Notes: generated by a model not told the origin, from the sequence alone. DNA of 64,000 nucleotides from Myxococcota bacterium (GCA_965223705.1 OZ245015.1:3936001-4000000); one strand, 5' to 3'; positions 1 through 64,000 are shown, counted from the first letter of the stretch. A program made the numbers and translations.

Positions 1-162
1 GAACGTCACCAGGGATTGGTACGCATGGAAACGGACGAAGCGGCTCTCGCGTTCGAGCACGAGAAACAAGATGCCCGTGACAAAGCCGAGCAAGTAACAG
101 AGGGCGCCCGCCAGCTCGGGATCGAGCCCGCTCGAAGAAATTTCCCGACTCGGTTCTTCCAC
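1..162 (-). CDS. DUF4870/Tic20-like membrane protein, 5' part (runs off window edge; absent from ORF track)
   Basis: Manual translation from GTG at 162 with GGAGG upstream: MEEPSREISSSGLDPELAGALCYLLGFVTGILFLVLERESRFVRFHAYQSLVTF, matching the A-L-x-Y...FVRFHAxQS pattern. Confidence 0.75.
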   Translation of the reverse strand, partial: MEEPSREISSSGLDPELAGALCYLLGFVTGILFLVLERESRFVRFHAYQSLVTF

Positions 163-174
163 AACGCCTCCAGG

Positions 175-1155
175 CTAGTCGCTCGGTTCGAGGCTCGAAG
201 ACGTGCAGTGTCCGTCGACCGAGCGTCGGAGCGCTTGCGCTTCTCCGACGGTGAGCACTTCGAACCGGTAGAGATCTCCGGGCTTCGATTGTCCGAGCTT
301 CCAAAACGCGCCCGATGGCACGGTGTAGGGACAAATGAAGCCGCCCATGCTCGGTGCATCATTCACCAAGATGATGGGTGTTTGCCCCCCGAGATTGATG
401 CCGCCCAAGGGATAGCCCTGATCGAGAATGTTCGACGGCTCGGAGCCGTGCTCGGGTCCTTTGTTCGTCGCTTTCTCGGTGAAGGTCCAGTCGGGTCCCT
501 CCAGGCGGTAGCCGGAACGACCACTTTGTGCGGACAGTTTCCAGGCGGTCGACAAGAAACGTTCGTGCCCTGCGGCATCGACCCAATCGTCGTTCGGTCC
601 GGCAACCACTTCGATCGTCCAGGATTTGTCGGTGGCGATCGGGGGCCGGTGTGCTTCGGCGACACGTTTGCCAGGCGTGCCCGATCCGGATCCCAATTCG
701 AGCGCTTGACCCTTTTGGATCGGACCTCCGTCGAACCCCCCGACGTTCGCGCCGACGAACGTCGAGCGTGAACCGAGCAGCACCGGCGCCTCGATACCGC
801 CGGCGAAGGCCAAGTACGCGCGCGCCCCGACCTTCGCGAGACCGGTCACCAGGGTCTGCCCCTTTGCGACGGAAACGCTGGTCCACATCGGGATCGGCTC
901 ACCATCGAGTTTCGGCGCGACGTCGGCCCCGCACAGCGCGATCGTCGCCTCCTCATCGAAGCGCAGCGTCGGTCCCATGAGTTGTACTTCGAGCCCGGGA
1001 TCCCCGGCTTCGTTTCCGACCAACAGGTTCGCGAGACGGAACGACCAGGAATCCATCGGTCCCGAAGGGGGGAACCCCTGGTTCCAGTAACCGATGCGCC
1101 CCGGGAAATCTTGCACGCAGGTTTGAATGCCCGGCTTTTCGACGAAAATGCTCAT
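175..1155 (-). CDS. Biotin-dependent carboxyltransferase family (PxpC/KipA, allophanate hydrolase subunit 2-like)
   Basis: C-terminal part of ORF 175..2214 from MSIFVEKPGIQTCVQDFPGRIG; GFPPSGPMD, ANLLVGN, LGSRST, SGRSGYRL motifs. Confidence 0.85.
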   Translation of the reverse strand: MSIFVEKPGIQTCVQDFPGRIGYWNQGFPPSGPMDSWSFRLANLLVGNEAGDPGLEVQLMGPTLRFDEEATIALCGADVAPKLDGEPIPMWTSVSVAKGQTLVTGLAKVGARAYLAFAGGIEAPVLLGSRSTFVGANVGGFDGGPIQKGQALELGSGSGTPGKRVAEAHRPPIATDKSWTIEVVAGPNDDWVDAAGHERFLSTAWKLSAQSGRSGYRLEGPDWTFTEKATNKGPEHGSEPSNILDQGYPLGGINLGGQTPIILVNDAPSMGGFICPYTVPSGAFWKLGQSKPGDLYRFEVLTVGEAQALRRSVDGHCTSSSLEPSD

Positions 1156-1162
1156 ATCGCCT

Positions 1163-2032
1163 CTAGAATCGCTGTTCGGCGTCGATGGTGGACGCCCAGG
1201 CCTTGTATTGCCCCAACGAGAACTTCTGATACTCGACGACGTTGTACACGTAGGTGCCTTCTTTGACCCGCGCTTCCACTTCCTCGAATTCTTCCTGGGT
1301 GACGGGGATGTACCGATTGCGATCGCCCGCTCGAAACAACACGATCTCCCCGTCGAAGACGTCGTAGCGCGACGCCGTGTCCCAGATCGGAACCGGGGTG
1401 CGTCCGAAGATCTGATAGCCACCGGGGGTTTCCGCCGGGTAGATACAGGTACACGCACCGCCCATTCCGACGGCGCCCTGGGGCGTGAACGTGCGGGGAG
1501 GATTGTACTTCGGAGCGGTGAGTCGGGAACGCGGATCGAGGGGCATCGTAAACGCCACGCCGGGGTAGAAGCCCAGTGCTGCCGCCCAGTACTCCGTCGC
1601 CGAGTGAACTCGCACCAAATGATCGGCGTCTTCCAAGCCGTTGATCCGCGCGACAAAATCCGGATCGAATTCTTTCGGGGTGACCTCACGGCAGTAGTCT
1701 TCGATGCACTGACGCGTCCACGGATCGAGGTACATCGTCTCGAACATGAAGAGGCGACTCGCGACTTCGATCTCGTCGACGGGTCCCAGGTTCGACTGCA
1801 GCGAGCGCAGCTCTCGACACAAATCTTCGTAGCCCACGCGATCCGGGTCGTAGTGCACCAACAGTGTCGCGAAGCACGGCGCGGTTTCGATGACGCCGGT
1901 TGTGCCGTTTTCGTCGATCGCCCGCGCCAAGCCCTGGGCGAGGAAGTTGATCTCGAGCGACATCGAATCGCCGAGCTCGACCAACACGTAGCGGTCGCCG
2001 CCCGGGAGATAGCGCGGTTCTTCGTACAGCAA
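1163..2032 (-). CDS. Carboxyltransferase domain protein (PxpB/KipI, allophanate hydrolase subunit 1-like)
   Basis: GGDRYVLVELG, LGFYPG, KYNPPRTFTPQGAVGMGG, ETPGGYQIFGRTP; adjacent to its partner subunit. Confidence 0.85.
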   Translation of the reverse strand: MLYEEPRYLPGGDRYVLVELGDSMSLEINFLAQGLARAIDENGTTGVIETAPCFATLLVHYDPDRVGYEDLCRELRSLQSNLGPVDEIEVASRLFMFETMYLDPWTRQCIEDYCREVTPKEFDPDFVARINGLEDADHLVRVHSATEYWAAALGFYPGVAFTMPLDPRSRLTAPKYNPPRTFTPQGAVGMGGACTCIYPAETPGGYQIFGRTPVPIWDTASRYDVFDGEIVLFRAGDRNRYIPVTQEEFEEVEARVKEGTYVYNVVEYQKFSLGQYKAWASTIDAEQRF

Positions 2033-2126
2033 GGGCCCCTCCAGCGGGCCATTGTGTACCGGACGACGCCTGGGCTCAAGGCCGGGGGGCGGCAGCGAAG
2101 CCGGGGCGGAAGGCCGGGGCTAGGGC

Positions 2127-3470
2127 CTAGTCGCGATAGAGCGAAAGGCGGTCCGCGACGCGCTCCCGAAGCTCCGTGTCGAGGACGCCGAGACCTTCTT
2201 GCGGTGCGAGGCACAGGATGCCGACCTTGCCCTCGTGCTCGTTGCGGTGCACGGAGAGGGCGGCCTCACCGGCTTGCTCGAGGGGGAAGGTCTTCGACAA
2301 CGTCGGATGGATCGCACCCTTCGCGATGAGGCGGTTCGCCTCCCACGCTTCGCGGTAGTTCGCGAAGTGCGTGCCGATGATGCGCTTCAGGTTCATCCAC
2401 AGGTAGCGGTTGTCGTAGACGTGCTCATAGCCCGACGTCGACGCGCAGGTCACGATCGTCCCGCCGCGTCGCGCGACAAAGACGCTCGCGGCAAAGGTCG
2501 CCCGGCCGGGGTGTTCGAACACGATGTCCGGATCTTCTCCACCGGTGAGCTCGCGGATCTGCGAGCCGAAGCGGCGCATTTCGCGAACGTCCATCTGTCC
2601 GTCCTCGGTCCAGAAGTCGTAGCCTTCGGCCTTCCGATCGATCACGCGATCACAGCCCAAGCGCTTGACGATGTCGACCCGGCTTTCGCTCGAAACCACG
2701 CCCACCGGGAACGCCCCGCCGTTCAGGGCGTACTGCGTCGCGTACCCGCCGAGGCCGCCCGACGCGCCCCAGACGAGCACGTTGTCGCCCTGCTTCATGG
2801 CCGCACCGTTCCGGGAAACGAGCTGCCGGTAGGCGGTGGAGTTCGTCAAGCCGTTGCAGGCCGCTTCTTCCCACGTCAAGTGAGGGGGCTTCGGCATCAG
2901 TTGGTTCGAGCGCACGAGCGCGACGTCCGCCATACCGCCGAAGTTCGTTTCGAACCCCCAAATGGTCTGGTTCGGATCCAACATCGAGTCGTCGTGCCCG
3001 TCCGGAGACTCCATGTCGACGTAGTTGCAGTGCACCACGACGCGGTCGCCGGGCTTCCAGCGCGTGACGCCGGGTCCGACGCGCAACACCACGCCGGACG
3101 CATCGCTCCCGACGATGTGATACGGCAAGTCGTGGCGCGCCCAGAATTCGTCGCGGCGTCCGTTGCGGGCGAGGAACGCGAAGGTCGAGATCGGCTCGAA
3201 GATCGACGTCCACACCGTGTTGAAGTTGACGGCCGAGGCCATCACGGCGATCAGAGCCTCATTCGGGCCCAAGTCGGGAAGCGGAACCTCATCGACGTGC
3301 AGGGATTTGCGGGGATCCTTCTCGTCGCTCTCGAGGCCTTCGAAGATCAGTTCTTCATCGCGGTGGGTCGTAACGGCGCGTACCCGCTCGGGTAGCGGCA
3401 GACCCAGGATTTCGTCTGACGAGGCACGGGCCTCAATCGCCTCGACGAGAGGCGCAAGCGTGGGGGGCAT
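2127..3470 (-). CDS. ccrA: Crotonyl-CoA carboxylase/reductase
   Basis: MASAVNFNTVW, HIVGSDASGVV, IWGFETNFGG, WGASGGLG, FEHPGRATF, DNRYLWM signatures. Confidence 0.93.
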   Translation of the reverse strand: MPPTLAPLVEAIEARASSDEILGLPLPERVRAVTTHRDEELIFEGLESDEKDPRKSLHVDEVPLPDLGPNEALIAVMASAVNFNTVWTSIFEPISTFAFLARNGRRDEFWARHDLPYHIVGSDASGVVLRVGPGVTRWKPGDRVVVHCNYVDMESPDGHDDSMLDPNQTIWGFETNFGGMADVALVRSNQLMPKPPHLTWEEAACNGLTNSTAYRQLVSRNGAAMKQGDNVLVWGASGGLGGYATQYALNGGAFPVGVVSSESRVDIVKRLGCDRVIDRKAEGYDFWTEDGQMDVREMRRFGSQIRELTGGEDPDIVFEHPGRATFAASVFVARRGGTIVTCASTSGYEHVYDNRYLWMNLKRIIGTHFANYREAWEANRLIAKGAIHPTLSKTFPLEQAGEAALSVHRNEHEGKVGILCLAPQEGLGVLDTELRERVADRLSLYRD

Positions 3471-3662
3471 TCTTTCGCTCCTAAAACCTCAATGTCCGTG
3501 AGTGTCCCGGAACCCTCCAACCGTAACGCGACCTGTGCGGACTGAGAGTCACCGCCTGGGCTTTCGTCTCCTCGTGCGGTCCGGGAGCGACGGTTCCGGT
3601 CACCCTATATATTCGGCCAGCTTTTTACCTCACTTGGCCCCAGCGGGGCACGGAGATCGACG

Positions 3663-4556
3663 ATGGCTCAGGAATACGCAATTCGCCCGCGCCGTAGCGT
3701 GCTGTACATGCCGGGTGCAAACGCCCGCGCGCTCGAGAAAGCGAAGTCGCTGCCCGCCGATGCGTTGATCCTCGACCTCGAGGATTCCGTGGGTCCGGAC
3801 GCCAAAGAGGAGGCCCGAGACCGCGTCGCAGAGACCGTACGGGCTGGCGGCTACGGGCGCCGCGAGCTGATTATTCGCGTGAACGGCTTCGACACGCCCT
3901 GGGGCGAAGGCGACTTCGAGGCGGCGGTGCAAGCGGGCCCCGACGCTGTGCTCGTCCCCAAGATCGCGGGCCCACAGGACGTCGCCGCTCTCAACCGGCG
4001 CTTCCAAGATCTCGGAGCGCCGGAAGAGATCAAGCTCTGGGTCATGATGGAAACGCCGCAGGCCATTCTTTCGGCGCAGGCCATCGCCGCCGTGGCAGCC
4101 GCCCCGGGCAGCCGCCTTCAGGCCTTCGTCATGGGCACGAACGATCTCGCCAAAGAGATGAGTCTGACCCAGACCCAGGATCGGCTCCCCCTGGTGACGG
4201 CTCTCGGCATCTGCGTCCTCGCGGCTCGCGCCTACGGAGTGCTCCTCATCGACGGCGTCTACAACGACATCAAGAACGTGGAGGGGTTCCGTGGCTCAGC
4301 GCAACAGGGCGTCGAGTTCGGTTTCGACGGCAAGACTGTCATCCACCCGAGCCAAGTGGGTCCCTGCAACGAGATCTTCTCACCGCCGGCCGAAGACGTC
4401 GCAGCGGCGCGCGAGATCATCGCGGCGTTCGAAGAGCCGGAAAACCGGGGCAAAGGCGTGATCAGCCTGAACGGCCGCATGGTCGAGCTCCTGCACGCGG
4501 AGATCGCGAAACGCACCGTCGCAATCGCCGACGCGATCGCGGCCGTCGAAGCCTGA
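3663..4556 (+). CDS. CitE/HpcH-family CoA ester lyase (malyl-CoA lyase/thioesterase-like)
   Basis: RPRRSVLYMPG, ILDLEDSV, MMETP, MGTNDL, GFDGKTVIHPSQ; divergent from ccr. Confidence 0.85.
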   Translation: MAQEYAIRPRRSVLYMPGANARALEKAKSLPADALILDLEDSVGPDAKEEARDRVAETVRAGGYGRRELIIRVNGFDTPWGEGDFEAAVQAGPDAVLVPKIAGPQDVAALNRRFQDLGAPEEIKLWVMMETPQAILSAQAIAAVAAAPGSRLQAFVMGTNDLAKEMSLTQTQDRLPLVTALGICVLAARAYGVLLIDGVYNDIKNVEGFRGSAQQGVEFGFDGKTVIHPSQVGPCNEIFSPPAEDVAAAREIIAAFEEPENRGKGVISLNGRMVELLHAEIAKRTVAIADAIAAVEA

Positions 4557-4580
4557 ACCGCTACAGCATCAGCCCAGTGG

Positions 4581-5576
4581 CTACGACGCGGAGAGCTCGA
4601 GCATCAGCTCGATCGGGCGCAGCGCCTGTAGCCGGATTTCCTCGGGCACGGTGACCTCGGGCTCGAGGTCGCGCAGACACAGGTAGAGCTTCTCCAGGGT
4701 GTTGAGGCGCATGTACGGGCACTGGTTGCACGCGCAACTCTCGTCCATGCCCGGCGCCTGCAAGATGGTCTTTACGCGTCCGCGCTCCGCGAGTTCCTGC
4801 TTAATCTGGTGGAAGACACCGTCTTCCGTCGCGATGATGACCGTGTCTTCCGCGCACTCGATCGCTTCGCGGATGATCCCCGTCGTCGAAGCGATGAAGT
4901 CCGCCTGAGCGAGAACCGCGTCGTCGCACTCCGGATGCGCCAGTACACGGGCCTTGGGGTGCTCGACCTTGAGCTGCGCCAGGCGCTTCGCGCTGAACTG
5001 CTCGTGGACGATGCAGGAGCCCGGCCAGAGAATCATGTCCTCGCGACCCGACTCCTTGGCCACCCAGCGGCCGAGGTGACGGTCCGGGCCGAAAATGAGC
5101 GGCGCGTCGCCAAAGTGCTTCACCATCTTGACGGCGTTCGACGAGGTGCAGATCAAGTCGGACAGCGCTTTCACTTCCGCCGTGGTGTTGATGTAGGAAA
5201 TGACTTTCGCGCCGGGGTGCGCCGCGATGAACTCCTTGAACTTGTCCGGAGGACAGCCGTCGGCCAACGAACAACCGGCGTCGAGGTCGGGGACCACGAC
5301 CTTCCGATCGGGATTCAGGATCTTCGCCGTCTCCGCCATGAAGTGGACGCCGCAAAACGCGATGACTTCGCGGTCGACCTTCGCCGCGGCCTGAGCCAGC
5401 GCGAGGGAATCTCCGACGAAATCCGCGAGATCCTGGACTTCCGATTCCTGGTAGTAATGCGCGAGAAGCACCGCGTTGCGCTGCTCTTTCAGCTCGAGGA
5501 TCGCGCCCTCGAGATCGTCGGGGAACGACTCTCGGGCGGTTTTCTCGGGCGCTAGCAAGGTGGGGGGTCGACTCAC
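4581..5576 (-). CDS. nadA: Quinolinate synthase
   Basis: [41 protein letters not shown]; three Fe-S Cys. Confidence 0.95.
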
Positions 5577-5603
5577 AGAAGCCTCCGCTTTCGGTCCATT
5601 TCT

Positions 5604-6389
5604 TTAGACGTTACGGGGAGATCCCGTATTCGCCAACGCGCGGCCGAGGACCAATGTGGGGACCCCAGAGGGAGGATCCGCCAGTTCGAAGACCGAGGTC
5701 CCTTCCTTCCGACCGCGGCGCGGCGGCTGCGCTGAGAAGCCCGCCTTCTCGATGCGTCGGTGAGCGTCCTCGACGGATCCCACGCGGAAGGCCAAACCAT
5801 AGAGCCCGTCGACGGCGCGCCGGTCGGTCCCGTCGAGCGCGGCCGTCACTTCGACGGTGACGCCTGCGGTCCGAAAGAACAGCATGCGCGCATTCCACGC
5901 CGGGAACGAGCGGTCGAGCGGGAGCCTGAGCCCGAGCTGCGCCCCGTAGAGCTCTTTGGCCGCGTCGGGATCGGACGTTCTCACGACGACGTGGTCGAGG
6001 TATTTGACCGCCGAAGGTTCGGTCGTCGGTGCCGCGTCGGTGGCTTTTGCCTCACACAGTGAAATGAAGTTTCCGCGCGGGCCGGCACACACTCGGTCGC
6101 CTTCGAATACGAGTCCGCGCCGCTCGAGCGTCTCCCGCGCGCGCGGGACGTCGTCGCACCCGAACACCAGACCGCGCAGGCCGTGTTCGGAAGCGGCTCG
6201 GCCCGGCACGAAGTCGATGCCCGAACGTTCGAAGCGGAACGAGATCGCAGCTTCGGTCTCCCGGAGCGGCGCGAGCCCGAGAAAGGCGGACCAGCGCCGG
6301 CCGGCGGCAGGAAGGTCGGGCACACCGACCACGACGTGATCGAGCGCTCGAAGGGGACCTCGCTCGTCGGGATGGATTACAGGTCCCAA
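5604..6389 (-). CDS. VOC/glyoxalase family protein (two domains)
   Basis: Repeated LDHVVV motifs, LYGLAFRV; start uncertain. Confidence 0.75.
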   Translation of the reverse strand: MGPVIHPDERGPLRALDHVVVGVPDLPAAGRRWSAFLGLAPLRETEAAISFRFERSGIDFVPGRAASEHGLRGLVFGCDDVPRARETLERRGLVFEGDRVCAGPRGNFISLCEAKATDAAPTTEPSAVKYLDHVVVRTSDPDAAKELYGAQLGLRLPLDRSFPAWNARMLFFRTAGVTVEVTAALDGTDRRAVDGLYGLAFRVGSVEDAHRRIEKAGFSAQPPRRGRKEGTSVFELADPPSGVPTLVLGRALANTGSPRNV

Positions 6390-7423
6390 AAGAAATCCTC
6401 GTTCGTGAGTTCCGGTTCTTCCTCGACCGGCTCGGCTTCGTCGCGGTCGCCCTCCTCGACCGCTTTCTCTTTGCGCACGATGGCGAGCTGGTCCTCGAGA
6501 TCCGTGGTCTCACGTTGCCAGTAGGATTCGGTGCCGAAATGCGGGAAGGCATCGGGGAACGCGGGATCTTCGAAGCGGCGGGCGATCCACGCGGCGTACC
6601 ACACGTAACGCATGGCGCGAAGCGGCTCGACCAATGCGATCCAGCGGTCGTCGAACTCCCGAAACTGCCGATAGGCCTCGATCAGAAGCGCGCGTTGGCG
6701 CCTGCCTTCGGCATCGCGGCCGGGCAGCATCATCCAGACGTCCTGCACGGCCGGACCGACGGCAAAATCGTCGAAGTCGAGGAAGAACCAGCCCTCCTGA
6801 CCGCGCAGCAAGTTCCCGAAATGGCAATCGCCGTGGATTCGATGCAGGGGCGTGTCACGTACGATCTCGTCGTAGTGATCGGCGATGGCGAGGGCCGCCT
6901 CGCTGTAACGCCGCGCGCACGAGGGCGGCAGGCATTCGTGGGTCTCCAAGAAAGCGAGGGGTACGCGTACGCGGGACGCCGCGTCGAGGTGGGGCCGCGC
7001 TTCGCTCCCCCGGGTCGCACCGACGTTGTGGAGCCTGGCGAGCAGCCGCCCCAACACCTCGATGTCGGTGTCCGCGAGCTCGTCCGGAGACCGACCGCCG
7101 GTCCGTGGCCAAACCGCGAAATGGAGCCCCTCGTGGGTCGACAACGTCTCCCCCCCTGCGGCGATCGCGATCGGCGCGCACACGGGGACTTCAGCGGCCA
7201 CGAGGTCGCGCAAGAAACCGTGCTCCTCTTCGAGCGCACGGCGCGACCAGCGGCCCGGGCGGTAGAACTTCATCACCACGTGGCGCTCGTCTTCGAGGCG
7301 AACGTCGTAGACCCGGTTTTCGAGGCAGGTGAGTGGCGTACAGTGTCCAGTCGGCCGCAGTCCGGCCCCTTCGGCTGCCTGGAGAACGACCTCGGGCGTC
7401 AACTGAAAGAAGAACTCCGTCAC
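6377..7423 (-). CDS. srkA: Stress response Ser/Thr kinase RdoA/SrkA (YihE)
   Basis: ENRVY, KFYRPGRWS, EEHGFL, RIHGDCHFGN, LDFDD, GPAVQDVW, DPAFPDAFP. Confidence 0.9.
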   Translation of the reverse strand: MTEFFFQLTPEVVLQAAEGAGLRPTGHCTPLTCLENRVYDVRLEDERHVVMKFYRPGRWSRRALEEEHGFLRDLVAAEVPVCAPIAIAAGGETLSTHEGLHFAVWPRTGGRSPDELADTDIEVLGRLLARLHNVGATRGSEARPHLDAASRVRVPLAFLETHECLPPSCARRYSEAALAIADHYDEIVRDTPLHRIHGDCHFGNLLRGQEGWFFLDFDDFAVGPAVQDVWMMLPGRDAEGRRQRALLIEAYRQFREFDDRWIALVEPLRAMRYVWYAAWIARRFEDPAFPDAFPHFGTESYWQRETTDLEDQLAIVRKEKAVEEGDRDEAEPVEEEPELTNEDFFWDL

Positions 7424-7506
7424 GCCGATGACGGTAGCGGGTGCCGCGGGAAATCGGCCGGGATCGACGTGATTCGGTAGTTTTTCCGAGCACTTGAGGA
7501 GACTTC

Positions 7507-9501
7507 ATGGCAACCGCCCCCAATTCCCCGAACTCCGCGAACCGCGACCGTCCGTGGTTGTTCCGAACGTATTCCGGACACTCTTCCGCTCGCGCCTCGA
7601 ACGAGCTCTACCGGAGCAACTTGGCGAAGGGCCAAACCGGGCTCTCCGTTGCGTTCGACCTGCCGACCCAGACCGGCTACGACGCCGATCACCCCCTGGC
7701 CCGCGGCGAGGTCGGCAAAGTCGGCGTCCCGATCAGCCATATCGAGGACATGGAAGTCCTGTTCGACGGAATTCCCCTCGATCGCATGAACACCTCGATG
7801 ACGATCAATGCCACGGCGGCCTGGCTGCTGGCGCTCTACACCGCCGCGGCCGAGCGCCAGGGCGTCGCTCCGAAAGAGCTCTCGGGGACGACCCAGAACG
7901 ACATCATGAAGGAGTACCTGTCGCGGGGGACGTACGTCTTTCCGCCGGAGCCGTCCCTGCGACTGATCAGCGACATGGTCGCGTACACGGTCGAATCGAT
8001 TCCGAAGTGGAACCCGATCAACGTGTGCTCCTACCACCTCCAGGAAGCGGGCGCGACGCCCGTTCAAGAGATCGCCTACGCGTTTGCGAACGCGGTCGCG
8101 GTGCTCGACGCGGTGCGCGCTCGCGCCGACATCTCCGAAGAAGTGTTGCCCCGCGTCTTCTCGCGCATTTCCTTCTTTCTGAACGCGGGCATTCGATTCG
8201 TCGACGAGGTGTGCAAGGTCCGCGCGATGACTGCCCTTTGGGAAGAGCTCGGACGCGACCGCTACGGCGTCACCGACGAAAAGAGTCTGCGCTTTCGCTA
8301 CGGCGTTCAGGTGAACAGCCTTGGGTTGACCGAAGCACAGCCCGAAAACAACGTGATCCGAATCGTGCTGGAAGCGCTCGGTGTCACGCTTTCGAAAGAC
8401 GCGCGTTGTCGTGCGCTGCAGCTGCCGGCGTGGAACGAGGCGTTGGGGTTGCCGCGCCCGTGGGATCAGCAGTGGTCGTTGCGAATCCAGCAAGTGCTGG
8501 CCTACGAGACGGATCTCCTCGAGCACGAAGATATTTTCGAGGGCTCGAAGGTCATCGAGTCCCGAACCCGCGATCTGGTGGACGCCGCGCGCGAGGAGCT
8601 CGAACGCGTCGTCGAGCTCGGCGGCGCTGTCGCGGCCATCGAGAACGCCTACATGAAGCGGAACCTCGTCGAGTCCCATACGGCGCGGGTCCGGAGTATC
8701 GAAGCCGGCGAGATCACCGTCATCGGCGTCAACGCGTTCGAGGCGGGGGAGCCCTCTCCGCTGGTCTCCGGCGATCGCAGCATTCTCACGGTGGACGAGT
8801 CCGCTGAACGCGAACAGATCGAGCGGCTCTTGGCCTTCCGGTCGAAGCGCAATGACGAAGACGTGCGCGACAGCCTGCGCGCTCTCGAAGACGGCCTGCG
8901 TTCGGGCGAAAACGTCATGCCGCTCTCGCTGCGGTGCGCGCACGCGGGCGTGACGACGGGAGAGTGGTCCGACACCCTGCGCGCACTCTTTGGCGAGTAC
9001 CGCGCACCGACCGGCGTCTCGGCCCGCACGCCGGAAATCGAAGGCGAAGCCATCGGCAAAGTCCGCGAGCGCGTTGCGAAGCTCGGCGAAGAGCTCGGCC
9101 GTCCGCTCAAGATCCTCGTCGGCAAACCCGGGCTCGACGGACACAGCAATGGCGCCGAGCAGATCGCCGTGCGCGCCCGCGACGTGGGCATGGAAGTGGT
9201 CTACGAAGGCATCCGCTTGACGCCGGACGAGATCGTCGGCTCCGCGCGCGACGAAGGCGTACACATCATCGGACTCTCGATCCTGTCGGGATCTCACGGT
9301 GTGCTCGTTCTCGACGTGCTGGACGGACTGAAGCGCCACGGTCTGCCACTGCCCGTGGTCGTCGGCGGCATCATCCCCGAAGACGACGCCGAAGCGTTGC
9401 GCGAGGCCGGTGTGGAGCGTGTCTACACACCGAAAGATTTCGACCTGAATCGCATCATGGATGAGATCGTCGACGTCGTGGCCGAGTCCGTCGGTGACTG
9501 A
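7507..9501 (+). CDS. meaA: B12-dependent ethylmalonyl-CoA mutase (MeaA/Ecm)
   Basis: RDRPWLFRTYSGHS, GQTGLSVAFDLPTQ, RYGVQVNSLGLTEAQPENN, QLPAWNEALGLP, GKPGLDGHSNG B12 motif. Confidence 0.93.
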   Translation: MATAPNSPNSANRDRPWLFRTYSGHSSARASNELYRSNLAKGQTGLSVAFDLPTQTGYDADHPLARGEVGKVGVPISHIEDMEVLFDGIPLDRMNTSMTINATAAWLLALYTAAAERQGVAPKELSGTTQNDIMKEYLSRGTYVFPPEPSLRLISDMVAYTVESIPKWNPINVCSYHLQEAGATPVQEIAYAFANAVAVLDAVRARADISEEVLPRVFSRISFFLNAGIRFVDEVCKVRAMTALWEELGRDRYGVTDEKSLRFRYGVQVNSLGLTEAQPENNVIRIVLEALGVTLSKDARCRALQLPAWNEALGLPRPWDQQWSLRIQQVLAYETDLLEHEDIFEGSKVIESRTRDLVDAAREELERVVELGGAVAAIENAYMKRNLVESHTARVRSIEAGEITVIGVNAFEAGEPSPLVSGDRSILTVDESAEREQIERLLAFRSKRNDEDVRDSLRALEDGLRSGENVMPLSLRCAHAGVTTGEWSDTLRALFGEYRAPTGVSARTPEIEGEAIGKVRERVAKLGEELGRPLKILVGKPGLDGHSNGAEQIAVRARDVGMEVVYEGIRLTPDEIVGSARDEGVHIIGLSILSGSHGVLVLDVLDGLKRHGLPLPVVVGGIIPEDDAEALREAGVERVYTPKDFDLNRIMDEIVDVVAESVGD

Positions 9502-10483
9502 GCTCGCGCGGGCCGTGCTTCGAGGCGATCGCGCAGCGGTCGCGGAAGCGCTCAACTTGGTCGACGACCAGCGCGAACCCCGCCAACGAGAAGCGCGCGC
9601 GCTACTGCGCGCGCTGGGAGCGGCAGGGCGCCCCCCGAGCCCACGCGTCGGCCTCACCGGGCCGCCCGGAGCCGGGAAATCGACGCTTCTCGACGCCCTC
9701 GTTCGAGCCTTGCGCAGTTGCGGGGACCGCGTCGGTGTTGTCGCGGTCGATCCGTCGAGCCAACGCAGCGGCGGTGCGCTGCTCGGCGACCGCATCCGCG
9801 TGCGATCCGGAGTCCGCGACGACGGCGTGTTTTTCCGTTCGATGGCCGCCCGGGACCGTTTGGGTGGACTGGCGGCCGCAACCCGAGCGAGCGTCGACAT
9901 TCTCGAAGCGGCCTACGACTGGGTGCTCATCGAAACCGTCGGCGTGGGTCAGTCCGAAAGTGACATCGTCCATCTGTCCGACACCTTGGTCTACGTCGCG
10001 CAGCCCGGGGCCGGGGACCTTCTCCAGTACATGAAAGCCGGGATCGTCGAGTTGCCCGACCTCTTCGTCGTCAACAAATCCGATCTGGGTAAGGAAGCGA
10101 CACAAACCGCCAGCGAGCTGCGCTCGGGCGTCGCGTTGGCTCCGCGCGAAACTTCGGGTTGGGAGCCGCCGGTGCTTCTGACGTCGGCGCGGGACGGCGT
10201 CGGGATCGACGCGCTGTGCGCAGCCTTGGCCAACCACCGCGCGGCACTCGGGGCCGAAGCACTCGCCGCGCGACGACAGCGCGGTCGTGATCACTTTCTT
10301 CGCGGTGCGCTCCTCGACCGCTACGGAACCTTCGGGCTCGCAGCCTTTGGCGGCAGCGGCGAACTCGAAGCGCGCCTCAAGGCGATGTCCGACGTGCCGC
10401 TTTACGAAGTGCTCGATCAGATCGGCGAGCAGTTCGAGCGCGCCCTCGCGAGGACTGCGAAACAGGCTCGACCCACACCGTGA
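9494..10483 (+). CDS. meaB: Mutase-associated GTPase chaperone MeaB/ArgK
   Basis: GPPGAGKST, AVDPSS..SGGALLGDRIR, IETVGVGQSE, VNKSD; GTG start overlaps mutase stop. Confidence 0.9.
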   Translation: MTELARAVLRGDRAAVAEALNLVDDQREPRQREARALLRALGAAGRPPSPRVGLTGPPGAGKSTLLDALVRALRSCGDRVGVVAVDPSSQRSGGALLGDRIRVRSGVRDDGVFFRSMAARDRLGGLAAATRASVDILEAAYDWVLIETVGVGQSESDIVHLSDTLVYVAQPGAGDLLQYMKAGIVELPDLFVVNKSDLGKEATQTASELRSGVALAPRETSGWEPPVLLTSARDGVGIDALCAALANHRAALGAEALAARRQRGRDHFLRGALLDRYGTFGLAAFGGSGELEARLKAMSDVPLYEVLDQIGEQFERALARTAKQARPTP

Positions 10484-10515
10484 CGAAGCCAGGCGACTCC
10501 GGTATGCCTATCGCC

Positions 10516-10749
10516 ATGAAATGGCTTCGTTGGCTCGGAATCTACCTACTGGTCTCGACGCTGTTCGGACTGATCGTCGGCGGTTGGCTGCGGCGGAAAC
10601 TCGAGACGCCGGAGACGTATATCGGCGCGCTCGGCCATGACGCTTCAGGCCGACTCGCGTTTGCGCCCGACCCACGGCGTATCGGCGACGCCGGCGCGCG
10701 CGTTTTCGAGCCTTGCGAGCACGAACAACAAATCCGACAACCGGTTTAG
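10516..10749 (+). CDS. Small putative membrane protein
   Basis: MKWLRWLGIYLLVSTLFGLIVGGWLRRK single-TM segment fills the gap; 3' end overlaps the convergent PduO gene. Confidence 0.4.
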   Translation: MKWLRWLGIYLLVSTLFGLIVGGWLRRKLETPETYIGALGHDASGRLAFAPDPRRIGDAGARVFEPCEHEQQIRQPV

Positions 10750-11211
10750 GTAACCGATTGCAGGTGCGTCGAGCGCCTCCTCGCGGGACAACGCGACGCA
10801 TCTCCGTTCCGCGCGGCGACACACCGTGCGCCCGAGGTGAAGCGCCGCGCTGGCCCGGGTTCCACCCGGCAGCACGAAGGCGCGGAGCGGCTCGAGCTCT
10901 TCTTCAAAGGCGTCCATCCGGGCTTCCAGCGCCTCGATCTGCGCATCGTCCGGTTCGGGAACGCCGCTCTTTTCGCGACGCGCGGCTTCGGGGGTGGCGA
11001 GATACGCACCGAGGTCGAAGAGCGCGCTCTGAATCTCCTCGAGCAATGCGCGCACGTCGCCTTGTTCGCTCGCGGTGATCGCCAAACCGAGCGTCGCGTT
11101 GAGCTCATCCACCGAGCCGTACGCCTCGACGCGCAGGTCGTCCTTTCGGACACGCGGACCGCCGAACAAGTCGGTCTCACCGCGATCGCCACGCCGCGTG
11201 TAGATCTTCAT
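10645..11211 (-). CDS. pduO: ATP:cob(I)alamin adenosyltransferase, PduO type
   Basis: MKIYTRRGDRGET, EAYGSVDELN, FVLPGG, RTVCRRAER, YLNRLSDLLF. Confidence 0.92.
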   Translation of the reverse strand: MKIYTRRGDRGETDLFGGPRVRKDDLRVEAYGSVDELNATLGLAITASEQGDVRALLEEIQSALFDLGAYLATPEAARREKSGVPEPDDAQIEALEARMDAFEEELEPLRAFVLPGGTRASAALHLGRTVCRRAERRCVALSREEALDAPAIGYLNRLSDLLFVLARLENARAGVADTPWVGRKRESA

Positions 11212-11648
11212 GCGCGCAGTTCTTCGTCGAGTTCTCGCGCGAGCTCGGGATCTTCCGGCGGGAGCGCGCTGTCGTCACTGGCGCGGCGACGCGTCAGAAG
11301 CGTGACGAGAACGATCCCGCCGACGAGGAATGCAGCCGCCGGGACGGCGTAGGCGACAATGCCGACGCCTTCGGCGCGGGGCGCTTGTCGAAGCTGATCG
11401 CCGAAGCGTGCATAAAGGGCTTCCTCGACTTCGGCCCTCGAAACGCCGGCTTCCTCTTGTTCAATGATCCACCGGCGCATGGCGTCGGCATTCCCGCTCG
11501 GGCATTCGGACAGCGCCCGGCCGGGGCAGTACGGGCTCATCAGCTCGTCGGACAGTTCGTACGCCCACTTCGCTTCGCTCTCGGCGAACACCGCGCCGGC
11601 CGACAAGCACACCAGCCAGAACGCGCTCACCCGAATTAGATGTCCCAC
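11208..11648 (-). CDS. Cytochrome c biogenesis CcmH/CcmL-like protein
   Basis: Signal peptide, LMSPYCPGRALSECPS, ARFG...P, C-terminal TM helix. Confidence 0.7.
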   Translation of the reverse strand: MGHLIRVSAFWLVCLSAGAVFAESEAKWAYELSDELMSPYCPGRALSECPSGNADAMRRWIIEQEEAGVSRAEVEEALYARFGDQLRQAPRAEGVGIVAYAVPAAAFLVGGIVLVTLLTRRRASDDSALPPEDPELARELDEELRA

Positions 11649-12514
11649 GTGAGGGCCTCGCCGGTTTGCTCCCTACGCGCCACGCGAACCTGCTGGCGCG
11701 GCGCCTCGGGGACAACGCGTGAATCTTCGGGGACGCTTTCGGTCACGAACGCGTTGCCGTTCACGACGCTCCCCGAACCGATCCGCGTCTCGCCGCCGAG
11801 AATCGTCGCGCCGGGATAGATCGTGACGTCGTCCCCGATGGTCGGGTGGCGCTTCACCCCGCGGATGGTCTGTCCGCGCCGCGGCGAAAACGCGCCGAGC
11901 GTGACGCCGTGGTAGATACGGACACGGTCGCCGATTTCGCTCGTCTCGCCGATCACCACGCCCGTCCCGTGGTCGATAAAGAAACGCCGGCCGATCTTCG
12001 CGCCGGGGTGAATGTCGATACCCGTTCGGGAATGCGCGTGTTCCGCCATGATGCGGGGCAATTGCGGCACGCCGCAGTTGTAGAGCACGTGAGCGAGCCG
12101 GTAGATGGCCAAACTGAAGATCGACGGATAGGCGACGACGATCTCGCCGAAACTCTTCGCCGCGGGGTCGCCTTCGAACGCCGCTTCAACGTCCTCGGCA
12201 AGCATCGTGCGAATCTCGGGCAGCTTCGCTTGCAGCGTTTCCCACACGGCCTCGGCGTCGATCGCTCCGGACAGTCCGACCTGACTCATCACCGACAAAA
12301 ACCGGCCGCGCAGCGCATCGAGTGTGGAGCGCAGGGTCGCGCGATCGCGTTCGTGGAGGACGACGTCTTTGAGGCGCTCCGTCCACTCGACGGCCTCCTC
12401 CCAGTTGGGATAACCCTCGCCATCGGCCTTCGACAGCGCGTCTTCGCCACTCTCGGAGAGGGCGGAGAGCGTTCGCTCGAGATCGCCGATTGTTTCGTCT
12501 GCTCGAATCGCCAT
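11636..12514 (-). CDS. cysE: Serine O-acetyltransferase (EpsC/CysE type)
   Basis: GDPAAKS, YRLAH, TGIDIHPGAKIG, FIDHGTGVVIGET, KRHPTIG hexapeptide repeats. Confidence 0.9.
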   Translation of the reverse strand: MAIRADETIGDLERTLSALSESGEDALSKADGEGYPNWEEAVEWTERLKDVVLHERDRATLRSTLDALRGRFLSVMSQVGLSGAIDAEAVWETLQAKLPEIRTMLAEDVEAAFEGDPAAKSFGEIVVAYPSIFSLAIYRLAHVLYNCGVPQLPRIMAEHAHSRTGIDIHPGAKIGRRFFIDHGTGVVIGETSEIGDRVRIYHGVTLGAFSPRRGQTIRGVKRHPTIGDDVTIYPGATILGGETRIGSGSVVNGNAFVTESVPEDSRVVPEAPRQQVRVARREQTGEALTWDI

Positions 12515-12613
12515 GCGGCCCCCGGGTAGAACGGGATTTTAGCGGTCTTGGTCTTCGCTGCCTTCTGGCCGGAAGTCACGTGCCGGCCGAGCGTCTGCGG
12601 CTATCTTCCGAAC

Positions 12614-13477
12614 GTGCAGGACGTTTTCAGCCACTCGAGCCTCAGCGCCTTCGAGAACTGCCCCAAGAAATACGCGTATCGATACATCGACAAGATTCCG
12701 GCTGAAACTGAGTCCATCGAGGGTTTCGTCGGCAAGCGCGTGCACGAAATCCTGGAGCGCCTGTACCAGTTCGCCGACACCGGCAAGTTGCCCGCGCTCG
12801 CCCGCGTGCTCGAGCGCTACCACGCCAACTGGGACGCGGCCTACGACGGCGATCGCGTTCGCATCGTCCGAGAAGGCACCCCGCTGTCGCACTACCGGAC
12901 GCTCGGCGAGCGGTGCCTCGAGAGCTACTACCGGCGCCACTATCCGTTCGACGCCGAAACCACCCTAGGCCTCGAACGTCCGGTCCGCGCCAGTCTCGAC
13001 GCCGAAGGCGAGTACCGCGTGCGGGGCTTCATCGATCGGCTGGTACGCGCGCCGGATGGCGCGCTCGAGATCCACGACTACAAGACGAGCGCTCGGATGC
13101 CACCGCGCCGCGTGCTCGAGCGCGATCGTCAGCTGTCGCTCTACGAAATCGCGATTCGAAAAGAATGGCAGCACAGCGGTGAAGTACGCCTGGTGTGGTT
13201 CTATCTCACACCGAATCGTCGCTACATCGCTCGGCGTTCTCCCGAAGAGCTCGAGCGCGTACGGCGCGAAGCGATGGAGCTCATCGATCGGATACGCACG
13301 GAAACCGAGTGGGCTCCCAAGGAGAGCCCCCTCTGCCGCTGGTGCGAGTACCGAGATCGATGCCCGCTCTGGAACGACGCCGGGGAACCCGCGCCGGCGC
13401 CTCCCGCTCGGGCCGGCGTGCCGCGGTCGCCAGCGGTGGAACCACCGACCGGCGAATCACAGCTCTCCCTGCTCTAA
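12614..13477 (+). CDS. PD-(D/E)XK nuclease, RecB/AddB/Cas4-like with Fe-S staple cysteines
   Basis: SHSSLSAFENCPKKY, GKRVHEILE, GFIDRL, IHDYKT, QLSLY, CRWCEYRDRC. Confidence 0.85.
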   Translation: MQDVFSHSSLSAFENCPKKYAYRYIDKIPAETESIEGFVGKRVHEILERLYQFADTGKLPALARVLERYHANWDAAYDGDRVRIVREGTPLSHYRTLGERCLESYYRRHYPFDAETTLGLERPVRASLDAEGEYRVRGFIDRLVRAPDGALEIHDYKTSARMPPRRVLERDRQLSLYEIAIRKEWQHSGEVRLVWFYLTPNRRYIARRSPEELERVRREAMELIDRIRTETEWAPKESPLCRWCEYRDRCPLWNDAGEPAPAPPARAGVPRSPAVEPPTGESQLSLL

Positions 13478-13481
13478 CGCC

Positions 13482-13886
13482 ATGGCTGAGACCACGTTCC
13501 GACATCGCGTCGCCTTCTACGAAACCGATGCCATGGGTATCGTCCACCACTCAAACCACATCCGGTTTTTCGAGCTCGCGCGGGTTGCGTGGATGCAAGA
13601 GCATCACCGTCCCTATACCGAGTACATGGCGGAAGGGCTCAACTTCGCGACCACTTCGGCGGAAGCGGAGTATCTCCTCCCCCTGCCCTTCGACGCGGAA
13701 ATCGACATCACGGCTCGCCTCGAGTGGGCGCGAGGCGCGTCGATTCGTATCGCCTACACGATTCATCACGCGGGCGCGCTCGTCGCGACCGGTGCGACCG
13801 AGCACGCGATGGTCGATGGCAACGGCCGACCTCGGCGGATCCCGAAAACGCAGCGCGATGAGCTGCAGGCGCTCGCCAGAAGCTGA
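13482..13886 (+). CDS. Acyl-CoA thioesterase (YbgC/4HBT hotdog family)
   Basis: RVAFYETDAMGIVHHSNHIRFFELAR. Confidence 0.85.
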   Translation: MAETTFRHRVAFYETDAMGIVHHSNHIRFFELARVAWMQEHHRPYTEYMAEGLNFATTSAEAEYLLPLPFDAEIDITARLEWARGASIRIAYTIHHAGALVATGATEHAMVDGNGRPRRIPKTQRDELQALARS

Positions 13887-13892
13887 ATTCGG

Positions 13893-14351
13893 TCAGTCGC
13901 GGCGCGAGCCCAGGGCCTTGCGGACGCGCCCACCGAGCTCGCGTTCCGACCACGCAGTGATCTCGCGGATTTTCGCCAAGGCGTCCCCGCTGCCGGACCA
14001 ATTCGCCCGAACGACGTCGGGATGGACGTGGTTCAAAACGCGCGACGCGGCCGCGCAGAGAACCACGAGGTCGTCGAGCACACCGAGAGGCCCGAACAGC
14101 CACGCGGGCAGGAGATCGATGGGAGACAGGAGATAGCCCAGGCCCAGCAAAGCGATGGCTTTATCGCCGACGGAAACCCGCGAGTCGCGGAGCAGGCGAG
14201 CCAGGAGAACCGCGACGTCCGGCAGGAGCATCAGCACGTCGGGTAGACCGGCGCGCGCTCCCGGCGCGTGACGCACGACGAGCAACCGGATCCGGTCGTA
14301 CAAGCGGGCTTCATCGGGGTTGAGTTCGATTTCGATGTGGGGCTCGTTCAT
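13893..14351 (-). CDS. DUF1232/YkvA family membrane protein
   Basis: YLLSPIDLLP...GVLDD motif. Confidence 0.8.
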   Translation of the reverse strand: MNEPHIEIELNPDEARLYDRIRLLVVRHAPGARAGLPDVLMLLPDVAVLLARLLRDSRVSVGDKAIALLGLGYLLSPIDLLPAWLFGPLGVLDDLVVLCAAASRVLNHVHPDVVRANWSGSGDALAKIREITAWSERELGGRVRKALGSRRD

Positions 14352-14839
14352 CGCTCATCCAAGGCGACGGGCCGCCCCGACAGGGTGAGTCCCAGGGTGC
14401 GATCCGTTCCGTCGTATTGTTGGAAACCGAAGACCACTTCTCCAGTTCCCCTCGCGGCGACCAGCAGCGGCGGCAGATCCGGAACGACGGGGACACCCGC
14501 GAGATCCCCGACCGGGATCCAGGCGACTTCGCAACCCTCTTCGGCTCGGAGTTCTCCCGGCACGACGGTCGCCGCGAACACGAACACCACGTACGCGTGG
14601 TTCTCCAGTGCGGCCTCGTGGAGGACCAGCCGCAACCGCAGCTCGTCGACTTCGAGGCCCGCTTCCTCCCGCACCTCCCGGCGCGCCGAGACCGCGATGT
14701 CTTCTCCAGCTTCGACGTGCCCGCCCAAACCGTTCCACAATCCGGGAAAGCGGTTCGCTGTCGGCGGATTGCGACGGAGCAGCACGCGATCGTCGCGCTC
14801 GGCAAAAACCAGGGTCGCGAGTCGTGCGGCGTGCCTCAT
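14348..14839 (-). CDS. NUDIX hydrolase
   Basis: Nudix box GGHVEAGEDIAVSARREVREEAGL. Confidence 0.88.
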   Translation of the reverse strand: MRHAARLATLVFAERDDRVLLRRNPPTANRFPGLWNGLGGHVEAGEDIAVSARREVREEAGLEVDELRLRLVLHEAALENHAYVVFVFAATVVPGELRAEEGCEVAWIPVGDLAGVPVVPDLPPLLVAARGTGEVVFGFQQYDGTDRTLGLTLSGRPVALDER

Positions 14840-14870
14840 CCAACCATCCGCTTGCGACGGGGCCGGCGCC

Positions 14871-15758
14871 TCACGAGAAAATGCCGGCGCGCTCTGCCCG
14901 CCCGCGTTCGAGGAGTCGCTCGAGCGCGCCGCGCACCCGCTCGACTTCGGCCGCGATGGCGCGGTCGTCGCCGTCGGGGTCGGCCTCGAGTGTCAACGGC
15001 TCCCCGAAATAGATGTGGTACTTCACCGGTAGCGGCAGCAAACCGAGCGGCCCCAGCCAAGGAAAGCCCAGCGTGATGGGAAGTGCCGGAATCCCCAAGG
15101 CTTTGGCCACCCCGTGAAGATTCGCGAGCCCCGGTTGCTGCTCCTCGCTTCCCACGACGCCGACCGGAACGATCGGCGCCCCCGTCTCGAGGGCCAAGCG
15201 CACGAAGCCGGTCCCGAAGCGCTGCAGCTGGTAGCGCTTCGAAAACGGCTTGCTGATCCCGCGGACACCTTCGGGAAAGACGAGAACGCTCTCCTCGGCC
15301 TCGAGGAGCGCGCGTCCATTCTCCACCGTGCCGACGACTTGTCCGTTTCGGTTCAGCATCACGTTGAACCACGGAATGCGCGGCAGCCAGTATTCGACGA
15401 GGGAGCGGATCAAGCGCGGCGGCTCGGCTTCGAGCAGCATGGTGGTGGCGATCATCACGCCGTCGAACGGGAGCTGACCGGCGTGATTCGCAACCAACAA
15501 TACGCGACCTGCGGGCACGCTCTCGTGCCCGACCGCCTCGACTCGGAAGTAGTGGCGGTGGAGGAGCGCGGCGAGGACCAGGGCCGGTCGCGCCGAATCC
15601 GGGTTCATGCCGAAGGGATCGAAACCGTATTCGTTCAACTGCGTCGGGATCCGCGCGAGACGGTCTGCGACTTCCGCATCGAGATCGCGGACCGAGAGAG
15701 GCAGCGCCCCTTCCACCACGTCCGCGATCGCTCGTCGGATCCCGGTGGAACGGCTCAT
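14871..15758 (-). CDS. Lysophospholipid/glycerol acyltransferase family protein
   Basis: YGFDPFG, VANHAGQLPFDG (HxxxxD-like), VFPEG, GFVRLAL. Confidence 0.88.
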   Translation of the reverse strand: MSRSTGIRRAIADVVEGALPLSVRDLDAEVADRLARIPTQLNEYGFDPFGMNPDSARPALVLAALLHRHYFRVEAVGHESVPAGRVLLVANHAGQLPFDGVMIATTMLLEAEPPRLIRSLVEYWLPRIPWFNVMLNRNGQVVGTVENGRALLEAEESVLVFPEGVRGISKPFSKRYQLQRFGTGFVRLALETGAPIVPVGVVGSEEQQPGLANLHGVAKALGIPALPITLGFPWLGPLGLLPLPVKYHIYFGEPLTLEADPDGDDRAIAAEVERVRGALERLLERGRAERAGIFS

Positions 15759-16666
15759 GATGCGCTCATCGCCTCGAAGATCTCTCGCAAGCCGAATAGC
15801 GGTTTCCACTGCGTCGCTCGCTCGAAGCGCTCGCCGGACACGATGAGAGGGTATTTGAAGTAATCGATGACGCCGGGCGGCCAACCGCCCCACGGCGACA
15901 AGCGACGGAAGATCGGGCGTACCAAGAAGTCGGGCATCGGCCAGACTTCGCGGCCGCAGGCGTGAACGGCGGTGTGGAGCGGCACTTGCCCCGGACCGAC
16001 GACGTTGTAGACGCCTGCGAGCTTGTGGGACAAGGCCACGGCGATGGCATCGACCAAGTCGCGCTCGTGGAGAAACTGCATCGGCGGGTCAAAGCCCATC
16101 GGGGTCGGTACACGCCGGCGGCGAAACAACTTGGCGACGGGCCCTTTCGAGAACTCACCGAGTACGTGGACAGGCCGCAGCACCGCAATCGAAAGCTCGG
16201 GGTACTTCCACATGGCGGCGCACGCGAGGCTGTCTCGTTCGACGAGTCCCCGAATCTCCGGATACGCGCGAGATGCCGCGAGCGGATGCTCTTCGGTCAT
16301 TCCGAAGGGGTTCTCCGGTGCTGCGCCGTAAGCGGCTGCGCTCGACAGTACGACCACGCGCGCCACCCCGTGCTGCGCGCAACGGGCGAGGAGTTTCTGT
16401 GTCGCCGAGATGTTGTGGTCGTGTTGCCGCCCGGTCGCCGGACCGCGGGATGTCAGGGACAGGTGCACCACCGCTTCGGGTGCCTCGCTGCGCAACACGT
16501 CCTCGAAAGCGCGCTTGCGCAGATCCGCATCGTGGAGTGCGAGATCGGTCGGGCGCCCCGGCCACGGCCGGCGATCGACACCGCAGACGCGCCATTCGCT
16601 TCGCAGCCGGCGGGCGAGGAGTCGTCCGAGGCTTCCAGCGACACCCGTGATGAGGACGTTCTTCAT
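15755..16666 (-). CDS. NAD-dependent epimerase/dehydratase
   Basis: VLITGVAGSLG, SSAAAYGA, QFLHERD; coupled to the acyltransferase. Confidence 0.82.
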   Translation of the reverse strand: MKNVLITGVAGSLGRLLARRLRSEWRVCGVDRRPWPGRPTDLALHDADLRKRAFEDVLRSEAPEAVVHLSLTSRGPATGRQHDHNISATQKLLARCAQHGVARVVVLSSAAAYGAAPENPFGMTEEHPLAASRAYPEIRGLVERDSLACAAMWKYPELSIAVLRPVHVLGEFSKGPVAKLFRRRRVPTPMGFDPPMQFLHERDLVDAIAVALSHKLAGVYNVVGPGQVPLHTAVHACGREVWPMPDFLVRPIFRRLSPWGGWPPGVIDYFKYPLIVSGERFERATQWKPLFGLREIFEAMSAS

Positions 16667-16820
16667 GGCGGTCCCATAAATCAGACCAGAAAGGTACCTC
16701 GTGCGTCGAACGGCTCTAGGCGCGCGTCAGATCGTAGCCATCTCGCCCCACGCCCTAGCCCAAAAGCGCGTTCGCGGGTATAAACGGCCGCGGATCGGGG
16801 CGAGAAAGGCGCGGGATTCC

Positions 16821-17531
16821 TTGGTTGAGCAAGCCGCACGGTATGAAGAAGTCAAGATTCCGCTTCGAGAGCCGGTGCACGGCCTCGAGGCGGTGTCGGG
16901 AACGCTTGGGGTGCCCGAGTGGTGGCCGACCGGCTCGCGCATCTGCCTGCTCATCGCGCACGGTGCGCAAGTTGAAGATCCGCTCCTCGAAGGCATTGCG
17001 CGCGAGCTCACCGAACGAAAGTTCCTGACGCTCCGATTCCTGCTTCCCCACGTCGAGGCGAACAAGAAGCGCGTCGACCCGCCGGCCGTCATGCGGCGCG
17101 TGTTCATGGCGGCGGCGAGTCTCGTGAGCCGCGATCCCACGGCTGCCCCGGCGCACATCTTCGTCGGCGGAAAGAACCAAGGCGCCCTCGCTGCGGCCCA
17201 CGCCGCCAACGGGCGCCTTCGCGCTTCCGGACTGTTCTTCCTCGGCTATCCGTTGCACAAACAAGGCGATCCGAGCGAGATCCGGGCCGAGCGTCTATTC
17301 CGCGCCATCAGCCCCATGCTGTTCGTGCAGGGCGATCGCGATCGGAGCTGCGAGCTCCCCGTGTTGCAGAACACGCTGCTACGGGTCGGGGCGCCTTGGG
17401 ATCTACACGTGGTGCGGGAAGCGGATCACGCCTTCAAGCTCCTCAAGAAGTCGGAACGGACTGAAGAAGAGATTCAACGCGAGGTCCTTCAGAAGCTCGA
17501 GGGCTGGATCGCGCGCGTGCTCGGCGAGTAG
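16821..17531 (+). CDS. Alpha/beta hydrolase fold protein (KANL3/Tex30-like), nucleophile Ser apparently absent
   Basis: IAHGA, GGKNQG, FLGYPLH, LFVQGDRD, ADHAF; TTG start assumed. Confidence 0.72.
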   Translation: MVEQAARYEEVKIPLREPVHGLEAVSGTLGVPEWWPTGSRICLLIAHGAQVEDPLLEGIARELTERKFLTLRFLLPHVEANKKRVDPPAVMRRVFMAAASLVSRDPTAAPAHIFVGGKNQGALAAAHAANGRLRASGLFFLGYPLHKQGDPSEIRAERLFRAISPMLFVQGDRDRSCELPVLQNTLLRVGAPWDLHVVREADHAFKLLKKSERTEEEIQREVLQKLEGWIARVLGE

Positions 17532-17536
17532 CGGCC

Positions 17537-18241
17537 TTGGCTGAACGAGAAACCGACCTCTATTTTGAACAGATTCCCGTCGGCGAGATGGCGAACCTCG
17601 CCTACCTGATCGGCAGCCGTTCCACCCGCGAGGCCGTCATCGTCGACCCCGCCTGGTCCGTCGACACGCTTCTCGACCGTGCCGCCGACGACGATATGAC
17701 GGTGATCGGCGCCCTGGCGACGCACTACCACCAGGACCATGTGGGCGGGGACCTCTTCGGCCACACGATCGAAGGACTCGGCCGACTCCTCGCCCGGCAA
17801 CCCGTTCCCATTCACGTGCATCGCGAAGAAGCGCGCGGGCTGTGCAAGGTCACGGGGGCGTCGGAACGAGATCTCGAAGTCCACGAGAGCGGCGACACGC
17901 TGACGCTCGGCGGTGTGACGATCCGACTCCTTCACACGCCGGGCCACACGCCGGGATCGCAGTGCTTCCTCGTCGAAACCGCGGGAGGGCCGGGGCGGCT
18001 CGTGTCGGGCGATACGCTGTTTCTCGGGAGCTGCGGGCGCGTCGATCTTCCGGGTAGCGACCCCGAGGCGATGTTCGACAGCCTGCACAACAAACTCGCC
18101 CGACTACCGGACGAGACACTGCTTTTCCCCGGCCACATGTACTCCCCGGAGCCCTCCGGGACTCTCGGTCGCGAGAAGACCCAAAACCCCTATCTCCGCG
18201 TGACGGAGCTCCACAACTTCCTGACCTTCCTCGGGGTTTGA
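17537..18241 (+). CDS. MBL-fold metallo-hydrolase (glyoxalase II-like)
   Basis: THYHQDHVGG, HTPGHTPGS, GDTLF, GRVDLPG, FPGH. Confidence 0.88.
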   Translation: MAERETDLYFEQIPVGEMANLAYLIGSRSTREAVIVDPAWSVDTLLDRAADDDMTVIGALATHYHQDHVGGDLFGHTIEGLGRLLARQPVPIHVHREEARGLCKVTGASERDLEVHESGDTLTLGGVTIRLLHTPGHTPGSQCFLVETAGGPGRLVSGDTLFLGSCGRVDLPGSDPEAMFDSLHNKLARLPDETLLFPGHMYSPEPSGTLGREKTQNPYLRVTELHNFLTFLGV

Positions 18242-18378
18242 CCGGGATCCCCTAAGGCCTTGAATCCTATTCGCTTTTGCGAAAGCTCCGTTGAAAACGC
18301 AGCCGCCCGAGGCTAGTCTCCGCGCTCCGCTCGAGGCGGCCGGCGGCCGCCACTCCTAAAGCATCGGAGGCCTCCCCC

Positions 18379-19161
18379 ATGAAGATCTTGGTCTGCCTGA
18401 AGCAGGTTCCCCACCAGGACGCGCGACTCGACGTCGCTTCCGACGGAACCTGGATCCAAGAAGACAACATCAAGTTCGAAATCAACAGCTATGACACGTA
18501 CGCCCTCGAAGAAGCCCTGCGTATCAAAGACGCGGGCGAAGCCGAGGTCGTCGTCGTTTCGATCGGCCCCGGCCGCGTCACCCAGGCGCTGCGCACCGCA
18601 CTCGGAATGGGCGCTGACCGCGCGATCCATATCGATGATGACAGCATCGAGGGCTCGGATTCGCTCGGCATCGCGAAGGTTCTCGCCGCCGTGGCGAAGG
18701 AAGAATCGCCGGATCTGATTTTTGCGGGCTTCATGGCCGATGACGGCAATTTCGCTTCCGTCGGTCCGATGCTGGCCGAGCTCGTCGGGATGCCCCACGC
18801 GACCGCCGTCATGAGCGTCGCTCAAGACGGGGGCAAGGTAACGGTCGAGCGCGAGCTCGAAGGCGGCGCCCTCCAGGTCGTCGAACTCGACGCACCGTGT
18901 CTGCTCGCCGTGCAAACCGGTATCAACCAAGTCCGCTACGCGTCGCTCAAGGGCATCATGGCAGCGAAGAAGAAGCCGCTCGATACGAAGACCGCCGCCG
19001 ACCTCGGCGTGGGCGATGCGGTGGGAGCGGGCGCGGCGAAGATCAGCATCGAAAAGATCTACGTGCCGCCCAAGGGCGACGGCGCCGAGCTTCTCACCGG
19101 TGGAACGGACGACATCGTCAAGGGCCTGGTCGGCAAGATCAAAGAACTGGGCCTGCTCTAA
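18379..19161 (+). CDS. etfB: Electron transfer flavoprotein beta subunit
   Basis: MKILVCLKQVP, ALEEALRIK, ALGMGADRA, RYASLKGIMAAKKK. Confidence 0.93.
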   Translation: MKILVCLKQVPHQDARLDVASDGTWIQEDNIKFEINSYDTYALEEALRIKDAGEAEVVVVSIGPGRVTQALRTALGMGADRAIHIDDDSIEGSDSLGIAKVLAAVAKEESPDLIFAGFMADDGNFASVGPMLAELVGMPHATAVMSVAQDGGKVTVERELEGGALQVVELDAPCLLAVQTGINQVRYASLKGIMAAKKKPLDTKTAADLGVGDAVGAGAAKISIEKIYVPPKGDGAELLTGGTDDIVKGLVGKIKELGLL

Positions 19162-19215
19162 GGCCTTCCACAAGACCTGGTCCCATTCGCATCTCTCGTT
19201 GAAAGGAACACCCCC

Positions 19216-20181
19216 ATGGGCGCCATCCTCATCGTCGCCGAACTGCAGAACGGAACGATCCGCGAAGCGAGCTACGAGCTCGCGAGCTTCGCGCACAAGA
19301 TCGCCGGAGACCGACCCGTCAAGAGCATCGTGCTGGGCCAGGGCGTTTCCGCCGCCGCGGAAGAATTTGCGGCAAAAGGCGGCGGCGACGTCTGCCTCGT
19401 CGACAACGACACCGTCGCGAACTACTCCGCCGACGCCTACAACCAAGCGATCAAACAGGCCATCGACGCGACGGATGCCGAGCTCGTGCTGCTGTCGAAC
19501 ACGCCTTCGGGCTGGGACGTCGCCCCCAGGCTCGCTGTGGCACTCGACGCCGCCTTCGTCTCGGACTGCTTCAACATCGAGGACGACGGGGGAAAGTCCG
19601 TGTTCCTGCGCCGCGTGTTCAACGGCAAGCTCGACGCGCGGGTCGTCCCGAACGCCGATCGCGTCGTCGCCACGATGCAGCCCGGCGCGACGGCTCCCTA
19701 CGAGGGATCGACCAGTGGTTCGGTCTCGGCCCTCGACGTGAGCTTCGGCGATTTGCGCTCGCGTTTTGTCGAGACCCGCACGGCGGAATCGAAGGGCGTC
19801 GATCTGACGAAGGCCGAGATCATCGTCTCGGGCGGCCGCGGTGTCGGCGACCCGGAGAAATTCCCCGAAGTCATTCAGCCGCTGGCCGACGCACTCGGCG
19901 GCGCGATGGGCGCTTCGCGGCCGGTCGTAGACGCCGGCTGGCTTCCCCACGAGTACCAGGTCGGTTCGTCGGGTCAGGTGGTCACGCCGAAGCTCTACAT
20001 CGCCTGCGGTATCTCGGGAGCGATCCAGCACTTGGTCGGCATGAAGGGATCGAACTTCATCGTCGCCATCAACAAGGACGGCGACGCGCCCATTTTCGAA
20101 GTCGCCGACCTCGGCGTCGTGGCGGATCTGTTCGAGATCGTCCCCGCCCTGACCGAGGCGGTGAAGACCGCGAAGGGCTGA
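19216..20181 (+). CDS. etfA: Electron transfer flavoprotein alpha subunit
   Basis: [46 protein letters not shown]. Confidence 0.95.
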
Positions 20182-20243
20182 GCGCGCGGGCGTTCCGGGG
20201 CGCGGCGCTCGACGGCGCCTTAGCCTTGGCTACGTTCCGTCGC

Positions 20244-20807
20244 ATGGCAGTCGACACTTCGAGTTTTCGGAACGGGCTCAAGATCGAGCTCGACGGCGAA
20301 CCCTTCACCATCACGTACTTCCAGCACGTGAAACCCGGCAAGGGCGGCGCTTTCGTACGCACGAAGGTGAAGAACCTGAAGACGGGGCGCGTCCTCGACC
20401 GGACGTTTCGCTCGGGCGAGAAAGTCGACGAGGCCGACGTCGAAGATCGCTCGATGCAGTACCTCTACCACGACGGCGACTCGTTCATCTTCATGGACAA
20501 CTCGAGCTACGACCAGGTCCCGTTCAGCAAAGATCAGATCGGAGACGCGGCGAAGTTCTTGAAAGAGAACCTCGAGGTCGACGTGCTCTTCTGGCGCGGC
20601 AATCCGATCAACATCGAGCTGCCCTCGTTTATCGAAGCCACCGTGACCCAGTGTGATCCCGGCGTGAAAGGCGACACGGCTTCGGGTGCTACCAAGCCGG
20701 CGACGATCGAAACCGGTGCGGTGGTTCAGGTGCCGCTCTTCATCAAAGAGGGCGAAGTGCTCCGCGTCGACACGCGAACCGGCGAATACGTGGAGCGGGT
20801 GAACTGA
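20244..20807 (+). CDS. efp: Elongation factor P
   Basis: FQHVKPGKGGAFVRTK, PGVKGDTA, VQVPLFI, VDTRTGEYVER. Confidence 0.96.
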   Translation: MAVDTSSFRNGLKIELDGEPFTITYFQHVKPGKGGAFVRTKVKNLKTGRVLDRTFRSGEKVDEADVEDRSMQYLYHDGDSFIFMDNSSYDQVPFSKDQIGDAAKFLKENLEVDVLFWRGNPINIELPSFIEATVTQCDPGVKGDTASGATKPATIETGAVVQVPLFIKEGEVLRVDTRTGEYVERVN

Positions 20808-21832
20808 GAGGCGACCAGCTCGCGCGTCAGTGGCAACTCATCCAACGCCTCGCGCGCAGCCAAGCGGGCGTGGGGCTCGACGAGCTCGCCGAAGATCTCG
20901 GTTGCGTGCGTCGCACCGTGTACCGCGACCTCGACGCGCTGATGTTCGCCGGCTTCCCGGTAGTGAGCGAAAAACGGGATTCCCGGGTCTTCTACCGCTT
21001 TCTGGATTCGTTCCGGCTCGGCGACATTCCGTTTACTGCCGACGAAGTCCTCGCGTTGGCCTTCGGCGAAGATCATTTGCGCGCCCTCGAAGGCACGGTG
21101 TTCCACGATTCCATCCGCCAGGCCCTGGCAAAAATCCGTGCGGGGCTGCGCCCCGAGCTCGCGGAGTTCCTCTCGAAGCTCGGGGGCAGCTTTCGCGTCA
21201 TGCCGGGCCCCCACAAGCGCTACGCCCGAAGCCGAGAAGTCATCCGGACGATCAACGACGCCGTCATCGCCGGACGCGGCGTCACCATGCGATACCGCAC
21301 CGCGAGAACCGGTGAGGTCGCCGATCGAGCGTTCGATCCCTACCGGATCTGGTACCGAAACGGCGGACTCTACGCGATCGGCCACGATCACCGCTCCGGA
21401 GAGATCCGGACGTTCGCGATCGACCGCATCGAGCGCGTCGCGCTCGAAGAGCGAACGTTCTCGGTACCTGAAGACTTCGACTTCGACGCGTACACCGAAG
21501 CCTCGTTCGGTGTGATGTCGGAACCGCCCGTCCGCGTGCGCATCCGATTCGAAAAGGAATGGGCCGTTCACGTCGAAGAGCGGGTCTGGCATCCGAGCCA
21601 ACAGCTCGAGGTGCTCTCCGACGGCCGCGTCGAGCTCGCGATGGAAGTGGGCGGCAGTCTCGAGCTCCGCAACTGGGTGCTCTCCTTCGGAGCCGGAGCC
21701 GAAGTGCTCGAGCCCAAGACCCTGCGCGAAGAAGTCGCCGCAGAACTCGAGCGCGCGGTTTCGCACTACCGGCCGAGCCCACTTCGTGCTGGTATTCCAG
21801 CCTCAACCCGGCAGACCGGGGCCCGGCCGTGA
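20804..21832 (+). CDS. HTH-WYL-WCX transcriptional regulator (YafY/PafBC-like); probable CTG start
   Basis: HTH ELAEDLGCVRRTVYRDL, WYL region DPYRIWY...LYAIG...IRTFAIDRI, WVLSFG; frame stays open upstream of GTG 20870 as RGDQLARQWQLIQRL. Confidence 0.88.
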   Translation: MRGDQLARQWQLIQRLARSQAGVGLDELAEDLGCVRRTVYRDLDALMFAGFPVVSEKRDSRVFYRFLDSFRLGDIPFTADEVLALAFGEDHLRALEGTVFHDSIRQALAKIRAGLRPELAEFLSKLGGSFRVMPGPHKRYARSREVIRTINDAVIAGRGVTMRYRTARTGEVADRAFDPYRIWYRNGGLYAIGHDHRSGEIRTFAIDRIERVALEERTFSVPEDFDFDAYTEASFGVMSEPPVRVRIRFEKEWAVHVEERVWHPSQQLEVLSDGRVELAMEVGGSLELRNWVLSFGAGAEVLEPKTLREEVAAELERAVSHYRPSPLRAGIPASTRQTGARP

Positions 21833-21868
21833 TAGGTGAGGGCGCCCAGTCGTAGCGGGTGAGGCTGT

Positions 21869-23326
21869 CTAGGGCGTCACGACGTCAACTGGCCCCAGAT
21901 CCGACAGCTGCGGCGCGAGTTCGTCGGCCGGGCCGACGACCACTACCGCGACGCGTTCGGGATGAATCAATGTGTCGGCGATCTTCGCGGTATCGGACTC
22001 GGATACGTCGCGTACCCGCGTGCGGTAGGTATCGAGTGAATCGTCGGGCAAGCCGGAAACCGAAAGATCGACGAGGGACGATGTGACCGCACTCGGCGTC
22101 TCGAGGCCCAGCGCGAAGCGCCCGGTCGAGAGCGTCTTCGCGTCGCGGAGCTCATCGCCCGCGGGCGGCGAGCTCTGCAAGGTCCGAAGCTCTTCGAGAA
22201 TCATGTCGACTACCCGCCGGGTTTCGGGCACGCGCGTAAACGTCGACACGACAAAGGGACCGGGGTGTCGCCGCAAGGTGAAGTAGGAAGAGACTCCGTA
22301 GGTAAGCCCGGCTTCGGCGCGGATCTTTTGCATGAGGCGTGACGAAAAACCGGAGCCGCCGAGGGTCAGGTTCGTCAACGAAGCCGCGATGCGCCGCGGA
22401 TCGGTGCGGGCGATCCCCTCGTGCCCGACCAGGATCTGCGTCTGGCCGAGATCCGGTTTGTCGACGATGACGACGCGCGACGTGTCCGGGGCGAACTCGG
22501 GCGGAGCCGGCGGCGGCGGAGCGGGCTCGCGATCTTCCCATCCGCCGAAGAGGCTGCGCGCGCTCTCGACGAGAGCTTCGACGTCGATGTTGCCCGAGGC
22601 GAAGAACACCGCGTCCCGCGGCACGAAGATCTTGCGATGGAAAGCCCGCGCGGCCTTGGCGTCGAGCGCGCGAACCGTTTCGCTCGTCCCCGATACCGGA
22701 ATCCCGTACCGATGCTCCGGGTAGAGGGCCCGTGCAAACGCCCGACTCCCGAGCGTGCGCGGTTGGTCTTGTTCTTGTTCGAGCGCCGCGAGCTGTTCCG
22801 CGCGAACGCGCTCCGCTTCGTCCCTCGGCAACCGCGGATCGAGGACGAGGTCACGCAATACTTCGAGGAGCGTCGTCAGATCCCCGGACAGACCGCTGAC
22901 ACTCGCAGTCGTCGTGTCCCAACCCGAGCCGACTCCGAAGCTCGCTCCGAGCGCATCCATGGTCTCCGCGAGGTCGAGGGCGTTTCGCGCGCCGGCGCCG
23001 CGTTCCATGAGCTCGGCGGTGAACGCGGCCAAGCCGGCCTCGGTGAGACTTTCGGCCGATGCGCCCTGGGCCACCGTGATGCCCAAGCTGACGTAGGGAA
23101 GCCTCCGATCGGTGAGCAGGATGAGACGCAACCCGTTGTCGAGGGTCCCGCGATAGAGCTTGCCGGGGTCGACCACGACGCCGTCGGGAACCGAGGGCGC
23201 CGGTCGTTGCCACGCCGGGAGCACCACGACTCGCGGGGCGGGCTCGGCCGGGGGGGCGGGTTCCCGATTCGAAGCGCACGCCGCGAGCCCGAGGAGGAGC
23301 ACCAGTAGCGCCGGACGCCGGATCAC
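21869..23326 (-). CDS. M16 (pitrilysin) peptidase, non-catalytic subunit, lipoprotein
   Basis: Lipobox LAAC, LDNGL, GLAAFTAELM (no HxxEH), GFSSRL..IR...GLTY. Confidence 0.85.
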   Translation of the reverse strand: MIRRPALLVLLLGLAACASNREPAPPAEPAPRVVVLPAWQRPAPSVPDGVVVDPGKLYRGTLDNGLRLILLTDRRLPYVSLGITVAQGASAESLTEAGLAAFTAELMERGAGARNALDLAETMDALGASFGVGSGWDTTTASVSGLSGDLTTLLEVLRDLVLDPRLPRDEAERVRAEQLAALEQEQDQPRTLGSRAFARALYPEHRYGIPVSGTSETVRALDAKAARAFHRKIFVPRDAVFFASGNIDVEALVESARSLFGGWEDREPAPPPPAPPEFAPDTSRVVIVDKPDLGQTQILVGHEGIARTDPRRIAASLTNLTLGGSGFSSRLMQKIRAEAGLTYGVSSYFTLRRHPGPFVVSTFTRVPETRRVVDMILEELRTLQSSPPAGDELRDAKTLSTGRFALGLETPSAVTSSLVDLSVSGLPDDSLDTYRTRVRDVSESDTAKIADTLIHPERVAVVVVGPADELAPQLSDLGPVDVVTP

Positions 23327-24762
23327 GGTCGACCTCCTTCATGGGCAGTCCGCATCGCCACGGAATCTTCCGGCGGAGACAGGACGTAGACGACATTGCG
23401 TTTGTGCGGCGTCAGATACGTCGCAACGACGCGCGTCACGTCCTCCGCTGTGACGTCGCGAATCGAAGACAAGCGCTCGGACAAGGGTCGCACGCGGCCG
23501 AAAGCGACGGTGTCGGACCCGAGCCTCGAAGCCTGGGAGTGGCTCGTCGCGAGATCACCCAACAACGAGACCTCGAGCTTGCGCTTGGCTTTTCCGAGCT
23601 CTTCCTCGCTCACGCCTTCGCGACCGAGTCGCTCGATCTCTTGGAAGAACGCGGCTTCGACGTCTTCGATCTCCGTTCCGGGGCGAACCCCGGAAAAGCC
23701 ATAGACCACGCCGCCGCGAGACAACTCCCAGTAGTACGCCGATGCGGAAAGCGCGAGCGCGTCGCTGTACACCAGCCGGCGATACAACCGACTGCTTCGG
23801 CCGCTCGAGAGCACGGTGCTCGCGACGTCGAGTGCGGCCGCGTCTTCGTGTCCCGTGGCCGGAGCCTGCCAGGCGACGGCGAAGACCGGACTCGCGACCG
23901 GGAAGTGAACGACCGCTCGGCGCTCGCCACTCTGCTCGGGCTCGCGGGTCGGGTTCCGCACCGGCGGTTCGCGTCGGGCGAGCGGCCCGAATTGTTCGCG
24001 CACCAGGCGAAGCGTTTCCTCTTCGTCGAAGTCACCGGCGATCGCGACGACCAAGTTGTTGGCGGCGTAGTTCCGGTCGAAGAACTCCTGGCAAGCACGC
24101 ACGGTCACTTCTTCGACGTCGGATCGCCAACCGATCGTCGGGTGCCGATAGGGATGTGCTTGAAATGCCAGTGCGAAGAGCGCCTCGAAGGCACGGCCCT
24201 GGGGACTGTCCTCGGTGCGGAGGCGACGCTCCTCGAGGACGACTTGGCGTTCGCTCGCGAGGCTCTCCTCGGAAATGTCGAGGTTGCGGAGCCGCTCCGC
24301 TTCGAGTTCGATGACCAGGGGCAAATGCTCTCGGGAGATGTCCGCGAAATAGACCGTCACGTCGCGCGAGGTGTAGGCGTTGACCCGTCCGCCGCGCGCT
24401 TCGATGAATTTCGAGTGCGCTTCCGGAGGCAGGTTCTTCGAGCCGCGAAACATCATGTGCTCGAACAGGTGGGCGATCCCGGTGTATTTCGCCTCGTCGC
24501 CGGAGCCGGCGCGGACCCAGACCTGAAACGAGACCACCGGTGTGGACTCGTCGACCAGGGTCAAGACCGTGAGCCCGTTCGGAAGCGTGGTGACCCGCGC
24601 GCGCTCCGCCGGATCTTCGATCCCGTCCGCTACGGCGAGAGCCTGCGATGCCAAGAGCAGCGCGAGGACGACCGCCACCACTCCTCGGGTGCGGGCTTTT
24701 CGATACCCTGGCGTGACGGGGCCTCGGGGCGGCGCGGGACCTCTCTGTGTGATCGACGGCAT
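23323..24762 (-). CDS. M16 zinc peptidase, catalytic subunit
   Basis: LPNGL, GIAHLFEHMMF (HxxEH), NAYTSRDVTVY, VLEERR, HPYRHPTIGW; start uncertain. Confidence 0.9.
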   Translation of the reverse strand: MPSITQRGPAPPRGPVTPGYRKARTRGVVAVVLALLLASQALAVADGIEDPAERARVTTLPNGLTVLTLVDESTPVVSFQVWVRAGSGDEAKYTGIAHLFEHMMFRGSKNLPPEAHSKFIEARGGRVNAYTSRDVTVYFADISREHLPLVIELEAERLRNLDISEESLASERQVVLEERRLRTEDSPQGRAFEALFALAFQAHPYRHPTIGWRSDVEEVTVRACQEFFDRNYAANNLVVAIAGDFDEEETLRLVREQFGPLARREPPVRNPTREPEQSGERRAVVHFPVASPVFAVAWQAPATGHEDAAALDVASTVLSSGRSSRLYRRLVYSDALALSASAYYWELSRGGVVYGFSGVRPGTEIEDVEAAFFQEIERLGREGVSEEELGKAKRKLEVSLLGDLATSHSQASRLGSDTVAFGRVRPLSERLSSIRDVTAEDVTRVVATYLTPHKRNVVYVLSPPEDSVAMRTAHEGGRP

Positions 24763-24848
24763 GCAGGTGTTCCTTCCCACGCTCGTGGCTCGGCCCAACA
24801 GATGCCGCTGCCGCGAGAAGAGTTCCGAGGAGAAAATCGGCTCGAACT

Positions 24849-25448
24849 ATGACGACCCTCGAAGTCCCCGTCCATTTCGACTTCGCTTCCTCGATTTGTT
24901 TCGTCGCCCATCGCGTCGCGGGCCGGCTGGCGCCCCGTCTGGCCGAGCTCGAGATCGCCTTGCGCTGGACCCCGGTGGACCTGACGAGCATCACGGCCGT
25001 ACGGCGCGGGGCCGCGCCTGCGGCCGCTGGAATCGCAAATGCCGAGCGCGTCGCGCGAGAGCTCGAGGTGCCCCTCGTCATGCCGCCGCAGTGGATCGAT
25101 TCGCGGCTGGCGAACGGCGCCGCCATCCTCGCCGAGGATGACACCCGCGCCGACGGACTGCGGGAAGAGATTTTTTCGAGCCATTTCGAGCGGGGAGAGA
25201 TTCTCGACCGCGGCGACCTTCTCGCGAAGCGGTTGAAAGAGCGGGGGCTCGCCTTCGACCCCGAAGAGTGGGACGAGGCCCTTCAGGAACTCACGCGACG
25301 GACCGAATGCGCGCGCGAGCAGCTCGTCTCGGGCGTTCCGACCTTCATGCTGGGTGATTGGCCCTTCGGCGGTATTCAGGACGAGCGCACCATGGCGCTC
25401 GTGTTCGAACGCTTCGCGAGCCGCGCCCGCCGCGGAGAACTGCATTAA
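24849..25448 (+). CDS. DsbA-like / HCCA isomerase family thioredoxin-fold protein
   Basis: HFDFASSICF and VSGVPTF motifs. Confidence 0.7.
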   Translation: MTTLEVPVHFDFASSICFVAHRVAGRLAPRLAELEIALRWTPVDLTSITAVRRGAAPAAAGIANAERVARELEVPLVMPPQWIDSRLANGAAILAEDDTRADGLREEIFSSHFERGEILDRGDLLAKRLKERGLAFDPEEWDEALQELTRRTECAREQLVSGVPTFMLGDWPFGGIQDERTMALVFERFASRARRGELH

Positions 25449-25457
25449 GGTAGACCG

Positions 25458-25790
25458 ATGTCCCGACGCGACCGCCTCGTGTATTCGAGCGATGGATCCC
25501 ACCTGCCCCGACCGCGCGAAGCGGAAGACAAGAAGACCGCGCCCGCAGGGCCTGGCGCGGTACGGGTTTCGCGCGAAAAAAAGGGTCGGCGCGGGAAGAC
25601 CGTCACCGTCGTTACCGGGTTGCCCCTCGGTAGCGAAGCGCTTCGCGAACTCGCCGGAGACTTGAAGCGCGCGTGCGGAAGCGGTGGCGCGGCGAAAGAC
25701 GGGAACGTCGAAATCCAAGGCGACCACGTCGACCGCGTGCTCGCCGCCCTGAAGGAGCTCGGTTACTCCGCCAAGCGCTCGGGCGGTTGA
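25458..25790 (+). CDS. yciH: SUI1/YciH translation initiation factor-like protein
   Basis: LVYSSD, KKGRRGKTVT, LKRACGSGG, IEIQGD-like VEIQGDH. Confidence 0.9.
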   Translation: MSRRDRLVYSSDGSHLPRPREAEDKKTAPAGPGAVRVSREKKGRRGKTVTVVTGLPLGSEALRELAGDLKRACGSGGAAKDGNVEIQGDHVDRVLAALKELGYSAKRSGG

Positions 25791-26557
25791 CGCCGTTGGC
25801 GAAAGGCGATGGCCAAGTTCCGTTTCGGTCGCGACCAGTCCGGTCGCTCCGCCGCCGCGCGCTCGAGTTGTTGGATCGCTTCGTCGCGACGTCCCGCGGC
25901 ATACAACGCGACGGCGTAGCGGTTGCGAGCCTCCGCATCGTCCGGGGACGCCCGCAACTTCGCCTCGAGCACCGCGAGCGTTGCCACCCGCGTCGGCGCG
26001 GCGAACGCCTCGTCCCACGTTTCGTACCGCAGAGGGCCGTATCGGAACTCACCCTTGCGACGCGGCCGGAAAAAACGGTCGCCGACGGTTCGCATCGCTT
26101 CGTGATCCGAGGCTTCGACCAAGTCGCTCCCGGCCTCACAAGACGCTTCGAACGGTGTGAGGCTGAAAGCGCGGAGTCCTTCTCGGTCCGCGTAGATCCA
26201 AGACGAGGGGCGACCCGCTGCGCCGCAGTGCTGTTCGAACGAAACGATCGCATCGGCCTCAGGGTCGCCGTCGAGATGGCGCCGCAAGGCGCTTAGGTCG
26301 GTGCTCGGCGCGAGCGGCCCGCGGCCGGCGACCCATTCGCTCGCGACGGGCAAAAAACCGGCCTCCGGGTGAAAGACGACGGCCAGGGTCCGTTCGAGCG
26401 AATCGCCGAGGACGGGTTCGAGCAGATCCGCCGGATCACTTCCCGGGTGCCGTTCGAGATAGGTGTCGAAGGGATTCGCGGCCGTCCGACCGCCGCAGAG
26501 AACGAGCAGCACCAAGATCAGGAAGCCCGCGCGATGATCGAGATGTGCACGAGGCAT
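25763..26557 (-). CDS. Secreted hypothetical protein with C-terminal TPR
   Basis: Hydrophobic N-terminus; PDDAEARNRYAVALYAAGRRDEAIQQLERA TPR pattern. Confidence 0.65.
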   Translation of the reverse strand: MPRAHLDHRAGFLILVLLVLCGGRTAANPFDTYLERHPGSDPADLLEPVLGDSLERTLAVVFHPEAGFLPVASEWVAGRGPLAPSTDLSALRRHLDGDPEADAIVSFEQHCGAAGRPSSWIYADREGLRAFSLTPFEASCEAGSDLVEASDHEAMRTVGDRFFRPRRKGEFRYGPLRYETWDEAFAAPTRVATLAVLEAKLRASPDDAEARNRYAVALYAAGRRDEAIQQLERAAAERPDWSRPKRNLAIAFRQRRQPPERLAE

Positions 26558-26846
26558 GGCGCGAAATGCTGACGCCCGACCGCGCGCGGTTCCACCCCAC
26601 ACTCGGCTTTATGCCGCATTGCGTCGACGCGGTGCGGTAAGCACGGCTTGCAGAAGTGGCGAAAAACGACGCGAGTTCCCTCGGTTGTGCTGCCCCGCTG
26701 CCCCATCTTCGCTAGCTTGGCAGTTCACGTTGCAGCGCGTCGAGAACCTGTTCCGCACCCGCTTACGAGAGATGGGGTCGCGTCGAGCCCGCGCGCAACG
26801 CAACCGGGCGCCTACGAGAGGCGCAAGCGCGAGAAAGGGGAAATCA

Positions 26847-28130
26847 ATGAGCCAGAAAGCAGAACTCCACTACGACGGCAAAGTCATCGAGCTTCCGATC
26901 ATCGAGGGCTCGGAAGGCGAACGCGCCATCGATTGCGGCGACCTCCGGAGCAAGACCGGCTTGATCACCATGGACCCGGGTTACGGCAACACGGGCTCCT
27001 GCGAAAGCAAGATCACCTTCATCGACGGCGAGAAGGGCATTTTGCGCTACCGCGGTTACACCCTCGAAGACCTCGCCGAGCACAGCTCGTTCCTCGAAGT
27101 GAGCTACTTGCTGATCCACGGAGAGCTGCCGTCCCAGGAAGAGCTGCAGACCTTCACGGAATCCATCCGCTACCACACGATGGTCCACGAAGACTTCAAG
27201 CGCTTCTTCAGTGCGCTTCCGAAAGACGCACACCCCATGGCAGCGTGTGCCGCGGCGGTCGGCGCGCTCGCCACGTTCTATCCCGATTCTCTCGAGCCCC
27301 GCGACCCGCGCCAGGTCGAGATTTCCGTGCACCGGCTCATCGCGAAGCTCCCGACGATCGCTTCCTACGCGTACAAGCACTCGATCGGGCAGCCGTTCAT
27401 GTACCCGGACAATCGAAGGTCCTACGTCGGCAACTTCCTGCACCTGATGTTCGCGACCCCGTGCGAGGAGTACGAAGTCGACCCGGTGATCCGCAAAGCG
27501 GTGGATCTGCTCCTCATCCTCCACGCCGACCACGAACAGAACTGCTCCACCAGCACCGTGCGCTTGGTCGGTTCGTCGATGGTCAACCTGTTTGGCGCCA
27601 TCTCGGCGGGCATCAACGCGCTTTGGGGTCCCCGCCACGGCGGCGCGAACCAGGAAGTGATCGAGATGCTCGAATCGATCGCCGAAGAAGGCCTCTCGGG
27701 TAAGGAATTCGTCGAGCGTGCAAAGTCGAGCGACGACACCAGTCGCCTGATGGGCTTCGGGCACCGCGTCTACAAGAACTACGATCCGCGCGCGAAGGTC
27801 CTGCGCAAATCCGCTCACGACGTGTTGTCGCGTCTGGGCGTGCAGAGCAAACTGCTCGAGATCGCGATGGAGCTCGAAGAACTCGCTCTGAAAGACGACT
27901 ACTTCGTCGAGCGCAAGCTCTACCCGAACGTCGATTTCTATTCCGGCGTGATCTACAAGGCGATCGGCACGCCGGTGAACATGTTCACCGCGATGTTCGC
28001 GCTCGGTCGGCTTCCGGGCTGGATCTCGCAGTGGCTCGAGATGCACGACGACAAGCAGCGCATCGGGCGCCCGCGCCAGATCTACACGGGAGCCAACGAG
28101 CGTCGCTACGTGCCGCTCGACGAGCGGTAG
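26847..28130 (+). CDS. gltA: Citrate synthase (type II)
   Basis: DPGYGNTGSCES, LHADHEQNCST, LWGPRHGGAN, LMGFGHRVYK, YPNVDFYSG. Confidence 0.97.
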   Translation: MSQKAELHYDGKVIELPIIEGSEGERAIDCGDLRSKTGLITMDPGYGNTGSCESKITFIDGEKGILRYRGYTLEDLAEHSSFLEVSYLLIHGELPSQEELQTFTESIRYHTMVHEDFKRFFSALPKDAHPMAACAAAVGALATFYPDSLEPRDPRQVEISVHRLIAKLPTIASYAYKHSIGQPFMYPDNRRSYVGNFLHLMFATPCEEYEVDPVIRKAVDLLLILHADHEQNCSTSTVRLVGSSMVNLFGAISAGINALWGPRHGGANQEVIEMLESIAEEGLSGKEFVERAKSSDDTSRLMGFGHRVYKNYDPRAKVLRKSAHDVLSRLGVQSKLLEIAMELEELALKDDYFVERKLYPNVDFYSGVIYKAIGTPVNMFTAMFALGRLPGWISQWLEMHDDKQRIGRPRQIYTGANERRYVPLDER

Positions 28131-28930
28131 TGCGAGAAGGCCCGGAGCGGCCTCTCGGGTCGGCCGCCGATTTCTGGTGGCTCGACGGCCGGGTCGTCGC
28201 CGAGCTTCCGCCACTCCGGGCGGGCTGCTACACGACCGGGCGCTACACCAGCGGACAGATTCGACACGCGGAGTCCCTCGCCGACGCACTCGTTCGCGAC
28301 GCACACGATTTGGTGGGCGGCGAGCTCGACCGCGGTACGTGCCTCGACGCACTACGACAGATCGGTGAGAAGTGCTTTGGGGAGAGTGGTGGCGTGGTCC
28401 GGCTCGACGTCGCGCTCGGGGTTGACGGCATCCTCCATCTCGTCGGTCGCGGACGCCCCTTGGGACCCGAAACGAACGCGTGGCGGGCCGTCCTCCACAG
28501 CGAAATTCACCCCGGTCCCCGCCCTCCCCTCGGTGTGAAGCGCGCCCGCGACACCGTGCTTCTCGAGGCGTCGGAACGCGCGGAGCGCTTCGGCGTCGAA
28601 GAAGCGCTTCTGATCGGTCCGGGGGGAGACGTCGTTGAAGGGGCCCTTACCAACGTGTTCGTGCGCACCGGGGAGGGTCACTTCTTGACTCCGCCGATCG
28701 AGGCCGGGGCGGTCCGCGGCGTGGCTCGCGAACTGCTCCTCCAAAGCTTCCCCGACATACGGGAGGCACCCGTCCGCGTGAGTCAACTGCGAGCTGCACG
28801 GGAAGTCATCGTCACCGATGCGGTTCACGGCGCGATCGCGGTCATTCGCGTCGATGGCGCGTTCGTGGGCAACGGACAACCGGGCCCCGGAGCGAAACGA
28901 ATGGCGGCCCTGCTCGACGCGCACGCCTGA
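28130..28930 (+). CDS. Aminotransferase class IV (PabC/IlvE-like, divergent)
   Basis: GCYTT, GVK, EEALL...VVEGALTNVF, TPP...VRGVAR. Confidence 0.75.
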   Translation: MREGPERPLGSAADFWWLDGRVVAELPPLRAGCYTTGRYTSGQIRHAESLADALVRDAHDLVGGELDRGTCLDALRQIGEKCFGESGGVVRLDVALGVDGILHLVGRGRPLGPETNAWRAVLHSEIHPGPRPPLGVKRARDTVLLEASERAERFGVEEALLIGPGGDVVEGALTNVFVRTGEGHFLTPPIEAGAVRGVARELLLQSFPDIREAPVRVSQLRAAREVIVTDAVHGAIAVIRVDGAFVGNGQPGPGAKRMAALLDAHA

Positions 28931-29008
28931 CCCCATACGGCGCCCAGGGGATACGCGGCGTCGTCATGCGGTAAGCTGCGGTTCCTTTTTCAATCGATCG
29001 GAGCGGAT

Positions 29009-29773
29009 ATGGATATTTCGGGCAAGGGAGTGGTCATCACTGGGGGCGCCTCGGGCTTGGGCGAGGCGACGGCTCGGGCACTGGCTTCCCAAGGAGCGCG
29101 CGTCGGGATCCTCGACCTGCCCCAGTCGAACGGCGAGAGCGTCGCGAAGGAGCTCGACGGACGCTTCGTCGCAGCCGACGTCACCGACGAAGCCCAGGTC
29201 GGCGCGGCCATCGACGAGGCGGTCGGCGCCTTCGGCGGCGTCCACGTCGCGGTGAACTGCGCCGGCGTCGGAACGCCGGGGAAGACCATCGATCGCGACG
29301 GCAACCCGCTCGAGCTGCGATTCTTCCGGAAAGTCGTCGAAATCAATCTCATCGGAACCTTCAATGTCATCCGCCTCGCTGCCGCCGCGATGGTCAAGAA
29401 CGAGCCCGACGGTGAAGGCGAGCGCGGGGTGCTGATCAACACCGCGTCGGTCGCCGCCTTCGAAGGACAGATCGGTCAGGCGGCTTATTCCGCGTCGAAG
29501 GGAGGTGTCGTCGGCATGACCCTGCCGGTGGCGCGGGATCTTTCCCGCGACGGCATTCGCTGCGTCACGATCGCACCCGGCCTCTTTCTCACGCCGATGT
29601 TGATGGGTCTCCCGGAACCCGCGCGGGAATCCCTGGGCAACCAGGTGCCCTTCCCCTCGCGGCTCGGCAATCCTTCCGAATACGCGTCGCTCGCGTGCCA
29701 CATCGTTTCGAATCCCATGTTGAACGGCGAGACGATCCGGCTCGACGGAGCGATTCGGATGGCACCCCGCTAG
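29009..29773 (+). CDS. SDR 3-hydroxyacyl-CoA dehydrogenase (HSD10 type)
   Basis: [50 protein letters not shown]. Confidence 0.92.
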
Positions 29774-29781
29774 GCGCTTCG

Positions 29782-30783
29782 ATGAGCGATCTCGGCAAGC
29801 TCGCGATCACGCTGCCGGCGCCGCACCTGGGCGTCGCGGAATCCCTCGAGGTCGCCCGGCGCGCCGAGGAAGAGTGGGGCTACGACGGGATCTGGCTCGC
29901 CGAAACCAGCGGACCGGACTCGTTTTCCCTGGCCGCAGCGTTGGCAACCGTCACCTCGCGGATCGAGATCGGGACGGCCATCGTGCCCGTCTACAACCGC
30001 ACGCCCGCCGTGTTGGCGATGTCCGCAGCGACGGTGGCTGCGCTATCGGAAGGCCGCTTCGTGCTCGGTGTCGGCACGTCGAGCCACGCGATCATGGACG
30101 CTTGGAATGGCGTCCCGCTGGAACGCCCGCTCGCGGCGATGCGGGACGCCATCGCGATCTGCCGACAGGCGTTGTCCGGCGAACGCACGGACTACGACGG
30201 CGAAATGTTCCGCTCGAAGGGTTTCCGCGTGACGCCGACGCCTCCGAGCCCGGTCCCGATCTATGTGGCCGCGCTGCGCGAACGAATGCTTCGGCTTGCC
30301 GGAGAACTCGGCGACGGCGTCATCGTCAATTTGTTTCCCCGCGCGGCGCTTCCGCAAATCCTCCGCGCGTTCCGAGCGGGCCGCGCCGCCGGCGGCCGCG
30401 CGGGCGATGCGCCTGTCGTATGCCGCCATCAGGTCGGGATAACAGACGATGTGGGCGAAGCGCGCGCCCGTGTGCGCGGGAGCTTTGCCGGCTATTTCGC
30501 CACGCCGGTCTACAACCGTTTCCTGCAATGGTGTGGATACGAAGACGAGATGAAACGTATCGCGGACGGGTTTGCGGCGCGCGACCGCGATGCGGTCAGC
30601 GCCGCGATGCACGACGCGTTCATCGACGAGATCGCGATCCTGGGCGACCGCGATTCCTGTCACGAAAAACTCGCGGCGTTCGTGCGAGACGGCGTGACCA
30701 CGACGGTGCTGTCCCCCGTCAGTCGCAACCGCGAAGAGACCCTCGCACTCTACGAAGCCTTCGCCCCGGCGGCGCGTCGATGA
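29782..30783 (+). CDS. Luciferase-like (LLM) oxidoreductase, possibly F420-dependent
   Basis: GIWLAE, IGTAIVPVYNRTP, GRFVLGVGTSS, PIYVAAL, LAGELGDG. Confidence 0.85.
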   Translation: MSDLGKLAITLPAPHLGVAESLEVARRAEEEWGYDGIWLAETSGPDSFSLAAALATVTSRIEIGTAIVPVYNRTPAVLAMSAATVAALSEGRFVLGVGTSSHAIMDAWNGVPLERPLAAMRDAIAICRQALSGERTDYDGEMFRSKGFRVTPTPPSPVPIYVAALRERMLRLAGELGDGVIVNLFPRAALPQILRAFRAGRAAGGRAGDAPVVCRHQVGITDDVGEARARVRGSFAGYFATPVYNRFLQWCGYEDEMKRIADGFAARDRDAVSAAMHDAFIDEIAILGDRDSCHEKLAAFVRDGVTTTVLSPVSRNREETLALYEAFAPAARR

Positions 30784-31670
30784 CGGGCGTGTTGTTGACC
30801 GGGACGACCGGGCTCGTCGGCAGCCGACTCGTTCCGCTTCTCGAACAGCAGGGCCACCGCGTCCGAGGCCTGAGTCGCCGAGCGAGCAAGGATCCGGAGC
30901 GTCTCCAGTGGGACGGGGTCACGCCGCCCGCCGGCGCTTTCGACGACATCGGTGCGGTGATCCACCTCGCGGGGGAGCCGATCTTCGGCAAGCTGCCCAC
31001 TGCCGCACAGCGCAAGCGAATCCTCGAGAGTCGTGTGGCCAGCACGCGCGGTTTTGTCGAAGCGCTGACGCGACTTTCGGAGGCTGCGCGCCCCGAGCTT
31101 TTTCTATGCGCCTCCGCGGTGGGCTATTACGGGGAACGGGGCGACACGACGCTCTCAGAAGACGAAGAACCCGGGGCCACGTTTTCCGCCGAAGTGTGCA
31201 AAGCCTGGGAGGCCGAGGCGATCCGCGCCGAGGCGCTCGGGATTCGAACCGTTCGCTTGCGCATAGGCGTCGTGCTCGCGCGCGAGGGCGGCGCGCTCGC
31301 CATGATGCGCGTGCCTTTCCAGCTCGGACTCGGCGGGCCCCTCGGCAGCGGTGAGCAATGGATGCCGTGGATCCACGTCGACGACCTGTGTCGGGTCGTA
31401 GGCTTTGCCCTCGAAGACCCGCGCTACCGCGGCGCGATCAATGCGGTGGCGCACCCGGTCCGCAACCGCGAGCTCACCGAAGAACTCGCGCACCAACTAA
31501 ACCGCCCGGCGTTCGTGCGCGTTCCCCAGTTCGCGTTGCGCGCCGTACTGGGTCCGCTCGCGAGTGAGCTCCTCGGCAGCCGCCGGGTCGTCCCGACCCG
31601 GCTCGAAGCGCTCGGTTTCGAACATGCGTACCCAGAGCTGCAAGCAGCGCTCTCGAGAGAGCTCGCTTAG
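30780..31670 (+). CDS. TIGR01777/YfcH-family epimerase-like protein
   Basis: TGTTGLVG, IHLAGEPI, SAVGYYG, LRIGVVL, GGPLGSGEQWMPWIHVDD. Confidence 0.88.
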   Translation: MTGVLLTGTTGLVGSRLVPLLEQQGHRVRGLSRRASKDPERLQWDGVTPPAGAFDDIGAVIHLAGEPIFGKLPTAAQRKRILESRVASTRGFVEALTRLSEAARPELFLCASAVGYYGERGDTTLSEDEEPGATFSAEVCKAWEAEAIRAEALGIRTVRLRIGVVLAREGGALAMMRVPFQLGLGGPLGSGEQWMPWIHVDDLCRVVGFALEDPRYRGAINAVAHPVRNRELTEELAHQLNRPAFVRVPQFALRAVLGPLASELLGSRRVVPTRLEALGFEHAYPELQAALSRELA

Positions 31671-33064
31671 CGCAAACTCCGAGAGAGCTGGCGCACGTCG
31701 ACGTAGCGCCTGAGCGCGCGCAAGTTCGGCTGGGTGCCGCGCGAATCGTAGAAGTCGAGCCGGTTCCCCGTGGCGGTCTGCACGTTGACGATGGCGTCGG
31801 ATACGGTCCTCAAATCGCGCGGCTCGGGAACCTCGTCCCAACCGGGGTACCAATCCTGGGCCGCGACATCGCCCAGGTCATCCTCGCTCCAGCGGTGGTT
31901 GTGATAGAGAATTTTCCACAAGGCGCCGGTGCGGTCGTAGGCGAACGAGTAGAGCGGCTCCATGCTCTCGCGATCGATCCAGATGACCTTCTTCGAATAA
32001 GGATGCTCCTCGTCCCGAGGCACCATCTCAATCACCACGGCGTGTCGGCGCTCCCATCGGTCGTTCGCGAACGAGAGTCCCGAAGGTCCGTAGTCGGCGT
32101 CTTCCGTGTACGGGTATCCCTTCACGCGGGTGTTCGTCGGCGCGAGGACCTCGCGTTCCTCGAGGCACTTCCAGCGGTACTGCGGAGGGAGCCCCGAGAA
32201 CGAGAACAGGTCGTCGAAACTGAAATCGGTACCGGCGACGGCGCTGGCCCGCTGACGCTGGGTGATCTTTCGAACGCGACGGACCTCGCGCGAGTAGATC
32301 CAGGTGTCTTCGGGTTTCGCGGTTTCCATGGGCCCGAACGAATCGTGGTAGCGATAGGTCAGCGTGCGCGTCCCGCGTGCCTCGGCCGGCTCGTCGACTT
32401 CGAAGCCGACCACGACCGCGCGCTTCTCGCGCGGGAAGACATCGCCGTCGGTCTCCGCGAACTGGGGCTCCGGCCGATATTTGAGCTGCCACGCGGTCGT
32501 GGTTCCCTGGTAGCTGATGGGGCGGCGCTCACCGCGATCCCAATAGGTGTACTGAAACGAGGCTCGGGCTCCGAAGCCCTCCCAACGGTGCACGAAATTC
32601 CAGATGATCTTGACGCCCGCGTCGGGGTCGTTCGCGCAGTCGAGCTGATCCATCGGGAAGGGCTGGCCTGCGCGGTGCCCGGACAAGCTGCCGTCGGGGC
32701 CGAGCGTCGCGCTCCCCGCGAACCTCGTGGTGGCATCGCGGTAGACGGCGGGGGGGCTGTAGGAGCGGAACGCCGGGCCGATCTGGAGGCGCATACCGGG
32801 ATAGAAAAAGTAGTCCCTGTGTGCCCAGAACGACTCGGGCAAGTAGGGCCTCAAGGCGTCGATTTCCTCGTGGCCGACGACATCGCCTTCAGCGAACGGG
32901 AAGGACGCCCCCGGTTCCGCCGGGGAGACGGGGTTCGCCTCAGCTCCGGCCAGGACCGCCAGTCCCGTGAGAGCGAAAATCGCCGCTGCAAGACGCCACA
33001 ATTTCCCGATCGAGCGACCCGCTCGCGCCACTACCGTGCTCCCTGCGATCCCTGCCCTCGACAC
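31667..33064 (-). CDS. DUF1329 family exported protein
   Basis: GQPFP..DPDAGVKIIWN, WIYSREVRRVR, HPYSKK, AYDRTGALWK; start uncertain. Confidence 0.75.
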   Translation of the reverse strand: MSRAGIAGSTVVARAGRSIGKLWRLAAAIFALTGLAVLAGAEANPVSPAEPGASFPFAEGDVVGHEEIDALRPYLPESFWAHRDYFFYPGMRLQIGPAFRSYSPPAVYRDATTRFAGSATLGPDGSLSGHRAGQPFPMDQLDCANDPDAGVKIIWNFVHRWEGFGARASFQYTYWDRGERRPISYQGTTTAWQLKYRPEPQFAETDGDVFPREKRAVVVGFEVDEPAEARGTRTLTYRYHDSFGPMETAKPEDTWIYSREVRRVRKITQRQRASAVAGTDFSFDDLFSFSGLPPQYRWKCLEEREVLAPTNTRVKGYPYTEDADYGPSGLSFANDRWERRHAVVIEMVPRDEEHPYSKKVIWIDRESMEPLYSFAYDRTGALWKILYHNHRWSEDDLGDVAAQDWYPGWDEVPEPRDLRTVSDAIVNVQTATGNRLDFYDSRGTQPNLRALRRYVDVRQLSRSLR

Positions 33065-33122
33065 GGTGTGAAACCGCCGACGCAGCTCGCGTTGCGGCGG
33101 CCGCCCTCGACCCGCCGGGGGC

Positions 33123-33554
33123 CTATGATACCTGCGGGGAGCGCTCTGGCGAGAAGAGGCCCGGGAGAATGTCCTTCGCCGTAGGATGCGCACTGCCGCG
33201 CGCCACCTCGTGGAAGCGAACGGAGACGGCGAGATCGTTTGCCGCGGGGAATCGAGAGGCAAAGTCAGATCGGACGCGTGCGAGAATCTCCTGCGCCTGC
33301 TCTTCGCCGACGTCGGTCAGGAGCAGGACGGCCCGCTCGCGCGTCAGCGCGAACACGCGGTCTTCGACGCGCAGCGAGGCTTCGACGAAGGCGATGAACT
33401 CGGGCACGAGTAGATCACCCTCTTCTCCTGCGATGCCGACGAACACGGCGGTGAGGTCGTGTTCGCGAATCAGTTCGCCGGCGCGCTCCATCAGCATCCG
33501 GAGGCGGCGGGGGTCTCGTTTGGCAACTTCGGCGTTCGGTTCTATGGCAAGCAC
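33123..33554 (-). CDS. Hypothetical protein, degenerate GGDEF-like fold
   Basis: LRVEDRVFALTRERAVLLLTDVGEEQA follows the GGDEF core pattern without the signature. Confidence 0.55.
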   Translation of the reverse strand: MLAIEPNAEVAKRDPRRLRMLMERAGELIREHDLTAVFVGIAGEEGDLLVPEFIAFVEASLRVEDRVFALTRERAVLLLTDVGEEQAQEILARVRSDFASRFPAANDLAVSVRFHEVARGSAHPTAKDILPGLFSPERSPQVS

Positions 33555-33590
33555 CTGAGCCCTATCGACGGCAATTACCCTCGACTGTAG

Positions 33591-34346
33591 TTATTGCACC
33601 TCGCTTTTGTGAAAAAGCGCGATGGCTGCCGCGACGGCCAGCCCGCTGCCCGCGAGAAGCAACAATGCGTTCCAAACGATGGAAATCTCAGCGGTATCGA
33701 GGAATCCGGCCCGCAGCAAGTCGACGCCGTACGTAAACGGGTTGAGGTAGGCGACCCAGCGCGTCGGGTCCGGAAGAGTCTCGAGGGGATAGAACATGGG
33801 CGATAGGAGGTAGATCGGGACCGTCACCAGGCCGGCGAGCATCCGGAACGACTCGAAGTTCCGCAGGCGCGTCGCCAGCGCGACCCCGAGCGCCACGAAG
33901 AACGCCGTGAGCGCTGTGACCGCGAGGAGTGCCGCGAAGGGTCTCGCCAGCCGGAGATCGGTAAAGAGTGCGAAGACCGCCAGGAGCGTGCCCACCAGGA
34001 GAAGGGAAACCGCGAGCCGCGCCGCGAGCTTCCCGGTGACGACACTACCGCGGGCGATGGGAGCCACGGCGAGCGCCCGCAAGAGCCCGGCCTCGCGGTC
34101 CTGAATGAGACTCATTCCCGCGCCCACGCCGCCGGAGGCGACGACCAGGGCGAGTACGCCCGATGCGAGATGCCCGACGTAGCTCGCTCCGCTGGGGAGC
34201 GAGACGACATCGTTCAGGCCGAAGCCGATCAGGGCAATGACCGCCAGGGGAAAGATCAGCTGCCCGAGCCAGTACGCCCGATCGCGCCGGTAGTGGAGCC
34301 ACTCGCGCCAAAAGATGGTCGCCGCATCGATCACGAGCGCGCTCAC
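33591..34346 (-). CDS. ABC-2 type transporter permease
   Basis: DREAGLLRALAVAPI..GK, FYPLETLP, NPFTYGVDLLR; multiple TM helices. Confidence 0.88.
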   Translation of the reverse strand: MSALVIDAATIFWREWLHYRRDRAYWLGQLIFPLAVIALIGFGLNDVVSLPSGASYVGHLASGVLALVVASGGVGAGMSLIQDREAGLLRALAVAPIARGSVVTGKLAARLAVSLLLVGTLLAVFALFTDLRLARPFAALLAVTALTAFFVALGVALATRLRNFESFRMLAGLVTVPIYLLSPMFYPLETLPDPTRWVAYLNPFTYGVDLLRAGFLDTAEISIVWNALLLLAGSGLAVAAAIALFHKSEVQ

Positions 34347-35326
34347 GGTGTGCTCGCTTCGGCAGCTTCGAAGGTGTGCCCCGTGTGGTGCAGGAACACG
34401 TTCTCGAGCGTCGGGCGCTCGAGATGTACTTCGAGCACCCGAAATGGACGAAGCCCGTCGAGGAGACCGGGCAAGCGTTCTGGGCCGTTTTCGATCAGGA
34501 TGCGGAGCACCGCCGCCCCGTCGTCTTCTTCTTCCCGCTCGACCGACACCACGCCGGCGAGACCCCGGAGCCGCTCCGCGATGCCGTCGGCCTTGGCGAG
34601 GCGAATGCGGACCACATCGCCGCCGAGCTCCGCTTTGAGGGCTTCGGGCGTTCCCGTCGCGACAATCTTGCCGCCGTCCAAGATGGCCAGGCGATCGCAG
34701 AGCGCGTCGGCTTCCTCCATGGCATGGGTCGTGAGAAAGACCGTCGTCTGCGCTCGCGTGAGCGCTCCGATCTGATCCCACACCGCTCGCCGAGCCGCGA
34801 CGTCGAGACCGAGGGTCGGCTCATCGAGAAAGAGGAGTCGCGGCTGCGGAAGCATGCCTCGGGCGATTTCGAGGCGCCGCGCCATGCCGCCCGAGAACCC
34901 GCGCACCGGCCGATCGGCGGCGTCGAGGAGGCCCGCGGACGCAAGCGCGCCCTCGACACGTGCCGCGCGATTCTCGAGATGATAGAGACGCGCGTGGAAC
35001 GCCAGATGCTCCCGCGCCGAGAGTTCCCGATCGAGGCAGTTCTCCTGAAAAACGATGCCGATCTGGCGTCGCACGGCCGCGCGTTCCCGGGCGGCGTCGT
35101 CGCCGAACACGCGCGCGGCGCCGGTGTCGGCGCGGAGAAGCGTCGCTCCGATACCGACCGCCGTGCTCTTGCCGGCACCATTCGGCCCGAGCAACCCGAA
35201 GCACCCCCCCTCGGGCACCGAGAGCGACAGGTCGACCAACGCCCGGACCGCACCGTAGTGCTTGCTGACGTTCTCAAAGACCAACGCGGGGGGTGCCGCT
35301 TGATGCCTGGCAGAGTCGGTTTTCAC
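34343..35326 (-). CDS. ABC transporter ATP-binding protein (DrrA-like)
   Basis: GPNGAGKST, FSGGM, LFLDEPT, TTH. Confidence 0.92.
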   Translation of the reverse strand: MKTDSARHQAAPPALVFENVSKHYGAVRALVDLSLSVPEGGCFGLLGPNGAGKSTAVGIGATLLRADTGAARVFGDDAARERAAVRRQIGIVFQENCLDRELSAREHLAFHARLYHLENRAARVEGALASAGLLDAADRPVRGFSGGMARRLEIARGMLPQPRLLFLDEPTLGLDVAARRAVWDQIGALTRAQTTVFLTTHAMEEADALCDRLAILDGGKIVATGTPEALKAELGGDVVRIRLAKADGIAERLRGLAGVVSVEREEEDDGAAVLRILIENGPERLPGLLDGLRPFRVLEVHLERPTLENVFLHHTGHTFEAAEASTP

Positions 35327-35348
35327 ACGGTGCTCGTACGGGCCCGCG

Positions 35349-36260
35349 ATGCTAGAAGACTGGACTCCGATGCGCGATGAGAACTCGACACAAAGCGCGG
35401 GGCATCTACCCGCGGCGATCTACTTCCTGGTCGCCACCACCACCGGACTCATCGTGTTGGGGGCTCTGGTGCGGGCTCACGAGGCCGGGCTCGCGTGTCC
35501 GGATTGGCCGCTCTGTTTCGGCGAGGTCATCCCGGAGATGGACCTCAAGATCGCCTTCGAATGGAGCCACCGCGCCCTGGCCGGCAGCGTTTCGCTGGTT
35601 TTTGCCGGAATCCTGTGGTTTTGCTGGCGTAAACCGGAGTTGTGGCGGCGCACGCGGATCCCGTTGTGCTTCGCGGCCGTGCTGCTCGCCGTCCAGATCA
35701 TCTTGGGCGCGCTCACGGTCTGGCAGCTCTTGGCGGCCTGGACCGTCACGGCGCACCTCCTGACCGGCAACGCGTTCAACGTCGCGCTCTCCCTCGCGGC
35801 GCACCGCAGCCGAGCTCCCCGCCCCCATCCGGTCGCCGCGCCCCGGGCGGCGCGCACGATAGGAGCCGTCGCCGTCGCCCTCCTGGTCCTACAAGTCGCG
35901 CTCGGCGGTCTCGTTTCGTCGACGTTCGCCGGCCTCGCCTGCCCGGAGTGGCCGGCTTGTAGCGGCGGTGAGTTTCTCCCGTCATTCGAGGGTTCGGTCG
36001 GCCTCCACTTGGCCCACCGTTGGAACCCGGTGCTGCTCGTCGCCGCCCTCGCCCTGGCCGCCATTTTTTCGCGGGGTACGGCGGGCGGCCGTTGGTGGCT
36101 CGGGGCGCTTTGCCTCGCCCTGTTGCAATGGGGGGTCGGGATCGCGAATGTCGCCTTCGCCCTGGCGGTCGAGGTCACCGCGCTTCATTCGGGGATCGCC
36201 GCGCTGCTCATTCTCTGCGAAGCTCGGGCGCTTCACGACAGTTTCTACCGGGAGTCATAG
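35349..36260 (+). CDS. ctaA: Heme A synthase COX15/CtaA
   Basis: GALVR..EAGLACPDWPLC, EWSHR, HL, second GLACPEWPAC, HLAHR. Confidence 0.88.
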   Translation: MLEDWTPMRDENSTQSAGHLPAAIYFLVATTTGLIVLGALVRAHEAGLACPDWPLCFGEVIPEMDLKIAFEWSHRALAGSVSLVFAGILWFCWRKPELWRRTRIPLCFAAVLLAVQIILGALTVWQLLAAWTVTAHLLTGNAFNVALSLAAHRSRAPRPHPVAAPRAARTIGAVAVALLVLQVALGGLVSSTFAGLACPEWPACSGGEFLPSFEGSVGLHLAHRWNPVLLVAALALAAIFSRGTAGGRWWLGALCLALLQWGVGIANVAFALAVEVTALHSGIAALLILCEARALHDSFYRES

Positions 36261-36262
36261 CC

Positions 36263-36742
36263 ATGCGCGCGTTCGAGGTTTTTTCCGCGATGGATCCGGA
36301 GCACGGAGAAGCCGTGCTCGCGGAAATCGCGAGCCACGCGCCCGGCGTCTACGCGCAAGCGATGGCCGTCGTGGGCGCGACGCTCAATACAAGACCGCAG
36401 TACATTTTGAAGCAAACGCCCGGAAAGCGCGCTGACATGATCCGGAAGGTGCTCGGCCGTGTCCGCTCGAACGATATGGCGGAGGAAGTGCTGGCCACGT
36501 ATTTCATCGATGTGCGGAAGGACCTCCTGGTCGAGTGGCTCGACCTTCTGGGACTCGCGCACGAAGAAGGCGTCCTACAGAGCGAGGAACCCGAATCTCC
36601 CGGGGGCGAAAAGATCGCCTCGGCGGTCGCGGATTTCCGCAAACCCGAGGATGCCACCCACGCGGATCGGGAGCTCTTGCTGCGCGCGTTCGCGGCGCAG
36701 CGCGCGGTCGATTGGCCGGAGCTCGAAGCGCTTCTCGCCTAG
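36263..36742 (+). CDS. Conserved hypothetical protein
   Basis: ATG 3 nt after ctaA stop; host-like codon usage; WLDLLGLAHEEG. Confidence 0.65.
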   Translation: MRAFEVFSAMDPEHGEAVLAEIASHAPGVYAQAMAVVGATLNTRPQYILKQTPGKRADMIRKVLGRVRSNDMAEEVLATYFIDVRKDLLVEWLDLLGLAHEEGVLQSEEPESPGGEKIASAVADFRKPEDATHADRELLLRAFAAQRAVDWPELEALLA

Positions 36743-37644
36743 CTCTTCAGCATGTCGACGAGCATCTTCATCTCGTCGCCGATGCCGCCGGGGATGATGA
36801 AGGTCTCGGTGTCGCGGATCGCATCCATCTGATTCATCACTTCTTCGGCGCTGGGTTTCGCGGCCTTCCCCGCGTACCAACCCGGCGTGAGGCCGACGAA
36901 CATCCGCGCGAAGCGTCCCCCACCCACGGAAAAAACCTCATGGGTCACGTCGCACGCTTCGGACACCAAGTAGACGACGAGGGGTGTCACACACTCCGGA
37001 TCGAGCGCTTCGGCCAAGGGGCCGAGCAGACTCTCCGTCATCCGCGTGCGCGCGATCGGCGCGATCGCGTTCGCTTTGATGTCGTATTTCGCCCCTTCTT
37101 GAGCGAGGACGTGCGCCAACCCGACGAGACCCATTTTTGCAGCGCCGTAGTTCGACTGACCGAAGTTGCCGAGCAGACCCGCCGCGGAGGACGTGAAGAC
37201 GAAACGTCCGAAACCATTCTCTTTCATCGCCCGGAAAGCCGGCTGCGAAACGTAGAACGCGCCCTTCAAGTGCACGTCGAGGACGATCTCGAGTTCTTCG
37301 GGCGTGAGTTTCGTGAAGCTCTTGTCGCGCAAGACACCGGCGTTGTTGATCACGGCGTCGACGCGACCGAACGCGTCGAGCGCGGACTGCACGATGGCTT
37401 CGCCACCTTCCGGCGTGGAGACGGAATCGTAGTTCGCGACAGCGGCGCCGCCGGCTTTTTCGATTTCTTCGACGCAGGCGTCCGCCATGTTGCTGCCCGA
37501 GCCCGACCCGTCCACCGAGCCGCCCAAGTCGTTGACGAGGATCTGCGCCCCGCGGCGGGCGAGCTCTAACGCGTAGGTCTTCCCGAGCCCGCCACCAGCG
37601 CCGGTCACCACGACCACGCGTCCATCGAAACGAAGTTCTGCCAT
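36739..37644 (-). CDS. SDR oxidoreductase (MFE-2 / hydroxyacyl-CoA dehydrogenase-like)
   Basis: LRFDGRVVVVTGAGGGLG, VNDLG, NNAGVLRD, GNFGQSNYGAAKMG. Confidence 0.9.
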   Translation of the reverse strand: MAELRFDGRVVVVTGAGGGLGKTYALELARRGAQILVNDLGGSVDGSGSGSNMADACVEEIEKAGGAAVANYDSVSTPEGGEAIVQSALDAFGRVDAVINNAGVLRDKSFTKLTPEELEIVLDVHLKGAFYVSQPAFRAMKENGFGRFVFTSSAAGLLGNFGQSNYGAAKMGLVGLAHVLAQEGAKYDIKANAIAPIARTRMTESLLGPLAEALDPECVTPLVVYLVSEACDVTHEVFSVGGGRFARMFVGLTPGWYAGKAAKPSAEEVMNQMDAIRDTETFIIPGGIGDEMKMLVDMLKS

Positions 37645-37698
37645 GCCGTCCTCCCAAAAACGAGGCTGCACTGTAGCGCGGAACGCCGGTGCTTTGGG

Positions 37699-38487
37699 CT
37701 AGGCGAAGCGATCGGCGCCTGCGCCAGACGCCCTGCGGAGCCACGATCGCGGCGTCAGGCGGGCCAGACGGTAGAGCGCGCGGTAGCGCTTGCCGGGGAT
37801 GCAGAGCAGCTCGTCCCGAGCGAGGGCGGAAAGCGATGCTTCGACCACGGATTCCGGGCTAAGCCAAGCGAACGCCGGGATCTTCGACGCATCGATCCCG
37901 GCCCGCCGCTGAAATTCCGTGCGCGTGAAGCCCGGGAGCAGAGCTTGAACCCGGACGCCGCGACCCCGAACTTCCTCGTGCAGCGATTCCGAGAAATGCG
38001 TGAGGAACGCCTTCGATGCACCGTACGTCGCCGAGCGCGGCGACGGCGTCTCTCCGGCGAGAGACGACACGTTGATCACGGCACCGAGGCCGCGCTGCAG
38101 CATACCGGGCAAGCAAGCCCGCGCGAGACGCAGCGGTGCGATGACGTTCGTGTGCACTTCTCGCGCTTCTTCATCGGGCGAGCTCTCCGCGAAAGGGCCG
38201 TAGGTACCGAACCCGGCGTTGTTCACCAGCAGATCGATCGGCCGTCCCGCGAGCTGCGAGCACAACGCGCGGCACGCCTCTTCCCGTGACAGGTCACAGG
38301 CCATGATCTCGACCGCGAGCCCCGGCGTCTGCGCCCTGAGCTCTTCGGCCAGACCGTTCAAGCGCTCTGTGTCTCGGGAGATCAGAACGAGCGAGCGAAG
38401 CGATGGAGCCAATCGGATCGCGAACGCGCGGCCGATTCCCACCGAAGCGCCGGTGACCGCCGCCGCCTCTCCCACGTGGAACTGCAT
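37699..38487 (-). CDS. SDR family oxidoreductase
   Basis: TGASVGIG, LVNNAGFG, YGASKAF, PGFTRTEF. Confidence 0.88.
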   Translation of the reverse strand: MQFHVGEAAAVTGASVGIGRAFAIRLAPSLRSLVLISRDTERLNGLAEELRAQTPGLAVEIMACDLSREEACRALCSQLAGRPIDLLVNNAGFGTYGPFAESSPDEEAREVHTNVIAPLRLARACLPGMLQRGLGAVINVSSLAGETPSPRSATYGASKAFLTHFSESLHEEVRGRGVRVQALLPGFTRTEFQRRAGIDASKIPAFAWLSPESVVEASLSALARDELLCIPGKRYRALYRLARLTPRSWLRRASGAGADRFA

Positions 38488-38583
38488 TTCTTGCCTCTCT
38501 CGTAACCCAGCGACTTTTTGGAGCGTAATGCGGTTCGAGATCGCGGAAAAGAAGGAAGAGGCCACCTACCGTTGGAACACGCC

Positions 38584-39315
38584 ATGGAATCGCTCGAAGA
38601 AATCGACGCCCCGCTCCCGCCGAAGAACCGCTGGTTGCGCATGGGAGCGATCGCGCTGGGGATTATCGCGATCGTGCTCCTCGCTCGAGAGGCCGGCGGC
38701 TATGTCCCGCGTTTTGCCGATTGGGTCGGCTCTCTCGGCTTTTGGGGTCCCGTCGTCTTCGTCCTGGGGTACGCCGCAGCGGTCGTCGCCTTGATTCCCG
38801 CTTCGGCGCTGACCCTCGCCGCGGGTGCCGTCTTCGGCTTGGGGTGGGGTGCGTTGTACGTGTTCATCGCCGCGGTCCTCGGGTCGACGGCGGCACTCCT
38901 CACTGCACGCTACCTCGCCCGCGGCTCGATCGAGCGACGCATCGCGGGCGACGCGCGTTTCCTGGCCATCGACCGCGCCATCGAGGAGCAGGGGAGAAAG
39001 ATCGTCTTCCTCTTGCGGCTCACGCCCGCGGTGCCTTTCGGCCTCCTCAACTATGCGCTGGGACTCACGAGAGTCCGCGTCGTCGACACGTTGATCGCGT
39101 CCGTCGGGATGCTCCCGGGAACCCTCCTTTACGTGTACGGAGGGAAGGTCGCGGGGGACGTCGCGGCGGCTGCCTCAGGATCGGGCGAAGGACGAAGCCC
39201 GGCCGAGCTCGCGCTCTTGGCCGTCGGCTTCGTCGCCACGATCGCCGTGACCGTTCTCGTGACGCGCATCGCCCGCAAGGCCCTCGCGGAAGCGACGGAA
39301 GGATCGGAGTCATAG
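38584..39315 (+). CDS. TVP38/TMEM64 (DedA superfamily) membrane protein
   Basis: LTLAAGAVFG, LLRLTPAVPFGLLNYALG, GMLPGT. Confidence 0.88.
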   Translation: MESLEEIDAPLPPKNRWLRMGAIALGIIAIVLLAREAGGYVPRFADWVGSLGFWGPVVFVLGYAAAVVALIPASALTLAAGAVFGLGWGALYVFIAAVLGSTAALLTARYLARGSIERRIAGDARFLAIDRAIEEQGRKIVFLLRLTPAVPFGLLNYALGLTRVRVVDTLIASVGMLPGTLLYVYGGKVAGDVAAAASGSGEGRSPAELALLAVGFVATIAVTVLVTRIARKALAEATEGSES

Positions 39316-40836
39316 ATGCCCTCGCCTCGCGTTCTACCGGAAGACGCGTTCAACCGAACCCTCGTCGAACACGTCCATCCGCCGGACTGGAAGAACCCGA
39401 CGCCGTCCGGGCGCTACAACCTCGTCGTCATCGGCGCGGGTAGCGCGGGCTTGATCTCTGCGCTTGTCGCATCGAGCCTCGGCGCGAAGGTCGCACTCAT
39501 CGAACGACACCTCATGGGCGGTGATTGTCTCAACGTGGGGTGCGTCCCGAGTAAGGCGTTGATACGCCAAGCGCGGCGCGTCGCCGAAGCGCGAGGACTC
39601 GGTCCACTCGGGATGGCTCCGCCCGTCGAGCAGCTCCCGGATTTCGATGCCGCGATGCGACGCGTACGGGAGGTCCGCGCAACCATCAGCCCCGAAGACT
39701 CGGCCGAGCGCTACCGCGACGAGTTCGGCATCGATGTCTTCTTGGGCAACGCGCGTTTCGAGAGTGGCGACGAGATCTCGGTCGACGGTGCTCGTCTGCG
39801 CTTTGCGAAGGCGGTGATCGCCACCGGCGGACGCCCCGTCGCCCCTCCGATCGAGGGCCTCGCGGAAGCCGGCTACCTGACGAACGAGACACTCTTCGAG
39901 AAAACAGCGCGTCCCGGCCGCTTCGGCGTGGTGGGCTCAGGGCCCATCGGTGTCGAGATGGCGCAGGCCTTCCAACGACTGGGGAGCGCCGTCACGATCT
40001 TTGAGAAGGCGGACCAAGTACTGACGCGCGAAGATCCCGACGCCGCTGCCATTGTCCAGCGTGCGCTGGTTCGCGACGGCGTCGATCTACGCCTAGGACG
40101 CGGCGTCGTCCGGATCGAAAAGAAAGGCGACGAGCGGATCGTGCACGTCGCGAGCGGCGACGGAGTCGAGTCGCAAGTGGCGGTCGACGAGCTGCTCGTC
40201 GCCGTCGGTCGCACACCCAACGTCGAAGACCTCGGCTTGGAGCGCGTGGGCGTCGAGGTCAACCGCCGCGGCATCGTGGTCGACGACAACCTCCGGACGA
40301 CAAACCCGCGCATCTTCGCCGCGGGCGACGTGGCACTTCGCTGGCAGTTTACGCACGCCGCCGACGCGGCTGCGAAGATCGTCGTTCAAAACGCGCTGTT
40401 CTTCGGCCGAAAGAAGGTCTCTTCACTCGTCATGCCGTGGTGCACCTACACCGATCCGGAAATCGCCCATGTCGGCATGTACGCGTCGGATGCGGAAGCC
40501 GCGGGCATCGAGATCGACACGTATCAGGTTCCGCTCGAACGCAACAACCGCGCGGTCACCGACGGCGAAGAAGAAGGCTTTGTGAAAGTCCACACAAAGA
40601 AGGGCAAGGACACGATCGTCGGGGCGACCGTCGTGGCCTCTCACGCCGGGGACATGATCTCGGAGTTCACGTTGGCGATCACGCAGGGAGTTGGCCTGGG
40701 CGCGTTTACGAACGTGATCCACCCCTACCCGACCCAGGCCGAAGCGATCAAGGCGGTGGCCGGTGCCTTCACCAAGACCCGCCTCACGCCGGGACTCAAA
40801 CGTGTCTTCAAAGCGTTGATGCGCCTGCGGCGCTGA
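39316..40836 (+). CDS. Pyridine nucleotide-disulfide oxidoreductase (MerA/LpdA-like)
   Basis: GAGSAG, GGDCLNVGCVPSK, GSGPIG, AAGD, FTHAA, HPYPT. Confidence 0.88.
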   Translation: MPSPRVLPEDAFNRTLVEHVHPPDWKNPTPSGRYNLVVIGAGSAGLISALVASSLGAKVALIERHLMGGDCLNVGCVPSKALIRQARRVAEARGLGPLGMAPPVEQLPDFDAAMRRVREVRATISPEDSAERYRDEFGIDVFLGNARFESGDEISVDGARLRFAKAVIATGGRPVAPPIEGLAEAGYLTNETLFEKTARPGRFGVVGSGPIGVEMAQAFQRLGSAVTIFEKADQVLTREDPDAAAIVQRALVRDGVDLRLGRGVVRIEKKGDERIVHVASGDGVESQVAVDELLVAVGRTPNVEDLGLERVGVEVNRRGIVVDDNLRTTNPRIFAAGDVALRWQFTHAADAAAKIVVQNALFFGRKKVSSLVMPWCTYTDPEIAHVGMYASDAEAAGIEIDTYQVPLERNNRAVTDGEEEGFVKVHTKKGKDTIVGATVVASHAGDMISEFTLAITQGVGLGAFTNVIHPYPTQAEAIKAVAGAFTKTRLTPGLKRVFKALMRLRR

Positions 40837-40840
40837 GCCC

Positions 40841-41206
40841 CTACAGGAGCTCGAGAACGTCTTCCGGAGGGCGACCGATCGCCGCGCGATCGCCGGTCAC
40901 AAAGATCGGGCGCTCCATCAGGATGGGATTCGCGGCGACGGCGCGCGCGAGCTCCGCGTCGGACGATTCCGAGGACAGTCCCGCCTCGGCAAACGCCGAC
41001 TCCTTTGTGCGGACGAACTCGTGGAGCGGGCGACCGAGCCGTGCCGCGACCGCTTCGAGCTCGGCCTCGTCGAGAGGCTCGTCGAGATAGAGCCGCACAT
41101 CGAACCCCGCGCCGCGCTCTTCGAGAAGCTCCTTGGTGCGGCGACTCTTCGAGCAACGCGGATTGTGAAGAAGAACCGGTCGATCTCCAGGGGACGGTAA
41201 GAACAT
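40841..41206 (-). CDS. arsC: ArsC/Spx family (glutaredoxin-type arsenate reductase-like)
   Basis: HNPRCSKSR, PILMERPI, IGRPPE. Confidence 0.82.
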   Translation of the reverse strand: MFLPSPGDRPVLLHNPRCSKSRRTKELLEERGAGFDVRLYLDEPLDEAELEAVAARLGRPLHEFVRTKESAFAEAGLSSESSDAELARAVAANPILMERPIFVTGDRAAIGRPPEDVLELL

Positions 41207-41322
41207 GCCGCGACGTTAGCTCGGTGAGAATAAAAGCTGAATAGTCGCCGACCGACCCTCCCGGACCCGTCCCGCGTTAATCTCCGCTGTCGAAGCCGTT
41301 GCCCGAGAAGCCGAGGAGAGAC

Positions 41323-41814
41323 ATGAAGATCCGATTGACCCTGAACGGCGAGGCGGTCGAAGACGAAGTGGAGCCGAGGCTCCTCCTCGTTCACTACCTA
41401 CGCGAGAACCGCGACCTGACCGGGACCCACATCGGTTGTGAGACCAGCATCTGCGGTGCCTGTACGGTGCTGGTCGATGGCCGACCCACCAAGAGCTGCA
41501 CGATGTTCGCAGTCCAGGCCGATGGCAGCGAGATCCAGACCATCGAGGGCATGGGCACCGCAGACCAGCTGCATCCCCTGCAGCAAGGTTTCTGGGAGGA
41601 GCACGGTCTCCAGTGCGGGTACTGCACGCCGGGTATGATCATGAGCGCCAGTGCGCTTCTCGCGGAAAGTCCGCGCCCGACAGACGAAGAGATTCGCTTG
41701 GCTCTCGAAGGAAATATCTGCCGCTGCACCGGCTATCAGCAAATTGTCGACGCCATTCAGCACGCGGCCGCCATCGCTCGAGGTGAAACCGCGCCGCCGT
41801 CGGGAAGTGAGTAA
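41323..41814 (+). CDS. coxS: CoxS-like 2x[2Fe-2S] subunit
   Basis: [30 protein letters not shown]. Confidence 0.9.
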
Positions 41815-44165
41815 TGGCGGCTAAACCGAGCCTGGTCGGGCAACGCATCAAGCGACGCGAAGACCCGCGACTGGTTCGCGGGCTCGCCACCTACACCGAC
41901 GACGTCAAGCTGCACGGCATGTTGCACGTCGCCTTCGTTCGAAGCGACTACGCGAACGGAACGATCCTGAGTATCGACACCAGCGCGGCAGAAGCGCGCG
42001 ACGGCGTGGTTGCGGTGTTCCGCTACGACGACATGAGAGACGACGTCGGTCGCACCCCCTGCGTTGGGATCATCCCGGGAATGAACGACCTCGAACGCCC
42101 CCTCCTGGCGGACGGCTCGGTCCACTTCGTAGGCGAGCCCATGGTCGCCGTCGTCGCGCGTGATCGGTACGTAGCGCGCGATGCCGCGCTGGATATCGCC
42201 GTCGAGATCGATCCCCTCCCCGCCGTGACGGACATGGAGGAAGCCCTGGCGGCCGATGCCCCCCTGGCTCAGCCCACCCTCGGCACCAATGTGTGCTTCG
42301 ACGTGCCGCTGCAAGAGGATCCCGCTGTGGACACGGCCCTATCGAATTCGGCGGCGCGGGTTTCCCTGCGACTGGTGAATCAACGCGTGGCGCCGGTGCC
42401 CATGGAGGGCCGCGGGGTGATCGCGAATTGGGAAGAGGGGCCCAGGAAGCTCACCGTCTGGACCTCCAGCCAGACGCCCCACGGCGACAAACACCAGATC
42501 TCACGGTGCCTGGGAATCCCGGAGCACCGCTTGCGGGTCATCGTGCCCGAGGTGGGCGGCGGTTTTGGCCAGAAAATCCCCACGCACGCCGAGGACTGCC
42601 TGCTCGGTTGGATTTCGCGAAGGATCGGGAAGCCCGTCAAGTGGGTCGAGACGCGGACGGAAAACCTCTTGAACTCCTCGCACGGGCGCGGCCACGTGGA
42701 GTGGGTCGAGGCGGGTTTCTCGTCGGAAGGTCGATTGCTGGCGTTGAAGGGGCGCACCCTTGCCGATCTCGGCGCCTACCCGTCTTACTTCGGCGCGGCC
42801 ATCCCCACGTTCACCCACCTCTTGGCCCCCGGGCCTTACGCGGTGCCGTCGATCGCCTGGGAGCTCGCCGTGGTGTACACGAACACCACGCCCACGGAGG
42901 CGTATCGAGGCGCCGGGCGCCCGGAAGCCGCGTATCTGATCGAGCGGGTGATGGATGCTGGAGCGGCCGAGCTCGGCCTCGATCGCGTCGAGATCCGCCG
43001 CCGCAATCTCATCCCGAAGGACCAGTTCCCGTACACCAGCCCAACCGGAGCGGTCTACGACAGCGGCGACTACTTGCTCACCTTGGACAAAGCCCTCGAA
43101 CGCTTCGACTATTCGGAGGCCCTCGCGCAACAAGAGCGTGCGCGACAAGAGAGCCGGTTGGTGGGCATCGGCGTCGCGACCTTCACCGAGATTTGCGGGC
43201 TCGGGCCGAGCACCAACCAGGCGGCGGAGTTCCGTTCCGGCATGTGGGAGTCCGCCGAGGTACGGGTCGAGCCAACCGGCGAGGTGGCGGTGATGACCGG
43301 CGCGTCGCCTCACGGACAAGGCCAGGAGACGGCCTTCGCGCAGCTCGTGGCCGACGCGCTCGGCGTCGACATCGACGACGTGTCCGTCATCCACGGCGAC
43401 ACCGATGTCGTGACCGCCGGAGTGGGCACCATGGGGAGCCGGGGGCTCGTCGTGGGCGGCACCGCCGTTTACATGGCTCTCGGCAAGATCGTTTCCAAAG
43501 CGACCCGCATCGCCGCGAACCTGCTCGACACCGTGGAGGCTCAAATCGAGTTCACAGAAGGCGTCTTTCGCACGGTAGGCGGCAGCCGGGAGATGAGCTT
43601 CCAAGACGTGGCGATGGCCGCCCACGTCTGGAACGTCCCCGTCCCCGGGGAAGAGCCGGGGCTCGAGGCCGTGGCGCGTTTCGAACCCACGGGCACGACC
43701 TTCCCTTTTGGGGTTCATCTCTGTCAGGTGAGCGTCGACCCCGAAACCGGTGCCTACACCATCGATCGATTCGTATCCGTCGATGACGTCGGGACCGTCG
43801 TCAACCCGATGCTATGCGACGGGCAGCGGATTGGCGGGATCGTGCAGGGTCTCGGCCAAGCGATGTGTGAAGAGTTCACCTACGACGAGAGCGGTCAGCC
43901 CCGTAACGGCACCCTGATGGACTACGCGATGCCGCGCGCGCACATGTTCCCGCGCATCGAGCTCGACAACACGGTGACGCCATCGCCCCTGAATCCGCTG
44001 GGCGCGAAAGGCGTGGGCGAGCTCGGGACCATCGGCTCGACTCCGTGTCTCGTGAGTGCGCTGATCGACGCACTTCGCCCCGTCGGCGTGACGCATCTCG
44101 ACATGCCGCTGACCCCCCAAAAGGTCTGGGAGGCGATGGACGAGGCGCGAGGGGGCAAGGCATGA
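41814..44165 (+). CDS. CoxL-like molybdopterin subunit (form II / xanthine oxidase family)
   Basis: RREDPRL, VGGGFG, AYRGAGRPEA, GQGQET, GAKGVGE. Confidence 0.9.
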   Translation: MAAKPSLVGQRIKRREDPRLVRGLATYTDDVKLHGMLHVAFVRSDYANGTILSIDTSAAEARDGVVAVFRYDDMRDDVGRTPCVGIIPGMNDLERPLLADGSVHFVGEPMVAVVARDRYVARDAALDIAVEIDPLPAVTDMEEALAADAPLAQPTLGTNVCFDVPLQEDPAVDTALSNSAARVSLRLVNQRVAPVPMEGRGVIANWEEGPRKLTVWTSSQTPHGDKHQISRCLGIPEHRLRVIVPEVGGGFGQKIPTHAEDCLLGWISRRIGKPVKWVETRTENLLNSSHGRGHVEWVEAGFSSEGRLLALKGRTLADLGAYPSYFGAAIPTFTHLLAPGPYAVPSIAWELAVVYTNTTPTEAYRGAGRPEAAYLIERVMDAGAAELGLDRVEIRRRNLIPKDQFPYTSPTGAVYDSGDYLLTLDKALERFDYSEALAQQERARQESRLVGIGVATFTEICGLGPSTNQAAEFRSGMWESAEVRVEPTGEVAVMTGASPHGQGQETAFAQLVADALGVDIDDVSVIHGDTDVVTAGVGTMGSRGLVVGGTAVYMALGKIVSKATRIAANLLDTVEAQIEFTEGVFRTVGGSREMSFQDVAMAAHVWNVPVPGEEPGLEAVARFEPTGTTFPFGVHLCQVSVDPETGAYTIDRFVSVDDVGTVVNPMLCDGQRIGGIVQGLGQAMCEEFTYDESGQPRNGTLMDYAMPRAHMFPRIELDNTVTPSPLNPLGAKGVGELGTIGSTPCLVSALIDALRPVGVTHLDMPLTPQKVWEAMDEARGGKA

Positions 44166-45031
44166 TTTCCGAACCCTTCGACTACACCACGCCGACGACC
44201 CTCGACGAGGCCCGCGCCAAACTCGCGGAGGTCGACGGTGCGAAGATCCTCGCCGGAGGCATGAGCCTTATTCCGGCCATGAAGCATCGCCTGGCGAGAC
44301 CGCCCCTGCTCATCGATCTGCGTCGGGTCCCCGGCCTCGGCGACATCGAGTCTCGCCGGGGTCGCGTCCGGATCGGTGCGCGCGTGACCCACGCGTCGCT
44401 CTCGAAGGATCCCCTCCTCGAACCGCACCCGATTTTTCGGGAGGTGGCCCACGTGATCGGCGATCGCCAGGTCCAAGCGCGGGGCACGCTCGGTGGAAGT
44501 TTGGTGCACGCCGACCCGGCAGCAGATTGGCCGGCGGCGTTCCTCGCACTCGACGGCGAGGCGACGGTCGCTTCCGCGGGTGGGGAGCGACAGATCGCTG
44601 CCGACGACTTCTTCCTCGGCATGATGACGAGCGCTCTCGAAAGCGACGAGATCCTGACGTCGCTTTCCTTCACCCTCGAGACGAAACGCGCGGGGGCCGC
44701 TTATCTGAAGGTTCGCCACGCGGCGTCGGGCTTCGCCGTTGTCGGCGTGGCGGTCCAGGTGACGACGGATCGCAAGGGCCGCTGCGACCGGGTATCGATC
44801 GGCATCACGGGCGTGAACCCTGTTCCATTCCGCGCGCGCAGCTTGGAAGCACAGCTCGCGGGTCAGACCCTGAGCTCCGAGGTCTTGCGTGAGGCTTGCG
44901 GTCGGATCGACGAGGCCGATCCGATGGAAGACCCGGGTGCTTCCGCTCGCTATCGGGCCCGTCTCCTCGAGGTATACGCAGCCCGCACCCTCGAACGCGC
45001 CTACGCGCGCAGTCGCGGGACAACACGCTAG
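44162..45031 (+). CDS. coxM: CoxM-like FAD subunit
   Basis: FDYTTP, AGGMSLIPAMKHR, GDRQVQARGTLGG, HADPAAD. Confidence 0.9.
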   Translation: MISEPFDYTTPTTLDEARAKLAEVDGAKILAGGMSLIPAMKHRLARPPLLIDLRRVPGLGDIESRRGRVRIGARVTHASLSKDPLLEPHPIFREVAHVIGDRQVQARGTLGGSLVHADPAADWPAAFLALDGEATVASAGGERQIAADDFFLGMMTSALESDEILTSLSFTLETKRAGAAYLKVRHAASGFAVVGVAVQVTTDRKGRCDRVSIGITGVNPVPFRARSLEAQLAGQTLSSEVLREACGRIDEADPMEDPGASARYRARLLEVYAARTLERAYARSRGTTR

Positions 45032-45040
45032 CCTCGCACC

Positions 45041-45565
45041 ATGTCGTGGCGGAAGTGGCTCGGACTCGAGAAAGACGGCAGTAGCGCGAATCGCGACACG
45101 GCCAGTGTGCGCGAGATCGCGCGCCAACTCGAGGCGCTACCCGAGGAGCAAGCGCGCTTTCTCGCCGCGTTCGCCTACGTCCTCGCGCGCGTCGCGCACG
45201 CCGATCTGCAATTCGATGAGTCGGAGATCGCCGAGATGGAGCGCGCGGTGAGCGGGCTCTCGGAACTCAGCGAGGCCGAGTGCACACTGGTCGTCACGAT
45301 CGCGAAGTCTCAGACGACCCTTTTCGGCAGCACGGAGAACTACGTGGTGACGCGTCAGTTCCGCGAGCTGTCGACGCCAGCCGAGCGAGCGAAGCTCCTC
45401 GATCGACTCTTCCAGGTCGCTGCGGCGGACGGGCGCATTTCGCCGGAGGAAAGTGCGGAAATCTACGCCATCGGGGATGAGCTCGGTTTCAAGCGCAGCG
45501 AAGTGAACGCCGTTCGGTCCCGCTACCGCGAAAAGCTCTCGGAATTTCAGACGAAATCCTCTTAG
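45041..45565 (+). CDS. TerB-family protein
   Basis: LARVAHAD...E and VAAADGRISPEE repeated metal-binding pattern. Confidence 0.8.
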   Translation: MSWRKWLGLEKDGSSANRDTASVREIARQLEALPEEQARFLAAFAYVLARVAHADLQFDESEIAEMERAVSGLSELSEAECTLVVTIAKSQTTLFGSTENYVVTRQFRELSTPAERAKLLDRLFQVAAADGRISPEESAEIYAIGDELGFKRSEVNAVRSRYREKLSEFQTKSS

Positions 45566-46200
45566 GCCTCGCCTGCCAGGAGGCCTTCGGCCTCCCGCGC
45601 GTTCGCGCGCGGTGCGGTCCGCAGAAACTCGCGCACCACGTGGGAGAAGATCTCGGGTTGATCGAGGTACACGGCGTCCCCGGCCTCTTCGATTTCGTAG
45701 AGAGACGCCTTCGGTAGCTGCGTGGCCCACGCACGGAACGCGTCTCGCGCCGCGAGATCCTTGGCGCCCACGACCAGGAGGGTGGAAACCCGGATCGAGT
45801 GGAGCTCTCCGAGCGGCTCCGAAATCGCGCCGACCAGGATCTGAGACGCGACACGATCGGGGTGTGCCGACGCGGCGGACAACGTGAGTCGTGCTCCAAA
45901 CCCGTGCCCGAGCCAGTGAGCGCTCTCGTAACCGAACGCGTCGAGGACAGCGAGCGCGTCTTCGATGAACGCTTCGAACGCGTACGCGTCGCGGTTGCTG
46001 GGCGCTGACGACCGACCATGGCCGAGCATGTCCCACGAGATGACCTCGAACCCGCGCTCGAACTGCTGGACGATCGGCATCATCGCTCGAGCGCTTTCCG
46101 TTTCGTCGTGGAGGAGAAAGAGCGGAGCACCGGTGCCGCGGGATTCCGCGTAGAGGCGTCGCTCCGGGCCGCGCGAGACGAACCGATGCAGCCGGCTCAC
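45562..46200 (-). CDS. Alpha/beta hydrolase fold protein, degenerate catalytic motifs
   Basis: DMLGHGRS, LGHGFG (no Ser), LVVGAKD, EAGDAVY (no His). Confidence 0.7.
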   Translation of the reverse strand: MSRLHRFVSRGPERRLYAESRGTGAPLFLLHDETESARAMMPIVQQFERGFEVISWDMLGHGRSSAPSNRDAYAFEAFIEDALAVLDAFGYESAHWLGHGFGARLTLSAASAHPDRVASQILVGAISEPLGELHSIRVSTLLVVGAKDLAARDAFRAWATQLPKASLYEIEEAGDAVYLDQPEIFSHVVREFLRTAPRANAREAEGLLAGEA

Positions 46201-46904
46201 GTGCGGTCCAGCTTTTTGCGGCGCGCGAGTAGGATCTGCGCTGTGCCGAGGAGCAGTCGCTCGCGCCGCACGTTCTCGAAGCCCGCGCTTTCGAGTTTCT
46301 CTTGTAGTTCATCGGGCGGCGGCAGGTACGCGGTCGAACGCGGCAGGTAGCCGTAAGCGTCGCGATCCGAGAGCAAGGCGCCGATCCGCGGAACGATGCG
46401 GTCGAAGTAGAGCCCGTGGGCCAGCGCGATCCAGGTGCTTTCCGGCCGATCGACTTCGAGAATCGCGAGCCGGCCCTCGGGCTCGAGAACCCGCGCCATT
46501 TCGTGAAGAACCGCGTCGAGATCGACGAAGTTGCGCAGCGCGAAACCGCAAGTGACGACCGTCACGCCACCGTCGGCGACCGGGAGACGGGCGGCGTCCG
46601 AGCAAACCAACCCGTCGGCGACGCCGCGCTCCGATGCGCCGCGGAGCATTTCCCGCGCGAAGTCGAGTCCGACAACGAAGGCGCCCCGTCGTCGCGCGAT
46701 CTCCGCGAGATCTCCGGTCCCGCACGCGACGTCGAGGACGCGGTCTCCGGCGCCCACCCGGGCGTCGCCGAGCAACCGGCGACGCCAGCGCTGGTCGAGC
46801 CCTCCGGTGAGGAGGCGATTCATCAAGTCGTAGCGAGGCGCGATCCGATCGAACATCGCGCGGACCGCCGTCCACTTCTCTTCGCCGACGGGAAGCGGAT
46901 CCAC
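46197..46904 (-). CDS. menG: UbiE/MenG quinone C-methyltransferase
   Basis: MFDRIAPRYDLMN, LDVACGTGD, GFALRN, AYGYLPRS. Confidence 0.85.
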   Translation of the reverse strand: MDPLPVGEEKWTAVRAMFDRIAPRYDLMNRLLTGGLDQRWRRRLLGDARVGAGDRVLDVACGTGDLAEIARRRGAFVVGLDFAREMLRGASERGVADGLVCSDAARLPVADGGVTVVTCGFALRNFVDLDAVLHEMARVLEPEGRLAILEVDRPESTWIALAHGLYFDRIVPRIGALLSDRDAYGYLPRSTAYLPPPDELQEKLESAGFENVRRERLLLGTAQILLARRKKLDRT

Positions 46905-46917
46905 GTGGGTCCTTTAC

Positions 46918-47607
46918 CTAACCGCGGGCGAGGAGCAGCGTCTTGGGATCCAAGTGGACGTGCAGCGCGGAAGTGTCGGGGTTGTCGTGATCTTTCAGGC
47001 AGCGAAGACCGACGGTCTCGGTGCCGGGCACGAGTGAGAGGACCACTTCGATCAAGTCGATGTGATCGCGCAGCGAATCCGGGATCGTGTCCGTCCCCTC
47101 CCCCGGCACCGCATGAGAGAACCACAGTTCGCCGCCAAACTCGGAGGCGATCTCGCTAAACGCTTTCACGTCGTCGCGCGACACTTCATCGAAATCGCAA
47201 CCCTCGACGACGACGAGTTCCGGCGTACCGGCGCCCTCTTGCTCGAGCGCGATGGCCTCGCGAAGTCGGTCGGGACCGAAGCCCTCGGCGGAGTAGGCGC
47301 GAATCGTGCGCAAGCGGTCGACATCGGCGTGGACCCGCGCCTCATCCTCCAAATGGGTGCTGCTCGCGAGGTCTTCGAACACCGTGTCGTAATAAGCCCG
47401 CACATGGGAGACGGTCTGATCGAGACTCACGTGGAGCACGCGGCCGCCGCGGAGCAGATCGTCGAGCGCGACGCTGACCAGAAACGCTGTTTTACCGGTT
47501 CCGTGCCCCGCGAGTACGAGGCCCACGTTGCCGGCACCGAGCCCGCCGTGAAGCCCTTTCTCGAGCAAGCGGAGCGGACTTCGGGCGTTCAAGAATTTTC
47601 GGTACAA
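46918..47607 (-). CDS. RecA/KaiC-like P-loop protein
   Basis: HGGLGAGNVGLVLAGHGTGKT Walker A; TTG start with GGAGG. Confidence 0.7.
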   Translation of the reverse strand: MYRKFLNARSPLRLLEKGLHGGLGAGNVGLVLAGHGTGKTAFLVSVALDDLLRGGRVLHVSLDQTVSHVRAYYDTVFEDLASSTHLEDEARVHADVDRLRTIRAYSAEGFGPDRLREAIALEQEGAGTPELVVVEGCDFDEVSRDDVKAFSEIASEFGGELWFSHAVPGEGTDTIPDSLRDHIDLIEVVLSLVPGTETVGLRCLKDHDNPDTSALHVHLDPKTLLLARG

Positions 47608-47722
47608 AGGGACCTCCGGAATGCATCACCCGCAGATGGACGTAGCCCTAGCGTGCGCGCAACCGGCGCAGGGCGCAAGTCCGGCGTGTCGGGCGGCCGC
47701 CTCGCGGCCGCAGCGCTACCGC

Positions 47723-49813
<2,091 letters not shown>

Positions 49814-49931
49814 GACGGCCCCGTCCCCGCGATAGTTCTACGCATGGAGAGGCGCCCATCGCCTCCCCTTCCCAAGGTGCGTAAAGGGAGTGCCTTTTCG
49901 GCCTACTCCGGTGACGCCCCATCGATCCGAA

Positions 49932-50035
49932 CCGCAATCTGCGGTTCGGGTTCCCCTTCCGACCGACCCGCAAAGTGCGATTCGCGTTCCCCTTCCGACC
50001 GACCCGCAAAGTGCGATTCGGGTTCCCCTTCCGAC
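49932..50035. repeat. 36-bp tandem repeat, about 2.9 copies, upstream of fusA
   Basis: Units start at 49932, 49968 and 50004; consensus CCGCAAAGTGCGATTCGGGTTCCCCTTCCGACCGAC; no spacers. Confidence 0.9.
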
Positions 50036-50217
50036 GATTGATCACAGGGATCCGTTCGACCGGATCGAACGATCGGGTCGGCGCTATCAGGCGAGCGACT
50101 CCGAGCTCTCGGGGAAACGGAAACCGGTTTCGGCAAAACGCAGGTTTCCGTTGAGTGTCGGGACGATAGATGCTTCTCGAAGATCGGCAAGCACCCGATT
50201 CAAACGGATCGGTGACG

Positions 50218-51141
50218 TTAAGCCAGGATATCCCCAGGGGAAATCGAAGATTCCGCGGCGGCAACTTTCTTCGCGTCGCCGACCCGGAGCTTGGCGAGCC
50301 GCAAGCTCCCCCCGTTCGCCGAGACGAGTGCCCCCGCGGGGGAGACTTCCACCACCGTTCCTGCCTTGGTTCCCGCTTGCGCTGGCTCAAGTGAGGCACC
50401 GAAGCAGCGGACGGGCTCCGACCCGAGCTCCGCCCAGGCGCCCGGCTGGGGATCGCATCCGCGAATCAGCCGATCGAGCTCTTCTGCGGGGCGGCCCCAA
50501 TCGATGCGCGCTTCGGCGTCGCCGATCAGGCCTTGGTGTGACGCGCCCTCTTCGGTTTGAGGCACGAACGAAGCGGTCCCCGCCGCGATCGCGTCGACGG
50601 CTTCGGCCATCGCGTCGACGCCCAGCGGATACAGCTTGTCGAAGTAGAGGCTCGCGGCATTGTCCGTCGGCGCGATCGGCACGCCCGCCTTCTGCACCAC
50701 GATCGGGCCGGTATCGACGCCGTCGTCGGGGCGGAACACCGTGACGCCGGCCTCGGGAGCCCCGAGGATGATCTGCCAGGGAATCGCCGCGCCGCCCCGG
50801 TAGGCCGGGAGCACAGAAGGATGGAAGCAAATCGAGCGCTCGCGCGGCGCATCGAGGATTTCGAGGGGCAGGATCGCCGTGACGTACGCGAGGACGTTGA
50901 GATCCGCCCCTAACTCCGCATGCTGTTTCACGAGCTCGGGAATCGCCTCGCCCTTCCGGCGGAAGCGCTTATAACGATATAGGGGGAGCGAGCGCTCACT
51001 GGCCTCCTCGGCCAGCGGGTCCGGGCGCCCGCCTTCCGGGGGTGCGTAGACGCCGACAACCTCGTGCCCGGCCTCCAGCAGGCGGACCAGCACGTCTTTG
51101 CCAAAAGCGGCCTGACCGAAAACCGCGACGCGGAGCGGCAC
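50218..51141 (-). CDS. Formyltransferase family protein (Fmt / 10-formyl-THF hydrolase-like)
   Basis: VAVFGQAAFG, FHPSVLPAYRGG, GVDTGPI, LIRGCDPQPGAW. Confidence 0.85.
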   Translation of the reverse strand: MPLRVAVFGQAAFGKDVLVRLLEAGHEVVGVYAPPEGGRPDPLAEEASERSLPLYRYKRFRRKGEAIPELVKQHAELGADLNVLAYVTAILPLEILDAPRERSICFHPSVLPAYRGGAAIPWQIILGAPEAGVTVFRPDDGVDTGPIVVQKAGVPIAPTDNAASLYFDKLYPLGVDAMAEAVDAIAAGTASFVPQTEEGASHQGLIGDAEARIDWGRPAEELDRLIRGCDPQPGAWAELGSEPVRCFGASLEPAQAGTKAGTVVEVSPAGALVSANGGSLRLAKLRVGDAKKVAAAESSISPGDILA

Positions 51142-51142
51142 G

Positions 51143-51385
51143 CTAGCGACTGGGCGGCTGCTCACCTTCGCGCAGACGGAAGGTGATGAAGCCGTGGGTG
51201 GGATCGTAGGGAGAGACGCCGACCTGAACGCGGTCGCCCGGGATGACCCGGATGCGGAAACGGCGCATGCGACCCGACAGCTGTGCGGTGATGGTCTGCC
51301 CGGTATCGAGCTCGATTTGGTAGCGACCGCCGCCGAGAATCTTTTCGACCTGCCCGGTCGTTTGAATGAGATCGTCTCTAGCCAC
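51143..51385 (-). CDS. infA: Translation initiation factor IF-1
   Basis: SGRMRRFRIRVIPGDRVQVGVSPYD. Confidence 0.9.
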   Translation of the reverse strand: MARDDLIQTTGQVEKILGGGRYQIELDTGQTITAQLSGRMRRFRIRVIPGDRVQVGVSPYDPTHGFITFRLREGEQPPSR

Positions 51386-51438
51386 GGTTGTAAGGTAGCT
51401 TACGCGCCTTTTTCGATCGAGCGCGTGCGAGGGGAATC

Positions 51439-53352
51439 ATGAGCGATCCGATCCGCGAGAGTGATGAGGTCATTGCGCGATACCTCCGGGAAGCGAACGC
51501 GCCGACCTTGTTGATGAGCCTGGTGCACCTGACGGGGAGCACCGACGTCCTGCGGCCCGCGTTCCAACCCACGACCGCAACCTTTGGCGACGATCAAGGC
51601 GGCCTCGATGAGGCGACCCGCGCGGCGATCGCACGCGTCGCTGGCGACGCGCTGCGCGCCTACCGAGACCGGGGCTGCACACTTCCGGCGGCCCCAAGTG
51701 ATGAGACGCTCCTCGAGATGATGAAATTCATTACCGGCGGCGCCGACGTAGACGAGTACGTACCGCTCCTCCTCGAAGAAATGGGCCTCGGAGATCAGCG
51801 CGCGCGCGGCCTGCGCTTCACCGGCGACACGCCGCCCGAAGCGCGGGCCTCGTTTCGCGTGGGAATCATCGGCGCCGGCATGTCGGGCCTTCTCGCGGCG
51901 ATCCGCCTGCAAGAAGCCGGGATCCCCTTCGTCATCTTCGAGAAGAACGCCGATGTCGGCGGCACCTGGCTCGAGAACCAGTACCCGGGCTGCCGCGTGG
52001 ACGTGCCGAACCACTACTACTCCTATTCCTTTGAGTCGGAGCACGAATGGCCGCAGTACTTCTCCACCCAAGACGAGCTGCTCGCGTATTTCCAGGGCTG
52101 CGCCGAGAAGTACGGCCTGCGGCAACACATCCGCTTCGAAACCGAGGTCCGGTCCGCGCGCTGGGATCGCGAAGCAGCGCGGTGGAACGTGACGTTCGAG
52201 GGCCCGGAAGAGAAGACCGAAACGCTTGCGGTGAACGCGCTCGTCTCAGCGGTCGGTCAGCTCAACCGCCCGAAGTTCCCGGACATACCGGGGCGCGATC
52301 GCTTCCGCGGCGAAGCCTTCCACTCGGCCGAGTGGCGCCACGACGTCGACTTGCGAGGCAAGCGCGTCGCCGTGATCGGGACCGGCGCGAGTGCGTTTCA
52401 GTTCGTCCCGGAGATCGTCGACGATGCCTCGCACATCACAATCTTTCAGCGAAGCGCTCCCTGGATGTTTCCCACGGACAACTACCACGACCACGTCGGC
52501 GAGGGCGAGCGCTGGCTGATGCGCAAGGTGCCGTTCTACGCAGCGTGGTACCGCTTCTGGTTGTTCTGGACCTTGTCCGACGGGCTGCTGCCGGTGCTCA
52601 CGGTCGACCCCGACTGGCCGCACCTCGACCGATCCGCCTGCGCAGAGAATGATGAGCTGCGCAACCTGTTGATCGATTACCTGAAGACGCAGATCGAAGA
52701 CGATCCCGAGCTTCTCGAGAAATCGATCCCGAGCTATCCGATCGGCGGAAAGCGCATGTTGCGCGACAACGGCAGTTGGCTGAGAGCACTGCAGCGGGAC
52801 AACGTCGACCTCGTCGCGAACCCCGTCGTCGAGATCACGGAAGACGGCCCGGCCACGAAAGACGGCGCCTCCCCCGCCGACGTCATCATCTACGGAACCG
52901 GGTTCAGAGCGAATGATTTCATGTGGCCCATGGAAGTCGTCGGCGAATCGGGCGTACCGCTCAACGAGCAATGGAAAGACGATCCCCGGGCCTACATCGG
53001 CATCACCGTGCCCGACTTCCCGAACTTGTTCTGCCTGTACGGACCGAACACGAACCTCGTCCACGGCGGCAGCATCATCTTCCACTCAGAATGCCAAGTG
53101 CGCTACGTGATGGGTTGTATCGGACTACTGCTCGAAGGCCAGCACGATTCTCTCACGCCGAAGCGCGACGTCTACGAAGCGTTCAACCGCGACGTCGATG
53201 AAGCGAACGCTCAGCGCACCTGGGGCATGCCCGGAATTCAGAGCTGGTACCGCAACAGCAAGGGCCGCGTGACCCAGAACTGGCCGTGGCGCCTCGTCGA
53301 CTTCTGGTCGAGAACACGAGCGCCGAACCCCGATGATTTTGATTTCGCGTAG
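51439..53352 (+). CDS. Type I Baeyer-Villiger monooxygenase (HAPMO-like, N-terminally extended)
   Basis: GAGMSG, GGTWLENQYPGCRVD, FRGEAFHSAEW (FxGxxxHxxxW), GTGASA, GTGF. Confidence 0.9.
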   Translation: MSDPIRESDEVIARYLREANAPTLLMSLVHLTGSTDVLRPAFQPTTATFGDDQGGLDEATRAAIARVAGDALRAYRDRGCTLPAAPSDETLLEMMKFITGGADVDEYVPLLLEEMGLGDQRARGLRFTGDTPPEARASFRVGIIGAGMSGLLAAIRLQEAGIPFVIFEKNADVGGTWLENQYPGCRVDVPNHYYSYSFESEHEWPQYFSTQDELLAYFQGCAEKYGLRQHIRFETEVRSARWDREAARWNVTFEGPEEKTETLAVNALVSAVGQLNRPKFPDIPGRDRFRGEAFHSAEWRHDVDLRGKRVAVIGTGASAFQFVPEIVDDASHITIFQRSAPWMFPTDNYHDHVGEGERWLMRKVPFYAAWYRFWLFWTLSDGLLPVLTVDPDWPHLDRSACAENDELRNLLIDYLKTQIEDDPELLEKSIPSYPIGGKRMLRDNGSWLRALQRDNVDLVANPVVEITEDGPATKDGASPADVIIYGTGFRANDFMWPMEVVGESGVPLNEQWKDDPRAYIGITVPDFPNLFCLYGPNTNLVHGGSIIFHSECQVRYVMGCIGLLLEGQHDSLTPKRDVYEAFNRDVDEANAQRTWGMPGIQSWYRNSKGRVTQNWPWRLVDFWSRTRAPNPDDFDFA

Positions 53353-53418
53353 CGCAGGAGCCGGTGATGCATCCCGCCAATGCGACCGCTCCGCTCGCGT
53401 CTTAAGAGCCCCTCGAGG

Positions 53419-53455
53419 GCTGAGGGTGACCGGAGCGTCTCCGGCCACCCTCAAC
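53419..53455 (-). terminator. 17-bp GC-rich stem-loop just downstream of the SEC-C gene
   Basis: Minus RNA GUUGAGGGUGGCCGGAG-ACG-CUCCGGUCACCCUCAGC pairs fully using two G-U wobbles, which are mismatches on the plus strand; no clear U-tract. Confidence 0.6.
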
Positions 53456-53457
53456 AG

Positions 53458-53706
53458 CTAGTCCTCTCGGATGTAGTAGTTCCTCGGTGTGCCGTCAAAG
53501 CGACCTGTTTTCAGGCAACAGCGCTTGAAAGCGTCGTCCCGAGCCGCAGGGGCACAAGTCTTTTCGCCCGAGCTTTTCGTAAAGCTCCTTGTTCCCGTGG
53601 ACTACTCGGTGGCCTCGTTTGACACGAGTCTCGCTGGGGTAGCCTTTTTCGGCGCTTACTCGTGGTCTCGAAAGCGCGGGAGGTCTTCGTCGGTTGTGCG
53701 TGCCAT
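53458..53706 (-). CDS. Small SEC-C zinc-motif protein interrupted by up to three +1 frameshifts (recoded gene or pseudogene)
   Basis: SD AAGGGAGGT then ATG 53706; joined product [81 protein letters not shown] (81 aa). Confidence 0.7.
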
Positions 53707-53918
53707 GGGGCACCTCCCTTCTCGGGTTGCACCGGATTGGGTGCGGGCCCTCGTGAGTACCCCAGAACGGACGGGGTCGCTACGTAACCGGCGGTAAACG
53801 CCTTCGCCCGGTCGTAGTTCGCGTTAATCTCGTAAGTCTCACGCCATTAATCGTTCAGCGGACGCGTGCCCGTCGGTAGCGCCGAGAACAATCGACAACG
53901 CCACTCAAAGGAGTCACC

Positions 53919-55676
53919 GTGAAGGCTTCAGCTAATTTCGTACGTATCAGCGTTCTGCTGCTGGGCTTGGCAGCCGTGTCTCCGACTGACGCGGCAACGG
54001 ATGTGACGCCCGAGTACGGCGACCTCTCGCTTCCGTCGCACTGGAAGGCGGACGAGCCGGTGGGGGACACCGGAGCCTCGGTCACGAAAGACCAGCTCGA
54101 TGGCGCCGCCTCGGATCCGTCGGCGTGGCTTCACTACTACGGGGACTATCGAGGCTATCGGCACAGCCCGGTGAAGGGTCTCACGCCGGAGACTGCCCGT
54201 CGCCTTCGCCCGCGCTGGGTTCTACCGACCGGGGCCACGGGTCATCTGGCGGTTTCACCCATCTACTTCGATGGAATTCTCTACGCGACGACACCGAGAA
54301 ACCGCCTCTACGCAATCGACGCACGCAGCGGCGAAGTTCTCTGGAGGTACGATCATCCGCAGCCGCCCGACCTTCGGATCTGCTGCGGTGTTCCGAACCG
54401 CGGCGTCGCGATCGCGGGACAGCTCCTCTTCATGGCGACGCTCGATGCCAAGCTTCTGGCCTTCAATCGACGGACCGGGGAGATCGCGTGGCGGGTGACG
54501 ATCGAGGACTACAAGCTCGGGCTTTCGGCCACGGCGGCACCGCTGGTCGTCGACGACCTGGTGTATATCGGCATCGCGGGCGGGGAGTACGGGGTTCGCG
54601 GCTTCTTCGACGCCTACCGCGCGGACTCCGGTGAGCGCGTCTGGCGCCACTACACCGTTCCCGCCGCGGGAGAGCCGGGGGCGGAGACCTGGGGAAATGA
54701 ATCTTATGAATCCGGCGGCGCCGCTGCTTGGACCACCGGGACTTACGACCCGAGTACCGACACGCTGTTCTGGACGACGGGAAACCCTTCGCCGGACTGG
54801 AACGGCGACGTGAGGCCCGGTGACAACCTCTATGCGGATTCGGTTCTAGCCGTCGATCCGCGCACGGGGCAACGCAAATGGCACTTCCAGTTCACGCCGC
54901 ACAACGTGTGGGACTACGACGGGAACACGCAGCTGTTCTTGATCGATGTCGAATTCGAAGGGCGCGAGGTGAAAGCTCTCGCTCAGCCCAATCGCAACGG
55001 ATTCTTCTACCTCCTCGATCGAACGAACGGAGCGTTTCTGCGCGCGACCCCTTACGTCGAGCAGCTCAACTGGGCGAAGAGGCTCGACGAAAACGGCCGA
55101 CCTGAGGTCGATCCGGCGAAAGTCCCCGTCGAGAACCCCACCGAGCGGATCTGCCCCGGCGCGCAAGGTGGCCTCAACGGAGGCTGGACCGCCGCGTACA
55201 ACCCGGCGACAGGCCTCGCTTACGTCCCGACCATCGAAGCCTGCCAAACCATGAACAAGGGCATCGCCGTGAGGATCGAAGGCAACCCCTATATGGGCGG
55301 CGGCTTCAATCCGATCGACGGCAATGCGGGACAATCCTACGGGCGCCTGGTCGCCTACGACCCAGCGTCGGGAACCGTGCGCTGGGCCTACCGCGACCCG
55401 AACCCTCTCATGGGCGGCACGCTCAGCACAGCGGGCGGTCTCGTGGTCACCGGCAATCAGGAAGGGTTCGCCCTCGGCATCGACGCGAAGACCGGCAAAG
55501 AGGTCTGGCGCCATCGCCTCGGTTCTCCGGTACGCAGCCAGCCTGTCGCTTTTGAACTCGATGGCGTGCCGCACCTCGCGATCGGAGCGGGCCAGGAGCC
55601 CCTCTACACCGCGGTTGCCGGAGGGCCTACCCGAGTACCCGAAGGCGGTGCCCTCTACCTGTTTCGGGTGGAGTAG
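53919..55676 (+). CDS. PQQ-dependent alcohol dehydrogenase (methanol/ethanol family)
   Basis: Signal peptide, ICCGVPNRG vicinal Cys, GGEYGVRG, WTTGNPSP, WHFQFTPHNVWDYDG, NRNGFFY, W-repeat propeller. Confidence 0.9.
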   Translation: MKASANFVRISVLLLGLAAVSPTDAATDVTPEYGDLSLPSHWKADEPVGDTGASVTKDQLDGAASDPSAWLHYYGDYRGYRHSPVKGLTPETARRLRPRWVLPTGATGHLAVSPIYFDGILYATTPRNRLYAIDARSGEVLWRYDHPQPPDLRICCGVPNRGVAIAGQLLFMATLDAKLLAFNRRTGEIAWRVTIEDYKLGLSATAAPLVVDDLVYIGIAGGEYGVRGFFDAYRADSGERVWRHYTVPAAGEPGAETWGNESYESGGAAAWTTGTYDPSTDTLFWTTGNPSPDWNGDVRPGDNLYADSVLAVDPRTGQRKWHFQFTPHNVWDYDGNTQLFLIDVEFEGREVKALAQPNRNGFFYLLDRTNGAFLRATPYVEQLNWAKRLDENGRPEVDPAKVPVENPTERICPGAQGGLNGGWTAAYNPATGLAYVPTIEACQTMNKGIAVRIEGNPYMGGGFNPIDGNAGQSYGRLVAYDPASGTVRWAYRDPNPLMGGTLSTAGGLVVTGNQEGFALGIDAKTGKEVWRHRLGSPVRSQPVAFELDGVPHLAIGAGQEPLYTAVAGGPTRVPEGGALYLFRVE

Positions 55677-55734
55677 CGGGGCATCGACCGAGGGCTAGGC
55701 TCTTCGATCCCTTCGCACCAAAGAGAGTTCTCGA

Positions 55735-56178
55735 ATGAAACGTCGACTCGCGTCCACTGGTCTGCTCCTCCTCTCGCTCGGCCTGGCGCCGAGCGCGGGC
55801 TTCGCCCAACCGCCGCAAGGTGTCGATCCCGAGTTGCTGAAGCGACTTCAGGATCCCGAGGCGATGCAGCGCATGGCAGCGGAAGCCGAAGCGGCGCAGA
55901 AGTGCCTCGAAGGCATCGAACGGAAGAAGCTCGAAGCCCTGCGCACGCGGGGCGAAGCGGCTTCTGCGGAAGTCGAGCGACTGTGCGCCGAGGGAAAGAA
56001 GCAGGAGGCGCTCGCCCGCGCGCTCGCCTTGAGCCGGGAGATGCGCGGCGACCCCACGGTCAAGAAGCTGCGCGAGTGCACGAAAGGCATGTCGGCGATG
56101 ATGCAGCGCATGCCTTTGAGCCAGCTACCGGGAGTCCAGGATCGGCCCGATCCCACCGACGACGACATCTGCAGCTGA
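55735..56178 (+). CDS. Secreted helical hypothetical protein
   Basis: Signal peptide ending AGFA; four spaced Cys, ends DDICS. Confidence 0.65.
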   Translation: MKRRLASTGLLLLSLGLAPSAGFAQPPQGVDPELLKRLQDPEAMQRMAAEAEAAQKCLEGIERKKLEALRTRGEAASAEVERLCAEGKKQEALARALALSREMRGDPTVKKLRECTKGMSAMMQRMPLSQLPGVQDRPDPTDDDICS

Positions 56179-56197
56179 GGTTCAAAGGCGGGCGAAG

Positions 56198-56650
56198 ATG
56201 GACGCCGAACAGCTCGACGAATTGAATCGTCGGATCGACGCTTCGTTCGCCCTTCAAGTCGCCTCACCGCCCCTGACCCTCCGAGCCGGCAACGCGATCG
56301 ACAGCTACGAGATCGCGCCCGAATTCGATCCAGAACTCGACCGAGCGGATGGGGCCTACTTCGAATCGCATCACTTCGGCATCCATCATCTCGACCCGGT
56401 TTCGTGGCTCTTCTACTTGCCTCTTCTCCTCAAGTACAGCCTTCTGCAGATGGAGGCAGGGGTGTCGTCGGCCGTGGACACGTTCCTGTTCTCCCTCCGT
56501 CCTCCCGACCGCGACCCTCCGAGGTTTGGAGAACTCTCGGCGGAGCAAAAAGCTGTAGTTGTCGCCGTGCTGGAAGCGATCGGGTACTCCTCGGAGTCTC
56601 GCTATCAAGACGAAGCGCTGACCGCCCTTCAGGAATACTGGTATCTCTAG
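56198..56650 (+). CDS. Hypothetical protein (possibly DUF6714-like)
   Basis: LDPVSWLFYLP motif; fills the gap between neighbours. Confidence 0.55.
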   Translation: MDAEQLDELNRRIDASFALQVASPPLTLRAGNAIDSYEIAPEFDPELDRADGAYFESHHFGIHHLDPVSWLFYLPLLLKYSLLQMEAGVSSAVDTFLFSLRPPDRDPPRFGELSAEQKAVVVAVLEAIGYSSESRYQDEALTALQEYWYL

Positions 56651-57471
56651 GCGTCCGCGCCCCACGCGATTCCATTGCGCAAGAGCTGTAGAAAAGCGTC
56701 GCTCTCCCAGCCGCCTCGAAAGGTCAACGGGGTGCGGCCTTCGGGGTCGATGCTCGCGTCGACAAAGGGCTGCACGTTGCACGCCGGGGCGTGGCAGTGT
56801 CCGAGGGCGATGTACGTGACCGCTCCGCGGCCGGCCCTTCGCGTAAATGCCAGCACCCTTGTTTTTCCGTCCGCTTCAAGGGCCGTGTCCGTGTCGTATG
56901 CGAAGCCAAAGCCTCGGGGCGAAGGATCTTCCGGAAGTTCGCAGGTCAGCAGGATCTCCGTCGCATCCCGATCGAGGAGCTCGATGAGATAGAGCTCGTC
57001 CGCGACCTCGAACGAGTCCGGCAACCCGCGGAGAAGCGGCGAATCGATCTGCGAAACGTCGACCCGGAATTTCCGCAGCGGCGGATGATTCAGGAAGAAG
57101 CCGCCGAGCAGGCGGTGATGATCGAGCTTGACCATCTGCCGGCGTCGGGGGTCGCCGCCGATCTTCGCCGCCTTGCCACCGCTCGTCCCGTGAAGAGCCA
57201 AGTAGCGTCCCCCGGCTTCGAGCCAGCGCTCAAGCGACTCGCACTGGTCGGGGTCAGGGTAAGGCCCCGCCACGTAGCTGATGAGCAGCTGTGTTCCGGG
57301 TAGCCACTTGTCGATGTCGGTAAAGTCATTGGCCGTCGTCGCGGCAACCCGCGGGTTCTCGCCGAGGAGTTCCAGCAGCTGGCGGCGGGCGAAATCCATA
57401 TCGTGGCCCGCGGAGGATCCGGGCGGGAAGCCTCCACAGATGAAATGCGCTCGGATCGGGCTGTCGCTCAT
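56647..57471 (-). CDS. ThuA-like (class I glutamine amidotransferase-fold) protein
   Basis: HDMDFAR, GGRYLALHGT, FLNHPP, DELY, YIALGHCH. Confidence 0.8.
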   Translation of the reverse strand: MSDSPIRAHFICGGFPPGSSAGHDMDFARRQLLELLGENPRVAATTANDFTDIDKWLPGTQLLISYVAGPYPDPDQCESLERWLEAGGRYLALHGTSGGKAAKIGGDPRRRQMVKLDHHRLLGGFFLNHPPLRKFRVDVSQIDSPLLRGLPDSFEVADELYLIELLDRDATEILLTCELPEDPSPRGFGFAYDTDTALEADGKTRVLAFTRRAGRGAVTYIALGHCHAPACNVQPFVDASIDPEGRTPLTFRGGWESDAFLQLLRNGIAWGADA

Positions 57472-57500
57472 GGTGTCCGCCTATTTCGTGCAGCGACGGC

Positions 57501-58388
57501 TTAGCGCGGTGGGCCGGCATCGATCAGCGCGCGCACTTCCCCGAAGCTCTCGGGGCGTCCATCGATCCATTCGAGCCACCAGGTCGCACCGATTTCTCGA
57601 TAGGACTCGACCAGCTGCGCCGGGCTTCCGGAGCTGCTCCGCGCGCGGCCCGTCGCGACGAGGTCGAAACCGTCGAGGCCGCCGCGAAGATCTGAGATGG
57701 TTTCCCCGACGGCTCTGAGATCCTCGGGCGAGAGCCACCACTGGCTCCAGTCGATTTCGGCCATCGTGAAGCCGCCGGGCGGGGGGGCGTCCGGGAAACG
57801 GATCGGAAAGACGCCTTCGCAGCGCGCGGCACGCTTCACGCCGGGCAGCGCCGGCCACACGGCGGCCGCCCAGATCGGCGGACGCGGACGCTGTCGAGGA
57901 GGCGGCGCGAGCAGCGCGTTCTCTACACGGTAGTGCGACCCCTGGTGCGAGTAGGGCTTCCCGGCTTCGAGCAGCGCTCCGAGGATTTCAAGACCTTCGT
58001 TCAGCTTTTCGGCGCGGGTCTTCGCGCTTCCGTCCTCGCCAAACGCCTCGAACTCGAGTTCCGGCGGCTCGCCGAGTCCAACGCCGAAAATGACTCGGCC
58101 GTCACTCAAGTGATCAAGAGTCGAAACTTCCTTGGCCACTTTCCAAGGTCGGCGCCGGGCGAGGGGCGTAATCATCGGGCCGATCGAGAGCCGCTCGGTC
58201 GTTGCGGCGATGGCCGACAAAACAACGGTCGCATCGCAAATCGGAAGGTTCCCATCCGGTTCGAGGACGAGGTGGTCCCAGACGAAATAGCCGTCCCAGC
58301 CGGCGGCCTCAGCAGCACCCGCGAGCTCGATTTGTTTCGCGGGGTCGGCGAAGTCGTGGAACGTCGGGATGTAGATGCCGTACTTCAT
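57501..58388 (-). CDS. Luciferase-like (LLM) flavin oxidoreductase
   Basis: AEAAGWDGYFVWDH, ITPLARRRPWKVA, LDHLSDGRVIFGVGLG. Confidence 0.88.
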   Translation of the reverse strand: MKYGIYIPTFHDFADPAKQIELAGAAEAAGWDGYFVWDHLVLEPDGNLPICDATVVLSAIAATTERLSIGPMITPLARRRPWKVAKEVSTLDHLSDGRVIFGVGLGEPPELEFEAFGEDGSAKTRAEKLNEGLEILGALLEAGKPYSHQGSHYRVENALLAPPPRQRPRPPIWAAAVWPALPGVKRAARCEGVFPIRFPDAPPPGGFTMAEIDWSQWWLSPEDLRAVGETISDLRGGLDGFDLVATGRARSSSGSPAQLVESYREIGATWWLEWIDGRPESFGEVRALIDAGPPR

Positions 58389-58474
58389 CGCACCAGGGTA
58401 ACGTCTATCCGTGTCGGGCACCCCGTGCGGGTGCGTTCGATTCTCAGGCAACCGGCCGACCGGGGAGTGACGCG

Positions 58475-59059
58475 GTGAACACGAATCGAATGATCGCCTT
58501 CGGCTTGACCGGTGGCATGCTCATCGCGACAACGCTCCTTGTTGTCGACCGCGGTGGTCTCCTAGCCTGGGTCGGGATTGTCCTCGGCTCTCTACTCTTT
58601 CTGAAGTTCCTGCGGCGTCCGTCGCCACGAGACGCCGCGCTCGCCGCAGCCCTGCTCGGCATCTGGGCCGCCGCCTGGGGCGCCACTTGGATGTACGTCG
58701 TGTCGACGTGGGAATCGGGAGAAGTCGTCCAGATCGACGTCGCCGACGAGCACACCGCTCGGGTGTGGGTGCTCGACACGGACGACGGGCCCGTCATGTA
58801 CTACGACGCTCCTCCCGATGTCGCGAGCTCCCTCCTCGCGGGCGCGTCCTTGTCGGTGACGCGCGATGGCCGCGTCGAGGACGCGTGCGCGTCCGCTTCT
58901 CGTGTGGAGGAGCTTCCTGAGGAGCGAATCCAGGGATTGCTCGAGGCGATGGAAGAAAAATACGGAAGCCGCAACAGGGCGACGGACGTCTTCTATGCCC
59001 TGATCGGGGTCAAGCGAAACCGAGTCGGTCTCGTGGTCACCGTGGTTCCCTGCGAATGA
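58475..59059 (+). CDS. Hypothetical membrane protein
   Basis: Three hydrophobic segments then ESGEVV...VWVLD...KYG soluble domain. Confidence 0.6.
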   Translation: MNTNRMIAFGLTGGMLIATTLLVVDRGGLLAWVGIVLGSLLFLKFLRRPSPRDAALAAALLGIWAAAWGATWMYVVSTWESGEVVQIDVADEHTARVWVLDTDDGPVMYYDAPPDVASSLLAGASLSVTRDGRVEDACASASRVEELPEERIQGLLEAMEEKYGSRNRATDVFYALIGVKRNRVGLVVTVVPCE

Positions 59060-59445
59060 CGCCCGAATGGGAGACCGCAGCCAAGACCGGCGACTCCGGC
59101 GCGATTCGCACTTTATTGGAGAAAGGCGCCGATCCGAACGTCCGCAATTCGGACAACCAGACCGCGCTGATGCTAGTGGCACACGCAGGCCACTTTGAAC
59201 CGACCTCGCTGCTCCTGAGAGCCGGCGCCGACTTGGATGCAACCGCGAAGTTCGGGCTCAGCGCGACGATGCTGGCGGTGGTCGCCGGTCACGAAGACAT
59301 CGCGCTGCTGTTGGCGAGAGCGGGAGCAGATCTCAGCGTGCAAGGGACGGGCGCTCCGGGATTCGCCGGAAAAACCGCCTCGGATCTGGCGCGCGAGAAA
59401 GGCTTCGCGAGGCTCGCTGATGAGCTCGACCCGACCCGGCCGTAA
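59056..59445 (+). CDS. Ankyrin repeat protein
   Basis: LLEKGADPN, QTALMLVAHAGH, LLRAGADLD, GKTASDLA. Confidence 0.85.
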   Translation: MTPEWETAAKTGDSGAIRTLLEKGADPNVRNSDNQTALMLVAHAGHFEPTSLLLRAGADLDATAKFGLSATMLAVVAGHEDIALLLARAGADLSVQGTGAPGFAGKTASDLAREKGFARLADELDPTRP

Positions 59446-59451
59446 GGAGTG

Positions 59452-59742
59452 TCAGTACGCCCGGTCGAGCGTCTCGCAGCGGCTCGAGTCGATCGCGCTG
59501 CGAATCGATAAGTAGGGCCAGCCGTAGATCGGAATGAATCCCAGCCAGAACTTGTTCGGCGGCGCGTTCTCGATTGAGCCCCAACCTTTCAGGTACCACT
59601 CGCCGAGGCCCGCATGAACCACCGAGAAAACCGCAGCCAGCTGAGAGCTGCGCCCCCCGGCACAGACTCGGGCGTCGGCTGGATCCGCGATCGCCGAAAG
59701 CGCAAGTAAGGCGGCGGCTGCAATCGAAATGCCTCGCATCAT
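59452..59742 (-). CDS. Small secreted/membrane hypothetical protein
   Basis: GGGAGA SD, signal peptide ending ADA, hydrophobic core. Confidence 0.55.
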   Translation of the reverse strand: MMRGISIAAAALLALSAIADPADARVCAGGRSSQLAAVFSVVHAGLGEWYLKGWGSIENAPPNKFWLGFIPIYGWPYLSIRSAIDSSRCETLDRAY

Positions 59743-59869
59743 TCGTCTCCCTTTCGCACGGGCATCCGTCCGTTGACCGGCGCGTAGGAGATGAGCCTAA
59801 CCATCCTGTGCCGGCCCGTCACAGATCGAGATCACAAAAGCGCTTTTGCAAGTTCGCTAGCCTTCTCGC

Positions 59870-60352
59870 GTGAGCCTGCAAGATCTCGGAGCGATTGGAG
59901 AAGTCGTCGGAGCCATCGCGGTCGTCGTGTCGTTGATCTACGTCGCGCACCAGATTCGACAAAGCTCCGAACATCTAGAAGTGAATTCCCAGCACGTTCG
60001 CGCCTCCATGTACCACGCGACGAACGACAACTTTATGCGTTGGTTCGGTCTCCTCGCACAGGATAAGGGGCTCGCGTCGCTCTGGATTCGAGGTCTGCAG
60101 GGCGAAGGGCTATCCCCCGAAGAAACCGTACGTTTCAACGCGACCGCGTCCATGTTCTTCATGTCTCTCGAGAGCAACTTCGAGCAAGCGAGGCTGGGTA
60201 CGATCGAACGCGAGACCCTGGAGCTCACGCGCCCGTTCATCGCAAGAATTTTATCCTGCCCGGCGGGCCAGGAGTGGTGGTCTCGCCAGGCCGTCATCAC
60301 CTTGACGTCCGAGTTTCGCGCCACCATTGACCAGCTGGTCGCAGACGGTTGA
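59870..60352 (+). CDS. Hypothetical protein with N-terminal TM anchor
   Basis: MSLQDLGAIGEVVGAIAVVVSLIYVAHQIRQ...WW...EF pattern. Confidence 0.7.
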   Translation: MSLQDLGAIGEVVGAIAVVVSLIYVAHQIRQSSEHLEVNSQHVRASMYHATNDNFMRWFGLLAQDKGLASLWIRGLQGEGLSPEETVRFNATASMFFMSLESNFEQARLGTIERETLELTRPFIARILSCPAGQEWWSRQAVITLTSEFRATIDQLVADG

Positions 60353-60359
60353 AAAACCC

Positions 60360-60983
60360 ATGGCGTCGGAATCCGACTCGCTCCTCGAGGTTTGGTTCGG
60401 GGACGATCTCGACATTCGGGAAACGGTGGTCGCGCGCGTGCGCACGTGGTTCGAAGGAGGCGCGGCGTTTGACGAAGCGCTGAAACGCCGGTTCGGCTCG
60501 CTCCCCGACCGCGCGCTACGCGGAGAATTCGCCGCATGGCGCGAGACGCCGCGTCAAACGGTCGCGTTGGTGCTCGCGCTCGACCAGCTTCCCCGGAACC
60601 TGTTCCGCGACACCGGCCGAGCGTTCGCTTATGACACCGCGGCCGTCGATACGACCCGCTGGGCGATCTCGCACGAGATGGACGAGCAGGTTCACCCGGT
60701 GGAAGCCGCTTTTTTCTACTTTCCGTTGGAGCACGCTGAGGATATCGATCTGCAGACCCAGTGCGTCTCCCTATTCCGGAGGCTCACCGACCGCGCGCCG
60801 AGTTCCCTGCGTGACGTATTTGAATCTTTTGAGTCGTTCGCGGAACGGCACCGCGGTGTGATCGAACGGTTCGGCCGGTTTCCTCACCGTAACGAGCTCC
60901 TCGGCCGCGTCTCGACGCCCGAGGAGTCTCGCTATCTGCGCGAGGGCGGCGAAACGTTCGGGGGAAGCGAGGCCGAGAAATGA
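60360..60983 (+). CDS. DUF924 family protein
   Basis: LDQLPRNLFR, FFYFPLEHAED, RFGRFPHRNELLGR.STPEE. Confidence 0.88.
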   Translation: MASESDSLLEVWFGDDLDIRETVVARVRTWFEGGAAFDEALKRRFGSLPDRALRGEFAAWRETPRQTVALVLALDQLPRNLFRDTGRAFAYDTAAVDTTRWAISHEMDEQVHPVEAAFFYFPLEHAEDIDLQTQCVSLFRRLTDRAPSSLRDVFESFESFAERHRGVIERFGRFPHRNELLGRVSTPEESRYLREGGETFGGSEAEK

Positions 60984-60998
60984 GTTTCGCGCGGCCTG

Positions 60999-61514
60999 CT
61001 AGAGCGCGGCGAGGATGTCGGCCTCGCTCACCTTACCGGCGCCGCGTGTGAGCTCTGTTCCCTCGGCGCTATAGAGAACCCAAGCCGGCTGCTTGTTCAC
61101 CGCGAACGCCTGCCAGCCACCGCGGGATTCGTCGTAGAAGTTCCTGAAGGTGAGCTTGTGGTCGTCGACAAACTCGAGGCCCTCCGGAAGCGAGGCGCCC
61201 CCGCCGAAGCCGACGATGTCGAACTGGTTCTGCTTCTTGGCCATCGCTTCCATGCCGGGAGCCTCCCGGGCACAGGAGCCTCACCACGGCGCCCAGAACC
61301 ACACGAGTAGCGGCTTGCCGTTCGGCAAAGCCGCAGCCGAAACGCTCCCGCCTCCCAGTTGCTCGAGTTCGATATCGGGCAGTCCGGGAGCCTGAGACAC
61401 CTCCGAAGCCGCCTGCTCGCCCGCTTCGTCAGCCGCGGCGCAACCGAACCCGACACCCGATGTCGCGATCAGGCACGCTGCGGCGTAAGCCCATAGAATT
61501 CTTCGCGTCGTCAT
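60999..61514 (-). CDS. TlpA/thioredoxin-like exported redoxin, putative selenoprotein (UxxC)
   Basis: ORFs 61281.. and 60999..61253 are in one frame separated by a single TGA (61281-61283): KPLLVWFWAPW-U-GSCAREAP; later QP cis-Pro motif. Confidence 0.8.
61250..61275 (-). promoter_or_regulatory. Putative bacterial SECIS hairpin
   Basis: CUGUGC-C-CGGGA-GGC-UCCCG-GCAUGG; G-containing apical loop about 17 nt 3' of the UGA. Confidence 0.6.
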
Positions 61515-61672
61515 TTTGAAGATCGTAGGCATCCCGCGCCGTAGGGCAAGGCACAAGCAGCGGGCGCGCTGTCGATCGGCAATGTGCGCAGCCGACGTGT
61601 AGAACCGTCCCTTTTCGCTCTCGTGAGCTGGATCACGGTCCGAAAGAATCCTCAACCCGAGAGGAGCGCCCC

Positions 61673-63280
61673 TTGGAAGAAGTCGAACTACCGCCGCGCC
61701 TTCTCCTCGTCGCCTACGCCGATGCGATTGCCGCAGCGCTCGGCGACTCCCTCGCGAGGGAAGGTGTCGAGGTCGTTTCATCGCGCTCGGTTTCGGAAGC
61801 CGCCGAAGCGCTCCACGACGGCATGTTCGATGCCACGGTCCTCGCGACGCCCGTTCCGGACGCAGATCTCCTCGCGGCCTGCGCCGCACTCCGTGATCTC
61901 GCAACGGCCCCCCCTCTCCTGCTCATCGACGACGCCGATCATTCAGCTGCCCTTCGCGCACTTCCCGCCGAAATGCGCCCGCATCGTGTTCTGGTCCGCC
62001 CCGTCGAAGCGTCGAAGCTTGTCGCCTCGCTCGGTGAGCTCGCTTCGTCCCCGGACGAGCTCGAACTCGAGCCGCTGCCCACAGGCGAGGTGCTGACGAA
62101 ACTTCTCGGTGAGCTCTCCTCGGGCAAACAGACAGGCGTTCTCCAAATTCGCGGCACGGCGGACGACGTCGTCACGCGAATCTACTTCCAGCGCGGTCGC
62201 CCGGTGAACGCCGAGGGGGGTTCGCTGCGTGAAACCCTCGGCAGAATGCTACTGCGGAAGGGCGAGCTCACAGAAGACGACTACGAACGCGTCATCGATC
62301 GGATGACCGACAGCGTGATCCACAACGAGCACCAGAGAATGGGAGAGGTCTTGGTCGAACTGGGAATCCTCTCCTCCGACGATGTCTACCGCGCGCTCGC
62401 GGAACAGGTCGAAGAGAAGATCGAGGGTTGCTACCGGCGGGGCGATTTCGCGCACGATTTCGAGTGCACGGACGGCCTGCCCGACGGCAGTCAGCCCTTC
62501 GACGTCGCCCCTCTCGAATCCATGGTGCAGCGCGGACTGGCGTTTCACGTGGACGAAGAAGCGGTCGCGGAGGTTTTGCGGGCGAGCCCGGCGCTCCCTG
62601 TTCATCTCGAGCACCCGATCGGCGAGCTGCAGAAGCGCTATCGGTGGTCGGCCGAGAATCGCGCGGTCGTCGAACGTGTCGACGGAGAGCGGACGCTCCC
62701 TGATTTATTGCAAGGGCCACGTGCGGCCTACGTTCTTGCCGCGCTGCTTTGGCTCGGAGATGCGAGTTGCGCCGAGGCGACGTTCCCGGCCCTGCTCCCC
62801 AAAAAGACGCCGGCGCGCCAACCGCTGGCCAAGATTCGACTCAAGCAGGTCACGCATAAGTCGCTGGAAACCCGGCGGGACCCGAAACGCCTTCAGGCCG
62901 AGGGACTGTTTCAGAAAGCGCGCCGATTGCTGGCGGCTGGTGAGCTCTCCGAAGCCGCGGCGACCGCGCGAGAAGCCGTCGCGCTCCAGCCCTCGGAGCC
63001 CGAATACTGCATGCTCGAAGCTTGGGTGCTGTACCGGCAGGGCGGCGACGACCTGCGCCTTCGGCGGGCAAAAGCGGTGGCGGCGGCTCGCAAGGCATCG
63101 ATCGCCGAGCCGCGGGCGAGTTGGCCTCACGAAGTTCTCGGGCAGCTCGCGCTGGACGCCAATGATGCAGAGCTGGCGGTGCGCGAGTTCGAAGCGGCGC
63201 TCGCCTGTGACTCTGGATGTACCGGTGCCCTTGAGGGCCTGAAGAGAGCGAAAACTCTCGCCGAGAGATGGTTGCGCTGA
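61673..63280 (+). CDS. Pseudo-receiver + DUF4388-like + TPR multidomain protein
   Basis: Receiver-like N-terminus; TGVLQI...IYFQRGRPV, LGRMLLRKG, RMGEVLVELG; C-terminal TPR-like helices. Confidence 0.75.
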   Translation: MEEVELPPRLLLVAYADAIAAALGDSLAREGVEVVSSRSVSEAAEALHDGMFDATVLATPVPDADLLAACAALRDLATAPPLLLIDDADHSAALRALPAEMRPHRVLVRPVEASKLVASLGELASSPDELELEPLPTGEVLTKLLGELSSGKQTGVLQIRGTADDVVTRIYFQRGRPVNAEGGSLRETLGRMLLRKGELTEDDYERVIDRMTDSVIHNEHQRMGEVLVELGILSSDDVYRALAEQVEEKIEGCYRRGDFAHDFECTDGLPDGSQPFDVAPLESMVQRGLAFHVDEEAVAEVLRASPALPVHLEHPIGELQKRYRWSAENRAVVERVDGERTLPDLLQGPRAAYVLAALLWLGDASCAEATFPALLPKKTPARQPLAKIRLKQVTHKSLETRRDPKRLQAEGLFQKARRLLAAGELSEAAATAREAVALQPSEPEYCMLEAWVLYRQGGDDLRLRRAKAVAAARKASIAEPRASWPHEVLGQLALDANDAELAVREFEAALACDSGCTGALEGLKRAKTLAERWLR

Positions 63281-63282
63281 GC

Positions 63283-64000
63283 TCAGCGCATGCGCGCGAT
63301 TACCTCAGTCGCGAACTCATCACACATGGCGTATTGCCGGTGGGCCGGGGCGATGAAGTTGATGCCCGATAGCCCTTCTTCTTCGAGGCTTCGAAGACGC
63401 TCGACAATCTCGTCGGGTTGGCCGGCGATACAGAACGTGCGAATGACGTCAGGCGTGACAAAACGCGCTTCCTCGGGATCGAGGTGACCGTAGTGACTTT
63501 CGTGAGCTTCGGTGAAGGACCGGTCCGCGTCGCGCTTCGTTCGAAACGCGACGTAGTCGTCCCAAATCGCTTGCGCATACGTCGGCGGTTCGACGCCCGT
63601 CTCGCGGAAACGGTCATATAGGAAGTGGAGGTTTACCATGATGGAGGACCCCACCTCGTCGAGAACGCGCTCCGATGTGAGCTCCTCGCCCGGTTTGAGC
63701 AGGAGCAGGTTCACCAACCCAAAGACCTCGAACCCCGCGAGCGTGCGCTGCGATTCTTCCGCGCCAGCTCGTACGTTCGCTAGCGCTTCGGTAATTGACC
63801 CGCCGCGGGGGATGCCTGTAATCAGCGCGTCTCCGTACTGGCCGGCCAGCTCCTGAGCGCGTCGCCCGAAGCCACCGACGTGGATCGGAATCGAGTCCTC
63901 GAGATGAATGTGACCGAGTTCCAGGCTCTGGAAGGCGATGCGTTCGTGAATCCCATTCGCCTCGTAGTCGACGCTCTCGCCCCGCAACAACCCGCGAATG
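63283..64000 (-). CDS. Luciferase-like (LLM) oxidoreductase, 3' part
   Basis: IPIHVGGFG...LAGQYGD, CIAGQPDEIVERLRSLEEEG; runs off the window. Confidence 0.8.
   Translation of the reverse strand, partial: IRGLLRGESVDYEANGIHERIAFQSLELGHIHLEDSIPIHVGGFGRRAQELAGQYGDALITGIPRGGSITEALANVRAGAEESQRTLAGFEVFGLVNLLLLKPGEELTSERVLDEVGSSIMVNLHFLYDRFRETGVEPPTYAQAIWDDYVAFRTKRDADRSFTEAHESHYGHLDPEEARFVTPDVIRTFCIAGQPDEIVERLRSLEEEGLSGINFIAPAHRQYAMCDEFATEVIARMR

Follow-up and report, generated by a model that had tools for sequence, protein, structure and literature searches.

Serial +1 frameshifting is probably required for full-length synthesis in a family of very small SEC-C proteins

How can a gene yield its complete protein when the parts of that protein lie in three different reading frames? 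This question is raised by a small SEC-C gene in a stretch of 64,000 nucleotides from a Myxococcota bacterium (the window; the genome has 4.56 Mb in 2 contigs, with 64.7% GC). The gene is on the reverse strand, alone between a flavin monooxygenase gene (51439-53352, forward strand) and a PQQ dehydrogenase gene (53919-55676, forward strand). Judged from sequence comparisons, it probably belongs, as an intact copy, to an unnamed family of very small SEC-C proteins that is widespread and whose full-length synthesis requires serial programmed +1 frameshifting that is prfB-like and of the UUU_Y type. We infer that the ribosomes themselves slip, that they do so by P-site slippage, and that the yield is regulated. 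The features of the locus are as follows, in the order in which they are read.

53720-53713, reverse strand: Shine-Dalgarno (SD) sequence AAGGGAGG, with a 6-nt spacer to the ATG
53706-53704, reverse strand: ATG start codon, which opens a 16-codon ORF
53706-53671, reverse strand: leader segment, frame 1, 12 codons, the last being TTT at 53673-53671
53676-53668, reverse strand: site 1, CGC TTT CGA, where C 53670 would be skipped and GAG read next
53669-53646, reverse strand: segment 2, frame 2, ETTSKRRK
53658-53656, reverse strand: TAA closing the unshifted 16-codon leader ORF
53651-53643, reverse strand: site 2, CGA AAA AGG, where A 53645 of an A5 run would be skipped and GGC read next
53713-53495, reverse strand: 72-aa ORF in the third frame
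53644-53528, reverse strand: segment 3, frame 3, with the first two metal ligands and all invariant family columns
53533-53525, reverse strand: site 3, CGC TTT CAA, where C 53527 would be skipped and AAG read next
53497-53495, reverse strand: TGA closing the unshifted reading of segment 3, whose product lacks the last two cysteines
53526-53458, reverse strand: segment 4, again in the ATG frame, 22 aa and then TAG at 53460-53458; its tail is kept in homologues (GRFDGSxRNYY..)
53452-53422, reverse strand: 17-bp GC-rich hairpin directly 3′ of the stop, without a T run

The full joined protein has 81 aa and would be reached via three +1 steps. The initial annotation had built it from a strong SD before ATG 53706, a frame that ends after 16 codons, and the three +1 sites CGC-TTT-CGA, CGA-AAA-AGG, and CGC-TTT-CAA, the last of which was said to return to the ATG frame. 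All of these elements are present at the coordinates listed above, and segment 4 is indeed in the ATG frame up to the TAG at 53460-53458. The window copy retains the SD, the ATG, and all invariant residues, and its segments 2, 3, and 4 have no usable start of their own: the sole start codon in the third frame is a GTG within the SD, and the codon preceding SKRR is ACG, which is no start codon. We rejected the alternative that one -1 shift leads from the ATG frame directly into the GYPSET frame, since the conserved ETTSKRRK would then be skipped.

The sequence is authentic. The possibility of an assembly error, raised in the initial annotation, was tested on Logan contigs, which reproduce the window sequence exactly. 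Over 53300-53900, one contig from run X1 (possibly the source sample itself) shows 0 differences. Run X4 comes from a different sample of the study, and two of its contigs, over 53300-53599 and 53601-53900, likewise show 0 differences, and 0 gaps; the A5 run of site 2 is identical in both samples. These exactly matching contigs from two samples rule out an assembly error. The prfB gene of the same genome (G000:C1:1137649-1138659, L134) has the classical +1 site CGG GGG CGG CTT TGA C, so genuine programmed shifts survive in the assembly. Extra X1 and X4 contigs match around 53652-53721 and 53510-53572 at 85-90%, and one of them reads AGG AAG GGC TAC, in frame at site 2; they match short parts only, at less than 90%, and come from homologous genes that other organisms in these samples carry.

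We used the Pfam SEC-C model (PF02810, gathering cut-off 20.4 bits) to compare the readings at site 3. Both are above the cut-off: the unshifted ORF matches with 23.8 bits over model positions 1-14 of 19, and the product after a +1 step at site 3 with 31.5 bits over positions 1-18 of 19. The CxCx8C(C/H) set of four ligands, with its conserved serine and aromatic residue, is complete only after the +1 step at 53527, whereas the unshifted frame reads RRFQALL, without the last two cysteines. The proposal that the last zinc ligands come only via the third shift is thus borne out by the rise from 23.8 to 31.5 bits. The SEC-C knuckle is the only recognisable domain of the protein. No NCBIfam model reaches its cut-off, the only hits being sub-cut-off matches to the SEC-C stretches of YecA/YchJ-type models. 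The best matches among solved structures are YchJ-C (9l6b_C) and SecA (1sx0_A); an AlphaFold2 prediction for an in-frame homologue, made with 68 sequences, gave a poor model (mean pLDDT 53). The C-terminal tail of SecA, YecA, and YchJ share with the window family the CxCx8CC ligands, the conserved serine, and the aromatic residue. In contrast to them, the family consists of stand-alone proteins of 55-85 aa with no UPF0149 or UPF0225 domain, and it has its own basic N-terminal part, SKRRKG(Y/F)PSET..VVHG, and its own tail, GRFDGxxRxxYF. SecA-like metal-binding domains are described as binding zinc or iron, SecB, and ribosomes (10.1101/613315).

A protein search with the site-3-stepped product yielded 985 proteins of 46-147 aa, and the GTDB species set contains 588 genomic relatives. 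Among the carriers are isolates, including Novipirellula sp. SH528, Massilia pinisoli JCM 31316, Ruegeria sp. HKCCA6707, and Acidobacteriaceae bacterium KBS 96. The canonical member starts with MSKRRKG(Y/F) and comes with or without the tail DGxxRxxYF; homologues carry AFExTSKRRKGYPSET within a single frame. Some database proteins have N-termini or “FQELL” stretches resembling the out-of-frame readings of the window copy, and because of these we read the loci at the DNA level. A search of 40 relatives with this query found only the SEC-C tails of long, SecA-size proteins and no orthologue; the second-best match in the genome of the window (L004) was rejected as noise.

We read 107 loci, namely the window, the best 80 of the 588 GTDB genome relatives, and 26 metagenome loci; the set includes near-identical contigs (e.g., L115-L118), and 97 rows are distinct. 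In three-frame views and a frameshift-aware alignment to natural in-frame members, 104 of the 107 loci, from many phyla, could be aligned. Their frame changes are all +1, except for two +2 events (in L075 and L088). Damage to the copies or long-read errors may account for both, and in L088 the CPCGS is displaced as well. The breaks fall at five places, as follows.

Site A (site 1 of the window), end of the leader: 71 of 100 loci need +1; TTT CGA G 35, TTT TGA G 14, TTT CGA A 8, TTT TGA A 5
Site B (site 2), between SKRRK and PSET: 13 loci, five forms
Site C, between VHG and DxEL: 2 loci (L102, L106), GGG-CGA
Site D (site 3), between RRF and KxCC: 32 of 104 loci; TTT-CAA 28, TTT-TAA 4
Site E, between GRF and the DG tail: 56 of 100 loci; TTT-TGA 38, TTT-CGA 9, CTT-CGG 3, CTT-TGA 2, CTT-TGG 1, other 3

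The family-wide motif is TTT-Y followed by GAR, AAR, or GAY. The same breaks are found in short-read assemblies, in isolates, and in JGI metagenomes, and some of the homologous loci come from long-read MAGs. No locus of the 100 combines an in-frame SD-ATG with an unbroken body: one +1 shift is required in 6, two in 58, and three in 7 (the window, L073, L104, L108, L109, L123, and L128). An ATG stands directly before SKRR in 51 of 101 loci, and the other 50, the window included, have no start codon there.

We pooled pairwise Nei-Gojobori counts per segment, and in the model frame pN is 0.14-0.29 and pS 0.72-0.92 in every segment (S, core, KxCC, and tail) and every break class, while pN/pS is close to 1 or higher when the same bases are read in either of the two remaining frames. 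The test is partly circular, since the aligner picked the frames by protein similarity and thereby favoured low pN, but the aligner is limited to a single skip at each break, and saturation of synonymous change is nothing it could produce. Unbroken, D-type, E-type, and B-type loci are under constraint alike, so that shifted segments behave like unbroken ones; for example, the S segment of site-B-broken loci has pN 0.18 and pS 0.81 (n=11). The expectation that homologues keep their breaks at the same sites under purifying selection thus holds for the TTT-C sites and for every segment; at site 2, the AAA-AGG form is private to the window. Relaxed constraint, private lesions, or a lost start or key residue, as would mark a pseudogene, were not found at this locus, the exact form of site 2 alone being private. 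The claim that serial +1 slips are the sole route to the full 81-aa protein therefore finds strong backing, at the level of comparative data, in breaks common to many phyla and in this purifying selection.

At site A, TTT-YGA-R is found in 62 of the 71 loci with a leader that needs +1. In these 71 loci, the leader has an SD and an ATG, runs for 10-19 codons (M-basic-acidic-..F), is open to the site, and lies one frame behind the body; a GGAGG-type SD and an ATG 40-56 nt upstream of SKRR are present in most homologous loci. The leader nearest to that of the window is in L123 (MARKNRDDLPRF) and is almost identical to it. Leaders are weakly constrained, with pN/pS of 0.75 in their own frame vs. 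1.44 and 1.13 in the others. Site 1 had initially been made to hinge on the choice of start. The site itself is well supported by the 71 of 100 loci and their 62 TTT-YGA-R forms, and the doubt about the start is settled by the SD spacing and the conserved leader. The remaining classes of the 100 loci are 15 with a T7 run (+2/-1), 1 with an in-frame start, 1 with a +1 leader that has an earlier stop, and 12 without an SD-ATG within 90 nt. In the T7-run variant (L034, L036, L040, L042, L043, L048, L050, L052, L068, L072, L082, L087, and others), the frame of the leader (..PFFSRR*) is one ahead of that of the body, and in 15 loci the leader stop, TGA, and the start of MSKRR overlap as ATGA; these loci need +2 or -1, or termination and reinitiation.

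Site 3 had been ranked as the best supported of the three, and this holds: all 32 loci broken at site D have TTT-CAA (28) or TTT-TAA (4), while members that are in frame there have TTY-AAR. Site E is in frame in 43 loci, the window among them. An SD-like word of at least 4 bases precedes it in 24 of 53 shifted loci vs. 6 of 43 in-frame loci, a weak enrichment that is confounded by kinship.

Site B is more diverse. The AAA-AGG form occurs in the window only, that is, in 1 of the 13 loci broken at this site; the 12 others are broken within the same four codons, at GGG-TTA, GGG-ATA, or GGG-CTA (6 loci), at a TTT-CAA type of site (4), or at CCT-GAG (2). Judged from its codons, AAA-AGG fits the textbook recipe of perfect AAA re-pairing next to a rare AGG. 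On a codon tree of 97 rows, in which 15 of 94 inner branches are starred and which is too weakly resolved to count origins, the sister of the window is L123 (SH-aLRT 96). That site B arose several times is suggested by its different nucleotide forms, the tree being too weak for this purpose. Breaks A and D are common to L123 and the window. L123 is also broken at E but stays in frame at B (AGG AAG GGC TAC), and the window is the reverse, broken at B and in frame at E. L108 and L109 (74-78% identity) share all three breaks of the window, A, B, and D, with B one codon later (AAG GGG A TAC). These differences in layout among close kin indicate that break positions turn over while the protein is kept.

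We also asked what could make these sites shift. In the +1 frame, TTT would re-pair on TTC at sites 1 and 3, and AAA on AAA at site 2. A heuristic set of 1,248 high-GC3 ORFs from the genome served as a control for codons and hexamers. Per 1000 codons, AGG is used 2.0 times (the 8th rarest), CGA 10.2 times, and CAA 7.4 times, the latter two being ordinary. The initial annotation had seen one design in the three sites: an arginine codon, a P-site codon that can re-pair, and a disfavoured A-site codon. A P-site codon able to re-pair is present at all three sites and AGG is rare, whereas CGA and CAA are not; the arginine codon drops out of the design, since it is dictated by the protein (RRF, KRRK) and relatives do not generally have it at site 1. 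The in-frame hexamers were observed in the 1,248 ORFs 86 times vs. 42 expected for TTT-CGA, 65 vs. 31 for TTT-CAA, and 8 vs. 8 for AAA-AGG. Since they are read in frame in ordinary ORFs at or above expectation, the hexamers alone are no efficient shifters. Genes for tRNA-Arg(UCG) and tRNA-Gln(UUG) are present in the genome. An expanded-anticodon tRNA-Phe was rejected: there is one ordinary tRNA-Phe(GAA) only, and the hexamers are read in frame elsewhere. ARAGORN lists a tRNA-Arg(GCG) and no tRNA-Arg(ACG). TAG is the commonest stop of the 1,248 ORFs (626 TAG, 479 TGA, and 143 TAA).

No SD-like stimulator is visible before any of the three sites of the window, and RNAalifold on 23 D-type loci gave 0 consensus pairs and thus no shared structure. 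The single-sequence fold of the window copy has z = -2.9, most of which comes from the terminal hairpin and from an SD:CCUCCC pairing that is absent across the family. In the minimum-energy fold (reverse strand), the SD GGGAGG (53713-53718) pairs with CCUCCC (53677-53682, in the region of the leader codons CTC CCG that directly precede site 1); CCTCCC is also found in L108, L115, L120, and L123 and is not family-wide. An Rfam search of 53300-54000 gave only sub-threshold matches, to the post-stop hairpin, and a promoter and terminator scan of the locus found nothing. The post-stop hairpin (53422-53452) faces the 3′ end of the convergent monooxygenase gene. The ordinary use of CGA and CAA, the hexamers read in frame elsewhere, the cognate tRNA genes, and the lack of both an SD-like element and a shared structure speak against an efficient shift in this genome. 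The individual shifts may therefore be inefficient, with a full product that is kept scarce on purpose; otherwise there must be a stimulator that we do not see.

Taken together, these observations suggest the following course of events. Ribosomes would initiate at ATG 53706 behind the strong SD and translate the 12-codon leader. When UUU, bound by tRNA-Phe, occupies the P site and CGA the A site, some of them may slip +1 (UUU to UUC) into ETTSKRRK, and the ones that do not slip would stop after 16 codons. At AAA-AGG, tRNA-Lys could re-pair on the overlapping AAA while the rare AGG waits, and the ribosome would enter the frame of segment 3. A third +1 slip at UUU-CAA would add KRCC, which holds the two remaining metal ligands, and then the conserved tail. 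Since the individual slips are probably of low efficiency, only a minor fraction of initiations would end in the full 81-aa protein, and slow reading of the A-site codons would determine how large that fraction is. Three serial shifts of low efficiency would give a very low yield, which would count against serial shifting.

Other explanations have to be weighed against this one. The main rival is a relic copy: the family may use +1 frameshifting and the window copy may have been disabled recently, the extra A of the A5 run being an ordinary mutation in a gene that normally needs only sites 1 and 3. The homopolymer at site 2, the uniqueness of AAA-AGG among the 13 loci broken in that interval, and the in-frame reading of its sister L123 there would all fit such a relic. 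So would the lack of an orthologue, for this query, in the 40 relatives searched, which suggests that the gene is dispensable in the lineage. We nevertheless consider this unlikely: the 12 other loci broken in the same four codons, in four other forms, have both flanking segments conserved; the SD, the ATG, the invariant residues, and sites 1 and 3 are intact in the window copy; AAA-A followed by the 8th-rarest codon AGG permits perfect re-pairing with a slow A site; and the same A5 is found in two samples. Sequencing or assembly errors, or a correction before translation by transcriptional slippage or RNA editing, would agree with the position of all three sites in or beside short homopolymers (T3, A5, T3) and with the origin of part of the homologous loci from long-read MAGs. 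Runs of 3-5 bases are, however, far shorter than known transcriptional slippage tracts; errors would not hit Phe codons only and in the +1 direction only; and the recurrence of the breaks in short-read assemblies, isolates, and JGI metagenomes, together with the exact match of the contigs from two samples, makes this explanation extremely improbable.

It is also conceivable that there is no frameshifting at all, and that separate or truncated products are made: the 16-aa leader would be a regulatory uORF, the bodies would be translated by reinitiation or from internal starts, and truncated forms (e.g., the 55-aa form ending in GRF*) would be functional. The ATG right before SKRR in 51 of 101 loci gives this explanation some room, since reinitiation could replace the shift at site A there (though not in the window copy), as does the overlap of the leader stop with that ATG as ATGA in 15 loci; gene callers annotate 55-aa proteins, and hairpins resembling intrinsic terminators follow the gene. 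We regard it as very unlikely, since the window copy has no start for segments 2, 3, and 4 other than the GTG inside the SD, since the tail (56 loci) and the KxCC segment (32 loci) are conserved as +1-frame protein and have no start of their own, and since unshifted D-type products would lack two of the four metal ligands. Serial +1 frameshifting in an intact gene is the reading that we prefer.

How would such a gene compare with known cases? To our knowledge, programmed +1 frameshifting in bacteria outside mobile elements essentially consists of prfB and a few single sites. Like prfB (CUU_UGA_C), the window copy has a short leader ORF behind a good SD, a YUU re-pairing codon, and a body in the +1 frame, and its relatives use TTT TGA (38 at site E, 19 at site A) or CTT TGA (2 at site E). 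Unlike the window, prfB has an in-frame UGA in the A site, where the window has the sense codons CGA, AGG, and CAA; an SD-like stimulator, which in prfB lies about 3 nt 5′ of the shift codon, is absent at the sites of the window; and the window gene would need three successive shifts. Its product is not a release factor, so that there is no place for the RF2 feedback loop. UUU_Ynn has been described as especially prone to +1 frameshifting in bacteria, and a slow A site as generally favouring +1 shifts (Atkins 2016, PMC5009743). Sites 1 and 3 of the window, UUU followed by C, resemble the UUU_Ynn sites known from E. coli studies and the YopN-TyeA fusion, and the influenza PA-X site UCC_UUU_CGU (PMC5009743), while site 2 is AAA_A and not of the UUU_Y type. 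As that review presents them, these are single sites that yield a minor extra product, whereas the sole complete product of the window gene needs every shift. Mitochondrial cox1 of Perkinsus, with +1 shifts at AGG and CCC (PMC2952869, PMC9550989), likewise has several +1 shifts at defined codons that are conserved among relatives; there the rule is described as genome-wide in an organelle, whereas the window has one small chromosomal gene, and the same hexamers are read normally elsewhere. Our literature search, in which Antonov 2013 and Atkins 2016 were covered in part, turned up no publication about this family, nor one about any chromosomal gene of a bacterium that has multiple programmed +1 shifts.

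If our reading is right, this chromosomal gene family, found in many phyla and with a sole complete product that takes one to three or more +1 slips in a space of about 250 nt, would be the densest bacterial recoding cassette known. Because its slip sites come and go at different Phe, Gly, and Lys codons, it would offer a natural reporter series for P-site slippage, A-site speed, and frame maintenance. The annotation of the family in databases is affected as well, its gene calls being 55-aa proteins, proteins with out-of-frame N-termini, or two fragments. New here are the layout of the window copy, the in-genome hexamer control, and the RNA-repair neighbourhood described below.

In Planctomycetota, the small SEC-C gene is often directly upstream of RNA-repair genes; it is so placed, on the same strand, in 14 of the 80 genome loci. 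The downstream genes are of four kinds.

Hen1: L053, L056, L062, L085
AAA_33 kinase and Thg1-like: L046, L048, L054, L063, L082
RNA ligase (PF09414) and HD: L034, L074, L089, L096
RtcB: L035

In a reciprocal test on 101 genomes evenly drawn from each of two Planctomycete orders, 5 of 19 Hen1 loci have the SEC-C core upstream in the same orientation, as do 9 of 23 Thg1 loci; the core was never found downstream of, or on the other strand from, a Hen1 or Thg1 locus in this sample. The window copy is not beside RNA-repair genes.

This tie to four RNA-repair modules gives a concrete functional hypothesis for a family that had none. The frameshift-gated SEC-C protein might be a sensor of translation damage, in which a slow A site (through a shortfall of RF2 at UGA, or through cleaved, depleted, or under-modified tRNAs at CGA, AGG, CAA, or NUA) would raise slippage at UUU_Y, and only then would a complete Zn/Fe knuckle that binds ribosomes or RNA be made. 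In Planctomycetota, the gene would then be the leader of repair operons (Hen1-Pnkp, kinase and Thg1-like, RNA ligase and HD, RtcB), and ribosomes shifted at the last site would go about 30 nt further towards a terminator hairpin, possibly switching on the repair genes by attenuation. We offer this as a speculative idea, which as a whole is quite unlikely. A GC hairpin with a T run, similar to a terminator, usually separates the small gene from the repair genes; it lies 15-40 nt after the +1-frame stop in L034, L046, L048, L053, L062, L063, L082, L085, and L089; hairpin and T run could be an attenuator reached only by shifted ribosomes. Some genomes carry two to three paralogues of the small gene (G043 and G044, the genomes of L074 and L083).
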